Below are positions 1-64,000 of a DNA stretch of 64,000 nt, in pieces (the stretch's first letter is position 1; every line of letters starts with the position of its first letter). Location: positions 1-64,000 of the forward strand of contig JBNJNM010000019.1 in the NCBI GenBank assembly GCA_052426225.1. Direction: 5' to 3'. Source of the DNA: Zancudomyces culisetae HAW-14-8. Its lineage: Eukaryota > Fungi > Kickxellomycota. The translations under genes and the position numbers were made by a program. Below the pieces are notes generated by a model that saw only the letters and a program-made list of their open reading frames with translations, searched no databases and was not told where the DNA came from.

Positions 1-281
1 TGGAAATGCTACAAAATTGATGTGGAAAAAGCCGAGCCTGCAAAGTATTAAGTTCTCAAAACGCACTACATTTTGAAAATAAACCTAAAGATGGAAACCT
101 TCAATGGTTTGGGTGTCGAAATGCAGTAATTAGAGTTTTCCCCGTCTTTTTTTTTTGATTCACGTATTTACTTGTTATTTTTCTATGTTCTTGGATTTAA
201 ACGAAATCCCAAATAACAAAAAAATCGATCAATATACTTTTTAAGGGCATGTATTGTACAATTTAACTATCATAATATCTG

Positions 282-3200
282 ATGAGTGAAAAGGTAAGCC
301 CAAAGCCTCATTCAAAAACTCGCTACCTTTAACCGAAATATTATACTAGAACAATCTTTTCAAAAAAATAGAAAGATAGGCTGGAATTTAAGGAAATTGA
401 TCTGAAATCGAGCAGAGGGAGGAAAAGGGATGGAAAAATTAAAATTAAAAAGATAAAGGTGGATGGGGTCAAATGGAGGAAGGAAAATGAGACAATAGAA
501 ATAGCAAGCGGAGACGAGGGCAAAGATAACGAAGATATAGATATAGAAAATGAAGAGTTTAGCACAAGTGGTAAATTTAACGATATATTTTACACGAAAC
601 GAGATCTGTTAAAGGAATTTCAACTTTGGTAGATCTCAAAACATAAAAATAAGCGTTATGTAACATTCTTGGAACTATCTTATTCCTGGCATTATTAAAA
701 AGAGAATGGTTTTATTGTCCTGTTTTATTCAAAATTATTGCGATTCAAATAGAAATGGAGAAAATAGAGAGCAAGGGATTGACAAGAAAAAGGATGAGCC
801 AACATTTTAGAAATGAAAATGAGAACAAGCAATTTATTGTAAGATTTATATAAAACCTACTGCAGATGTTCGTAGTATGACACTTTACCAAATCGAGAAC
901 AAAAAACTAATCGGAAAAAGCGCGACCACGCAAAAAATAAATAGAAACAAAGCATGGACTTGATTTCTTCGGACGATTCAATCTTTCAAAAACAACTCGA
1001 CATTTTTGCAAGTCAAGAGGTATGATTAGCCTATTTTTTGGGCAGAAAAGAAGAACTTTTTACTATGTACTGGTGTCAAAATATGAGTATCAATAATACT
1101 ATAGAAACTACACGAACAAGAGTATAATACAGACCGAGATGTGGAGGGGGATGCGAGCTTCAAAAAAGGCATAAACGAAGCCAACAAAGAGGTGTGGTGG
1201 GTAGAGCTAAAGCCAAAATGCCGTGTAAATCTAGTGTTTTTTTGTTCAGGTATAAAGCAAAGCAAAAAATAATGAGTAAAATGGCAGAATAAATCAATTT
1301 TTGACTCTTGAAATAAACAGAGCGATCTAGCAGTTCACACAAAAAAGATAGCACAGGTATATGAATGGATCGATAGAGCTATAAACAATTGCGAGCGATA
1401 TCAAAGTAGGTTAAAACGTTAGCTTGGTAATACAATGTGTTCTAACTGAAAACAACTACACAATAGAATTATAGATTATTAGTGCTAACAGGACCATCAG
1501 GAAGCGGCAAAACAGCGACTGTGCGGGCAATATGTGAGGAGATGCAGATAGAAATAGTGGAATGGGCAAACCCAAGTCAAAATAAACTCGAAAAAGACGA
1601 GTACAGCGATGGAGTATATCCAAAAAGTTTGACGATTTCATCAAAAGGGCCAAGCAATATTCGCACCTAGCACTAACAACAGATATGTCAAGAGACGTAA
1701 AAAGCAACCCAAGACGATTAAAGCAGATAATATTGGTGGAAGATTTTCCAAATATAAAACATAGGCTGGTAGCTTCAGTTTCAAAGTTTTTGAGTACACC
1801 AGCCACACAGTCATACCCTATGATAGTAATATACAGCGACACCGTATCATGTAATGATTGGTATGATTCAGCACCAGCAGAAGTTGACAACAACTCCAGC
1901 GTTTATTCGATTTTAGGGTCGCAGATATTGAATAGTACGTATTGTCAGAGAATTGGATTTAATCCTGTAGCTAATACACTTTTAAAAAAGCTTGCAGTAC
2001 AGACATTAACACTGAAAACAACACAGCTAGCTTCAAACAATAATTCTTTAGAGGTAAAAGTGAAATTAGATAAAAGTGCAGAAACACAGCTTGGCGAAAT
2101 TGTTGAAACCAGTGACGGGGACATCCGGTGTTTGTTGTCCAAGCTACAGCTCTTGTATGAAAAAATGTCTATACACAAAAGCAATTATCCTCAAAGAGGG
2201 GTTAGGAAACGCGGCACACTAATCAATATTAAATCCTTTGACTACAATTCTACACTAAAGCAAAGCAGGAACTCTTCGTTGACTCTGTTTCATGCTTTGG
2301 GAAAAATTTTGTATTCCAAAGAATCTTGTAATCCCTATTATGTTCTCGACTGCTTACCCACTGACTTTGCTAACTTTACTGTCTACCTTTTTCAAAGTTT
2401 TCCCGAGTTTACAGACAGTATTGATGAATACTGTACAATAATTGATGACTTTAGCTGCTCTGACCTCTTAGACGCGTATAAAATCAATAGCACTGAGTTA
2501 AGGCCGTTTTTTCTGTATCTTGCTTGTCTGATTGTCACTCTGTCACTTACGACATCTAGATCCTCTATACACACTAAGTCTTCCATGTTCCAGTTTCAAA
2601 AACCAATGTTTTATTCTACTATGAAATCCCAGAACTTGGTTCATTCCGAATTGTCGCTTTTGTCCTCCAAGTGTAATTCCTCTTTATTTACTTTGTATTT
2701 ACTTATTCAAATACATCATGTATCGACATCACTCTCCCTTTTTTTGTAGTACCTCACACTGGGCATAAATAAGAAGAATGGGATTTTTCATGTATTAATA
2801 CTATTAGATCACCTCCAGCGCTCTTCTCTCCTAGACTATATTTCATATATTCCTAAAATATGCGGAACCAGACCCGGCTTTGCTTCTGCTTTCAATGGTA
2901 ACTACTTTTATTTATCTATAATCTGTATTTTTTCTTTATCTGGAAATAGTATTAGATGATTTCCACACCCAATACTATTATATGAGTATACTTTATATCA
3001 TCGTGACGCTTTTAAAAAAATTTGATTAAATTAAATCACCATTATACGCGTGATTAGGTGGTGACTTGGAAAAAATTCGTTGTCTTGCAGATTACAAGAA
3101 TTCGGTATTTGATACTTTGTACAACAGCTCCACTTTTAATTTGCAAAAGCCTGGGCTTGCTCCTATCTCCTCCGAAACTCCACAACTACCTAGGATTTCC

Positions 3201-3297
3201 TTCTTCCGAATTGTCTAACTCAATTTTTAGCAACCTTGCTGCTTTTCAAGAAAACGAATCTGAATTTTCTATTGATGAAATCGAATTTTCTGATTAA
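282..3297 (+). CDS. RAD17: Checkpoint clamp-loader subunit Rad17/Rad24 (multi-exon; 5' exons uncertain; apparent 1-nt frameshift near 1611)
   Basis: Spliced reading gives WWVELKPKCR|SDLAVHTKKIAQVYEWI...|RLLVLTGPSGSGKT (Walker A), IILVEDFP (Walker B), GDIR, LFHALGKILY and an acidic C-terminus IDEIEFSD. Confidence 0.85.
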
Positions 3298-3981
3298 TCC
3301 TACGCTACGCCACCCATGTAGTTTTTTTTTTGTGGCTGTTCATAGAGATTTGGTTACTTAGCCACATTTTCTGGAAAAAATAAATGCGGATTTATGCTAT
3401 TTTAGCTGGCATGATCTATTATTTATTTGCGAAAAATGTAATGAAAGTTCGGTTATGTTGTTTGATTTATAACTTTTAAATTTTATGCACATAAATATTA
3501 AGATTGAAATTTTATGATGCAAAGATTAATACCATCGCATTTAGAAGAGAAATGGGTGAGTGTAGGCTTTAAATTATTTTGATAAAGAATGTAGGAATTC
3601 ATAAAAAAATTCACGCTCAGAATTGCAACTATTAATACAAACACACGCTCCAATCTAGCCTGTTTTTATCAATTCACTCAAAGCTTTGTAATCATTTCCT
3701 ACATTTAAACATTTCTATACATTATATAATCATTAAACAAAAATCGGTGATCATTTGATATTTACTCAAGTAACAAGCTATTAATCACATTCATTTACTC
3801 ATTCATATATTCATACATCCACATTACATACATACATACATAAATCTATCGGAACCGGCATCTTGTGGTAGTAGCATCAAAATAAGAAACTAATTAAAAG
3901 TATACCAGATAACTTTCTCAAAAAATCTTTTCTTCTCGCCCTTGTAAAACCGTTTTGTTTCACTTGAAACATCTTGTCACA

Positions 3982-5072
3982 ATGGGTAATCCAAATACAA
4001 TAATTCCCGAAAACAACACCAATATAAAAGAAAACAGATGGAAAAGTTTTTATATTGGGTTTTTTCGAAGAATGGGTAAGTAATGTTATACGGTAATATT
4101 TTATTTTTTTAGTATCAGTTAATCTTTTTTAAAGAGGGTATAAAAGGATATTGACCCCAAAAAGTTTAAATAATAAATTTCACAGATCGATACCTAAAAA
4201 TGCAATCATTGTACAAAATGATCTCGATAATCAAACTCAAGTCATAGCTAGGGGGTTATACAATGGAAACTATTATCCGGGAATTTGTGTGCTCGGCACT
4301 CAAAAGCAAACACAAAGCAAAACAACCGACTTGATACCAGACACACGTGAAAGTAATGATATTTATAGCAGCGATGATAATAGTGAGGATAATACTGTTG
4401 TTCTCCAAACAAAAGCTAAGTATAATCAAATTGACAATGAACAAAAGGAAAACACGACAAAGGGATCCGAGACTTCAATGTACTGTACCAGCTTTTATAT
4501 AGTTTACAACGATTCACCGATATTCATGAATAGTTACTATGTGCTTTGCGGCGACAATGAGTGTGTACTGTGGAATAAGCCTGATGTAAAAAAATCGCTC
4601 TCTTATTACAATACTCACCATGGCTCATCCACTTCGCTAATTTCGATGATGTTAGGCCAAAATTCGGCGCTGGGTATCAATAGCAATGACAGCGGCGATG
4701 ATCCATATGGTTACAGTACTTTTAATTGCATTTATAGCGACGACACGTCTGTTCCGTTAAAGATCGGTTTTGATGATGTTGGAAATATGGTAAGACTTCA
4801 CTAGAATCTAGAGTATTTTTAACCATGTTTTTTAATATTATCAAGTATTAAAACATGTTTAAGGGGTCTGATTGGTATGTTACTAATATTTATATGCCTA
4901 TTACATTGTTTTGTAGCTCTACTTCGGCACAACAAACTACAAAAACAAAAATGTGTTTGGAACTGCTTCGAGGATTGGCAATAACTTTGAATTGTCGTTT
5001 TATAATTTTGAACAAAAAAAGCTAGTATGCACCGATAAAAATATCAAGCTACTGCATATCAAAAAGACATAA
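3982..5072 (+). CDS. Divergent DM9/DUF3421-repeat-like protein; exons 3982-4075, 4186-4789, 4917-5072
   Basis: Canonical GTAAG..AG introns give a continuous frame. SIPKNAIIV..QVIARGLYNGNYYPG and PLKIG..LYFG resemble DM9 repeats (family call by eye). Confidence 0.5.
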
Positions 5073-6112
5073 TAGCAAATAGCAACATCCTTGGTTGCAT
5101 TTTATATCAGTTTTGTCAAGCTTAGTTAACTCCACTTTGTGTAGCATTATTATTCTTTTTTTAAAATCTTTTTTTAATGGTTAATAGCAAACCCGAAGCT
5201 ATTTATAACTTGTGCTATTTGTTATAATATAAATTAATATTATGGTGATCGTGTTTAGCATGCTTTTATTATACTCAGCCATCATTAATTAATCAGTAAC
5301 CACATCTCGTGACTAAAACGCAACAGCAGATGCATATAGAATAGGTCAACGAATGTCGAGTGGCTGTGAGCAGGTTTTTTTATAGAATAAATGCAAAATA
5401 TGCCTAGAGCAGATCTCCCGAAACCAATTTCTCTCTACTCACATGTTCTTCCCTTCCTTTTCTACTCCTCTTTGTTCTTTCCTGTTTATCTTATTTAATC
5501 TATCTCTAGATGTTTCTGGTGTTTGATTTTATCTACTGAACGTGAAAATTAATAGATTTGTTTCAAAACAAAACTAAAAGATGTACAGTAGTTAGCTGCT
5601 GGAAGTAGTTAACCAAATAACATCATTATTTGAAAATGGAAATACCACTAGCAAATCTCTTCCCACCGATTCTATTAGATGGAGGGGGAGGGGGAGGGGG
5701 TTGTTTTTTTTCCAAAGATTTATTGCCATTAATGTAAAAACCCAACTATATTTCCGGGTTAGTAAATGGCGCAAAATCCACAATTATGTTGGACGTAGGC
5801 AGGTGATTTTTAACCAGTATACAAAAGCTGTAACAAGCTGTGTTATGTGAATTCGCGTTGTTTAAGAAAGAAATGATATTGATTTATTCAAAACCCCCCT
5901 TTAAAAATGTATTCATGACAATCTCTACTTGTAAAAACAGTTATAGGTGGAGTGGGATGGGTTATTAATTATAAAGCAACATCACTTTTCCTAGTTTCAA
6001 GAGTTCCTAAAATTAAATTATTTGAACTATTAGGTTCAGCTATTTTTTTAAATATAAAAGTATATTGCGAACTAATCCGCAATATAATTCAAGGCAGCAA
6101 AGCGTAAAAAAA

Positions 6113-7453
6113 ATGACAGACTGGCTCGGTTTAGCTTATCCAAAAAACGGAACTGATGAAGAAAAGGCTTATTATTTTGCAAAAATAAAAGAGTTTGAAG
6201 ATGAAACTAGGCTAATGTATGAAAAAGAGGGCCCAAAAGTATCAAATTGGACACTTCAAAAGCATATTACTGTCGACAGGCTAAAAAAAGTGGTCATGTT
6301 GACCAAAAGAACAAACACTGTGTTCTATACCGAGGAAAATTTTGATGCTGAAGAGCTGGGGAAAAACTTTAAAGTTATGAGAAACTTAACATCAAATGAG
6401 TTAAGAAAAAGCGATGAAGGAAAATATGCGAGTCACAATTGGGTAGTTGACATTGATGAAGTTTGTGACGTTAAAAAGATAGTGGATAGGATACCTATTT
6501 TTGCAGAGTTGGTGTCCAAGGATAAAAGTGAAAAGAATGGCGGACACGGACTCAGAACACACTTTGCAGAAGTCGTGGCATCCAAAAAAATCATAGAAAG
6601 CAATGGTGGCGAGGAAAAAGGATTATCATTAAACCCGCTGGACAAAGACGAAGTTGTTATCGTCCATTATCACGGGGGTGGATACTGCATGATCACACCC
6701 GGAGCGTATCGAACCACAGGGATAGAGCTCAGTAATCTGACTAATCATAGAGTTATTTTGCCATACTACAGACTCGCACCAGAAAACCCATTTCCAGCTC
6801 CAATATATGACGGATACATGTTTCTTAAGTATCTACACAGCCTTGGATATAAGCAAAAAAATATAATTTTATTTGGGGAGAGTGCCGGGGGAAATCTCGT
6901 TCTAGAACTGCTGCTTGTCTTGGAAAAGCTTGGCGAGCCACAACCCCGAGCATGTATTTCATTCTCTCCCTGGGTCAATCTTGACATCACTACTGACAGC
7001 TGGGATAGAAACAAGAAGTACGATTACTTGACGTCCATTCCACTGGATTTTGTGTTTAACACATCTCGCATGTATGCCGCTCCTGGAAAATCGCTTGAGG
7101 AGGCAAAAAGTGTGTTTAAAAATCCATTCGCCAGTCCAATACATGGAGATTATTCGTTTCCTGAATGTGCGCCTATCTACCTCATTAGTGGCGAGCTGGA
7201 GCTTTTGGTTGATGATATCGACAATTTCGCCTCAAAATATGGGGTTAAACCTACTGTTATCAGTGGCAGGAAACATCCTGGGTTTGATTTTTCCCTTATT
7301 ACCGACAATGATGCTGAGCATACCCATAGAAAAAAAATCATTTATGAAAAGTATGTGGGCATGATACACACCTTTTTTATTTTTGATGAGGCTGATGAGA
7401 AGCACGCGTTTATGGATGGAGTCAAAAATTTTCTTGATTCGTTACAAAAATAA
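6113..7453 (+). CDS. Alpha/beta hydrolase, hormone-sensitive-lipase (GDXG) family esterase
   Basis: HGGG oxyanion motif, YRLAPENPFPA, GESAGG nucleophile, GMIH catalytic His; first ATG at 6113. Confidence 0.9.
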   Translation: MTDWLGLAYPKNGTDEEKAYYFAKIKEFEDETRLMYEKEGPKVSNWTLQKHITVDRLKKVVMLTKRTNTVFYTEENFDAEELGKNFKVMRNLTSNELRKSDEGKYASHNWVVDIDEVCDVKKIVDRIPIFAELVSKDKSEKNGGHGLRTHFAEVVASKKIIESNGGEEKGLSLNPLDKDEVVIVHYHGGGYCMITPGAYRTTGIELSNLTNHRVILPYYRLAPENPFPAPIYDGYMFLKYLHSLGYKQKNIILFGESAGGNLVLELLLVLEKLGEPQPRACISFSPWVNLDITTDSWDRNKKYDYLTSIPLDFVFNTSRMYAAPGKSLEEAKSVFKNPFASPIHGDYSFPECAPIYLISGELELLVDDIDNFASKYGVKPTVISGRKHPGFDFSLITDNDAEHTHRKKIIYEKYVGMIHTFFIFDEADEKHAFMDGVKNFLDSLQK

Positions 7454-8308
7454 ATGACTTCAATTCTTTTTTCTAGCATCACCCTATTTCAAATACAATC
7501 TGTTTGTCCTTATATGACCTTCAAAAAATATATGGATTTATTCAATACAGGAAGATAGGTGTTGCACTTTGAAAATGATATTTCCTGTCAGCCATTTGAT
7601 TTGGGGTTTGTGAACAGACAAACGTTAGTGATAACTAATACAATATAGTAGCATGCAGGATGTGGAATCTTTCAACCAACCATGTGTACTTGTAGATATA
7701 TATAATTATAAAGAAGGCATTTATGTGATGGGGTTTCAATATATCCTCTTCCCCAAAGAGGTTATAATCAACCTGAAATAGTTTGAACATCCATACTGGC
7801 AAATTGACTCTCAAAAATACACAAATTAGTACTTTTGAGAAAAAGATTTAATTTTTCTGCAGCGTTGTTACAGCTATGGGCCGCGCGCACTAATCAAAAA
7901 GTTATTACCATTTTTCCAAGCAGGCTTTATTAATCCGAGTAGCGTAAATAGTAATGGTGTAAATAATAAACGAAGAAAAAACTATGTACCAAAATCTAAA
8001 CGACATAATACATAATCAAACCAGATTTTAATATATGTGTTTCGCCAGCTAAAACGAAATATTGAATGTTGATTCCAAAGACATTAACATTATGATGTCT
8101 ACTAAAAATTAGAAAAATACAGAGGCTTCCAAGTTTCCGTTGTCAGAAAATAATAGACCTAACATGATGTTACGATGTGAGAAATCGAACAAATTTTTTT
8201 GAAAAGAAAAACATCCCAATAGCTAAGAACTAAAAACTAGTCTTTAATCCCATAAAAAATTAAAAAATGTTTGAATAACTAATACATATATACAAACTTT
8301 TTAAAAAA

Positions 8309-8546
8309 GTCGTAAAGTAAACTATACGAAAGAGTTGTCCCAATTTTATTGGTTAGATAAATAGATGTATGTTATATAATTAGCTAAATATGTTTATTGT
8401 GAATTAATTAATAGATCGTTCTTTTCCTCAGATAGATAATAGTATAATAATTATATATTATTAAAAATTGACCCGTCCAGTGTAGTAGTTGGTAGCAAAA
8501 GGTACCAAGTGGAAACTTAAATATTCTTACAAGTTTGCAAAAAGTG
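8309..8546 (+). promoter_or_regulatory. Conserved ~240-bp tRNA upstream element, copy 1
   Basis: Collinear with the reverse complement of 34000-34238; shared blocks include GTAAACTATAC, AAGAGTTGTC, CAATTTTATTG, GAATTAATTAATA and TGACCCGTCCA. Function is inferred, not shown. Confidence 0.6.
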
Positions 8547-8618
8547 GCCCGGTTAGCTCAATGGTAGAGCGTGAGGCTTTTAACCTCAAGGCTGTGGGTT
8601 CGAGCCCCACATCGGGCG
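8547..8618 (+). tRNA. tRNA-Lys(TTT)
   Basis: Cloverleaf: acceptor GCCCGGT/ATCGGGC, anticodon arm GAGG-CT TTT AA-CCTC, T-loop GGTTCGAGCC; T-run terminator follows. Confidence 0.97.
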
Positions 8619-9327
8619 TTTCATTTTTGATTTTTATGTATTTTATTCTTTTATATATTCTCAGTTTACGTTTCATATTTCTGATTATGTAAGGAAAAAA
8701 GTCCAGTCTCAGGTGCAAAAACAAAAAGCTAAGGGAATTATTTAGCAAGTTCGTACATATCTGTGGCCAGAATTTTTATATTCGAGATTGAAACATTCTC
8801 TATGTTGACTATTTGAAAAGTAGGAATGTGTGAATCTAAGCCACAATTTATGTATTGGAGTGTTCCTTTTAGTGTGTCTCGTGCTACGGTGTGTGTTTAG
8901 GTAAATTGATAAAAATATATTCTCGTGGATGTAATTTACTTTTTTTGCACAGTATTTACTAAAGTAGCCAAGAGGTCATTAAATTTGTTCCTTTACCTGG
9001 GATCTTTGTATTCTTCAATATTGTTTAATGCGCCTTATGTTTTACTAGGTTGGTCGCATAATTACTAAAATTCAGTAGAGGCACCACCAAGTAATTTATT
9101 GTTTAGTATGACCAAAAATAACATCGGACTCTCAAAACAGTGGCGTTTAAAGCGTTGAGAAATTCTTTGAATTACTTAAAAATGCAACCAATATTTTTTG
9201 ACCACTAAAAGCAATTGAGAATAAACTTTAGTATATTGAATCTTGTAAATTGTAAATTGTGTATTGTATTTATAAATTCACCTTTGAGTTACAATTCGAT
9301 GTTAAATCTTAGTATAATATACAGAAA

Positions 9328-11443
9328 ATGATTTCTATAATATTGGTCTGCGCCGTCTGCTGCCTCATAACGACTATATACCTACTTGGTAGATACGGAG
9401 ATTTTAGCAGGTTCAATTTTCTAGTATGGTTTTTAGTAGAACTCGGTTGGTTTTTGCCTTCTACGGTGATATTTTTGCTTCCTTTCGATATAAGTTCGGT
9501 AAGTATATGGAAAAAGGAAAATAATCGCTGTACATGTGAACATTTGAAATTTAGCTATAAACTCAACAACATACACAAATCGCGAATAGAGTATATACAG
9601 GAATTGCGATGGTAACTGTGAGAAACCATGGGGCTATCTGAAACTAGATCATTTCCGTCAAATTTGGAGAATCGTTTATTGGATGATATTTGTATTAACA
9701 TGGTATGTGTACTTTTTTTTGTATAGCTTTGTTCCCTCTTGAACTCTTCATCTTTGTGCATTCTTGATAATTTCTCTATAGTGTTTAATTATTCTAATTT
9801 GGTGGAGAAACTTAATAGTAATTATTTATCTAACGCACTAGAGCATTAATATTAATGATATATATATATATTCACATATATACAGGCTAGTTCTTCCACT
9901 ATTAAAAGAATATGTAGACTCTGGACACCTTGCATACGTGGATAAAATTAAAGATTCTTTCAAGATTAACATAAAGTATTACTCATATCTGTTGGTGATT
10001 ATTATACTACTTGTAGTTTTTTTAATAATCGAGGGTCTACTAGAATGGTAAGTGTGTTATTTTTATCTTTATTTTCTGTTAGATTTAAATTTCATCCATG
10101 TTTTTTATTATCTTTTTTTTGTCAGAAAAAGCAAAAGAATTGCACACATTTTGAACTTGGATACTGAATAATCTATTCTTAATAGGAAAAATTTAACCGC
10201 TGTTTCCATGGCAGTGGCAAATTTGTGGGGAATGTTCATGATTGTAGGTTTTATGGGTGTTGGGCTGGTAAACATCCCTCGAAAGATCTGGATGAGATCA
10301 AATATTGAACTAGAAATATTAGAAGTAGAGGCTCGTGCGTCTGAGTTAAAGGATAGATATCATGATACTGAAGCAAAAATATCCGAGTATATACAGGAAT
10401 TTGAAAGGTTTAGCTTGAGAGCCCATCCAACTGATCCTGAGTACCCATACTGCGTAATAATTAAACAAGAAAACCATGAGACTATAAACAAATATGGTAG
10501 ATGTGCCAGTATGGGAAGAAACGAATGGGTAGAATCAAGTGGTCAAAACTATCATTCACATCCTCAGAGTAGAGACGACAAGGCAATTTCGAAAAATCTT
10601 ACAAAACTAGCTAAAATAAGAAGCAAACTCGTTTATAGAAAGCTAAAACTAAAGTATCTGACACGTGCTATCAAAGAAAATACTAATGCAGCTCTTCTCC
10701 TACAGGATATCAGAGAATCCAAACAAAACAACTTGCGCTATGTTCAAAGCTCAGTCCCCTTTATTGCCAGATGGCCAATGTGGCGAAGAAAAGCAACATT
10801 CTTCTGGTATCTTTATATAAGAACATATCTATATAAAATTGCATCTGTTTTTCTGGGCTTACTCGGTGTCCTGATACTACAATCGGAATTTATATTTACC
10901 ATAAGTCCTGATTTCACATTTATAAGTCTGCTGTTTAATAACGTCTTTACCACTGACTACTTTGTTATTGAATTGCTGTCTGTTGGACTAGTACTTTATA
11001 TGTGTATTAGTATCTATTTGTCTGTCACAAATTTAAAGCTATTTGGCATAAAAAGTCTTCGACACGCTCACAGCACTACGACAGGAGCACTAGTCATCTG
11101 TGGAAGTCAACTTTGCAGACTCCTGATACCACTGTGCTATAACTTTCTCGCTATTTCAAACATCAATGAAGGGACAGGGTTTTTAGCTATTATGGGAAAA
11201 ATCAACGCTGTTCCCATCCTTGGTATTGCAATCAATCAGTACATTCCGTTTATAGTTCTTTTGCCTGCCATTCTTACTTATACTAGAGCTTATGGAAGGA
11301 TTGCCTCGTTGTTTAAGCCGGATGTTGACAGAAGACCTGACCTATCATTACTATCTCAGCCTTCTGAAAGCGTATACGAGGGAAGAATCTTAATTTCGCG
11401 ACAAAGGGCCGCTTTGGAAAGAGGTCAAGAACCCATCGTATAG
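9328..11443 (+). CDS. LMBR1-domain multi-pass membrane protein (LMBRD2-like), about 4 exons
   Basis: LLPFDISS, WRIVYW, ANLWG..MG.GLVNIPR, QLCRL.IPLCYNF motifs joined by GT-AG introns. Confidence 0.85.
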
Positions 11444-12142
11444 GTATTGTGGCATTGGCATAGATCTTTTTTTTCCGTTGGTTTTATGAATCACTTGATA
11501 TAACTGCTTTGCATACAGCTGCTTTGTTTTTTCGCTTCTTTTTATACCTTTAATGTTATACTTGATATTTTAGAATGCTGAACTGTTTAAATAGTACTTC
11601 TTAATCGCAATTACTTTTTGCCTATAATAGCTAACTAGAATCTATTACACGAATATATGAAAAAAGTCTATTTAATGTTTAAAATGTGATTCGAGATTAC
11701 AAGAGTATGAACATGGTTGGTCGTTCTGCTTTTAAAGGTGGGAGTGATCAAGTAAATGAAGGATTTTATAAACGCGTGTATAGTTTATTAACCTCCAATA
11801 AACAGTTACTTTTGTCGACCTTTCCATTTGTAGAGTGGGAGACTACAATTAGTGATACCGATTAGTATCAATAGTGTATTGTATTTAAACGTATCCATAA
11901 AACTCTAGCAATGACAATTCGCCCATCACACTCTAGCCAGCTTGGAATCTTTTCCAACGGCGAGCTTAACGGCTTTTGGACTAGCGTATCACTTTCTGCA
12001 TATGTTAAAATCAACAAACCCGCACTTTAACCAACACCATGCAACATGATTGTACTACATAGCTGAGTAGTAATGTTTTACTACCGCAACTTTTTATTAT
12101 AAAAAAAAAACAATAAATATATAAAAGAGGTCAAATCAAGTA

Positions 12143-13740
12143 TTAGAGCTTGTACCTGAAATCAGGGTGCTTATCATGAAGTAAAACCTGCTCATCCTCA
12201 GTTAAATGTGTGACATCAACTGGATGTGCATCCCTGTATTTGTTTTGGCGCCTATAATACAAACCTAATCCCAAAGCTGAGATGATTGCCGCAGCCTGAG
12301 AAAAAATAAATACCATATTACCAGCAAAAAACTTGGGAGCATACGATTTTGTGTATAGTACTGGTGCAATAATAGCTCCAATAACACCCATTCCCATCAC
12401 AATAGCCATCACCACTAGACGTTTTGCTGTACCTCCCAAGTTTACAGATCCCCACGTGACAATCAATGATGCATTTGCTACCCCACCAAATCCGGCAATG
12501 GTTAGTGATATTACTTTTGTAATACGGCCGCCAACAAATGCCAGAAATATAAAACCAAGCATATTTAAAGTGCAATTAACCGATATGAACGCAAAGTATG
12601 GTGCATGTTTAATTATTTTGACTCCAAGCAAAAGTACAATAAGTGCTGCAAATGGTGGAAGAGCAGACAAAACAAGCGATGCACCTTCAGAGTACCCGTT
12701 AGCATTTAAAATACTCGGTCCGAATATACCAATAACGCTGATGGGGTAACTTGAGGAAAAAGTCAGAATTGCGAGAGGTATGAGTCTGAAGTCATTTGCA
12801 TCATGAAAAAACTGCTTAAAGCTTACTTTTGCCTTTGTTGCAAGTCCATGACTCTCTCTGAGACGACGTAATATCAACACCCTTTCCTCTTCAGTCAAGA
12901 TTTTTGATGTTTCAGGTGTATCTAAGATTGTGAAGAAGGAGAATATTCCAACCAAAAGCGTGAGAATCCCCTCAAATAAGAATATCCTTCCATATTTAAA
13001 AATTGATTGAATCTATGTGATTAATAAGGCATTTATTGATGTATATGTTTGCCATTGCCACCACATAGGCTACAATTTGTATTTTAACAATAAAAAAAAG
13101 TTAGGTTTGGTGTAAAAAGACTTACGGGGATTTCACTCAGACCGTATGCAAGCGGTCCTCCGATCATACCAGTGATTGGTAAGGCAGCATAAAACAAAAA
13201 CATCCTTGGTGCAATTTCATCAATTGTATACCAAAAGGGAAGATATGTCACAACACCAGGTAGCAAACCAGCTTCCAGTGCACCCAAAACCAATCGGAGA
13301 GCAACAAAAGCCCATCCATTTTTGACAAAAGTGTGCAGCAGCGTGACTATAGACCAAGAAACCGAAATAAAGGCAAACCAGTAGTGTGGCTTTATTACTT
13401 TAACCATGTAGGTAGCTGGTAAATCAAAAACAAAAATTGCCACAGAAATTCCAACAACAGCAAGAGAAACTTGAGTATTAGTCATTTTAAGATCTTTTTG
13501 AAGCCCAACCACTAATGCTGACCCAATATTAGCTCTATCAATTGATGCTCCAAAGTACAAGAGTGTCACTGTGGGTATAATTAGTCTGTCAATTTTTCTC
13601 AGATATGCCTTTTTGATCTTTTCCTCCTCAGGAGTCAAGATTCGTTTAATATTTAGGTTTATCTTCTCATTCTTCTCCAACGACACCAGCTCGCCTTTTG
13701 CAATCGAGCTTTCCAAATCAGATATGCGTTTATCGATCAT
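12143..13740 (-). CDS. MFS transporter, allantoate-permease/ACS (Dal5/Tna1-like) family
   Basis: DRANIG, LRLVLGALEAG, WY, IFLFEG, C-terminal HPDFRY; intron(s) at ~12987-13125. Confidence 0.9.
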
Positions 13741-14956
13741 TTTTATTTGATAAACTCCTCAAAATAATATATGTCTTTAATCTTTATAAAAGTAACACTA
13801 GCAATGTGGATGCATTGGAATCGTCAGAACTTGGTATTTATATCTAGAATCAAAAGTATAACGACCAATAAACTTTTCGGTGTTTTAAAAATGTAGTATA
13901 TACACTTGGTTGATGATTTACTTTCCAAGTTGTTTGTGCGTCTTAACTAGCTTGTCACGTGTTATTAGCAGTAAACCTAACTAAAAAAAATCAAGGAGTA
14001 TGGCAAAAACTATCACAATGGCGATGTTTCATAAAAAGCCCGATAGTTTTGAGCTGAGAATTATTGATGTTTTGATTTTTCCTAGATATTTTACTAGGTT
14101 TTATATGTTTAATCAATCTATTCTGAATACAAACGTTAATTCTAGTGATGGGGGAAATATAGTTGGCAGTGAAGAGGAGCATGCAAAAGATTTGATGCGT
14201 CTGAGACCGCTAGTTTAGATCGAGGGGTTATGATACATGGGCTATTGATTTGGTAGATATTTCACTGATGGTTAAATTTCATTTAATAATTTTATAAGCG
14301 GAAAATACTTGTTCAGTAAATAAATACGGTCTTAGTTTTAGAAATGTACTAGAATTGATAATATGTCACATGAACTTTATTTTATCTCCATATTTTTTTT
14401 GTTTGTTGAGTAAATTAAAAAAATATCACATCAATAATAAACTCATTCAAAAAGAGTAAAAAAATTAAAAAAACCACACAAAACTACAGAGATAGAATCG
14501 AATATAGTGTTAATCTAACTAATTCCTCCTCGTCCCTCTACTGCTAGCAACTTCATGTTCACCTTATGTTGAATCAAGAATAAAAAATAGTTTATCGTAA
14601 AGAACGATGCGGTGGATTGATTGATTTATGAGACGTGTATGCTGTTTAAATCTGAAGTGCAGCCGCATGCATATTTTTTCTCAACTCGTAAATACCGCGT
14701 GTTACCTTGATTTTCATTAATTGTCGCTCATTCTCATTATCAGTATGCCATCCTATTCCTGATCAAACCATTCCAATATGACGAAATACAAAACACCTTA
14801 TTAGTGATGAAAAACAATATCCCTTTCACTATTATTAGCACATAGATTACCGACATAGTACCAATCAACCACACGTGTCAATCACAATTTCATGTTTATC
14901 TGCAGGAAAAATCTGATTATACATCAATACACAGATCAAAAAAGTTATTAAAAACT

Positions 14957-16020
14957 CTAAAACAGTAAAACCAATACCAATGATAAGAATATCACTAATA
15001 TGAATCCAGTGTTTTGTAAAGTAGTTGAGGTAGAATCCGGGCCACTAAAATTTCCATTGGTTAGTACACCAGTAATTGTTGAGTAATCAGGCGAGGGCCG
15101 AGCGGTTGTATTTAATAAGTACGGCCTTTCAAGCCCTGTGATATTTACAGTCCAGTCAATGTAGCTGTATACATGAGTATAATAATTCGTTTTAGTATCT
15201 TCCGGAAGAATAATTGCATCACTCCCAGATTTACCTGTATTACTCGCAACACCAACAAGTAAATTAGTTCCATTATTCATGTATTTCAAGGGGCTTCCAC
15301 TATCATCATACGCCGAACCTTTGCCATCCGTTACTAGTGTACAGACTAACTTTTTGTTGTTGTCAGGCCAGATGATATTAGCGTCTTTACAAACACTTGA
15401 AGAAGAAGGTGATTGTTTAGCTGTGTTTAGGTTGTTACTCGATATGCCTGACAGTCCAGCCAAAGTAAAACCCCAACCTGCTGTAACCAAATTCATATCA
15501 TCTGTTTCATTTCCACTGTATATCGCTACTGATGTGAAAATATCTTTTAATACTGGAGAATCTAATTCAATAATTGCAATGTCATTTTTCAATGACTCGG
15601 GAGAAAACTCAGGATTATAATATACTTTACGTGCTGAATAATGAATACCGCAACCATATTTTGTTGTTTCAATACCAATGAAAATATACAGTTGGTTAGG
15701 ATCTTGCTTTAATTTGCCTTTCTTGTCTAAAAGGCAACTAGCTGCAGCTACTGCTGTTTGGTTAGATATTAGTGAAACACTGCAGCCTCTGGAAGAAATC
15801 CCAATGTACACGTTCATTTTTCCAATATATGGAAAATCTTCTCTCTTTGCTGACTCCCCATTTAGGAATCTCGCATTTTTAATAACATTACCTGCTCCGT
15901 TCTGTGGAGCGATAGTATTTGAGTCTACATTATCAACTGAGATAGCATGTGCAATAGCAGTACTTCCGAGTATTAGAACTGCAATAGTGTGTTGAAAAGT
16001 GATTTCTTACTCAATTTCAT
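14957..16020 (-). pseudogene. Secreted trypsin-like (S1) protease homologue, catalytically degenerate; frameshift in the signal peptide
   Basis: R-FLNG activation-like site, AAASC in place of AAHC, DIAIIEL, GWG, DDSGSP in place of GDSGGP; hydrophobic C-tail; ATG at 16020 is one base out of frame. Confidence 0.65.
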
Positions 16021-16309
16021 TGCTTTTATTATTATACACTAGTTTTGTATTTGTCAATTTTTAAAGAACTAAGAACAAGTGAAATTAGATATTTAATGAA
16101 GAGGTTCGGTTTATATAGTATCTTGTACATAGTCACAATTGAAATCCATCTATAATTCACTGCTGATTAAAAACGGAAATAATAAACCTTGATGGAACAA
16201 TTAACACCAATGAATATTGTATTTCCATCATTATTTTCATGCAATAATAAAGTATTGGGCGCGTATTTTTCTTGGTAGTTTTAAGCAATGAAATCTCAAT
16301 TTTTAAAAA

Positions 16310-16750
16310 TTTTTTTTTTTTTGGTAGAAAATAAATTTATTTAGAAAATAAAAAGCTCCTAAAAATAAAAACAATCTATATTCTAAACTCATCCTATTCC
16401 CCTTCGACTCTCTAGAGTCTCCGTACCCGATGGGCATTGGTTCAAGGGGAGTGCGACTACACTAATGTCTTTCAACACTAGGTAGCGAGGTAAAAAGGTC
16501 TCGTTAAGAAACCGGGCTGTGGAAACCACTGCTCTAACGCAAGTGGCGTTTGGATCCCGAAGAATCCCAGGTAGTTTGAGCTTTAACTCCTCCCCCAGGA
16601 GTTTACCCACGATTTTCCTGCGAAGCTCAACACACTCGGAAATCGTGCTAGATAAAAAAGAACTATAAAAATCTATAAATTCAGTAAGTAAATCATTCCT
16701 AATTTCGTCCCATCTACTGCATTCTAATAAGTAATGCTCAACTGTTTCTT
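16310..16750 (-). mobile_element. 5'-truncated non-LTR retrotransposon (LINE) 3' end, copy A, with poly(A) tail
   Basis: Near-identical to the 3' part of copy B; ends in a poly(A) run (poly-T on +). Confidence 0.85.
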
Positions 16751-17586
16751 TTTTTTTTTTTTTTTTTTTTTTTCGGTAGAAAAAAAATTTATTTAGAAAA
16801 TAAACAGTTCCTAAAAAATAAAAACAATCTATATTCTAAACTCATCCTATTCCCCTTCGACTCTCTAGAGTCTCCGTACCCGATGGGCATTGGTTCAAGG
16901 GGAGTGGGACTACACTAATGTCTTTCAACACTAGGTAGCGAGGTAAAAAGGTCTCGTTAAGAAACCGGGCTGTGGAAACCACTGCTCTAACGCAAGTGGC
17001 GTTTGGATCCCGAAGAATCCCAGGTAGTTTGAGCTTTAACTCCTCCCCCAGGAGTTTACCCACGATTTTCCTGCGAAGCTCAACACACTCGGAAATCGTG
17101 CTAGATAAAAAAGAGCTATAAAAATCTATAAATTCAGTAAGTAAATCCTTCCTAATCTCGTCCCATCTGCTGCAATCTAGTAAGTAATGCTCAACTGTTT
17201 CTTTTTCTTCTTTCTTACAGAACGGACATTTGGCTTTGTAATCTGGATCTATGAAACCCGAATTTGCTAATCTCGTGGCGGTCCAAAATTGACCTATTCG
17301 AATTCGACCTACGAAAAGAATGTGTTTCATGTACTGTGGAAAAGCCGCTTGTAAGTCAACCCAATTCCTTTGTCGGCCTGCTCCAACTTCCTTTATCCAC
17401 TTTGTAATATTCGACTTGTCTTTCAGCCTGTTGTTTATCTCGAGTGTCTCTTTGGTTTTTCTTACCTCTCCGGTTGGTACATTATCAATCTTGATCCTGT
17501 TGAATCTGTTAGACCACCTTGTGTACCCTGTGACCCAAGTGTCCTTCGAGTGTTTGAAGGGGTTCTGTATTAAGTCTGCTATCCAT
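16751..17586 (-). mobile_element. 5'-truncated LINE 3' end, copy B, with poly(A) tail
   Basis: ORF with a zf-RVT-type CPFC..ETVEHYLLDC motif, a short 3'UTR and an A-run of over 20 nt. Confidence 0.85.
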
Positions 17587-17881
17587 GCATTAATAGTTTT
17601 TTCAACTTTTTTCTCATTATTCCTTGTACTAAGCAGGGTTTAGACACACTTATTTTGTTACACATAACTTTATATATATTTGAGATTTTAAAAGTTTAAG
17701 GAATGTTATATGATAAATAATAAATCCTATAAAATAACTGTAAAAGTAAAATATAGAGACAAGGTATCAAAGAAACAAATAACCATAAGTTAAGAAAACA
17801 TGTTTTAAAAAAACATTTTTAGAGGGGAGGTGAGGAGAAATAGGAACAAAGACAGAGTAGAATAAATCAAGAACTAAAGAC

Positions 17882-18763
17882 TTAACTCAAACTTGGGAAA
17901 GCACTGGTGTCGTTGACATTGAGGCCAGTTCCGCGTGGTCTTTGAGTGCGGGATCTTGGCTTCTCATCACGCTTTCCACCACGTCTTGGACGCTCAGGAG
18001 CAGCAAAGTGGGTTGGGAGTTCAAATGGAACCTTTTCGCGTTGTTGCTTTGAGGCTTTCTTTGCCTTTGATGAGGTCTTTGCGGCAAAGAAATCTTCTTC
18101 AGATCTAACAAGAACTGAAGATGCCTTCAATACCTTTGAGTCAATACCACCTTCGTTGGCCTTACGTACATCCTTTGACTCGACAAGTGGTGCTACAACC
18201 TTGGTTTGTTCTTTTCTGTATTCTTCAAGGGTCTTTGTAGTATCAACCTCAGCAGCAGGAACTTCTGCGACTTCTTGGTCAGCAGCGACATCCTTGGATT
18301 CTTCCTTTGCAAGGGCAGCGGCTTCTGATTGATCCTTGACAAGAGCACTGTCTTCACCAAGCCATCCAACCCTAGTCTTCTTCTCTGAATCTTCCAAACC
18401 GGTAGCTGAGTGACGGTCGAAAGGACGGCGAGAGCCTGCAGCTCCACCACGGCCACCACGACCACTCTTTCCTCTGAAACCACGGGAGTCACCACCTCTT
18501 GGTGCTGGTCTCTCAACACCTTCACGGACTGCTGGTCTAGCACGGTCTCCACCTCTATAGGCAGCATCTCTGTTTCCACCTTGTGGTCTTCTTTGACCAC
18601 CAGCTACAGACTTTGGAGCTTCTGGTGCAGCCTTTACTGGCTTGGTTTCTGTTGGCTTAGCCTTCTTGTCCTTGGAGGCCTTTACAGCGAAGTTAACTTC
18701 GGCATCCTGAACATCGTCCTGGAGAAGCTCGAAAGGGTTTCTTGTTGCGGTAGAGCTTGACAT
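17882..18763 (-). CDS. STM1: Stm1/SERBP1-family ribosome-hibernation RNA-binding protein
   Basis: N-terminal NPFELL, RGG-rich segment, FDRHS.TG, TLEEY, RKANEG, C-terminal AFPSL. Confidence 0.9.
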   Translation of the reverse strand: MSSSTATRNPFELLQDDVQDAEVNFAVKASKDKKAKPTETKPVKAAPEAPKSVAGGQRRPQGGNRDAAYRGGDRARPAVREGVERPAPRGGDSRGFRGKSGRGGRGGAAGSRRPFDRHSATGLEDSEKKTRVGWLGEDSALVKDQSEAAALAKEESKDVAADQEVAEVPAAEVDTTKTLEEYRKEQTKVVAPLVESKDVRKANEGGIDSKVLKASSVLVRSEEDFFAAKTSSKAKKASKQQREKVPFELPTHFAAPERPRRGGKRDEKPRSRTQRPRGTGLNVNDTSAFPSLS

Positions 18764-20576
18764 CTATTGTTATTTATATCTGATGGTTATTTCTTGATCA
18801 ATAATTACGTAATTCGATTTAGAATTTTTCGTACAAACCACGTGATACCAAACAACAAAATCAGACACCACTTAGGGCAAATAAACGTTCTTGTTCTTTT
18901 TACAAACATCAATCACTCCCACAACACAAATAAAACGAAATAGTATCAACTAGATGATACCTCTCTCAACACCCAATACATACACCCAATCCCACCCGAA
19001 AACCAAGGTATCTGATATAAACCGCCCCACTGATCTTCTATAGGAACACAAATACAACATCTTGAATCTACGCCTTTGACCAATCAACAGCAGTTTTCAG
19101 AGTACCTGTCCCGTGACACAAAGCACGTTGCTAGTGATCTCTCAGCAGTTATCCACACATATGAGCTCTCTATTCTCAAACTCACCGTTTCGGCTATTTT
19201 TCAAAAATATACAAAGGCATTTCTTTGGTTTTTTCCTCATCTAACCCACGCCTTGTACCTCTTTGTGTTTTTGGATGTCGAGTTTGTAAATAAAAAACCG
19301 AACCCATAACGTAGTGCAGTCGAGTAAACAACCTCTTCTAAATCACAATGCTATACTGTCGAAGATCATATACCTGCGCTTTATTGAGATGCAACGGTAT
19401 AGCTTAATCTCAAAATATATCCCCATTTTCTTGAAGAGTTGATTAATTACCGCCCTACGAATCCTCTTTTCTTTGTACTGTATATCCAATTTATCTTAAA
19501 ATTCAGCAAAAATATACACATACGTTGATGCACTTCAAGGTCAACCCATATTTTCGACGGGGCCTTTATTGTGTCTACAGTATCTTGTTTCCTCCGTTTC
19601 TTATGCACATTATTTCAGTCAAATAAAACACATACATCGTATTAAAAATCGCATTTACCTTTTAATATTCCTTTTTCCTCTAAAAGATTACTGAAAGATT
19701 CAATTTTCTGTTTTATCGTTTTATTTCGTTTTTTTTATTGCGCCGTTTTTACTCAATTATTTTCTCCTTTTGCCATTTTCCTTTTGATATTTTTAGTTTT
19801 TTTTATTCTCCATTGCGACAATTCTATCAAAACAAATAAAATCATCCGCAACAGATGACTGGCTAAAATGATGCATCGCTCTTTACTTTTTCTAATTACA
19901 TTTTAGTTTTGTGATAATATTATCAGCACTTTCCAACATTGGTGCTGTGACTTTTATTTTCATTCAATCAGCTGCGAAAATTTGTCTGAACTGAAATTCA
20001 TTTATCTATTTTGATTTGTCAGTTTCTTTATATTTCTTCCCCTCCTCATTTCAGCTCGAAAAATCCAAATTAACACAACCTCCAAAAAAAAATAATAATA
20101 AATGTTTAGCTCAGCTCAGCTATGCCAATTATCAATCTCCGCCTTTTCCAAAACAAACCTGCCACTTTGACATTTCAACTTTCATGTCTTTTTTTAGCCA
20201 CAATGCGTTTCAGCACCAGCACAAGTGCTAATTTCGAAAGTTAATAGGTTCATAGGGTATAATTTAGCAGACACGGTCTTCCCAAAAGTATGGCACTAGA
20301 AAATGTATTTACCACAAATAACCACTATTTTGCGCGTATACACGTTTCTATTTTCTTTCATTGTATTGCAGTATTCTTAGGCGAATAGCGAGGTATTTTT
20401 GATTCCTTCAAGTAATTGCATAAAATAGGTAAGACAGGATCTTATACACTTTGTAATTTTTTTTTTCACAGTTTTATCCTGTGTATCTGTAAAGATAATA
20501 TTCACAAACAGATAAACCTGTACACTTAGACCATTACTAAGTATAAAAATAATACCAACAATAGCTACCATCCAGA

Positions 20577-21368
20577 ATGCGGCCCACATTAGCGTTAAAC
20601 CTGCTTTGCTTGTTACTAGTCAACTCTATACATTTTTGCATAGCTGATTCGTTATACTCACGAGCAGATGTGGTCGAATTAACACCAAAAAACTTTGATT
20701 CTCTGGTCCACAAAAGCCCCTACCCCGTTGTCGTTGAATTCTACGCTCCATGGTGCGGACACTGCAAAAGCTTAGCTCCGATCTACAAAAGCGCTGCAAA
20801 ATCAGGTGCTTCGCATGTAAAACTATACGCCGTGAATTGCGACGACCAAAATAATCGATCCTTGTGCAGTAAATATGGTATTCAAGGATTTCCAACTCTA
20901 AAAGGCTTTTTCGCTTCAAACGATAATGAGGAAAAGATACCTATTGATTACAATGGTGCACGAGAATCGAAAGCAATTCTAGATTTTGCTCGTACATATC
21001 TCAAAAGCAAGGTGAAAAGATTCAAGATTGAAAAACCCCAGGATGTCCAGGAAAAAATAAAAAAGTTTCTGACGCTATCCAATGCCCCAAATGCCTTATT
21101 ATTTACTGATAAGAGCAGTATTCCAAACATGTGGAAGGGGCTATCAGTAGGGTATGGTGAAAGGTACATCTTTGGGGCAATCTTCTCACATCAAGAATCA
21201 CTTGTAAAGGAATTTGGCGTTACCAAATATCCAACAATCATGGTTATCAAAAATGGGGACACAATTGATAAAGCTATTAGATATGAGGATGAGATGGATT
21301 ACAGCTCAGTTGTGAAATTTTTGAAGAAGTATGCCCTCCCCAAACAAATCAAGAAAGAAGAGCTGTAG
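20577..21368 (+). CDS. Protein disulfide isomerase family (Mpd1/PDIA6-like)
   Basis: Signal peptide, FYAPWCGHCK, GFPT, C-terminal KEEL ER-retention signal. Confidence 0.92.
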   Translation: MRPTLALNLLCLLLVNSIHFCIADSLYSRADVVELTPKNFDSLVHKSPYPVVVEFYAPWCGHCKSLAPIYKSAAKSGASHVKLYAVNCDDQNNRSLCSKYGIQGFPTLKGFFASNDNEEKIPIDYNGARESKAILDFARTYLKSKVKRFKIEKPQDVQEKIKKFLTLSNAPNALLFTDKSSIPNMWKGLSVGYGERYIFGAIFSHQESLVKEFGVTKYPTIMVIKNGDTIDKAIRYEDEMDYSSVVKFLKKYALPKQIKKEEL

Positions 21369-22161
21369 CTATAACACACGCTTTTAACATATCACTACTT
21401 TTTTTTTTGCGTCTCAAGTCTTTTTTATTTTTACAAGTCCCTGTTTTCGAGTGGAATAAAAAAAAGTTGTTGACAAGACGCGGTTGCTTCAATAGCTGCT
21501 GGTCTCACTATTACTTTAGCCGAAAGCACTATTTATCACAGTTACTTTGAACCTAAGTGAACTCGGTTCAGGTTCGGGTTCAGTTTCAAACTTTGGCTTT
21601 GGTTTTGTTAGTACTTAATGACTCTACCCTGCTACTAAGAACTAGGTGAATACTTTTCCTTTTAGTGTGTACTACAAAAAAAACCTCCAGTTATCGACTT
21701 AACCTAGCACAACCGATCCTCTTTTCTTTCTATAACCCCTAAACAACCAAGTAGATACTTGTTTTTTATCATTTGTGTTCAGCTAATTTTTCTCGAGTTC
21801 AAATTTATATAGGCGGTTTTTGGCAATGTTATACGAAAAGAAAAATAAAGCCAATTTTATCCACAAATGACTAGAAGCAGAAAAACTTCATTCCCGCCAT
21901 AAAACTTACAAATTAAGCAATATTATATGTCTTTCAAAATTAAAAATAGTTTACTTAATATTCTATACTATTTTGGCTCCTCAATCTTTTTGTGGAAAAC
22001 AAAGCTGAAATAACACTAAGCAGACGTAGAGGTAAGATGAGAAGCTGAAAACTCTCAACCTATTATTCTTGACTAAATGTTTGTAAATTCTTAATCCGTT
22101 AAAACAGGTTGGTTTGAATCACTTACAAATAGAAAGGAAACCAAAAACGTCGGTAACGAAA

Positions 22162-23555
22162 ATGGGGGACAGAAGCGTAATTGTGGTTGACAATGGCACT
22201 GGTGTACGTAAAAGTCGTTATTTGACTACTATGTTGAAATTTTTATTATTCTTCAGAAATTAAAGAAATAATGTAAAAACATACTAAATAGTTTGCAAAA
22301 GTCGGATATGCGGGTTCTAATTTTCCAGAGCATGTATTTCCATCTGTTGTGGGAAGGCCCATGTTGCGGGCAGAAGAAGCTAACAATGCAGCCGACTTAC
22401 CCTTAGAAGTTAAAGACATTAATATCGGCAACGAGGCAGCGGCTTTGAGATCAGTATTGTCAATGTCCTACCCATTGGAAAACGGAATTATAAAAAATTG
22501 GGAGGATATGAGACACGTCTGGAACTATACGTTTTATGAAAAACTCAAAATAGATCCCAGAGAAACAAAAATATTGTTGACGGAGGCTCCATTGAATCCA
22601 CGCTCTAACAGGGAAAAGATGGTAGAGGTGATGTTTGAGGAATATGGCTTTGAAAGCGTCTATGTAGCTATCCAAGCCGTCCTTACTTTGTACGCACAAG
22701 GTATGGCATTTTTAATCAAATCTTGTTTTTTTTTTAATGATTTTAATATAGTCACAGAGGGGTATCTTGGGAAATAATAGTGATAAAATCTATTATCAAT
22801 AATCCAACAAAATAGGTCTTTTGACAGGTGTTGTGATAGACTCAGGCGATGGTGTTACTCATATCATTCCGGTTTATCAGGGTTACTCTCTGCCACATCT
22901 AACTAGACGATTGGATGTTGCGGGTAGACATGTTACACACTATCTTATCAAATTGCTGCAAGCGCGTGGATATGCTTTCAATCGTACCGCTGATTTTGAA
23001 ACTGTACGGCAAATCAAAGAAAAGACATGTTACGTTAGCTTTGACCTGGAATTGGACAGAAAGCTGGCCACAGAAACAACTACATTGGTAAAGTCATACA
23101 CTTTGCCCGATGGTAGGGTTATCAAAATATCCTCAGAAAGATTCCAGGCACCTGAATGTCTATTCCAGCCAGAACTGATAAACGTTGAATCTCCTGGTGT
23201 TGCTGAAATGCTGCTTAATGTTGTTCAAGAGGCATCAATCGACATCAGAGCCGATTTATACAAACATGTAGTCCTTTCCGGGGGAAGTTCAATGTATGCC
23301 GGATTCCCCAGCAGACTTGAAAAAGAAGTTAAACAGCTTTATCTGGAAAGAGTGTTGAATGGGAATGTCGAGCGGCTTGACAAGTTCAAATTGCAGATTG
23401 ACGATCCTCCAAACAGAAAGCATATGGTGTTTTTGGGAGGTGCCGTTCTTGCTGATGTAATGAAAAACAATGAAAGTGCCTGGATTACCAGAGCTGAATG
23501 GGAAGAGATGGGGGTTAAGTCTCTTGAAAAGATCTCTTATGCTGGGATGTTATAA
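22162..23555 (+). CDS. ARP2: Actin-related protein 2; exons 22162-22203, 22292-22700, 22816-23555
   Basis: VVDNGTG|[49 protein letters not shown]. Confidence 0.96.
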
Positions 23556-24657
23556 ATTTCACTCCATTTTTTTATCTTGCTGTTTTTTTTTTAACATGCA
23601 TCTGTGTTTGTTTCAAGCGACGACTATGCCTAGTTTTATTACATTATTATACCATTCTATTACTAAAGATACGATTTTTGCTATATTTTGTCTACGCTTT
23701 CTTCAAAAGCTATCAGTGGTCAATACAAATATAACTCTTCGGAGTTTTTATTATCAGTTATAACATTTTCAATTATTTCTAGAAATAAAGTCGTTAATAA
23801 GCTGGTGGCATAAGCTTTGAATCAAATATTTTGTTTGTTTTATATACGGTTACTCTTTGATGAGAAAGGGAGCTGTAAATAAACTATCAGGCTTCTAGCT
23901 CCTAAACTCACCCTCCCGCCCCCCTCCCCCCTCCCCACAAATTAAGATTGGTGGTAGGGCGAGGTTGGATGTCGAGTATATCGTTTTCTTTACAGTATAG
24001 ACGCCATACTATAATGTTAAATGCGGGTGGATGATGATAAAGGCCAGATACAGGGCTTTGCTGGGAAAGCGATGAAGCCAATAAATTCTCAGATCACCAT
24101 GCACACATTCATTAGAGAGCTCAAATTTTTTACTTTTCTTTTTTTTAAAAAAAAGATAGTACTGGATTGTACTAGGGGAAAAGCAGGCTAAACAATAAAA
24201 GAGACATTCCGCGGGATGAACTTTGCAATTGGTGTTTATTTCATTCTGATTGATGTCGGGTGCATTTTCCTCAATTCATGTAAATCATTCTGCAGATAGA
24301 ATAGTAATTAATTGCTATATTTTAGTTACTAATTGGTAAATTAGGCGTAGAAAAGACCAAACAAATTTGCATATTATATTAAAGTGTCGTTTTAGACAAA
24401 AAAAGGAAATCAATGGTATTACAAAGAATGCAGCAAGATATTTGCAGATCCTGCTGAAGGCAAAAGAAAGAAAAAAGTACATTAAGTGTCGGCTTGTGAG
24501 TTCATGGTATTTTTTTTGATTCATTTATAAACAACTCGAGTATCATGTGTTCCGTATGAAAAAATTAAATATACAATTTACATTTCGTTACCAGAACACT
24601 TTATTACGTATTACTCTACTTTAGTGTAAAGCAGTATAAGTATCAGTAGATGAAAAA

Positions 24658-26466
24658 ATGCTTGTCCCGAAACTTTACAAAAGAAAGATCCTAAGGGCTT
24701 CAATGTATACTATCTCCCTTATTGTGTTTTTGGAAATATTTATCCAGGTATTAGAATATATTGCAGGTAGTACTATTAGTCGGCAACCAGTGGATATATA
24801 TCTAAAGAAGGAAAATATTTTGAGCAAAGTGGAGGCTAAAGACAAGTTTTATGAAGTTTTTGGAATAGGTAGATTTTTAAGAGATATTCTTGGCCATGGG
24901 AGCCAAATAAGCATACTCAGGAAAAATAGACAGGGCTCTAGGAATGATGATACCAATGGAGACACAGGATATGTGAACGAAATTAGGAAACAAGAGGTAA
25001 TAGAAGCCATCAAGTTTGTATGGAGAGAAGGGTATGCTAAATATGCGTTTGGAAAGGACGAGCTCAAGCCTGTAACGAAAGGATACAGCCAAAAATGGGG
25101 CGGGTTGGGTGTAACGCTTATAGATTCCCTTGATACATTGTACTTGGTAGGATTATACGATGAGTTTAAAGCAGGAAAGGATCACATTAAAAATATCGAT
25201 TTTAGCAAGCTAAGCGGTGATAAAAACAAAAGAACGAGTGTCTTTGAAACAGTGATTCGAATAGTTGGTGGGCTTCTCAGCATATATGAAATAAGTGGAG
25301 AAAAAGTATTTTTGGAAAAAGCTGTAACTGTAACTGATATATTGATGTCTTGCTATGATGAAGGCAACAAATTCCCATATCCGTATATTAACTATAACAC
25401 AAAAAAGCCAATCGAAACGATGGAAAGCACGCTCGCAGATATGGCCTCAATCCAGTTAGAAATGCTCAAACTCTCACAGCTTACTGGAAACCAAACATAC
25501 TACCAAAAAGCCAAAAGGGTAATTGATCATCTACAGGACACCGATGGAAAGGTTCCGGGAGCTGCTTTGGGTTTGTTTCCAGTAGTTGCAGATGTAAAGT
25601 ATGGTTTTTTGGCAGGAAGAATCACAGTTGGGGGATGTGGCGATAGTTTCTACGAATACTTGTTGAAATTAGCTATATTAGATAAAGACAATCACAGTCA
25701 GTACAGAAAAATGTATAAAAGGTCCATAGAGGCAATTAAAGACAACATGGTTTACTTGTCAAAAGGTGGGCCAGAAGGTTTGGTATTTGTATCCGAACTG
25801 GAGTATGATGGAAGTACGGCAAATGGGCAAATGGAGCATTTGGCATGTTTTCTACCAGGTATACTCGCTTTGGGATCTAAGGTGCTGAATCGCACCCAAG
25901 ATTTACCACTGGCCAAAGATCTGATGTACACATGCTATTCACTATACAAGCATTCGCCCACGGGGCTTAGTCCTGAGACAGTAGTTTTTGAATTTGACTC
26001 GAAGATCAAAGGGTATTCGAGTGTTACAAAGAAAATGCTAAAGAAAAGAGCTCAAATTCCAGTAATCAATCAGCGTAGATTTACAAGCAATAACAGCGAT
26101 GCCTTTAATGGCACTTTTAAGGCTAAAGAAAGTAAATATATTTTGCGACCAGAGACTGTTGAGTCGTTGTTTTATTTATATCGAATAACTGGAGATACCA
26201 AGTACCAGGACTGGGGATATGAAATATTCTCTGCAATACAAAAATACACAAAAACACCAGCAGGGTATGCAGAATACAGCGATGTTGCCGTTTCCGATCC
26301 TGAAAAAATTGAGGCCAACTGGCGAGATAATATGGAAAGTTTCTTTATCTCTGAGACGCTAAAATACTTGTACTTGTTGTTTAGCTCGCCAGAGATACTG
26401 TCTTTAGATGAATATGTATTTAATACAGAAGCCCATCCATTTAAAATTGGGTTGAAGAATCCCTAA
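24658..26466 (+). CDS. GH47 class I alpha-1,2-mannosidase (type II membrane protein)
   Basis: GKDELKP, TLIDSLDTL, FETVIR, DSFYEYLLK, HLACF, LRPETVES, ESFF.SETLKY, NTEAHP. Confidence 0.95.
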   Translation: MLVPKLYKRKILRASMYTISLIVFLEIFIQVLEYIAGSTISRQPVDIYLKKENILSKVEAKDKFYEVFGIGRFLRDILGHGSQISILRKNRQGSRNDDTNGDTGYVNEIRKQEVIEAIKFVWREGYAKYAFGKDELKPVTKGYSQKWGGLGVTLIDSLDTLYLVGLYDEFKAGKDHIKNIDFSKLSGDKNKRTSVFETVIRIVGGLLSIYEISGEKVFLEKAVTVTDILMSCYDEGNKFPYPYINYNTKKPIETMESTLADMASIQLEMLKLSQLTGNQTYYQKAKRVIDHLQDTDGKVPGAALGLFPVVADVKYGFLAGRITVGGCGDSFYEYLLKLAILDKDNHSQYRKMYKRSIEAIKDNMVYLSKGGPEGLVFVSELEYDGSTANGQMEHLACFLPGILALGSKVLNRTQDLPLAKDLMYTCYSLYKHSPTGLSPETVVFEFDSKIKGYSSVTKKMLKKRAQIPVINQRRFTSNNSDAFNGTFKAKESKYILRPETVESLFYLYRITGDTKYQDWGYEIFSAIQKYTKTPAGYAEYSDVAVSDPEKIEANWRDNMESFFISETLKYLYLLFSSPEILSLDEYVFNTEAHPFKIGLKNP

Positions 26467-26568
26467 TAACACCCGCCCATGTACACATGATATAATATTA
26501 AAGCCGGAAGACTACTTGAGGAGTGTAAAAAGCAGGAGGTGAGTTGAGGTGGGGGGGGATAAATAGGG

Positions 26569-27893
26569 TCATAGATATTCGTTCGACTCGTCAATATTTG
26601 ATATATTATTCATGATTCCTGATTGCTTATTTTCTTTGGGATCAGTCATTGAGCCTTTATAGACCCTAATATGTCTATCAGTGCTACTATCATTGGTACC
26701 CAGATGCGAATATTGAATGTAATATACCTTTTCCAACAAGTCTTTGTATAGTCTACGAACAGTTCGAAGCTTTGGCATCTTTACCCATGTCTTTTGCCAT
26801 TCAATACTCGCTTTGTTGCCCTCTTTTTGCAGTTCTGTTTGTATTATATCTTTGAATAGGTTATATCTTTTTTTAACAATCGATGTGCCCTGATCACTTT
26901 GACCTTGGTGAGCGAAACCAAGCACGTTTAAATTATTTGTTACTCTTATTCCTGAATTTCTTTTGTGTGTTTTAATGTATCCATCAAAAATAACTCCTGT
27001 TTGCGATCGAAACTCCAGCTCATTTATCACTGGAATGGGCAATGGAGGGTAAAGCTTTGAAATCATTTTTTCATAGTGCCGTTGTTGTAACTTCTCGACG
27101 TTTTTGCGTGTATATTCCCGATGCGTTGGAACTTTGACCTGTATTCCACCAAGTCCAAGTTGTTTAAGTGCCAGTTGATACAAAACCGGGTGTGACTTTT
27201 TAAAGGCATTCGTGTCAAATGGCAACTTTTCTCCATGCTTGAGCTCTGTTTCTTTCTGTGTACACCATCACCACAACCAATATATTGACTGTTAGTAGCG
27301 TTGTCTCGTATATTAGCATTTTAAATTTCCTTAAATAAACAACACAAAACCTCGGACAATACAAAAATATAATAGTAATATTTGCTTACTAGTATGATTT
27401 TCCACTTTAGCTTGCCGACCCTTCCATATCCATATTCCAAGACCTTTTTTATGCTTTTTATGTCACCCTGGTTCGCTTTAACTATTTTTCTATATTTCTA
27501 TCCATAAAGGTTTGCGTTAATGTTATTAATACACAATTTTTAAAGTGTATGTAAGCAATTCACAACTGAAAGCAATAACCTGCTTACCCTTTTTCCAACA
27601 GTGTATTTTCGATATATTTTCTTTTCGTTTTTCTCGTTGCTCCATTTTTCAAAACTCTCTCTTGCAGAATTTTTGATGTACTCCCTAATATTGTTATCAG
27701 TATATAAGAGTCATCATTTAAAGTTTTTACTTTCACTAAAAACATATCTAAAAACAAAAGCGATATTTTCGTGGTACCTGGTATTATCATCAAAGAATTT
27801 TCTTGCCTCACTTAGAATTCTCCTATATAACACCCTTACGTGCTTTTTCGTAACGTGTGGTGTTTTATACGATACATTTACCAGGAAGTCCAT
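26569..27893 (-). CDS. LYR-motif (Complex1_LYR-like) protein, probably mitochondrial, 4 exons
   Basis: Spliced: VRVLYRRILSEARKFFD..R|EYIKNSARESF..|KANQGD..KVLEYGYGRVGK..|KETELKHGEKLPF; canonical splice sites keep the frame. Confidence 0.65.
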
Positions 27894-28232
27894 TTGATCA
27901 TTTGTCGAGTTCTACGCTCCTGACTGTTTCGTTGTATTGTGATTCTCTGAAAGTTTAGTACATAAACAACCTAAAGTAAAATTTTGATTACTTTGATTTT
28001 TGATTCGCAGTGTTTTTGTGGTAAAAAAATTTTAATATGAAAAGCGTTGCTGCTGACTAGAAATATCCCAGTCATCTAGTGGTCAAGGCGGGAGAATATA
28101 GTTAACGAGTTTATTTTTTGGTGGTGGTAGCTGGGCAGCTAGTGCTCAGCTTGAGAATAAAAAGTAAGTAGAAAAGGAAAAGAGATACACTAAAAGCAAA
28201 CCGTTTGCAATAATATGAATCAGAACAAGTAA

Positions 28233-28936
28233 CTATCCATAACATCTAATTGGGTCAGAACAACTTTTTCCAGCCTTTTGGCCGCCCTTTTCCAAGTATC
28301 TTTGATGGTATTCCTCGGCTGGGTAGAAAACTGTAGCTGGTAGAATCTGTGTCATAATTGGGAAATCAAAGCTTTTTTGGTGCTCTTCTTTACTCTTGGT
28401 GGCGAGCTCTTTTTGCTCCTCGGTATGGTAAAATATCGCAGAGCGGTACTGAGTACCAATATCGTTTCCTTGGCGATTTAGCTGGGTGGGATCATGCTTT
28501 TTCCAAAAGGCCTTTAGGATATCAGAGTATGAAATTACTTCTGGATCGTATTCAAGCAGAACAGCCTCAGCATGGTCAGTAGTTCCGGTGCTATTTTAAA
28601 TAAGGAAATATGTAATAGTAGAAAGAAAGCCCCATCCCCTCCCCCCGCACAAATTTAATTTAATAGACTTGTTCTAAATGTAAAAGAAAATAAAAAGCGA
28701 CGAGAAAAGTTATATAATACTTACCACACCTGCTTGTATGTTGGATTCTCAGTCTTCCCGCCAGTAAAGCCGACTTGTGTTTGTATTACGCCTGGCATTC
28801 TCTGGTAATACAATTCGACACTCCAAAAACAGCCGGCTGCCAACGTAGCCCATTGTGACTTTGGATTATCGCTTTTCACCAGGGGTTGTGCAAGTTGGGT
28901 CGACATTCTTTTTGTTAGATTTGAAAAGAATCTCAT
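28233..28936 (-). CDS. MSRA: Peptide methionine sulfoxide reductase A (Cys form), 2 exons
   Basis: GCFW, NPTYKQVC|[33 protein letters not shown]-terminal IRCYG. Confidence 0.95.
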
Positions 28937-29759
28937 TTAAAAGTATAAACAAAATAACTAAGTCAAGTCCAAGTAAAATATGAAAATAAAATCAGAAAAT
29001 GGTAAAGGAGAATTATGAGAATTAGGAGAATTATGAGAATTATGAGAAGTGGACGGTTTAGCAAAAATTAAAATGTTTGGTTTCAAGTTCGAGTAAAAAA
29101 AAAGTGTGATTGGAATGCAAAAGCCTCTATTTTTGTGGTGTTAGTTGGTGATTTTCAGCTCAAAATTATTAGTAAATGGTTTGAATAGACTAATGCTTGA
29201 CAAAAACTGGTAGTTCAGTAAAACAAAGCTTATTAATAGTGCAAAGATGATGTAGAGTGGAATAGCCCAGAAATAAGCGTATATGACGAAAAAGCAGCTA
29301 TCCTCTTAGTACAGTTATCAGTTTTCCATTTATTTATATTTCAACATTTTTCTAATAAACAAAAGACCCCCAAAACTAGTGTTATTTGAATTGGAAATGA
29401 TAGGACAAAGAAAAGACAATTAAATAAGAAATATATGAAACAAAGTGGGATATATAAAGATTTATGGAATAAAAGCACTTTATATTTCTCCTCATTACCC
29501 AATATGGAGAAAATGCGTATCCGTGTATACTTTTGTAGCATCAGTTCCAAAGAAATGATCTGTTAATAAAGGGATCATTTGGAAAAGGCTTGTCTTAATT
29601 CTTGAACAGAAAGAAAGGCGGTCTTTGCAACACCCTCAAGGCTATTATATTTGTAGTTAGTTAATTAGTGCCAAGTCATGAATAGAGCATGAGGCCACTG
29701 GCTGACACGCTTTTGGATGATTTAAAAATAAAAACGTTTAGAAGAAATAATAGACGTGT

Positions 29760-30776
29760 TTACTTTATATCTCCCCAGCTTCTTTCTGAGTTTTCCTGAG
29801 CCTCTATTTCATCCTGCTGTGTTGTAGCTCGCAGTATTATTTTTTTACTTGCTTCCTGTACCTCACCACTCATTATATATTCATTCAGTATGAAATAGGC
29901 CTACAAACACATTAAAAAAATCATTAGTGTTACTTTTCTAAATAGTGAACAATAACTGCTGAGCGCAATTCTGTAGCCAGGATAATGTTATTTTTATTCG
30001 TACCTTTTGGAAATTAAAGATCAAGTCCAGTTCGCAGACCTAATAAATGATTATGAAGCACGTTGTCGTTTTTAGTATAGTACAAGGTCAAACCCCTTAA
30101 CAAACATCCAAGGGTTATAATAAGCTCACAACGGAAATCAATCATACTTACATTTCCAAAATATTTGTCCAACACCTCTACAAATCGGTGGATTACTTCC
30201 AAGACAATAAGTTCGTTAAGGTCTTGCTTTATACCAGCAATAAAGTACAGACTGGCGTATCTATTAGCATCGAAAATATGTTTGTTTTAACCTTTGTAAC
30301 CGCAATACACTCCTAGCTTTGATATCCATTGTACTCTATGCTCATAGCATAAAGCAAAGATAATAGTATTTTTTAAAGTAAATTATGCTACTCACTTTCT
30401 GTATACCACTTTTTTCCCTAAAAAATAAAAAACTAAAGGTGTTAATGTGCATCTATAACAATTAAAATAAAATGGTAAGAATAGTAAATGGAAGTATACC
30501 TTTATAGTCGACAAAATTGCACGCTTTTCCTTTACGGGCAAGAACAGTTTTCGTTAAATCTTTTAGAATCTTGGTCTTTTCTTTTTGAGATATCGGGATA
30601 TACCATTGAGCCAGCCTAACTTTTCCCTGCCGACTGACCAGCAACAAGTAATCAATCTATTTGACAAGCCGAGAATGTTTGTTGGGGTGTATAGTGAAAA
30701 AGATTGAACATAAAGAGTATGACATTCACAGAGATCCAGCTGCAATCTTACAGCTTTGTTTGATACTTACCGCCAT
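29760..30776 (-). CDS. APS1: AP-1 adaptor complex sigma subunit (multi-exon)
   Basis: MA|[45 protein letters not shown]|[12 protein letters not shown]|AYFILNE. Confidence 0.9.
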
Positions 30777-31376
30777 CTTTGCTCCTATATCTATTGAATT
30801 TGGTTTGGTCTATCGTGGTTTTCCTGATGGTCAAAAATCCAAAAATCTTGAATTTGAAAATAGGTGATAAACAGAGTTCAATGATCTAGTTGTCGCAATG
30901 CTCGCAGCTGAAATCGCTTCCTTTGTTAGACCTTCACTTTTAGCGGGTCGGATTTAAAATCTATACAATTCTAATGTATTCTTAGTACGTTGTTGTTAAC
31001 TATGCTTTAATAAACGGTTTATTTAATTGGATATCTTTTTGCAAATTGTTAATTGCGTTTCTAAAATAGTTGCGGTGTGGAAATAAATTAGCATTATTTT
31101 TTTGGCCAATGGCAGCATTACCTGTCTGTAAAGCATTCAGCTCGATTCTTTGAGTAAATATTGAGAAAAAGGTAAACAATACACCACCAAAGAATGCACC
31201 CATACAGGAGAGTAGTATTCTCTTTATTGACCTAAACCATACTAAAGAGTTAAAAACATACAACTAAATCAAATGTAGACATTTAACTAGTATAAAGACT
31301 TGCTGATGAAAAATTAAGAAACTTCGTGGCAAATATTATGCAGTAAATAGTATATTGTAAAAAGAGAGGGGCCAGT

Positions 31377-32802
31377 TTAAGATTTAGATGTCTTTTTTTC
31401 GTTAGCCTCCTCCTTTTCTTTTGTAATAATATTAGTGATTTCCTCTGCCTCTTCAACCGTCAATCTCTATTTGTATCCATCATACCATGTTGGTTATAGC
31501 TTGAACAAATAAAGAAGTTATCTGTGCAATATTTAAAAAATGTAAACTATAAATAACAAAGATAATAAAAGACAGAAACAGATAGAAATCCCAATATTAC
31601 CTTCACTCCATCCTTAGTAATATAAACCACTTCAATGTTTTTAGCACCGGTCTGCACAACCTATTTGAATATCATTAGCTTAGACTACAATTCAAAGTTA
31701 AATAATACCAAATGAAAATGGAAGCGAGGAATTACCTCCATCAAAGCTTTAATAGTGAGCTTAATAGCCTCGCTCTCCTCCAAATCCGGTTTATAGTTTT
31801 TTTCGAGGTATTCTCGCACTGTATCTGAGTTTCTGCCAATAGAGTCCGCCTAATTGCCAGTTTCCAATGTATTATATCCATAATATTGGAAAATGTTAGT
31901 AATCTTGAATTAAAAAGTCAGACTATAAAGAGGCAGGTTTAAATACCAAGGTATCTATACCACATAAAATAATCGAAATTAAAATTAAAATATGAACATT
32001 ACCATCCATTCATAATAGTTTCCTGAGGGATCGGTCTGGAACAATCTTGGGGTGTTATCGGGATCGATTCCAACAATCAAAGTGCTGATTCCAAATGGTC
32101 TGCGACCTCCACTCTGCGTATATTTCTGTAATTGTGTGTAATTTTTTAAATATTATTTCAGATTCACATCATTTGAAACGGGGCTTGTAAAAAAAAAACA
32201 CAAAAACACAAAAACAAGAAAAAGTAAATTCAAATAAATAAGCTTACCTGTTGGATACCCGCTATGTATCTAGTAATATATTCGATCGTTACTGGATCTT
32301 CCACAGTCAAAATATGACTCTGGCATTGTATACGCGCTTTATCTACTAGCACTCTGGAATCCGCGTTCAATCCTATCCATTTGGTCATTGTTTTATTCAA
32401 TCATTAACCTACAAATCAGCTTTTAAAAAAACAAAAAAGATACTTTAACAGATGGGCACGAACCTGCAGAAGCTAAAAGCACATGCTCATCGAGCTTATG
32501 GATTTTTCTAAATGTTCTAGAATCTTGTAATTTCGCAACTGCCTTTTTTTCTACCCCTAGTACTACACAGTTTTTACCACGTAATCCAACCTATAAATGT
32601 AAAAACAAATAAAAGTATGAATATAAGAAAATGTACATATTTTCTTTTTAGAATAAAATGCCATAAAATAGAACAGGAGGGAGAATTAATAAATCAAAAA
32701 CTCAACTGCACAGGTTCCCTTCTTGACCGCTTCTTGAGCATAGTCAACCTGGAAAAGATGGCCATCTGGGGAAAAGACTGTCAAAGCACGATCATAAGAC
32801 AT
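31377..32802 (-). CDS. PRE6: 20S proteasome subunit alpha4 (multi-exon)
   Basis: [38 protein letters not shown]|[28 protein letters not shown]. Confidence 0.93.
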
Positions 32803-33917
32803 TTTCTCGGTTTACTATGGCGTTTTTTTATTTATTTTATGTTGTTATATTTTGTATTGTGTTTATTTTTTTGCCGATTTTAAATTATTTAGAAAATGAA
32901 AAATGATTGCGTAATTAAAGAGCCAATTTGTAGATTCCAATTTGGCTTAAAAAAAATTAATACAAAAAAAAACGTATTCAATAGCTAGAAAATCTGAAAA
33001 TGGAAATTGACACTGGTGCTGGCTGTTTTCTATGGCTCTGGTTACAGGTGTGTGATGGAACGCTATATTAATTGTTGTTAATGTTGCTCTGTTATTCAGT
33101 TTATTTAATCAAATATTTCTTATAATAAGTGTAGTTATAATATATACTTCATCCTGAATAAAGAAAAAAAGATTATCATTCATCTTTTTGGTCCCATACC
33201 ATCCTTTATGTGTAAAACGTACACTCGGGCAGTTGTATAAAAATCACATTAGGACGTCTAAATAATTGTAATTCATGAAATCAAGGGCGCTTAGTGGATG
33301 AGCAAAAATTATTCATTCACACTGACCTCCAAATATATTCTACTTGACTGTATGATGTAAATATATAGTAGATGTTATTAGTTATCTGATACACCTCTCA
33401 ACTAATGTGATGGCTGAGTTTGGTATAGACTGATTATGTCAGTTATACTCAGATCTCGGATCACTTCACTAGTTCTGATTGCTGCTATACGAATGTTCGA
33501 ACTATATTTACTATTGAATAATAATAATAAATACCAAGTAAATTAAATCAAATAATAATTACTAGAAGTACTGGATATATATATAAACGTAATGTAAAGT
33601 ATATTCGGTTAAGAAAGACTAAAGATATTTCTTTTCGATGTCCCCTCTCGATATATTCGGTTTGCTATTCACTTTACTGTCATAGATCGTTTATACTATT
33701 TATCCCGCTTGCTCTCATTGGTGATTATCTTCCGCTCAGAAATCGCGATTGATTCGTTGGCAAAAAGGATGTAGCCATTATACTACTATGTAAGAAAATC
33801 AATAACGGGTGAGACTATGGAAACCCACACACTAGTCAATGTTTGTTTTAGTAGACTAGACAAGGTTGTTATGTATGTTTTGCAACCATAAACAAAAGAG
33901 AAAAATTGCAAAAGGAA

Positions 33918-33999
33918 TCCGAGAACCCGGATTTGAACCAGGGACCTAGAGATAACAGATTGACTACAGTCTCCCGCTCTACCGCTGAGCTATTCTCGG
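33918..33999 (-). tRNA. tRNA-Tyr(GTA) with a 10-nt intron (33954-33963)
   Basis: Acceptor CCGAGAA/TTCTCGG, anticodon GTA, intron TCAATCTGTT at the canonical 37/38 position, T-loop GGTTCAAATCC. Confidence 0.96.
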
Positions 34000-34238
34000 A
34001 TATTTTTGTTTTTTTGTAAAAATATATAAGTTGTAACTATATACCTTTAATATTATGTCCTATATTGGACGGGTCAGTTTTAATAATATATACATATGTT
34101 ATACAATTATTTATTATAGGAAAAGGCCAATTTATTAATTAATTCCATTCAAACATAATTATGATAATTCTATAAAATGCATAAATTAAACTAATCAATA
34201 AAATTGAGACAACTCTTCAGTATAGTTTACTATACGAC
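34000..34238 (-). promoter_or_regulatory. Conserved ~240-bp tRNA upstream element, copy 2
   Basis: Reverse complement aligns collinearly with 8309-8546. Confidence 0.6.
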
Positions 34239-36077
34239 ATTTGTTATTTTTTTTTTTAGACTTTAACTTTTAATATCTTAAAATATACTTGAACTTTGTC
34301 CTATTCTCTTACTGTACTAAATATTCGTTAATATTGTTATTATTAACTATTGAATATTAAGTATACTGAATAAAAAAACTTATTACTACAATTTGTTTAT
34401 ATTAAAGATATGTTTAATTTTGTTATTTCAAACACGTTAATACTTTTACTGCTTACTTAAAGTTACTAGTAAAACTATACAAAGATACATAAACTTTACT
34501 ACTGAAAGTTAAAGATAAATTTGTATCTACTGTTTATAACCTGTAATATAAATCATAATACTAATTAAAAACATTCGATTAATAAACTAAACTGTTTCAA
34601 GGTATGTCTTGGTTTACTATATTACAATTTTTGTTAGACCATTTATTAATCTAGTCTATCTGGTTCTACTAGAGGGGTGACATCACTAGAATGGGTTTAA
34701 CCCTTTTTAACTAGTTACCACTTTCTAGTTATACTTAAAGCGGAGCTGGTACATTTATATGGGTATAAATTGACAATTTATTAATTTTTAGAGCCATAAT
34801 TTTTATTTTAGTAAATACATATTTTTTTATGATATTAAAATAGTCTTTACTAAAAAGTATTGTTAATTCTGGTACTATCACGCCTTAATGTTTTCCGCGG
34901 TTTAAATCATTTTTCTTAAACAAAGCAACTTGTCTATATTTGAAATGGTTAATCTACATTTTGATCAACCTATAACTAAATACAATACCCATTTCTTTAC
35001 AATTTTATATTACAAATTGAATAAAGTTTGGAAAAATAAGCTGTACATGTATATATTGAACTTATCATCTTTACATATCATTAACATAGTTGAGGGTTTT
35101 CACACTTGCGGAGAGACTTTAGTGTCTATATGAAACGCTTTGTGTTCTGAAAATAATGTGAATGGCCCCAGTGATAGAATAACAAAAGAGTAAAAATAGT
35201 TAATATATTTGATTTCAATAATGTCAAATATTCAAATCTGATTGTGCAACCTGTCACGTAGTACAAGCTGTGTTTGTATTTTTAGACTAGGATGCTGTAA
35301 TATGTTATTGAATTGTGCATATAAATATTTCTTTTCGAGTATTATAAATGATAATCCAAGTTATTCATAAACTTTAAGAACAAACGATGATGTTGCCCAT
35401 AGACGATTACTCTTCTCACTATTCTCTAATAAAAGTTCAAAAATATAATTTGTGATATTACAATTTTATGAAATGGATTAACAACAAGATAAAATCAAGT
35501 TTGTATTTAATTTGAATCTTCCACGGTTTCAATTATAAATTTACTTCAATTCAACTTTGCGTATTTTCTCAAATCATTTTGAAATAAAACACAAAAAAAA
35601 TGAGTGAAAAAAAAATTTTCGATTACAAATTAGCAAATTCTCAAATTCACATCTAATTTGCCGAATCCTATTCGCAAGAATTGAATTACAAACCGGGTTT
35701 GAGCAGAATTCAGTAATTTACTTGATTGAACCTTTCTAGGCATTTAAAATTTTCAGCTATATATTATTATTACTATTATTATTATTTTATTAATTTTTTT
35801 ATTTCAATTTTCATTTAATATTTATAGTAAAACCAAAAATTAGCCACAAATAAAGCTCAACTAAGAGAAAGAGAGGGAAGTAAAAAATAACATTAAAAGA
35901 GATAGGTCACGAGCTTGATCTATTTGATTTAAATTAAAAATACTATACAAATTGAATGAAAAGAAATACAGAACAAGTACAGAGTGGACAAGAATCAAGT
36001 GATCCATATATTTCAACATCTCAGTAATAATATAAGGGAAATAAAACGGGTGTGAGAAATCGAGAATCTGATCCAAA

Positions 36078-38793
36078 ATGTTGTTGGTTCGATCGAATTC
36101 AAATATTAATCGGAGCATTCGAGTTCCACAATTTTTAAACAAACTATATAGGTAATACACCTTTGAATTTTTTCCACAACTCTTTATTTTTATTTGATTC
36201 TTTTTATATGCTCAAGCTAAAAAAAATTCCGTGATGAAACTAACACTAATTAAATAAATTTTTTAGACTTGTAGACGATCCCTCAACTGACGAGTACATA
36301 AGGTGGTCGGATAATGGAGAATCATTTATGGGTAAGTACGGACAAATAGGAATAAAGTGAGAATTTGAATCTTTGTGTGTAGTTTTTTTAAACTTTTGTT
36401 TGTTAAAACTAAAATATACAACATTATAGTGTTTAAACAAGAAGATTTTGCGAAAGAGGTGCTGCCAAAGTATTTTAAACATAGTAACTTTTCGAGTTTT
36501 GTGCGGCAACTAAACATGTATGGATTTCACAAAGTACCACACCTGCAGTCTGGGGTGCTCAAGACGGATGGAATGGAGCCAGAGAGTTACGAATTTAGCA
36601 ACGAGTATTTTATAAGAAACCAAGCGGATCTATTACATTTTGTAACACGAAACAGGGGAAGTGGAAATATCGGTGGAGGCAAAACAGGGATTGGAATGGC
36701 TGATGGGGATGAAGGGAGCGAGGAAAGCAAGAAACGAGGTGAGCTAGTGTTAGGACAGGGAGTGGGAGCGGGAGCGGGGGGAGATGAAGTGGGAAAATCT
36801 GGAGGCTCTACTACTGGTGCAGGAGGCAAGGGCGCGCGGGAAGGGATTCTAAACGCCAAGCTGGAAAAGCTGACTAAAGAGCTGGAAAAAGTACGAGAAC
36901 ACCAAACAACACTAAGTATAGAATTGAAAAAAATCAAACAGGGGCAAGAAGCGTTATGGACTGAAGCCAAAGCAAATAAAAAACGACACCAAAACCATGA
37001 AAACACAATAGAAAAAATAATGGAGTTTTTAGCAACGATTTTTGCATCAGATAAAGGACGAAAGAAGGAACACGGCATTGGATCAGTTAGGCTGTTATTG
37101 AAAGAGGCAGGCGAAAAGAGAGGCAGAAGCAACAGCGCAAGTGAAGGGGAAGGCGGAAGTGAAGAACCAGAAGATACGTATGGTGCTGATACGCCAGCCT
37201 CAACAGACAAAGTACCAATGACTGGGTTGTCGTCTGATCCGATATTATATGAACCCAGCAGTATTGCTAAAGGTACTGCTAGTGTTCTTGGAGGTAAAAA
37301 AAAGATCAAGTTGGATGGAGGCAGCAAAGTTACTAGTGGAATAAAAGAACTCTCGCCACGAGGAATAAATACAGTTGACGATTTTGAGCAAGCTAAATCC
37401 TTTTCTGGTTTAGACGTAGATGGTTACAAGAATGGTGATAATTATATAAATCAAAGCAATCAACTCTTGAAGCCTCATCTTTCGTTTTTATCGCAAGACA
37501 AACAGACTCAAAACAAAACAACAGACCTCTTTGACGTGTCTCCTTTCAACTTGGGACAACCAGCCAGTGTGTTAAACGCTGCTTGTGCTGTAGACAACAG
37601 TGCCAATAAAACGAATGGATTTTACATAGATCCGTCTGATCAACAACTGAACCAAACCAAATGGGACGAGCTTTTGACGGGAATGAATAATGCTGGCGCG
37701 AACAACAATTCTCTTTCAGAAATGTCAGGTTTAAAATCACCCAAACTAGACCACTTTGATCAGCTAGTCAATAATCTGGCTTTATTTTCTGACCAATCAA
37801 CCTCTTCAAATCCATCAAATCCATCTAATCCATCTAATTCCTCCAACCAATCCTCGAACCAGTCTTCTAACTACAATACTTTGTATCCAGCCTTGAATTT
37901 AGAATACAATCCAAATCTATTACTGAAATCCCCCAGTCTCCAGTCTCCTCAACCTCCTCTCTCTCCCTCGACGTTTCTTGATCTTTTGATCAATCCAAAC
38001 CCCAACATTCCCAACATTCCCAACATCCCTAAAATTCCCAACATTTCCAACACTAAGCCTGATAGCACAAATTCCAACCCCCATCAAATAAATATTTCTG
38101 ACCTTGGAAATTTTCCTTTAATCGGTTTTAATAGCGAAAACGACAATTCCCAGAAGAAACAGCAACAACAACATCAGTTTGCATTACAACAAATTATGCC
38201 TTCTACAATTACCACTGGCACCAACACCAACACCAACACTAATACTAATACTAATACTAACACAAACGCAAATATGTTGGTCAAATCACCCGGCTCTACA
38301 AACAACTCTCTGGATAACTTGCTGGCTCTTTCTCAACTCAGCCAAGCCAATCTAGCTCCTCTATCCAACTTGAACTCACTCCCAGTAAATAACATTAACA
38401 ATAACCTCATTGCCAGCATCAATAATATTAACAATGACAATAATGCTGACAAGAATAACCAAATCGAAAATACTACCAACAATCTTAATATTCAAAAACT
38501 AGCTATGGCTCTGTCTCAATGTACCCCTGAACAGTTGGAAATGCTCATCAAACTTGTAGCGCTTAACAACAACAACAATAACATTAATCATGGTAATCTG
38601 ATTAGCGACACTAATTTACTTGGCGACAACCCTCTTGTTTTAAAAAAAAAACCAAAGTCCAAGGATAAGGGTAAAAGCAAATCCAAAAAAAGGTTAAAAT
38701 CCAATAACCTGTCTCTCCAACTCCCATTGTTGACACCATCAAATAATATTAGTAGTAATAACAATAACAATAACAATAGCAACAACAGCAACG

Positions 38794-38828
<35 letters not shown>

Positions 38829-38987
38829 TTGAATAACACAAACAACAGCAATATTAACTTTGCTATAGATGGTAATACTGCTATAAACAGCGAGGATTCT
38901 TTAAACCAACTTCTTGGCTTATTTGGCCAAAACCCAACCACAAAGCCATCATCTCCTTCACAATCCTCGACTTTTAGTTCACTCTAA
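36078..38987 (+). CDS. HSF1: Heat-shock transcription factor with Asn-rich C-terminal half, 3 exons
   Basis: PQFLNKLY|LVDDPSTDEYIRWS..SF|..LPKYFKHSNFSSFVRQLNMYGFHKV DNA-binding domain, followed by a coiled coil ending IMEFLATIF. Confidence 0.9.
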
Positions 38988-39672
38988 CCTCCCTCCCTGT
39001 ACTTTTGTATTTTTGTATTTTCTTTTGCTTTGATTTGATTTTTATAGTTGATAAATCAAAACAAGTAAAGAGAGAAAAAAATTTATTTTTTATTTTTTGC
39101 TTTTCCTTTCACTTGGATCTGTAAATAAACACCAACTAAAACTTTTTTTTTCTGTTCCTGAAAAAACTGAATCCACCCTTCCTCATCGCTAGTTGCTCCT
39201 CCGCAACTTCCCCTTGGATCCACTAACGTGTGCACCACAGCACATCCACATTTTCATGCAGTGTTTGGTTGGATTTTGTAGAGGTGGTTTATGGGTGCTG
39301 TGATCACGATTTGTGTGATTTTTTATTTTCACAGTCTTGATTCAAGCAACTAATTGGTCAAAAAATCGAGAAAGTTTGAGCTTTGTGATTGAAACTCGCT
39401 CTTTTTGTTAATTTTTTTTTATCAATGTTTTTATTTTATTTTTTTATTTGGTGTTAGTAAATAGAATGTTTCGTAGATTTAACCAGAAATATTAGCTTGG
39501 TGACACTTTTATTCTCGGTCAAGAAATCAGCAATATTAGTTTTATCTACCAGTATCTTCAATTACTTTTAGTCTTTTTGCTATTTTAGAGCTTGATATTT
39601 TAGCAGACTATATTTTATAAATTAACTACCCAAATTCTAGGAATTAGATTTCTTTTAATCGTATAAAATAAA

Positions 39673-41729
39673 ATGATTAGTGCAAGCAAGAGGTGCAGCA
39701 GTATCCTTTCCAGGTAAATACGAATTTGACATTTAATAAACAACAGTATATTGTGTAAATATTATAAATTTTCAAATACAGATAGTCTCGAATTGGGTCC
39801 TAGAAATGAAAATATAATCATAATAAAAAAAACTTAGGAATTTTGGCCTTGTACCTAAAACAAGAGCGTTCAGTAGTACCAAGACACAAAGAACCGAATC
39901 CAGCGGCTCAAAAGATGGAAAAATAAACAAATACAGCAAAATTATTACACAGCCCGTCGAACATGGATCCGCCCAAGCCATGTTATATGCCACAGGACTC
40001 AACAAGAGCGACTTTGACAAGGCTCAAGTAGGAATATCCAGTGTGTGGTTTGAAGGAAATCCTTGTAATATGCATCTGTTGGATTTGTCTGCCAAAGTTA
40101 AAGAGGGAGTACAGGCAGCAGGATTGGTTGGATACCGCTTCAACACTATTGGTGTGAGTGATGGAATCAGTATGGGAACTAAAGGAATGTCATACTCGCT
40201 ACAATCTAGAGATTTGATTGCAGACTCTATAGAAACCGTAAGTTTTATTTTTATTTTTTTACCATATTGGTCACATAACTTTCAACCACACACACACACA
40301 CACACAAAAGCTACACATTGATTATAAAAAATTGACTTTTTAAATATTAATAATCAAATACATGAATCTATAGACAATGGGAGGTCAATGGTACGACGCA
40401 AACATTTCGATTCCCGGATGTGACAAGAACATGCCTGGTGTGCTGATGGCTATGGCACGGCTCAACCGACCATCACTGATGGTATACGGTGGATCAATCA
40501 AGCCTGGAGTAGGCTGTGGTGGTGAAGTGCTCGACGTTGTATCAACATTCGAGGCGTATGGCCAGTATGTAGCTGGTAAGATCACCGAGGACAAGCGCCA
40601 GGACATTATCCAGCACGCATGTCCAGGCCCAGGCGCCTGCGGTGGAATGTACACTGCCAATACAATGGCATCCGCAGCCGAAGCGATGGGTATGACCCTC
40701 CCATTCAGCTCATCCTCGGTCGCTGCATCCTCTGAAAAACTCGAAGAATGCTACAACGCCGGCTTTGTCATCCGCAATTTGCTGGAGAACGATATCAAGC
40801 CACGCGATATCATGACACGCAAGGCCTTTGAAAACGCGATTACCACTGTTATCGCTATGGGTGGCTCAACCAACGCCGTTTTGCACCTCATCGCCATTGC
40901 CCGCGCCGCCGAGGTTAAGTTGTCCATCGATGATTTCCAGGAAATCAGCGACCGCGTGCCATTCCTCGCTGACATGAAACCATCTGGTAAGTATGTCATG
41001 AACGATTTGGCTAGAATCGGTGGCACTCCTGCTATCCTTAAAATGCTTCTGGACGAAGGATTCTTGCATCCTGATTGTATCACTGTTACTGGAAAGACTC
41101 TTGCTGAAAACTTAAAGTCTGTCAACCCGCTTCCATCCGGCCAAGACATCATTAAACCCGTCTCCAATCCTATTAAGCCCACAGGCCATCTTCAGATCCT
41201 CTACGGAAACTTGGCACCTGAGGGCTCTGTTGCCAAAATCACCGGCAAGGAAGGTCTGCACTTCTCTGGTCCTGCAATTGTCTTTGATAGGGAAGAGGAC
41301 ATGCTTGTTGCCCTTGCCAAGAATCAAATCAAGGCCGGCCATGTCATCATCATCCGTTACTGCGGCCCTAAGGGTGGTCCTGGAATGCCTGAAATGCTTA
41401 CCCCAACCTCTGCCATCATGGGTGCAGGCCTCGGCAAGGACGTCGCTCTCCTCACAGATGGCCGCTTCTCCGGTGGCTCCCACGGCTTCATCATTGGCCA
41501 CATCACCCCTGAAGCCCAAGTTGGTGGTCCTATTGCTCTCGTTCGCGATGGTGACGTTGTGTCAATTGATGCTGAAAACCGCGTCTTGTCTCTTCACGTC
41601 TCTGATGCCGAGCTGGCTAACCGAAAATCGTCTTTTGTAGCTCCTCCCTACAAAGCCAAAAACGGAACCCTTTACAAATACATCAAGAACGTCAAATCAG
41701 CATCTGTAGGTTGTGTCACTGACGAATAA
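39673..41729 (+). CDS. ILV3: Mitochondrial dihydroxy-acid dehydratase; exons 39673-39713, 39838-40237, 40374-41729
   Basis: [51 protein letters not shown]. Confidence 0.97.
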
Positions 41730-43324
41730 TCTTCTGTTTACCCTTTAATTTTTTTTACTCTCTCTCGTCATTTTGCTCCCAATTCACACATTAATAAACG
41801 GTTCGTTAATTATAATAAAACTGGAGATGTGGTATGTGCTTATCATTTGCCGACAAATGTAAATCATAACATGCTATACTACGCTTACAAAAACCCAGCT
41901 TTGGTACTGATGCTGTTGTTTTAACTATGGCTGACAAAACCTTAGACTTACTTGCGGGTCGCCAAATTCGACCCTATATATACTATTCTTTATTTTTCTT
42001 CTCAAGACCATAAATAACAAACAAGTGACATAAAAACGCTCTACCCTGCATGCTACCCAATAAAACTCTGTTGATGGATTTACACTCAAATAATTATGCC
42101 ACACAGCTACTTGTGGCTCTTTGTTTATAAAATATTACGTATTCTTAACTCCTTTTCCTATATCTTCTCATTGATCTTATCTCTAAAAACAACAGCTGTA
42201 TTTGCTTTAAGCATACCGGCTTTTATGAAAGCAACTATAATTCTTTTAAAAATACAGGATCCAATAACCAAGCGATTATGATATAATATCCCCAATACTA
42301 CGATACTTGTCCCAAATGAAAATTTCAGTGTCATATACGAAGTTCAGTACCTTTTTCCCTTTGGAGTTTTTTTTTCTGCTTAAACTCCTAAACGAGTTAT
42401 TTATTAATTTAATGGAACGTAATTTATAATATAAAAAATCACAAATTTTGGAATCTAAGACAGTTTAATTTAACATAGGAATTTTGGTAACTGTCTACTT
42501 TAAATTTGAATTAACAACAGTTTCTAGTCAAATATATTGTAACATGTTTGTGGTAAAAAAAAAGTATATTTGATCAAAAGAATTTCGGACTAGTAAAAAA
42601 AGCTTTAGATCTGACAACTTTGAGCAAAATTGGTACGAATCAGTCGGCACTTACCCATTTCACTTTGTACTGAGCCGAATGTGTACAACATTTTCATAAA
42701 TCACCTGAATGTTGCAATTTAATATGGAAAATCACATCAACAATTGCCGTTTACAAGTTAATTTTAATATATCTAAGTTCGTCTAACAATATTTTGAGTG
42801 CCAACACCACTAGCTGACAAGATAATTGTCGTTATTAGTATACCTGTTTATAGATGTGATTCTAAATATCTATATAATTAATCGTCTCACACTTTAGTCT
42901 ATCTCTTCGCGTTTTTCCCTATTACTGCGCTATTTAAAACTAAACTATTGTATATAATCTCAACTAACTGGACCAAAAATCCTTATACCAGCTCCTGTTT
43001 TCTTGAATGTATAATAACTGAATCTTATGTCATTGATAAAACAAAAAACTTTGGAGTTTCCTTTAAACAAAAGCAATCCTCTCAACTATATATAAAATGT
43101 TCCTATTAAAGCTAATACAGCTTGTATTAAACAGGTTATATATTACAATTTATATTGTTACTCAATTCTCTGTATCTTTTAAAATTATTCTTTTCGCTAA
43201 CACAGAGGTGTTAGAATGAAAATAAAAAGTAAAAAAAAAGACAAGTCTTAGACTTATTTTTTAACTTCAAGTAGCGCTTAGTGTAGAGTAGAATATTACA
43301 CTTACTAAATAACTCAAAGTAAAA

Positions 43325-44326
43325 ATGGGGCTAATTGCGATTAATACAAAAGGGCTTAGAACATTGCTAATATCGCTGCTACTGGTTATATCCATAACCT
43401 TAGTATACCTTCTATCGCAGAGATCGCTATGCACCGGTAATTTTGGTGAAGGTGGTAGAGTGTTTTTGAGCCAAGCAACAAGTAAAGATGAAAAAGATTA
43501 TATCGTAAAAGACATTTTAGATAGCAATGAGCATGAAAACGATGACACTCTTCGTTACCGAGGCAATGATATAACTAATATCGTTAAAATTGGCAAAAGT
43601 GGCAGATATGAAGGGTTCAAATACATCAAGCTGTCAGATATTTCGGAAGGAACAAGTATAACCAACCTTGTAACATTCAACAAAAACAATTCAGACTATG
43701 CAATCATCATACCGATATCCCCAGCAGACGATATATTCTGGATAAAAAACTTGTACTATGGCTTTAATGTTTTAACAGTATGTGATAAAGACGATCCAAG
43801 AACACAACAAAAACATTTATGTGATATTGTGCTAGACGATAACTATGAATACCACACACTTGCCAAAAAAACAAATGACATGATTAGTAAAATCTGTAAG
43901 ACACTTCCGCGGTACAAAACAATTGTAAAACTTGATTTTGACATTGTTATAAACAAAAGCTACTTGGCTGCTATGCTCAAGTTGATGGGTGCAAATCCTG
44001 ACAAGAGAATCTACTTTGGTGATCCAAACTATAAAAAAAATAGTAAAGTCATATCTATGAATGGTAAAGTGTATGCGTTTACCAGAAGGCTACTTGAAGA
44101 TTTTTGCAACTGTACAAAGGTGCCAGAAACAGAATACGGTATGTTGGAAGATAATTGGTTTGGGGATACGCTTGCAGAGTGCGCACTCCAAATAAATGAA
44201 GAGTTTAATTACAATGATGAGTATATTTTTATATTCTCAGATGAATCGCAGATATATCATAAGGAGTACACCGGGAAGAGCGTAAAGTTAAGAATGGGTA
44301 GATTCGCGTACAAAACAGATAAATAA
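43325..44326 (+). CDS. Type II membrane glycosyltransferase, GT31/fringe-like, paralogue 1
   Basis: N-terminal TM anchor, VKLDFD (DxD), IYFG, NG..Y.F, EDNWFG. Confidence 0.65.
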   Translation: MGLIAINTKGLRTLLISLLLVISITLVYLLSQRSLCTGNFGEGGRVFLSQATSKDEKDYIVKDILDSNEHENDDTLRYRGNDITNIVKIGKSGRYEGFKYIKLSDISEGTSITNLVTFNKNNSDYAIIIPISPADDIFWIKNLYYGFNVLTVCDKDDPRTQQKHLCDIVLDDNYEYHTLAKKTNDMISKICKTLPRYKTIVKLDFDIVINKSYLAAMLKLMGANPDKRIYFGDPNYKKNSKVISMNGKVYAFTRRLLEDFCNCTKVPETEYGMLEDNWFGDTLAECALQINEEFNYNDEYIFIFSDESQIYHKEYTGKSVKLRMGRFAYKTDK

Positions 44327-45965
44327 TAACACAAAACCTAATTATCCTAGTTAATTCTGGATAACGTACTAGAGCGTATATTTATGCTTTTCTACTGTCT
44401 ATCCATTTTTTATTTATTGTTTTACACTAGCACTTTTCTGTGCAAACTCGAATAAATAAATCAAACCAACATCAATACTATCCTGGCACTTTTAAACACA
44501 ACAATATACATTTTTCAATCTCAACCTTAATTTAAAACAAAAAAAATGAAAAAACTAAAATATTATAGCTGGGAATCAAACCTCTTATTTCAGTGTCTTT
44601 GCTTAGCATTAAAATCGTTTGTATTCTGTTGTCTCAATAGCTACCTAAAATATCATTCAAGAAATAAATGTATAATAAACTGATTTTCACAACCCATAAC
44701 ATTCTAACATCCACCCATTTAGAATATATCCTATACAAGAGAGTGCTGCCGAGGGGAGATAATGTTAGAAAAATTTTACGCCACAGTACGCCTCTAAACT
44801 CAATTTTTTGAGATTTTTTTGATAGATGATATTATTTAGTTTCTAGTCCTTTTTTCTGGTTCATTGTATTATAAATAGCACACGAAAAAATATATCTGAA
44901 TAGCAGGGAATAAGCAACAATTTCACAAATATAAGAAATCAGCTAAGCTCCAAAATATTTTTTTCTACACTCAACTTTATTCATAGTTGGGAGTGGTAAT
45001 TTAACTAAAATTTGTTGTGATGTGTAAATAAAATATCATAAATTTCACATCACAAGGAATAGAGAAAAACAATATTTTCATATACTTTTTTCTTCAGCTT
45101 GCTTGTCAAATGTATTAGTACTTGCCCTAGTAACAATTTATAAAGGAATTATTACTTGATGTGTAATTTTAGTAATCAGAATTCTATCACACATTTCAAG
45201 GGTCTATCAATGGTGATAGTTAAGTTGATGTGATAGTCAGGTTTACGGAAAGAACTCTAAATTACCTTTGCATATTCACCATGTACCTACAAGTCCCATA
45301 TTTTCAGCTTAATTCATGAACGTACTGTGGAAAAATAATTAAGAATAAACACTAGCACCAACCAATAAATATAAATATATTGTAAATTTAGTGAAGAAAA
45401 ATACAGAAATTTGGATAAGGTTCCGAATTTCAGGTTCAGGTCTTCAAAATGGAAATTATTAAATCTTTTAGCATTGTATGTGATGAATTAAAAGGTAATT
45501 ATATGTAGTTGATTTTAATTCAAAATAAGAAATACAAGTATGCAAGTTAGCCTAATATATTTAATTTTTCTGTTCTGGTAATATTTTTCATGGTGATGAT
45601 AGGTGGAATAAAGAAGCCGAGTTGACACACCGTGTCACACTAAGTATAAGTGAAGCTAATGTGTAATTGAACATTACTTTACAAACAAAAGTAAAACCTA
45701 TCAGAAAATGTTTGAAGGATATAACTGTCTAATACTTCATGTATGTGGTTTTTTTGACGACCCACCACTTGGTATATTTTGCTTTCCTCTTTTCAAAACT
45801 ATTCTCTTTAATATATACGTTTGTCACAGTAAAAATTATATACATCTACGTTTTACAGCAATACCCAAGCAGTCAATATATTGTGCAAAGAGTCAAGTGT
45901 TTGGATCACGTTGGATTTCATAGAACGATTGTATTTGTTTGATAACTTAAAGTACAGAGAAAAAA

Positions 45966-47163
45966 ATGGTGCATATACGCATAGCTGTAAAGATCGTTAT
46001 AACGCTGTTGTTAATCTCTACAGCTATCTATCTTATTTTAGATTTGAGTATAACACAGCTAGCTTTTAAGCTAGGTCTAAGAGAAAAACATTCATGGCAG
46101 TGGAAAAAGACCAAAAACAATGCTCTTTCACGACCGGGGTTGCCCTATAATGATATTGTTAAAATGAACGACTATGACTTTATTGATGGTGATAGCGGAG
46201 CCAATGTTAGTGGAGATTCTAAGGCTGATGCGAGAAATGATATCGCCACACCAAATACTGGCACCACAACTACCAATTCCAACTCCAACTTCAACTCTGA
46301 TAGTACAAACAATATCAAGCCCAATACAGCGAATGCTGAAGAAAGCAGAAACAGTCCCTCCACAATTGCAACAAGTTCAAAACTTAGCAACAACAACACT
46401 ATTAAAGTTGACTACAAAGATATTGCAAAAGCAGTTACTTTAGGCGAAATGGAGGAATATGGAACTGTTCAGTCCATTAACTTACCAGACGTGTTTGGAA
46501 CAGCAAGCATCACCGAACTTGCAACATTCAACAAAAAAAATTCAGACTATGCAATCATCATACCCATATCCCCAGCAGACGATATATTCTGGATAAAAAA
46601 CTTGTACTATGGCTTTAATGTTTTAACAGTATGTGATAAAGACGATCCAAGAACACAACAAAAACATTTATGTGATATTGTGCTAGACGATAACTATGAA
46701 TACCACACACTTGCCAAAAAAACAAATGACATGATTAGTAAAATCTGTAAGACACTTCCGCGGTACAAAACAATTGTAAAACTTGATTTTGACATTGTTA
46801 TAAACAAAAGCTACTTGGCTGCTATGCTCAAACTGATGGGTGCAAATCCTGACAAGAGAATCTACTTTGGCGATCCAAACTATAAAAAAAGATAGTAAAG
46901 TCATATCTATGAATGGTAAAGTGTATGCATTTACCAGAAGGCTACTTGAAGATTTTTGCAGTTGTACAAAGGTGCCAGAAACAGAATACGGTATGTTGGA
47001 AGATAATTGGTTTGGGGATACGCTTGCAGAGTGCGCACTCCAAATAAATGAAGAGTTTAATTACAATGATGAGTATATTTTTATATTCTCAGATGAATCG
47101 CAGATATATCATAAGGAGTACACCGGGAAGAGCGTAAAGTTAAGAATGGGTAGATTCGCTTGA
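45966..47163 (+). CDS. GT31-like glycosyltransferase paralogue 2 (1-nt A-run frameshift near 46890)
   Basis: TM anchor plus a longer S/T/N-rich stem; catalytic part almost identical to paralogue 1. Confidence 0.65.
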
Positions 47164-47578
47164 TGTCCTTACACATTCAAAATAAATATTTTAGTAGAAT
47201 CGTAATTTACACATTTTCCCCTTTGTTTTCATGAAATAATAGTAGCTTTGTGATGTATAAAATATGAGTTGAGTAAAACCGTTATATTAAATTAATGCTT
47301 GATATAAACATAAAAGTGTTCAACAGTAAACAAATAGACTACTACAAAAAAGTTTACTACAACAATCGGTCAACACGAGGTATGATAGTGTTTTATAAAA
47401 GAATAGATATGCATTTACACAAAAACAGACTAAACTATATCGACACTTTATAAAAAAAGGACGCTGTTGGAACTGGAATAGACAGTGTTTTTGACAAATT
47501 TAAAAAACAAAAGTAAAGGAAAATGATAAATAATCAGCAATGTTGCTTATATATTAAAACGTACAAAAGCCGTGTAGT

Positions 47579-48568
47579 TTACAGAAACAACTCCCAATCG
47601 TTAATGACAAGGGTTGAGACACAGGCAATCAAGTTGTCCAGAGTTATCTTATCCTGATCACTCATCGACGAGTATTGCGAAATATCGTCTGACTTGCCTT
47701 TGGGTGAATTGATCGTAATCAAAATGTCCGCTTTTACTTTTTCTATACGAATCAGTACAAGGTACACACCCAATAAATCAACATCTTTATTTTGGTCGCT
47801 GGAGCCATGGTTAAACTTGGATACTGTTTGTACACCAAATCCTTGAATCATTGTACATCCGCTATTTCTCATCCAAACCCATGCAATGTTAAAAAGCGGT
47901 AAAAGCAAAAGTAATATTATAAGTAAATAATACAATATTTTACCTTAGGCTCTCTGAGAGCTCGACACTTGAAATCTCTGATAGTAGTAGTTTGTGGAGT
48001 TTGGCATCGTTTTCTTCAGCAAGATTATCAAAATGCACCCTAAATTTGTTTGACATATCAAATATCATATTTATTGTACATATATATGATTGAATGCGGT
48101 TTTGTGTAAAGTTTTAAAATGAATATAAATCTGCTCTAGAGTTTTGGTTCTCTTCTTTTAAGGTCTTGATTTAAAATAAATAAAAAATAGTATAAATAAT
48201 TACCTTAGAGCTTCACTGTTGGGGACATCTTGATGCTCTAGAATTTCAACTATTAAACTTTCGTCATTTTCGGGATTCAAAAATACCTCTTGATTGTCAG
48301 GGATCTGCCTTATTTGACTACATGTAATAAAATAAACAAAGGCTATCAACTCAACTCTTTAGCGTTTATTTTTGACCTTAGTGGTGTAGAACTAAAGCCG
48401 GTATATAACAGAACTTAGGAGAGTAAGTCCTGAGGGCTAAGAGTAGGGGGATGGGGGATGAGAGATGAGGGAGGGAGAATAAAAAGAAATGTTTACCTTG
48501 CATCCAGTAATTGTGTTAGGAATGCTGATCGACATGTAGCCACCATAGAGTTCGTGAGTAACGTTCAT
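47579..48568 (-). CDS. MOG1: Mog1 (Ran guanine-nucleotide release factor), 4 exons, apparent frameshift in exon 1
   Basis: ELYGG, LLDAS|QIRQIPDNQEVF, SLIVEILE, HFDNLAEEN, LIRIEKVKADILITIN, DWELF. Confidence 0.85.
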
Positions 48569-49310
48569 TTCGAGTAGCGTTGGCCTTTTTTTGGAATTGT
48601 TTGCTTTTCCCTCCTCTTCTGTTATGAGTGTAAATATCTATATCGATTATTTTTTGTTTGCAAAAGATCATCAGATGAACACTAATTGGAAAAGATAATT
48701 GGACAAAAAAAGGATGAAGTAGGGAGAAACTGGTTGGAGTGGAGGATTGGGCTTGGAAGTCGGGTATTTAATTCAATAACCAATTTCGTAGTTTGGGAAT
48801 TTCAGCGTTTTGTGTGCGTAATTTTGCAAGCTGAATTAGGGTGTATAAAGGAAATACGAGAAGAGATCTGGCTTAAAGACTAAACACCAGAAATATCTAC
48901 TTGTGTAATATATCCAGTAAAATGAAGGCTTCCAGTCATTGCAACTACATTTTACAACTTGTTTCAATTCAGTTTCAGGTACTAGTTTATGTATAAAGTG
49001 AATATTTAGTGAGTTAGCAAGGATTTTGGGTATAAAAAAACAGTTATCATTATTTTAGGATTAAATAGTTGACAAAGCCAAAAAAAAATCAAGAAAAAAG
49101 TTCTTTAATCAGATAAAAAAAAAGTGTACAATTTATAAAACAGATTTGATAAGCTTGGTATTGGATACTTGGTAATTGGTATCTAATATAAAGAGCACTA
49201 TAGGAAATATTCAAAAATAATCGAGAAGAATAAATAGATGGAAGGGCCCAAAATCAAATACGAGGCTTTTGATTCCTCTGGAGCTCTTTTCAACACTATC
49301 ACTTGACTCC

Positions 49311-49926
49311 TTAACCTTCCGTACATACAGGTATCTTAAAGTTATAATTACAAGTAGGACATTTGTCTGAGACATACAGCAAGTGCTCATTAATACATCC
49401 GATATGAAAGTAATGCATGCATGGCAAGTTTCTTACATAATCAAGGCTGTATATCCGGCCATTGCAAATGCTACAAGGGTTATCAATAAGGAAACCAGGT
49501 AGGGATAATGATAGTGAGTGTGAGTGTGAGTGTGAGTGGGGGTGTGGTGATGACGGTGTTGCCTGTGGTGTAGTTTGCGATGATGATTGTGGTGGTGATT
49601 GAATTGGTGTGATGGAGTTACTATCATAAAAACGCTGTTGAGTTTCCTCAGATAAATCCAAAATATGGTTTTTTCATCACTTCAGAATACTGGACTGCCG
49701 GAAATTGCTGATCAAGTTCTTCTGGTGTAAAAAACTGTTGGTCAGTGCCGCTAGGTTTACTAACATAGCGAGGTAGATCATCATCCGAAATTCGCTTAAT
49801 TTCAGCTTGTGGATGTGATGATCGATATACATATCTACCATATACCCCCGCAACGCAAACCAAAACAAGTACTCCCAGCATTCCAAGTTGTACGAGAATG
49901 GTAGAATTCTGATATTCGAAGGCCAT
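49311..49926 (-). CDS. Single-TM RING-H2 E3 ubiquitin ligase (apparent frameshift near 49661)
   Basis: N-terminal TM segment; CSIC..VRNLPCMHYFH..CI..CPTC; the two ORFs join if one T is removed from a T4 run. Confidence 0.75.
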
Positions 49927-51250
49927 TTTTCTTTTTCTTCCTTTTTGATTGATTTTTGTAGTTGTTGTTTTTTGCAGTTGTTGATTTTTATTTTTTTGAC
50001 TCTCTTTTGTCAGAATATAAAATACAGAGATACACAAGGAAGCAAGAACTTGATGATATGCAAATACTATACATTTGGTACACATAAATACATCAGTTAA
50101 GGATAAAAAATTATCAAGTAGAGTTATACATACATTCAAGTGGTTGGGAACAATAAACAAACCATCCCCCAGGAAAAAAGCTAGTTTTATAGTTGTAACA
50201 ATAATTAAGTACAAGGTACTTGGTTGTTCTTTAAAAACATAATGTAATACAATTTAAATACCTATAAACCACAGAGTTAGTTTCGAACTTGCCAAAGTAC
50301 TCAAAAAGTGTAGTGTATGTTCAAGGATCTTAAAAGATGTCTATGTGTTAATTAGGTGCAATCCTGAGCCCTCATACATTTCTTTTTTTCGGAGGAGTGA
50401 GATATGTAGCCTATCCTTCGTTTTTCGAATATTTTCAAGTACAAGAATAAAAAATATATATGTGTAAGAGAAGATAAGAAAGAAAAAAAGATAGAGTTTA
50501 GAGACGAAATGTTAATAGAGAGAAGCCTATAACACAACCTTGAATTCTCTCTGCTTCATCCTTTCATCGTCCTTCCATTCCATTCCACTCATCTCTTCTG
50601 CTATTCCCTAATTCCCAAAAAAAACGGCATGAAATATAATTTCCACTCTTTTTATTGATTAATCTTGTTAAAAACTGAGAAGAAATTGGCGGGATTCAGA
50701 TAATAGTAAAGCATTTGAAATTTTAAGGAGGTAAAGTGTGATTTGCACAAATGAGTTTTTTATATTCTAGCTGACAAATTGTAAAAATTTTTAGCAATCA
50801 AATAAATATACAAGGGATTAATGAACGATTAAAAAAATAGAGTGGAATATGAGTTTTAAATCCATGGCAGATTATGGTTTGTTTAATATTATGAAATACT
50901 AGATAATTGTATTAGTAGAAAAATACTCTTGATGTGTGTATGCCATTTATGAATCTTTCGAACATACTCAACCAAATGACCAAAAAAAATTTCAAAGTAA
51001 ATTACTTAGAGTACACATTTCTGAATCGTTACCATCTAAGTCCTACTGCTGACTTCGCGTCAATTTCAATTGACTTCAATTTTCATTTTTTGATAGATAT
51101 ATGGGTGTGGTGGGTGGGTATCAAGCGTATTATTCTAATCGTACAATTATGATAGTTTTTGATATTATTCAAACAAACTATAATTGTATTTCGTTTGAAA
51201 AATACATTTGATGTGCATTCAAAGTGCACTTATGCTAAATAATAAATACC

Positions 51251-51655
51251 TGTCAAGATCTGGAGTCGGTAGTTATATTTTATGTTAAAAAGTTTATTTT
51301 ATGAATGTATAGAAGATACTAGTTACTAAATCCTTGAACAAAAATCGTAAATTTTTAATACTTTTTCTGCTATTAGTTTCGATATTCCAATAATCGAAAC
51401 TAAAAGAAATAGAATGTAATAGAAAAGAGAGTGAGTTTGAATTCAATTGTGCTTATGAATCAAGTTGAATTAGTAATCAAAATAAAGTCGTTATTGATGA
51501 CTGAAAAAATTAAACATATAAAATTAATACAAAAAAAAATCTATAAGAAATTTCTGAAATGTTCTAGAATGTTAGGATACATTCTAAACATTACTGCGGA
51601 TGTAAATCAGATGATTCTAGAACGTTTTCGAACATTCTAGAATCAGTTCATGACA
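51251..51655 (-). repeat. 3' LTR, family 1
   Basis: TGTCAAGATCTGGAGT...GAATCAGTTCATGACA ends shared with 56544-56919; adjacent to the PPT. Confidence 0.9.
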
Positions 51656-51667
51656 CGACCTCCTCTC

Positions 51668-54600
51668 TTAAGGCTGAGCTCCGTGAAGCATTTGTGTTGG
51701 CTTTGGTTTTTCAGGATGGTGACAATGAAATTCAGTAACAAGATACTTTGCATTTGCTAAGTCAGAATATGTTTGCCAGGTACGTTCAGTGTCTGGGTAT
51801 CCTTTCCAGTGTACCAGGTATTTGACAGTTCTACCAAATATTTTACTATCTAGGATTTTCTCAACTTCATATTCTTCTTGGCCATAAATAATCACAGGTA
51901 GAAGTGGTTTTGATGGTCTGTCTGGAATCAGATCTGGTTTACAAGGTTCAAGGAGATTGACGTGGAATACTGGGTGAATCTTCATTGTGTGTGGTAGCTG
52001 GAGTTTGTATGATCTTTGTCCAATCTTTTCCAATACTTTGAATGGGCCAAGTTTCCGATAGTCAAGCTTCTTGCTTGGTCTTTGAGTCCTGATGTTTTTA
52101 GTTGAGAGATAGACAAGATCACCAATGTTGAAGTCAGGTTGTGATGATACTTTTCGGTTGTAGTATTTCTCATGGTCTTCAAGGGCAAGGGAGATGTTAA
52201 ACTTCAGTTCTTGATGGATATCAGATAGTAGTTTGGATCTATCAGAGGAAGCAGGATTTAAAACTTGAGTACGAGGAATTGTGACTGAGAAGCGTGGATG
52301 GAAGCCATAGTTTGCGTAGAAAGGTGTGGTCTTAGTAGAAGCATGGGATGTGTTGTTGTAGGCGAATTCGGCAATTGGTAACCACTTTGACCAATCAGTT
52401 TGTTGGTAATCAATGTAGCACCTGAGATACTGTTCCAATACTGAGTTTACGCGTTCAGTTTGTCCATCTGTCTGAGGATGGAATGCGGTGGACATTTTCT
52501 GTTCAATATTCAGTGATTTCATTAGAGTACGCATGAATGATGAATTGAAGGTCACACCTCTATCAGATACGATGTCTTTAGGGAGCCCATGTTTGCAGAA
52601 GACATGTTGGATAAACAGATCTGCAGTACCTTCAGCATCAATTTCATTGGTTGTGGGAACAAAATGCGCCATCTTGGTAAGGCGATCCACAAATACACAG
52701 ATTGCAGTAAAGTTATTGGATGGAGGTAGCTGAGTGATGAAGTCGACAGAAACAGATGACCAAGGTGAATCAGGAACGGGAAGTGGAGCGAGGTAGCCAT
52801 ATGGTTTATGGCGAGAGGATTTGTTGCGTTGACAGGTATCGCAACCAGAGATGTAGTCTTTGATATATTTTCTCATGGTTGGCCAGTAAAAGTTGCGAGA
52901 TACAAGTTCGTATGTCTTTGCATTTCCAAAGTGGCCGGCAGCAGGGGAATCATGGCATTCAATCAGGATAGTTCTTTTGATGTTGTCGTCCGAGGGGATA
53001 CAGATTAGTCCATCATAGTGCAGAAGATTGTCAACAAGAGTGTACTTTTCATGAGAATCAGGTTTCTTGGATAAGTCAGTGTAAATGGGTCCAAAGTACG
53101 TGTCTTTGGGTTGTAGTGACTTGATGTTGTTCATGAGCGTGGATGACAAAGGTTCAACAGGTGTACTAGTCATGGACTTCAAGAAGATTTCAGGAGGCAG
53201 CAAAGTTATTTTGTTTTGGTCAGTACGGGAGTCACCCCCCTTCCAAGGTTGGTCTTTCCGAGAAAGAGCATCGGCGGCAGTGTTCTGTTTTCCAGGGCGG
53301 TACTTGATGACAAAGTTGAAGTTACTGAGGTATTCTGACCATCTGACTTGGCGGCGACTAAGATTTCTGGTAGTGGAGAAGTATTCCAAGTTTTTATGGT
53401 CGGTCATAACAACGGTTGGGTGTACAGAAAATTCAAGGTAGTGACGCCAGTGAGCAAAAGCGTCGATAATTGCTAACAGTTCCTTATCATAGATTTGATA
53501 ATTCACTTCAGCAGGCAGGAGTTTCCGGGAGTAGTATGCAACAGGGTGGAGTTGTCCCTCGTTGTCATACTGGCTGCAAATGGCACCTAATGCAAAATCT
53601 GATGCATCGGTTTCGATGATACAAGGCTGGTCAGGATTGTAGTGAGCTAAGACTGGGTTACTGATCATGGTTTCTTTTAGCAAGGCGAAAGCTTCTTCAG
53701 CTTTGGGTGTCCACTGGAATTGAACACCTTTTTTCAACAAGGCGGTGAGTGGCAGAGATATCTTGGAGTAGTTCAGAATAAAACGGCGGTAGAAGTTTGT
53801 AAGGCCAAGGAATGCCTGAACGTCACGGACACAAGTTGGTGTCTTCCATTCGGTGACGCTGGATACTTTAGATGGATCCATAGAGATTCCGTTGGGGCCA
53901 ATTACAAAACCGAGGAACTGTACTGATTGTACATCAAACTCACATTTCTCTAGCTTGAGGGTGAGATTGTGTTCCTGAAGCTTCTTCAAGACAAGGCAGA
54001 CGTGGTCATAGTGCTTATCGATATCATATGAGTAGATTAACAGATCATCGATGTACACAACAAGGAATTGATCAATGTATTCACGGAAGAGATCGTTAAC
54101 AAAGGACTGGAACGTGGCTGGAGCATTCGTAAGGCCAAACGGCATGACCTTATACTCGAAGTGGCCGTAGCGTGTACGAAACGCGGTCTTCCATTCTTCA
54201 CCAGGCGAGATCCTGATCATGTGGTATGCGGATTTCATATCCAGCTTGGTGAATATCTTGGCTTTGCCAAGCCGATCCAAGGTTTCAGAGATGAGTGGCA
54301 AGGCTGCACGGTTGGGGACAGTGATCTTATTCAGGGCTCTGTAGTCGACGCACAACCGGAGACTACCATCTTTCTTTTTTACAAATAAGACGGGAGCCCC
54401 AGCCGGGGATTCAGAGCGTTGGGTAAAACCATTAGCTAGGTTTTCCTGGATGAGGTCATACAGGGTCTTTAGTTTCAATTGGGAGAGGTTGTACAATGGG
54501 CCATATGGAATTTTGGAGTCAGGAAGCAAAGGAATGGTATGATCATATGGACGATGTTCAGGCAGTTTGGCAGATTGGGATTCAGAGAAGACAGATTCAA

Positions 54601-55285
54601 ACATTTTATACTTTTCAGGGATTACAGGAGTAACAGGGTTTTTAAGAGAAGATTCAGAGACAAGACAGAGATTTTCACAAGATTTAGGAGCTACAAGAGA
54701 TTCAAGATTGTTCACGGTAATTGCACCAGCATAGACAGTGTCTGGTGCCTTCAGATGTTCTTTAAACTGGTTTGAGCCCACAAGAGAGATGTCTAGGTTG
54801 ACATGGTTGGGCCCACAAGAAGTCAAGGTACAAGGCAGATGGACTATGTTCTCAGTCCAGTTGATGTCAGGATTGTGTTGTTGAAGCCAGGAAAGACCAA
54901 GGATGATTGGTGAAGATCCAAGATCTATTTGTTGCAGATAGATACTTTTGAGATGGTTATCATTGATTTTTAGTGTTACTTGGGAGGCAGAGTTGGATCT
55001 AAGCTTTGATCCGTCAGCGAGCGTGATTGTCATTTTTCTAGATATAGATGGTAGATTGTTTTTTAGAGCAAAGGTGGCGTCAATGAACGAGGACGAAGCA
55101 CCAGAGTCAACCATAGCGTAGGTTTTGATGTGATGGTGCTTGGTCAAGATGGTTACAGGAATGATCAAGATGTTTGGTTTATCAGGAGATTGGGTGTCAG
55201 AAACAGGAGTGGTTACAGTGGCGTGGGGACTGGCTAAGTTGCCCAATAGGTGTCCCTTACTGTCTACTGGGCGGTGTCGTTTTCC
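51668..55285 (-). CDS. Gypsy Pol: protease, RT, RNase H, integrase, chromodomain (open frame)
   Basis: MVDSGA, YIDD, TDAS, HDSPAAGH..CDTC, SDRG..QTERVN, YEVEKIL..YLVHWKGY. Confidence 0.97.
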   Translation of the reverse strand, partial: GKRHRPVDSKGHLLGNLASPHATVTTPVSDTQSPDKPNILIIPVTILTKHHHIKTYAMVDSGASSSFIDATFALKNNLPSISRKMTITLADGSKLRSNSASQVTLKINDNHLKSIYLQQIDLGSSPIILGLSWLQQHNPDINWTENIVHLPCTLTSCGPNHVNLDISLVGSNQFKEHLKAPDTVYAGAITVNNLESLVAPKSCENLCLVSESSLKNPVTPVIPEKYKMFESVFSESQSAKLPEHRPYDHTIPLLPDSKIPYGPLYNLSQLKLKTLYDLIQENLANGFTQRSESPAGAPVLFVKKKDGSLRLCVDYRALNKITVPNRAALPLISETLDRLGKAKIFTKLDMKSAYHMIRISPGEEWKTAFRTRYGHFEYKVMPFGLTNAPATFQSFVNDLFREYIDQFLVVYIDDLLIYSYDIDKHYDHVCLVLKKLQEHNLTLKLEKCEFDVQSVQFLGFVIGPNGISMDPSKVSSVTEWKTPTCVRDVQAFLGLTNFYRRFILNYSKISLPLTALLKKGVQFQWTPKAEEAFALLKETMISNPVLAHYNPDQPCIIETDASDFALGAICSQYDNEGQLHPVAYYSRKLLPAEVNYQIYDKELLAIIDAFAHWRHYLEFSVHPTVVMTDHKNLEYFSTTRNLSRRQVRWSEYLSNFNFVIKYRPGKQNTAADALSRKDQPWKGGDSRTDQNKITLLPPEIFLKSMTSTPVEPLSSTLMNNIKSLQPKDTYFGPIYTDLSKKPDSHEKYTLVDNLLHYDGLICIPSDDNIKRTILIECHDSPAAGHFGNAKTYELVSRNFYWPTMRKYIKDYISGCDTCQRNKSSRHKPYGYLAPLPVPDSPWSSVSVDFITQLPPSNNFTAICVFVDRLTKMAHFVPTTNEIDAEGTADLFIQHVFCKHGLPKDIVSDRGVTFNSSFMRTLMKSLNIEQKMSTAFHPQTDGQTERVNSVLEQYLRCYIDYQQTDWSKWLPIAEFAYNNTSHASTKTTPFYANYGFHPRFSVTIPRTQVLNPASSDRSKLLSDIHQELKFNISLALEDHEKYYNRKVSSQPDFNIGDLVYLSTKNIRTQRPSKKLDYRKLGPFKVLEKIGQRSYKLQLPHTMKIHPVFHVNLLEPCKPDLIPDRPSKPLLPVIIYGQEEYEVEKILDSKIFGRTVKYLVHWKGYPDTERTWQTYSDLANAKYLVTEFHCHHPEKPKPTQMLHGAQP

Positions 55286-56483
55286 TGTGTTGGTGTAATG
55301 CTGGAGATGTTGTGACGTTTCTTTGGACAGTTGATGTTGAAATGGTCATTACCGCCACAATAGAGACAGAGGTTGTTTTCGATACGGTATGCTCTTTGAG
55401 CAGGAGTAAGTGGTGGTCTTTTAGTCGATGAAGCGGTACTGAGATCCATTGGTTGCGGTCCATCACTATTAGCTGGTGGAGTGGTAGATGGTGCAGAAAC
55501 AGGTGAAGCAAACGGGTTGTAAGCAGTGGGTTTGGGTGGCATAGTTGCAGTGGGGTTAACTGGAGGTTGACGACGTTGTGGATGGCTGAGGAGGCGGTTG
55601 TCGATCTGGATGGCTGTAGAGATCAGGGTATCGATGTCTTCTATTGGTTCTCTATGGTTGAGTTCCTGGGATACGTTGTACTTGAGACCGGATAGAAACT
55701 GTGAGATCAAAGGTGGTTGGTTCCAGTCAATTAACATCTGTAGGCGTCTAAACTCGGTGGCATATGCGGCAACGGAAGTGGTTTGGCGGAGTTGGCGGAT
55801 TGCCCTATCAGCATTCTCAATAGGGTTGGGATCACCAAAGGCACGAGTGATAGTTTCTTTAAACAGATTGTAGTTGGAGAGGATGGCAGGACGATCAGAC
55901 TCTGGAAGGTTTGCTTTCATGAGGTAAGGTTCCATGTAACTGAATGGTGTGCCTGAGAGGTAGGAGATGGCATCAAGACTTTACTTGAGTCTGTGTTGAA
56001 TTTATCGGGTGAAGCGGCAAAGACGAGAGCAAGCTGTGAAAAGAAGTTGGAACAGGCGGAGGGTTTTCCTGAAAATGTGTCTGGGTGTCTTACTTTGATA
56101 CTAGGTTCAGAAGTACTAGCAACTTTGGTGGCACGGTTTTCAGTTATATAAAGTATGACTTCGTTCCTGAGGGTACTGAGCTGGTCCTGAAGGGATTGGA
56201 TTTCCAACTGGTTGGCCTGTATGGCGCTTTGGGTCAGCTGGTCTGAATTCTGGATATCGGACTGGAGGTTTTTCATGGAGTCAAGAATGGTCTGGATGGA
56301 CTTGGTGGTGTCTGCTTTGACCTTGTCATAAATTTTCTTGGATACTGTGGCAGGGTGTTCCTTGATGGCAGACTCGGCTTTTTCTACTCTTATTAGTAGT
56401 TGCTGGAGGGCTTCTTCAACTGCTGGCAGGGTCACGGCGGCTTTGTTGAGGAATTCAACTTGTTCTGGGCTAAACGGTTCCAT
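55264..56483 (-). CDS. Gypsy Gag with CCHC knuckle (1-nt frameshift near 55973)
   Basis: PDTFSGK, LRQTTSVAAYATEF, PMDLS, CLYCGGNDHFNINC. Confidence 0.9.
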
Positions 56484-56543
56484 GGTTAAAATACTTAGGC
56501 TGGTTTCAGAAAATAATAAATATAATATTTTGATCTAGTATAG

Positions 56544-56919
56544 TGTCAAGATCTGGAGTTTGGAAAGTTATATTTATTATTATTAAAGTTTATTGTATGA
56601 ATGTATAGTAGATACTAGATACTGAATCAAAGACAGGAAAATTGTACCCTTTTTATACTTTTTTCCAGCCTTGGTTTTTGAACAAAATCACTATGAAAAC
56701 TGCGGAATAGCTAAAAATGAAAGGTAAAGAAAAACGTGTTTGATTACTAATCAAATTGGATTAGTAATCAAACAAAAATCAAATATGAATGCTAATATAA
56801 TTAAACATGTGTAAATTATTACGTAAGAAAAATTAATTTATATTGTGAATTTTCGGTAATGATCTAGAATGTTGGGGAATATTCTAAACATTACTGCGGA
56901 ATAGAATCAGTTCATGACA
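56544..56919 (-). repeat. 5' LTR, family 1 (diverged from the 3' LTR)
   Basis: Same termini as the 3' LTR; TATAAAA at 56657-56651 and AATAAA at 56594-56589 on the - strand. Confidence 0.88.
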
Positions 56920-58304
56920 AGCAGTTTCAATGTACTTTATAGTTGACTTACCTTGTTCAGAAGGTTGTACTGTTATCTTAGTGGTAGTAGATCGATTAAC
57001 TAAGATGGCACACTTCGTACCTATTAAATCTACACCAACTGCCTTAGAAACTGCCAAAAAATTTATTAAACATATATTTAAACTTCATGGGATGCCACAG
57101 AACATAGTTTCAGATCGTGGAACACAATTTGTTTCAAAATTTTCTAAAGAACTAACACGCCTACTTAAAATATCTTTGAGTATGACTTCAGCACTATACG
57201 CTCAGTATGATGGGCAGACTGAGCGTGTAAATCAAATCCTCGAACAGTATTTACGCTGTTTTATCAATTTTCAACAGGACAACTGGGTTCAACTGTTACC
57301 TTTGGCTGAATTCGCATATAACAATGCGACATATTCAAGTTCCAAAGTTAGCCCTTTCTACTCCAATTATTGTTATAATCCTAACTTAACTTTAGATAGT
57401 ACAATTGAATCTCCAGTTCCTCAAGCAGAAGAGTTTATTAAGCATTTAAAAAATATTCAATCCGAGCCAACTGTTCAATTATGCAAGGCTAAAAATAATT
57501 ATAAAAGATTTGCAGATCTTAAAAGAAAAGATTCACAAGACTTTACAATAGGAAAAAAGGTCTGGTTATCACAACAAAATATTAAATCTACTAGACCATG
57601 TCGGAAGTTGGATTATAAGTACATTGGTCCTTTTGAGATTATGGAAATTATAAATCCAGTTGCTGTTAAACTTCGTTTACCTCCAAGTATGCGAATACAT
57701 CCTGTATTTCACATATCACTGTTGAAACCACACAAAACCACCTCATTTTCTAATCGTGTTCAAGATCCTCCACCACCTGTTATTGTTAATGATCAGATAG
57801 AATATGAAGTATCAGAGATTTTAGATTCTAAAACTGTTCACGGCAAATTAAATTATTACATTGATTGGAAGGGTTATCTTCCAGAAGAAAGAACTTGGGA
57901 ATACGCGACAGATGTACACGCTCCTGGATTAATAAACAATTTTACAGACTATATCCGAATAAACCACGTTGATTAGCCTTAAGAGGGAGTAATGTCATGA
58001 ATATGACATGAAAAGATTTTGAATTAGTATTGTTACAATACTGATCCAAAACACTCATTTTAATTGAAACATTTTGTTGTTTTAATTATTTACTTAAGTA
58101 ATGATACTAACACAAAACCATAATTATAATTATAACATTAATCTTACATTAGTTAATTATAATATTAGTACATGTTTTTATTAGTAATATTATTGAATAT
58201 ATAAAGTAATATTTTTTCGCTATGAAATCCTTAGCGATAAAATGTTATCTTATTCTAAATAAAATATTTTCAAGCAACAATAGTACCTAGTGTCAATCGT
58301 GACA
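56920..58304 (+). mobile_element. 3' fragment of a second Gypsy: integrase and chromodomain ORF (to 57976), PPT, LTR 57993-58304
   Basis: VDRLTKMAHF, SDRG, QTERVNQ, YEVSEIL..WKGY; PPT AAGAGGGAG; TGTCA..TGACA. Confidence 0.9.
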
Positions 58305-58641
58305 CCATCTTTCTTTTTTACAAATAAGACGGGAGCCCCAGCCGGGGATTCAGAGCGTTGGGTAAAACCATTAGCTAGGTTTTCCTGGATGAGGTCATAC
58401 AGGGTCTTTAGTTTCAATTGGGAGAGGTTGTACAATGGGCCATATGGAATTTTGGAGTCAGGAAGCAAAGGAATGGTATGATCATATGGACGATGTTCAG
58501 GCAGTTTGGCAGATTGGGATTCAGAGAAGACAGATTCAAACATTTTATACTTTTCAGGGATTACAGGAGTAACAGGGTTTTTAAGAGAAGATTCAGAGAC
58601 AAGACAGAGATTATCACAAGATTTAGGATCTACAAGGGATT
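58305..58641 (-). repeat. 337-bp near-identical copy of family-1 pol (54366-54702)
   Basis: Direct sequence match; about 3 substitutions seen, near the right end. Confidence 0.92.
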
Positions 58642-58810
58642 ATGTCAGGATCAGACAACTAGGTAATAATTATTTTATTTTAATAAGTTATTAAAAGTAG
58701 TATATATCTTTTGAAGTTAATTTATTCTGAAGTTATCTTTCATTAAAAACTATGGCTATATAAACTTTTTTCAAAACTACTTAAAACTATGAAAATCATT
58801 GTTATAACTA

Positions 58811-60541
58811 CAGTGAGATATAAAAATGTCGCAAAATATTGATAATACTTTTCAAAGTGTAATATCTCGCTCAATTTATCCAGAAATTATATGTTTTTAT
58901 ATTATAAATGCACAAATGTTATATTATATTTTTATATGATATTAATATTATTGGTTAAAAATTCATTATGAAATTATAAATTGAAAAAATTTTAAAAATG
59001 AGACAAATTTGGGAATTTCAATAAAAAAATTTAAACTATCATAACTTTATGAATTCAAATTATAAATTTTTAAAACTTTTACATAATTTAATATATAACA
59101 ACATTATACTGATCAAAAGTGTAATTTATTTAAAAAATGATATCTGAACAACGTAAACTGGATATAAAAAACGCGATACTTGAAGGCAGAAGCATTGACC
59201 AAATCATTATAGTAAATGGAGTTAGTAAAGCAAAATATACAGAATTAAAGCAGCAATGAATATCAATTTACCGGCTAATAAACGCGGTCATCCAGCGAAG
59301 CTTTCACCCCAAAGCAAGCGATTATGTACTAGGATGATATTATCTGGAGAGTATCGATCTGCTACTTCGATACAAAAGAAGTTAGAAATGGATAATATTG
59401 TTAGTGCTATTAAGTCTACAATATATTGGGCTTTTAATGATTGAAAAGCCGTTGCAAAAAAAAATGCCTCCAAACCGAAACTGAGCCTTTAAAATATATC
59501 AAAAAGGTTGAGATTCGCAAAATCTCATCGCCACTGGACTACTGATGATTGGAGGCAATTAATTTGGTCCGACAAAACTAAAATCATTGATTTGGATCTG
59601 ATGGAAATGAATGGAATTGGGTTCGTGATGGTGTGAGTCTACAGCCGCACAATATTAACCAGACTGTCATGACCCATTCATGATATTATTGCTATTTTTA
59701 ATAAATATTAAAAATAGCAAATGTTAAATTTATTAACGTTTTCTCCGCTTTAATTCTTACTCCATAAATTATTAATTATGGAGTAAGAATTAATAATTTT
59801 TAATAATTTGGTTTTACCCCATATTATTAAATGTTAACTGTGGAGTTCACAGTTAATAATATTTAGTTTAAGTTATAGTTTAATTATAGTTTTTATAATG
59901 TTTTACAATTAATTTTGTATATTGTAAAACTATATAAGGACAAGGATTTTATTGCTTTAGGAAACTTTAGCAATAAAATACTTTTCATCTCATAGTATTA
60001 TATTAAATAAATCATAGCCATAGTTAATACAAATAGTACTTAGTGTCAAGTCGTGACACAGACCGTAAAACACGGTGGTGGATCACAAATGATTTGGGGA
60101 TGCATCACAGCATCTGGAACTGGCTACATGTGCCTAATAGAAGGAATTTGAAACAAGAAAGGTTATTTAAACATTTTATAATACGAGCTTAGCAATACAA
60201 TAAAGTACTACAAGTTGGATCCCAAGTCAATAATATTCAAATAAACAATGATCCTAAACATACCGCGAAGGTAGTTACCAGCTGGCTTGAAAACCAGGAT
60301 TATAATACATTGGACTGGCCGCCACAATCTCCAGACGTAAACCCAATTGAAACTATATGGGCAATCATCAAAAGATGTCTAAAGATACAGTAAACCTCCG
60401 TCCCGGATGATCGAATTATGGGAGCGAATAGAAACGGAATGGAATTTAATTTCAGTGGAAACAATACTTGGTCTTATAGATAGTATGCTCAAAAAAGTTG
60501 AGGCAGTTATCAAGTCTAAAGGAAGGTGGACAGAACTTTAA
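58811..60541 (+). mobile_element. Tc1/mariner DNA transposon relic (transposase pseudogene from 59137) interrupted by a solo LTR
   Basis: TA|CAGTG left end; WSD, TVKHGGGS..IWGC, NDPKH and WPPQSPDVNPIE motifs with stops and frameshifts. Confidence 0.88.
59665..60058 (+). repeat. Solo LTR (family 2-like) with 5-bp TSD CAGAC
   Basis: TGTCATGA...TCGTGACA flanked by CAGAC on both sides; removing it restores NQTVKHGGG. Confidence 0.93.
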
Positions 60542-60570
60542 GCTTTTTTTTACAATATTTCCAAAATTGT

Positions 60571-60920
60571 TGGTATGATCCATTCATGACATTATTGCAA
60601 TTTTTAATATGCGATAAAAAAATAGCAAATGTTAATTTTATTACATTTTATATATTTTATATATTTTGGGGTAATACCAATTTATGTATAATGTTAACTG
60701 TGGATTGAAATTACTTATAAATTAGTTATTATGTTTATAGTTTTAAGTTTAGTTTTAAGTATGTTTTAAAAGTATTATTGAATTTTATAAAACCTTATAA
60801 GCTCAAGGATTTTATTGCTTTAGGAATCTTTAGAAATAAAATGCTTACATCTCATAGTATTTTATTAAATAAATCATAGTTATAGTTAATACAAATAGTA
60901 ATTAGTGTCAAGTCGTGACA
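60571..60920 (+). repeat. Second, more degenerate solo LTR of the same family
   Basis: Collinear with 59665-60058; ends TAGTGTCAAGTCGTGACA. Confidence 0.85.
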
Positions 60921-60963
60921 ATCATTCTATCATACAAGCCCTATAGTAGTTAATAAATAGTAA

Positions 60964-61195
60964 TGATCAACTCCAGATGTTTATATTAAGTTTAAATAGT
61001 TTTAATCAAGTTTATAATTTATAACAATAAGCATACGATACATTTATACATTTATAATAAAAAGATAATTAATTAAAAGTAAAAATTTAATTATACAACT
61101 GAATGCTAGGGAACATTCTACAACATTGCTGCGGATATTAATCAGACGATTCTAGAACGTTTTCGAACATTTTAGAATCGGTATATGACACGACC
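60964..61195 (-). repeat. Degenerate family-1 LTR fragment with adjacent CGACC junction
   Basis: CTGCGGA..ATCAGA.GATTCTAGAACGTTTTCGAACATT..ATGACACGACC matches 51594-51660; the left boundary is approximate. Confidence 0.75.
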
Positions 61196-62907
61196 TAATT
61201 CTTTTTTGATTGTAAATAAAACAGTTAAAGTGATTTTATTTTTTGATGTAATTATATTTTTCTTTGAACTCTTGAGCTATTCTCGTAAATGATTGTTGGG
61301 ACTTAAACTCAGAATACCCTACAATGTTTAAAGTCTATTAGACAAATGATTAATAACCATTTAATAAGGTTATGAGGCAAGTTTTGTATAATATACTTCT
61401 TAAAGTCAGAACACTGAATAGACAAGTTAGTACTATTTTAATTATTATTTATTTGAATAATAGACGATTTTGTCTGATTTACCGTAGTAGTGATATTCTT
61501 GTGTTATTAATTAACCAAAAATATTCCTTTTTAATCTAGATATTTATTTTTAATAATTCAATACTTTAATTTATATATTTATTAAGTTTTCTATAGTACA
61601 TTTTTTATATCCTAATACAGCAAACAAATTATTTTCATGTATGCTAATTTTAAATGCTAAATAATAGACACTGTGTGAACATGATTCGTTTAAGATCTTA
61701 ATCGAGAATTACATAAATTGTATTATTATACAAACAACTAAAAATCAACAATAACTGTATATACATAATTGACAACTACTATATAATGTATTAATATTCG
61801 AATAATTACAAAAAAGTAATGAAATTAAATACATTACAAAGATATATATTTAATAAATCAATTGTTTAATAAAAAAACAAATAACAAAAATAAAAGTATG
61901 AAATTATGAAGAATTATCAGAATGTAGTAAAACAAGACTACAGCCAAAAAGGAGAAATTTTTGATAATACTTAATTGAGAATAGTTTATAGTTTATATTA
62001 AATTAAAGACTCATAGAAATTATTTTTGCACCATTATAGTTTAATAATAGTAAAATGTAAGATAAATAAATTTAATTGTGAAAGAAATCCAGTTTTAGGA
62101 AATCTAGAAGTTTATTAGTAATAGTGCTACGGCTAGTGATAAATACAAGTTATAAAAAAAATTAAAATAACTATTAATAACTCACAACTAACAAGTCACG
62201 CTTCGTATTAAAATTCGAACCGCGTTAATTCAGACAGTCAAAGATGAGAACCGATACTCAACTGATAGTGATCGTTCAGGATCAACTTCTATAGAAGTAG
62301 ATCGCAACGAATCGCTCACTCATTTACTGATTTCATGGATCATGCTTTTTATCAAATGAATAATTCGACGAAGGATGGGGTTACGCTCAATCCGATCCGA
62401 CTGAGTACATCTTTTTGTAAATTATTTTTTTCTAAGCTAATACACAATTCACAGATTGCTATCACCTAAGATGTATTTCCATTTTGATGGGTCTAGGCCA
62501 GTGCTGACGACGTAGATCTGATATTAACTGTTCTTTTATTCGAATTTTAAAAAAAAGCTTCATCCCCGTTCGATGTGATAGTTTGTACATTTATTAATTG
62601 ATCATTAATATTTTATAGCTTTTTGGAGTTTTTTTTGGGGTTTTTAGGTTTGAATCATTTTCTGGTGACGATAATTTACAACAGTTGTCTAATATTAACG
62701 AATTAATAGCACTATTGTATTTTGGTTCATGGATTCATGATATTCATGTTTATTGAACTTTTAATCGTTTTGAGTGGTTAAATACAAGCAAAAAATAAAA
62801 TTGAATTGAATAATAATTTAGTTCGTCAAATTGGCTTAGTACATATTACTCACTAGAATAATTAACAAATTTTAGGTGATTTATACACACTTATTTCTCT
62901 TCACCAG

Positions 62908-63133
62908 TGTTGTGATATCAGCAAATTTATTATTTGTTTTAACTAACTTTACCATATAGCTATATGATTAACTATCTTAACATTTACGAACTACTAACTG
63001 AACTATCTCCTTGTCCCATCTCTATCTAGTCTGTTATATATATAAAGTTAGCTATTTATGTAACTAATTGTACTCTTGCTCATGCTCCGTGTTTCATGTT
63101 TCTGGGCGTGAATTTGAATGGTTAATCACGACA
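62908..63133. repeat. Possible short solo LTR
   Basis: TGTTGTGAT...ATCACGACA terminal inverted repeat and an internal TATA-like run; no clear TSD. Confidence 0.4.
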
Positions 63134-64000
63134 TTAGTACTGCTGTTTCTTTAATAATTCCTATTCAAAATTTATTTCATTTTTTCATTTTAGCAAGTCA
63201 TAATCCTACCGCCATGTGTTCAATACTGCAATAAAAATCATGAACCAGTGTGTAAGGGTAGTAAAATAATGTTAATTTCAAGAACTAGAATTGTCCAATA
63301 TCTTGTATGGCCGAGAATCGAAATCAATAATAATTAGAATGAACGTAAATTGGATAATTTGTAAGATGACTGAGATAATAATAAAGAGGAGCTGAAAACC
63401 TTTAGAAGTTAGTTAATTCAGATCATAAATTAATTAGCTAATTAGTGAAAAAGATACATTAAGCCACTAAATAAGTCGCAACATAGCATCAATTTCACAT
63501 GGGCTATAGTTTTTAATTTCTAAACATTCATTTCAATTTCAATTTTTTTAGTAAAGCATTTTATTTGGGTAATTTTATTAATTAGTTGTAGAAGATTATG
63601 ACACCAATTTTATGTAAATTTTTTGTTTATTTAGACCTAATAGCAAACATAATTATCTAATATTGTCTTAAAGGGATAATTTATATAGCTGGAAATTTAA
63701 TTTTGTCTTTGTAAGAAATACCGATATACTTTGTACTAGTAACACTCAATAAATAAATGGAAGGGGACTGGGCGAACTGTTTGTGACCATCTTTCACTCA
63801 CATTTTTAGCCACTTAAATATTTTCAGAGTAACTAGTATTACTTAAAAAGATTATAGCCTACAATTTATAAAGGAAAATGATAATGTCACCAAAGATATT
63901 TAGTACAAGTCTTAAACTGTGCCATAGCTAATGATTATTTAAACCTATCCAGCTACGAAATCGGTGAAAGTTGTGAACTACAACTAATTTGAGAGTAATA

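Follow-up and report, generated by a model that had tools for sequence, protein, structure and literature searches.

Two unrelated tRNA genes of Zancudomyces culisetae HAW-14-8, tRNA-Lys(UUU) and tRNA-Tyr(GUA), are preceded by homologous 5′ blocks, and we consider it very probable that each block is a solo long terminal repeat (LTR) of one and the same retroelement family that inserts at a fixed spot upstream of tRNA genes, the Lys and Tyr insertions having occurred independently. Both genes lie in the window, by which we mean the whole stretch of DNA analysed here (64,000 nucleotides; GenBank assembly GCA_052426225.1, contig JBNJNM010000019.1, positions 1 to 64,000 of the forward strand). The features of the two loci are the following.

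8547-8618, + strand: tRNA-Lys(UUU) gene, integration target (73 bits; Rfam and ARAGORN)
8308-8539, + strand: solo LTR on the Lys side, 232 bp, an old copy of the 234-bp 'A' LTR family (from alignment)
8304-8307, + strand: left 4-bp target-site duplication AAAA of the Lys-side LTR (the 4 nt flanking the aligned LTR are identical, a match that is weak alone in an A-run)
8540-8546, + strand: 7-nt spacer AAAAGTG between the Lys-side LTR and tRNA-Lys, comprising the right copy of the duplication, AAAA (8540-8543), and GTG
8474-8516, + strand: decayed remnant of the LTR hairpin on the Lys side, with a mutated 3′ arm GGACG
33918-33999, − strand: intron-bearing tRNA-Tyr(GUA) gene, integration target (57.8 bits; Rfam bounds, with one more base on each side by ARAGORN)
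34007-34239, − strand: solo LTR on the Tyr side, 233 bp, an older copy of the 234-bp 'A' family, beginning TGTCGTATAG and ending ...AAACA
34000-34006, − strand: 7-nt spacer AAAATAT between the Tyr-side LTR and tRNA-Tyr (the LTR flanks CAAA and AAAA match at three of four positions)
34243-34626, − strand: second LTR of a different family, ~385 bp, adjoining the Tyr-side LTR on its 5′ side (15 or more genomic copies at 87–89%; edges approximate)
34632-34776, − strand: short LTR-like repeat, third and outermost in the Tyr stack and of yet another family (edges approximate)
33355-33796, − strand: LTR of ~445 bp belonging to a further family, located 121 bp past tRNA-Tyr and separate from the two 5′ blocks

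Homology and boundaries of the two 5′ blocks

A search of the 27.1-Mb genome with the Lys block recovered the Tyr flank at E = 2e-39 with 78% identity over 224 bp, which upholds the collinear 5′ homology described in the original prediction and, given this E value, places it far beyond chance similarity between AT-rich sequences. Position 8309, proposed there as the 5′ edge, proved to be a true and sharp repeat edge to within 1 bp, the tRNA bodies and 3′ flanks of the Lys and Tyr loci are non-homologous, as had been stated, and the motifs that had been picked out (GAATTAATTAATA, CTTTTCC, TATATATTATT and TGACCCGTCC, the last at 8469-8479) are present and occur also in other members of the family. 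The shared flank, put at ~240 bp, is likewise real, but the homologous unit measures 232–233 bp and ends at 8539 on the Lys side and at 34007 on the Tyr side.

In semi-global alignments to a young natural copy of the family (L011:1500-1733; the references throughout were natural copies), the Lys-side LTR is 84% and the Tyr-side LTR 78% identical end to end, and the two window copies differ from each other by 22%. The first base of the Lys-side LTR has changed from T to A, giving AG...CA termini with a terminal ...GCA, and the Tyr-side LTR retains TG...CA. Exactly 7 nt separate the end of the LTR from the start of the tRNA at both loci (Rfam bounds). BLAST similarity to young copies stops 14–15 nt before both tRNAs, with the terminal ~30 bp of both window copies strongly diverged (only ~50% identical to young copies), and the 3′ ends were set at 8539 and 34007 on the basis of full-length global alignment, the 7-nt rule and the A-run duplication. 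Truncation of the LTRs at 8531 (Lys) or 34015 (Tyr) had been considered and was dropped in view of the end-to-end alignment, the length of 232–233 bp, the AAAA duplication and the re-use of AAAA on contig C21 (see below). Both window copies have in common a derived 3′ end, AACTTA.ATATT.TTACAA, that is absent from every other genomic copy, and the simplest reading of this end is that the two represent an old subfamily.

A dispersed LTR family

When the 238 bp on the Lys side were compared with the 27.1-Mb assembly, at least 42 matches were obtained on 9 contigs, nearly all of them starting from query base 1, and the copies are dispersed and graded in divergence (76–100% identity to a young copy). 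The repeat unit of ~234 bp begins TGTCGTATAG, ends CACGACA and is bounded by a 6-bp terminal inverted repeat with TG...CA ends; full-length copies have the 5′ end TGTCGTAT and the 3′ end ACACGACA, and the termini TGTCGT...ACGACA are found in ~30 copies. Exact 4-bp target duplications flank four A-family copies (C19:8308, AAAA; C6:342389, AAAG; C8:996463, CAAC; C13:1629447, AAAT) and one B-family copy, and many stacked copies are without a clean 4-bp duplication. Family copies often abut other TGT...ACA repeats, with 3–5 bp between them. With TG...CA ends, a target duplication, a fixed position, and a primer-binding site (PBS) and polypurine tract in relatives, the comparison with a tRNA-targeting retroelement such as Ty3, which was one of the readings originally offered, is essentially right.

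The window region does belong to a large segmental duplication, and the termini TGTCGT/ACGACA are inverted repeats, as would be expected if the blocks had arisen by a one-off duplication or gene conversion between tRNA flanks, or were a DNA transposon or MITE with short terminal inverted repeats. Such an origin is nonetheless extremely improbable, as the copies are dispersed over 9 contigs and number at least 42 in the genome-wide search, where a one-off event would involve two loci; a PBS and polypurine tract lie between copies paired in direct orientation, divergence is 22% between the Lys and Tyr copies against 0.7% for the segmental duplicate, and nothing like a transposase or MITE structure was seen.

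ARAGORN and Rfam scans of 30 loci ruled out a tRNA gene directly downstream of every family copy: a tRNA touches the repeat at one of the 30 (the query locus only) and lies 0.6–0.9 kb away at four more. No Rfam family other than tRNA was matched in 20 family loci, and a tRNA-like stretch following a family LTR (L036 2560-2860) gave no Rfam match. Since most of the 30 loci are without a directly adjacent tRNA, the idea that the block is a cassette is overturned.

That idea had taken the form of a gene-external Pol III promoter, an insulator or a PSE/DSE-like cassette, or else a cassette that recruits different tRNA genes, and it draws on the fact that the block stands at an equal distance from two unrelated tRNAs, its last 30–40 bp, A/T-rich in both window copies, falling where TFIIIB would be expected. 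We regard it as very unlikely. Most of the at least 42 copies have neither an adjacent tRNA nor another Rfam RNA gene, and their distance from the nearest linked tRNA is variable (0.6–14 kb), an outcome that the original prediction had itself named as refuting; among the loci read, only the window pair and their C21 duplicates abut a tRNA directly, so the block is not restricted to tRNA flanks. Nor is it a general upstream element of these genes, for among six tRNA matches of 73 bits it is found only at the window tRNA-Lys(UUU) and its C21 duplicate, most tRNA-Lys(UUU) and tRNA-Tyr genes have different 5′ sequences, and other LTR families lie upstream of other tRNA-Tyr genes. A promoter cassette would also not be expected to have TG...CA ends and a target duplication, or relatives with a PBS and polypurine tract.

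A hairpin within the LTR

The GC-rich core TGACCCGTCCA (8469-8479), to which the original prediction had drawn attention, is present and holds the basal 5′ arm, CGTCC, of an LTR hairpin, which has degenerated in both copies of the window. The basal stem of young copies is formed between CGTCC, which lies inside TGACCCGTCC, and GGACG, located 33 nt further downstream; it encloses a 7-nt bulge followed by a 9-bp stem (TACTTGGTA/TACCAAGTA) and a short loop. Immediately 5′ of the hairpin is a TATA-like run, TATATATTATT. The same architecture, with different stem sequences, recurs in two other LTR families. Across an alignment of 15 such copies together with the two window copies, pairing is seen in 93% of cells and falls to 45% or less once the 3′ partners are shifted, changes on both sides have occurred in six of the nine upper-stem pairs, and none of 500 shuffles attains the covariation score of the real alignment; as the copies were picked by a pattern requiring the basal stem, the independent evidence is that of the upper stem only.

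By analogy, we infer that the hairpin lies in R/U5 of the element transcript or cDNA and would act for the element and not for the host, candidate roles being strand transfer, packaging or 3′-end formation. Its 3′ arm and much of its stem are decayed in both window copies, which argues against a host function for the GC-rich core and is a further point against a promoter cassette, given that the hairpin is otherwise conserved.

Linkage to tRNA genes and a fixed integration distance

Downstream DNA was read at 18 of at least 38 loci (genome-wide copy counts being lower bounds), over at least 9.8 kb or up to a tRNA, and in 15 of these 18 copies a tRNA gene in the same orientation lies 7 bp to 13.6 kb downstream; in none of the 18 is an opposite-strand tRNA reached first. 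A rough estimate, which assumes a few hundred tRNA genes per 27 Mb (63 were scored), puts the chance expectation for a same-orientation tRNA within 14 kb at <10%. The linked isoacceptors are varied (Lys, Tyr, Val, Arg-CCU, Arg-ACG, His, Leu, Thr, Ile and Ala), and the interval between the family LTR and the tRNA is made up of other LTRs and Ty3/gypsy gag and pol, mostly in tRNA orientation. For 12 of the 14 leading tRNAs at the loci read (11 anticodons), similarity to repeats breaks off upstream of the gene at −6 to −9. This fixed end indicates that many families enter at one spot and push earlier arrivals outward, and the two LTRs of the window are simply insertions that have not since been displaced by later ones.

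The elements would thus integrate ~4–8 nt upstream of the first tRNA base, in tRNA orientation and with a 4-bp target duplication, their integration machinery probably measuring its distance from the Pol III gene. An integration distance set in this way would account for both LTRs ending 7 nt before the tRNA, and for the homology having appeared position-locked. On the model of Ty3, the integrase may read the Pol III pre-initiation complex (TFIIIB/TFIIIC) assembled on the tRNA gene, and the internal part of each element would later have been lost through LTR-LTR recombination, leaving the solo LTR.

With an insertion at −8, all native sequence upstream of the tRNA gene gives way to the element, and at every leading tRNA among the loci read LTR-derived sequence extends from about −8 outward. 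Together with the A/T-rich derived 3′ end that is unique to the two window copies, this could suggest that the blocks, although of transposon origin, have been co-opted over their tRNA-proximal 30–40 bp as a TFIIIB site or start-site context, maybe under selection. We think this unlikely, as the derived end is more simply attributed to an old subfamily or to AT-biased decay, and the tRNA-adjacent LTR ends differ among families and share only the terminal ACA as a motif. A related proposal concerns the element itself, whose LTR 3′ ends might be shaped as a TFIIIB-binding and start-site region that keeps the target active and re-hittable, amounting to a portable Pol III upstream region supplied by the parasite. 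This too we hold to be unlikely; if it were true, the notion of a promoter cassette would be half right, and the A/T-rich end found only in the two window copies would bear witness to that selection.

Quite apart from the solo LTRs upstream of tRNA-Lys and tRNA-Tyr, a further, related LTR family, ~445 bp long and with ends TGTAGTATAA...TATATTACA, lies on the other side of tRNA genes. In six of the seven copies examined, including the one at window 33355-33796, it is found 28–153 bp downstream of a tRNA and in tRNA orientation. A full-length copy of this family (L048 940-6810) starts 28 bp after tRNA-Ile and encodes gag-PR and RT-RNaseH-IN without a chromodomain, its pol being 54% identical to that of an upstream-targeting element. 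The window also holds a chromovirus with Chromo and SH3_Tf2-1 domains (51668-55246, − strand), which is not beside a tRNA.

An empty and a filled site

The Lys locus exists in two states in the assembly. Between C21:2309000-2319000 and the window, identity is 99.3% over window positions 6734-8545 and 8539-10157; a further 6.56 kb occurs on C21 only. The Tyr stack and tRNA-Tyr are also duplicated on C21, intact and at 99%, from which it follows that the duplication spans at least window 6734-34800. The additional DNA on C21 sits between the old LTR and tRNA-Lys and has left the tRNA intact; it starts right after the old LTR (...GCA AAA) and ends in ...ACA, followed by an A-run, GTG and tRNA-Lys. 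The insert consists of an LTR, a complete element and a further LTR, with AAAA between them (spacers of AAAA or AAA). The complete element has 465-bp LTRs that are 100% identical, ORFs for gag-PR and RT-RNaseH-IN and a PBS of its own. No chromodomain was found in its pol, the best match of which among solved structures is Ty3 Gag-Pol in the Ty3 intasome-TFIIIB complex (7q5b, E = 2e-116).

The Lys locus of the window is the state that preceded the C21 insertions, and the comparison shows repeated use of one target, the tetranucleotide at about −7 to −4. It also counts against a promoter cassette, for on C21 the block stands 6.6 kb from a tRNA-Lys that is still intact.

A miniature non-coding member of the family

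A structure of 1,066 bp at C12:944624-945689 (L033 6625-7690) contains two LTRs of 234 bp, 97–99% identical to the young reference copy, which flank an internal region of 599 bp. A PBS, TGGTGATCCAGCCAGGAC, follows the 5′ LTR at 1 nt, and at the other end a G-rich polypurine tract stops 3 nt short of the 3′ LTR; no ORF of the internal region exceeds 39 aa. The PBS is complementary at 18 of 18 positions to the last 15 nt of tRNA-Arg(ACG) plus CCA; the 15-mer that it matches ends all ten tRNA matches scoring 61 bits, and the one of these that was read fully (L042) is tRNA-Arg(ACG). The LTRs, the tRNA-complementary PBS, the polypurine tract and the lack of an ORF together identify this 1.07-kb structure as a non-coding, TRIM-like LTR element.

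Related small elements, whose insides are ~70% identical, occur at about eight further places. Three of the four elements that carry the 234-bp LTR family have non-matching LTR pairs, in which one LTR, 5′ or 3′, is of the A type and its partner belongs to a 73%-related family, and such pairs are taken to be the probable outcome of recombination between neighbours in the stacks. A coding copy with this exact LTR, that is, one with gag, protease and RT-RNaseH-integrase, was not found among the loci read; neighbouring families in the same stacks do encode these proteins. Candidate places for an autonomous partner are C6:1398953, C6:1405030 and C21:1076381, where the PBS and leader are matched, and a candidate autonomous relative lies at C21:1720800-1729800. 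The 234-bp LTR family is classed here as a non-autonomous dependant and not as an autonomous Ty3/gypsy element, and its miniature elements are presumably mobilised in trans by the chromodomain-less Ty3/gypsy elements of the same tRNA-anchored stacks.

Comparison with known systems

LTR retrotransposons that sit close to tRNA or other Pol III genes, on the upstream side and at a constant distance, are known from compact genomes, as exemplified by DGLT-A and Tj1 (PMC5006619, PMC4600332), and Ty3/sigma, DGLT-A and Tj1 together illustrate the pattern of tRNA-gene targeting (PMC5006619, PMC4600332, PMC5911963). Ty3 insertions lie 1–4 bp ahead of the Pol III start site, ~15 bp from the mature 5′ end of the tRNA, and DGLT-A lies 13–33 bp (mean 15) upstream of tRNA genes (PMC5006619). 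The kind of element described here is already known from Ty3, DGLT-A and Tj1, and the present family adds another case; literature searches found no published work on such tRNA-targeting elements in Harpellales.

The closest parallel is with Ty3 of Saccharomyces cerevisiae, which like the stack elements is a chromodomain-less Ty3/gypsy element with gag-PR and RT-RNaseH-IN, and whose sigma solo LTRs likewise occupy a narrow window upstream of unrelated tRNAs at a fixed distance. The system studied here differs in that the LTR ends 7 nt before the tRNA, with a 4-bp duplication at about −7 to −4, and in that many families use a single site, where they pile up into stacks kilobases long. Priming is by tRNA-Arg(ACG), as against initiator tRNA-Met in Ty3, and the window family, unlike Ty3, is seen only as solo LTRs and as the non-coding 1.07-kb element. 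With Dictyostelium DGLT-A and Schizosaccharomyces japonicus Tj1 the likeness is one of insertion pattern, the host lineage being different.

TRIMs, which have been described mostly in plants and animals, resemble the miniature element in their short LTRs (234 bp here), their non-coding inside of ~600 bp, their PBS and polypurine tract, and a total length of ~1.07 kb in the present case. TRIMs are not known to be tied to tRNA genes, whereas the element described here inherits tRNA-gene targeting, and its LTR pairs are mismatched in three of four copies. Type-3 Pol III promoters (PSE/DSE; U6, 7SK and tRNA-Sec) are similar only in that a sequence stands at a set distance upstream of a Pol III gene; the block itself is a mobile repeat, located mostly away from Pol III genes, and the tRNAs here are canonical, at 58–73 bits on the Rfam tRNA model.

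Implications

A supposed new type of Pol III promoter is thereby replaced by an ordinary and well-supported explanation, and the value that remains is descriptive. The chromodomain-less Ty3-like clade of this fungus targets, with unusual precision, a position ~7 nt from the mature 5′ end of the tRNA, closer than either Ty3 or DGLT-A, and this specificity is exploited by a family of miniature non-coding elements that use tRNA-Arg(ACG) as primer. The duplicated region, at 99.3% identity, offers a natural comparison of an empty with a filled site. Finally, opposite choices of target, upstream and downstream of tRNA genes, are made by elements whose pol proteins are 54% identical, which would make them a good system for mapping the determinants of integrase targeting.

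Layered LTR stacks at the tRNA loci

The 'AT-rich island' (window 34243-34776, minus strand) distal to the Tyr-side LTR, an A-type solo copy upstream of tRNA-Tyr(GUA), consists of two LTRs of other families, with sizes of ~385 bp (at least 15 copies in the genome, 87–89%) and ~145 bp, making the Tyr locus a three-layer stack. Window 6734-34800 is collinear with G000:C21:2309000-2343507 on another contig of the assembly over at least 28 kb at 99.3% identity, the sole difference noted being 6.56 kb of LTR elements at tRNA-Lys that are present only on C21. This second copy may have arisen by paralogous duplication or may represent an alternative haplotype; the window contig, C19, begins at window base 1.

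Immediately after an A-type LTR bearing a clean AAAG duplication, locus L036 carries a repeat beginning TGATTG (2624-2700; G000:C6:342623-342699) that includes a tRNA-like T-arm, GGCCCGGGTTCGAATCCCG. ARAGORN and Rfam made no tRNA or other call at this stretch, which may be tRNA-derived or pseudo-tRNA sequence.

Mixed LTR pairs and a conserved hairpin

In three of four miniature elements, LTRs of differing families are paired, either an A-type LTR on the 5′ side with a B-type (related family) LTR on the 3′ side, or an A-type 3′ LTR with a 5′ LTR of another family.

Miniature elements with mismatched LTR pairs
L031 1418-2410
L032 1165-2170
L035 7830-8900, minus strand

The LTR-PBS junctions are exact despite this mismatch, and the combination suggests that stacked elements with common PBS and polypurine tract regions recombine often with each other.

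A bulged hairpin with compensatory changes is kept in three LTR families at LTR positions ~168–210, probably within R/U5. In an alignment of 15 copies, chosen by a pattern requiring the basal stem, plus the two window copies, 93% of cells are paired, and both-sided changes occur in six of the nine upper-stem pairs.

Examples of the LTR hairpin
L042 164-206
L031 2361-2402
L031 5695-5736

Related elements on opposite sides of tRNA genes

In six of seven copies from the loci read, a distinct LTR family of ~445 bp with termini TGTAGTATAA...TATATTACA lies 28–153 bp downstream of tRNA genes and is oriented as the tRNA; the seventh is the full-length L048 element's own 3′ LTR. Beyond these seven, L042 carries a copy 914 bp downstream of a tRNA.

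Copies of the ~445-bp LTR family
window 33355-33796, minus strand, copy in the window
L048 940-6810, full-length element
L047 5613-5990
L038 151-585
L043 2468-2914
L042 5298-5691

The full-length element starts 28 bp past tRNA-Ile; it codes for gag-PR and RT-RNaseH-IN and lacks a chromodomain. Its pol shares 54% identity with the pol of an upstream-targeting element, so that the two are close relatives with opposite tRNA-side preferences.

The window holds a further pol ORF:
51668-55246, minus strand, 1,192 aa, PR-RT-RNaseH-IN-SH3_Tf2-1-Chromo

This domain set marks the element as a chromovirus; its identity with the tRNA-stack pol is just 29%, and there is no tRNA near it. It provides a contrast group for targeting.
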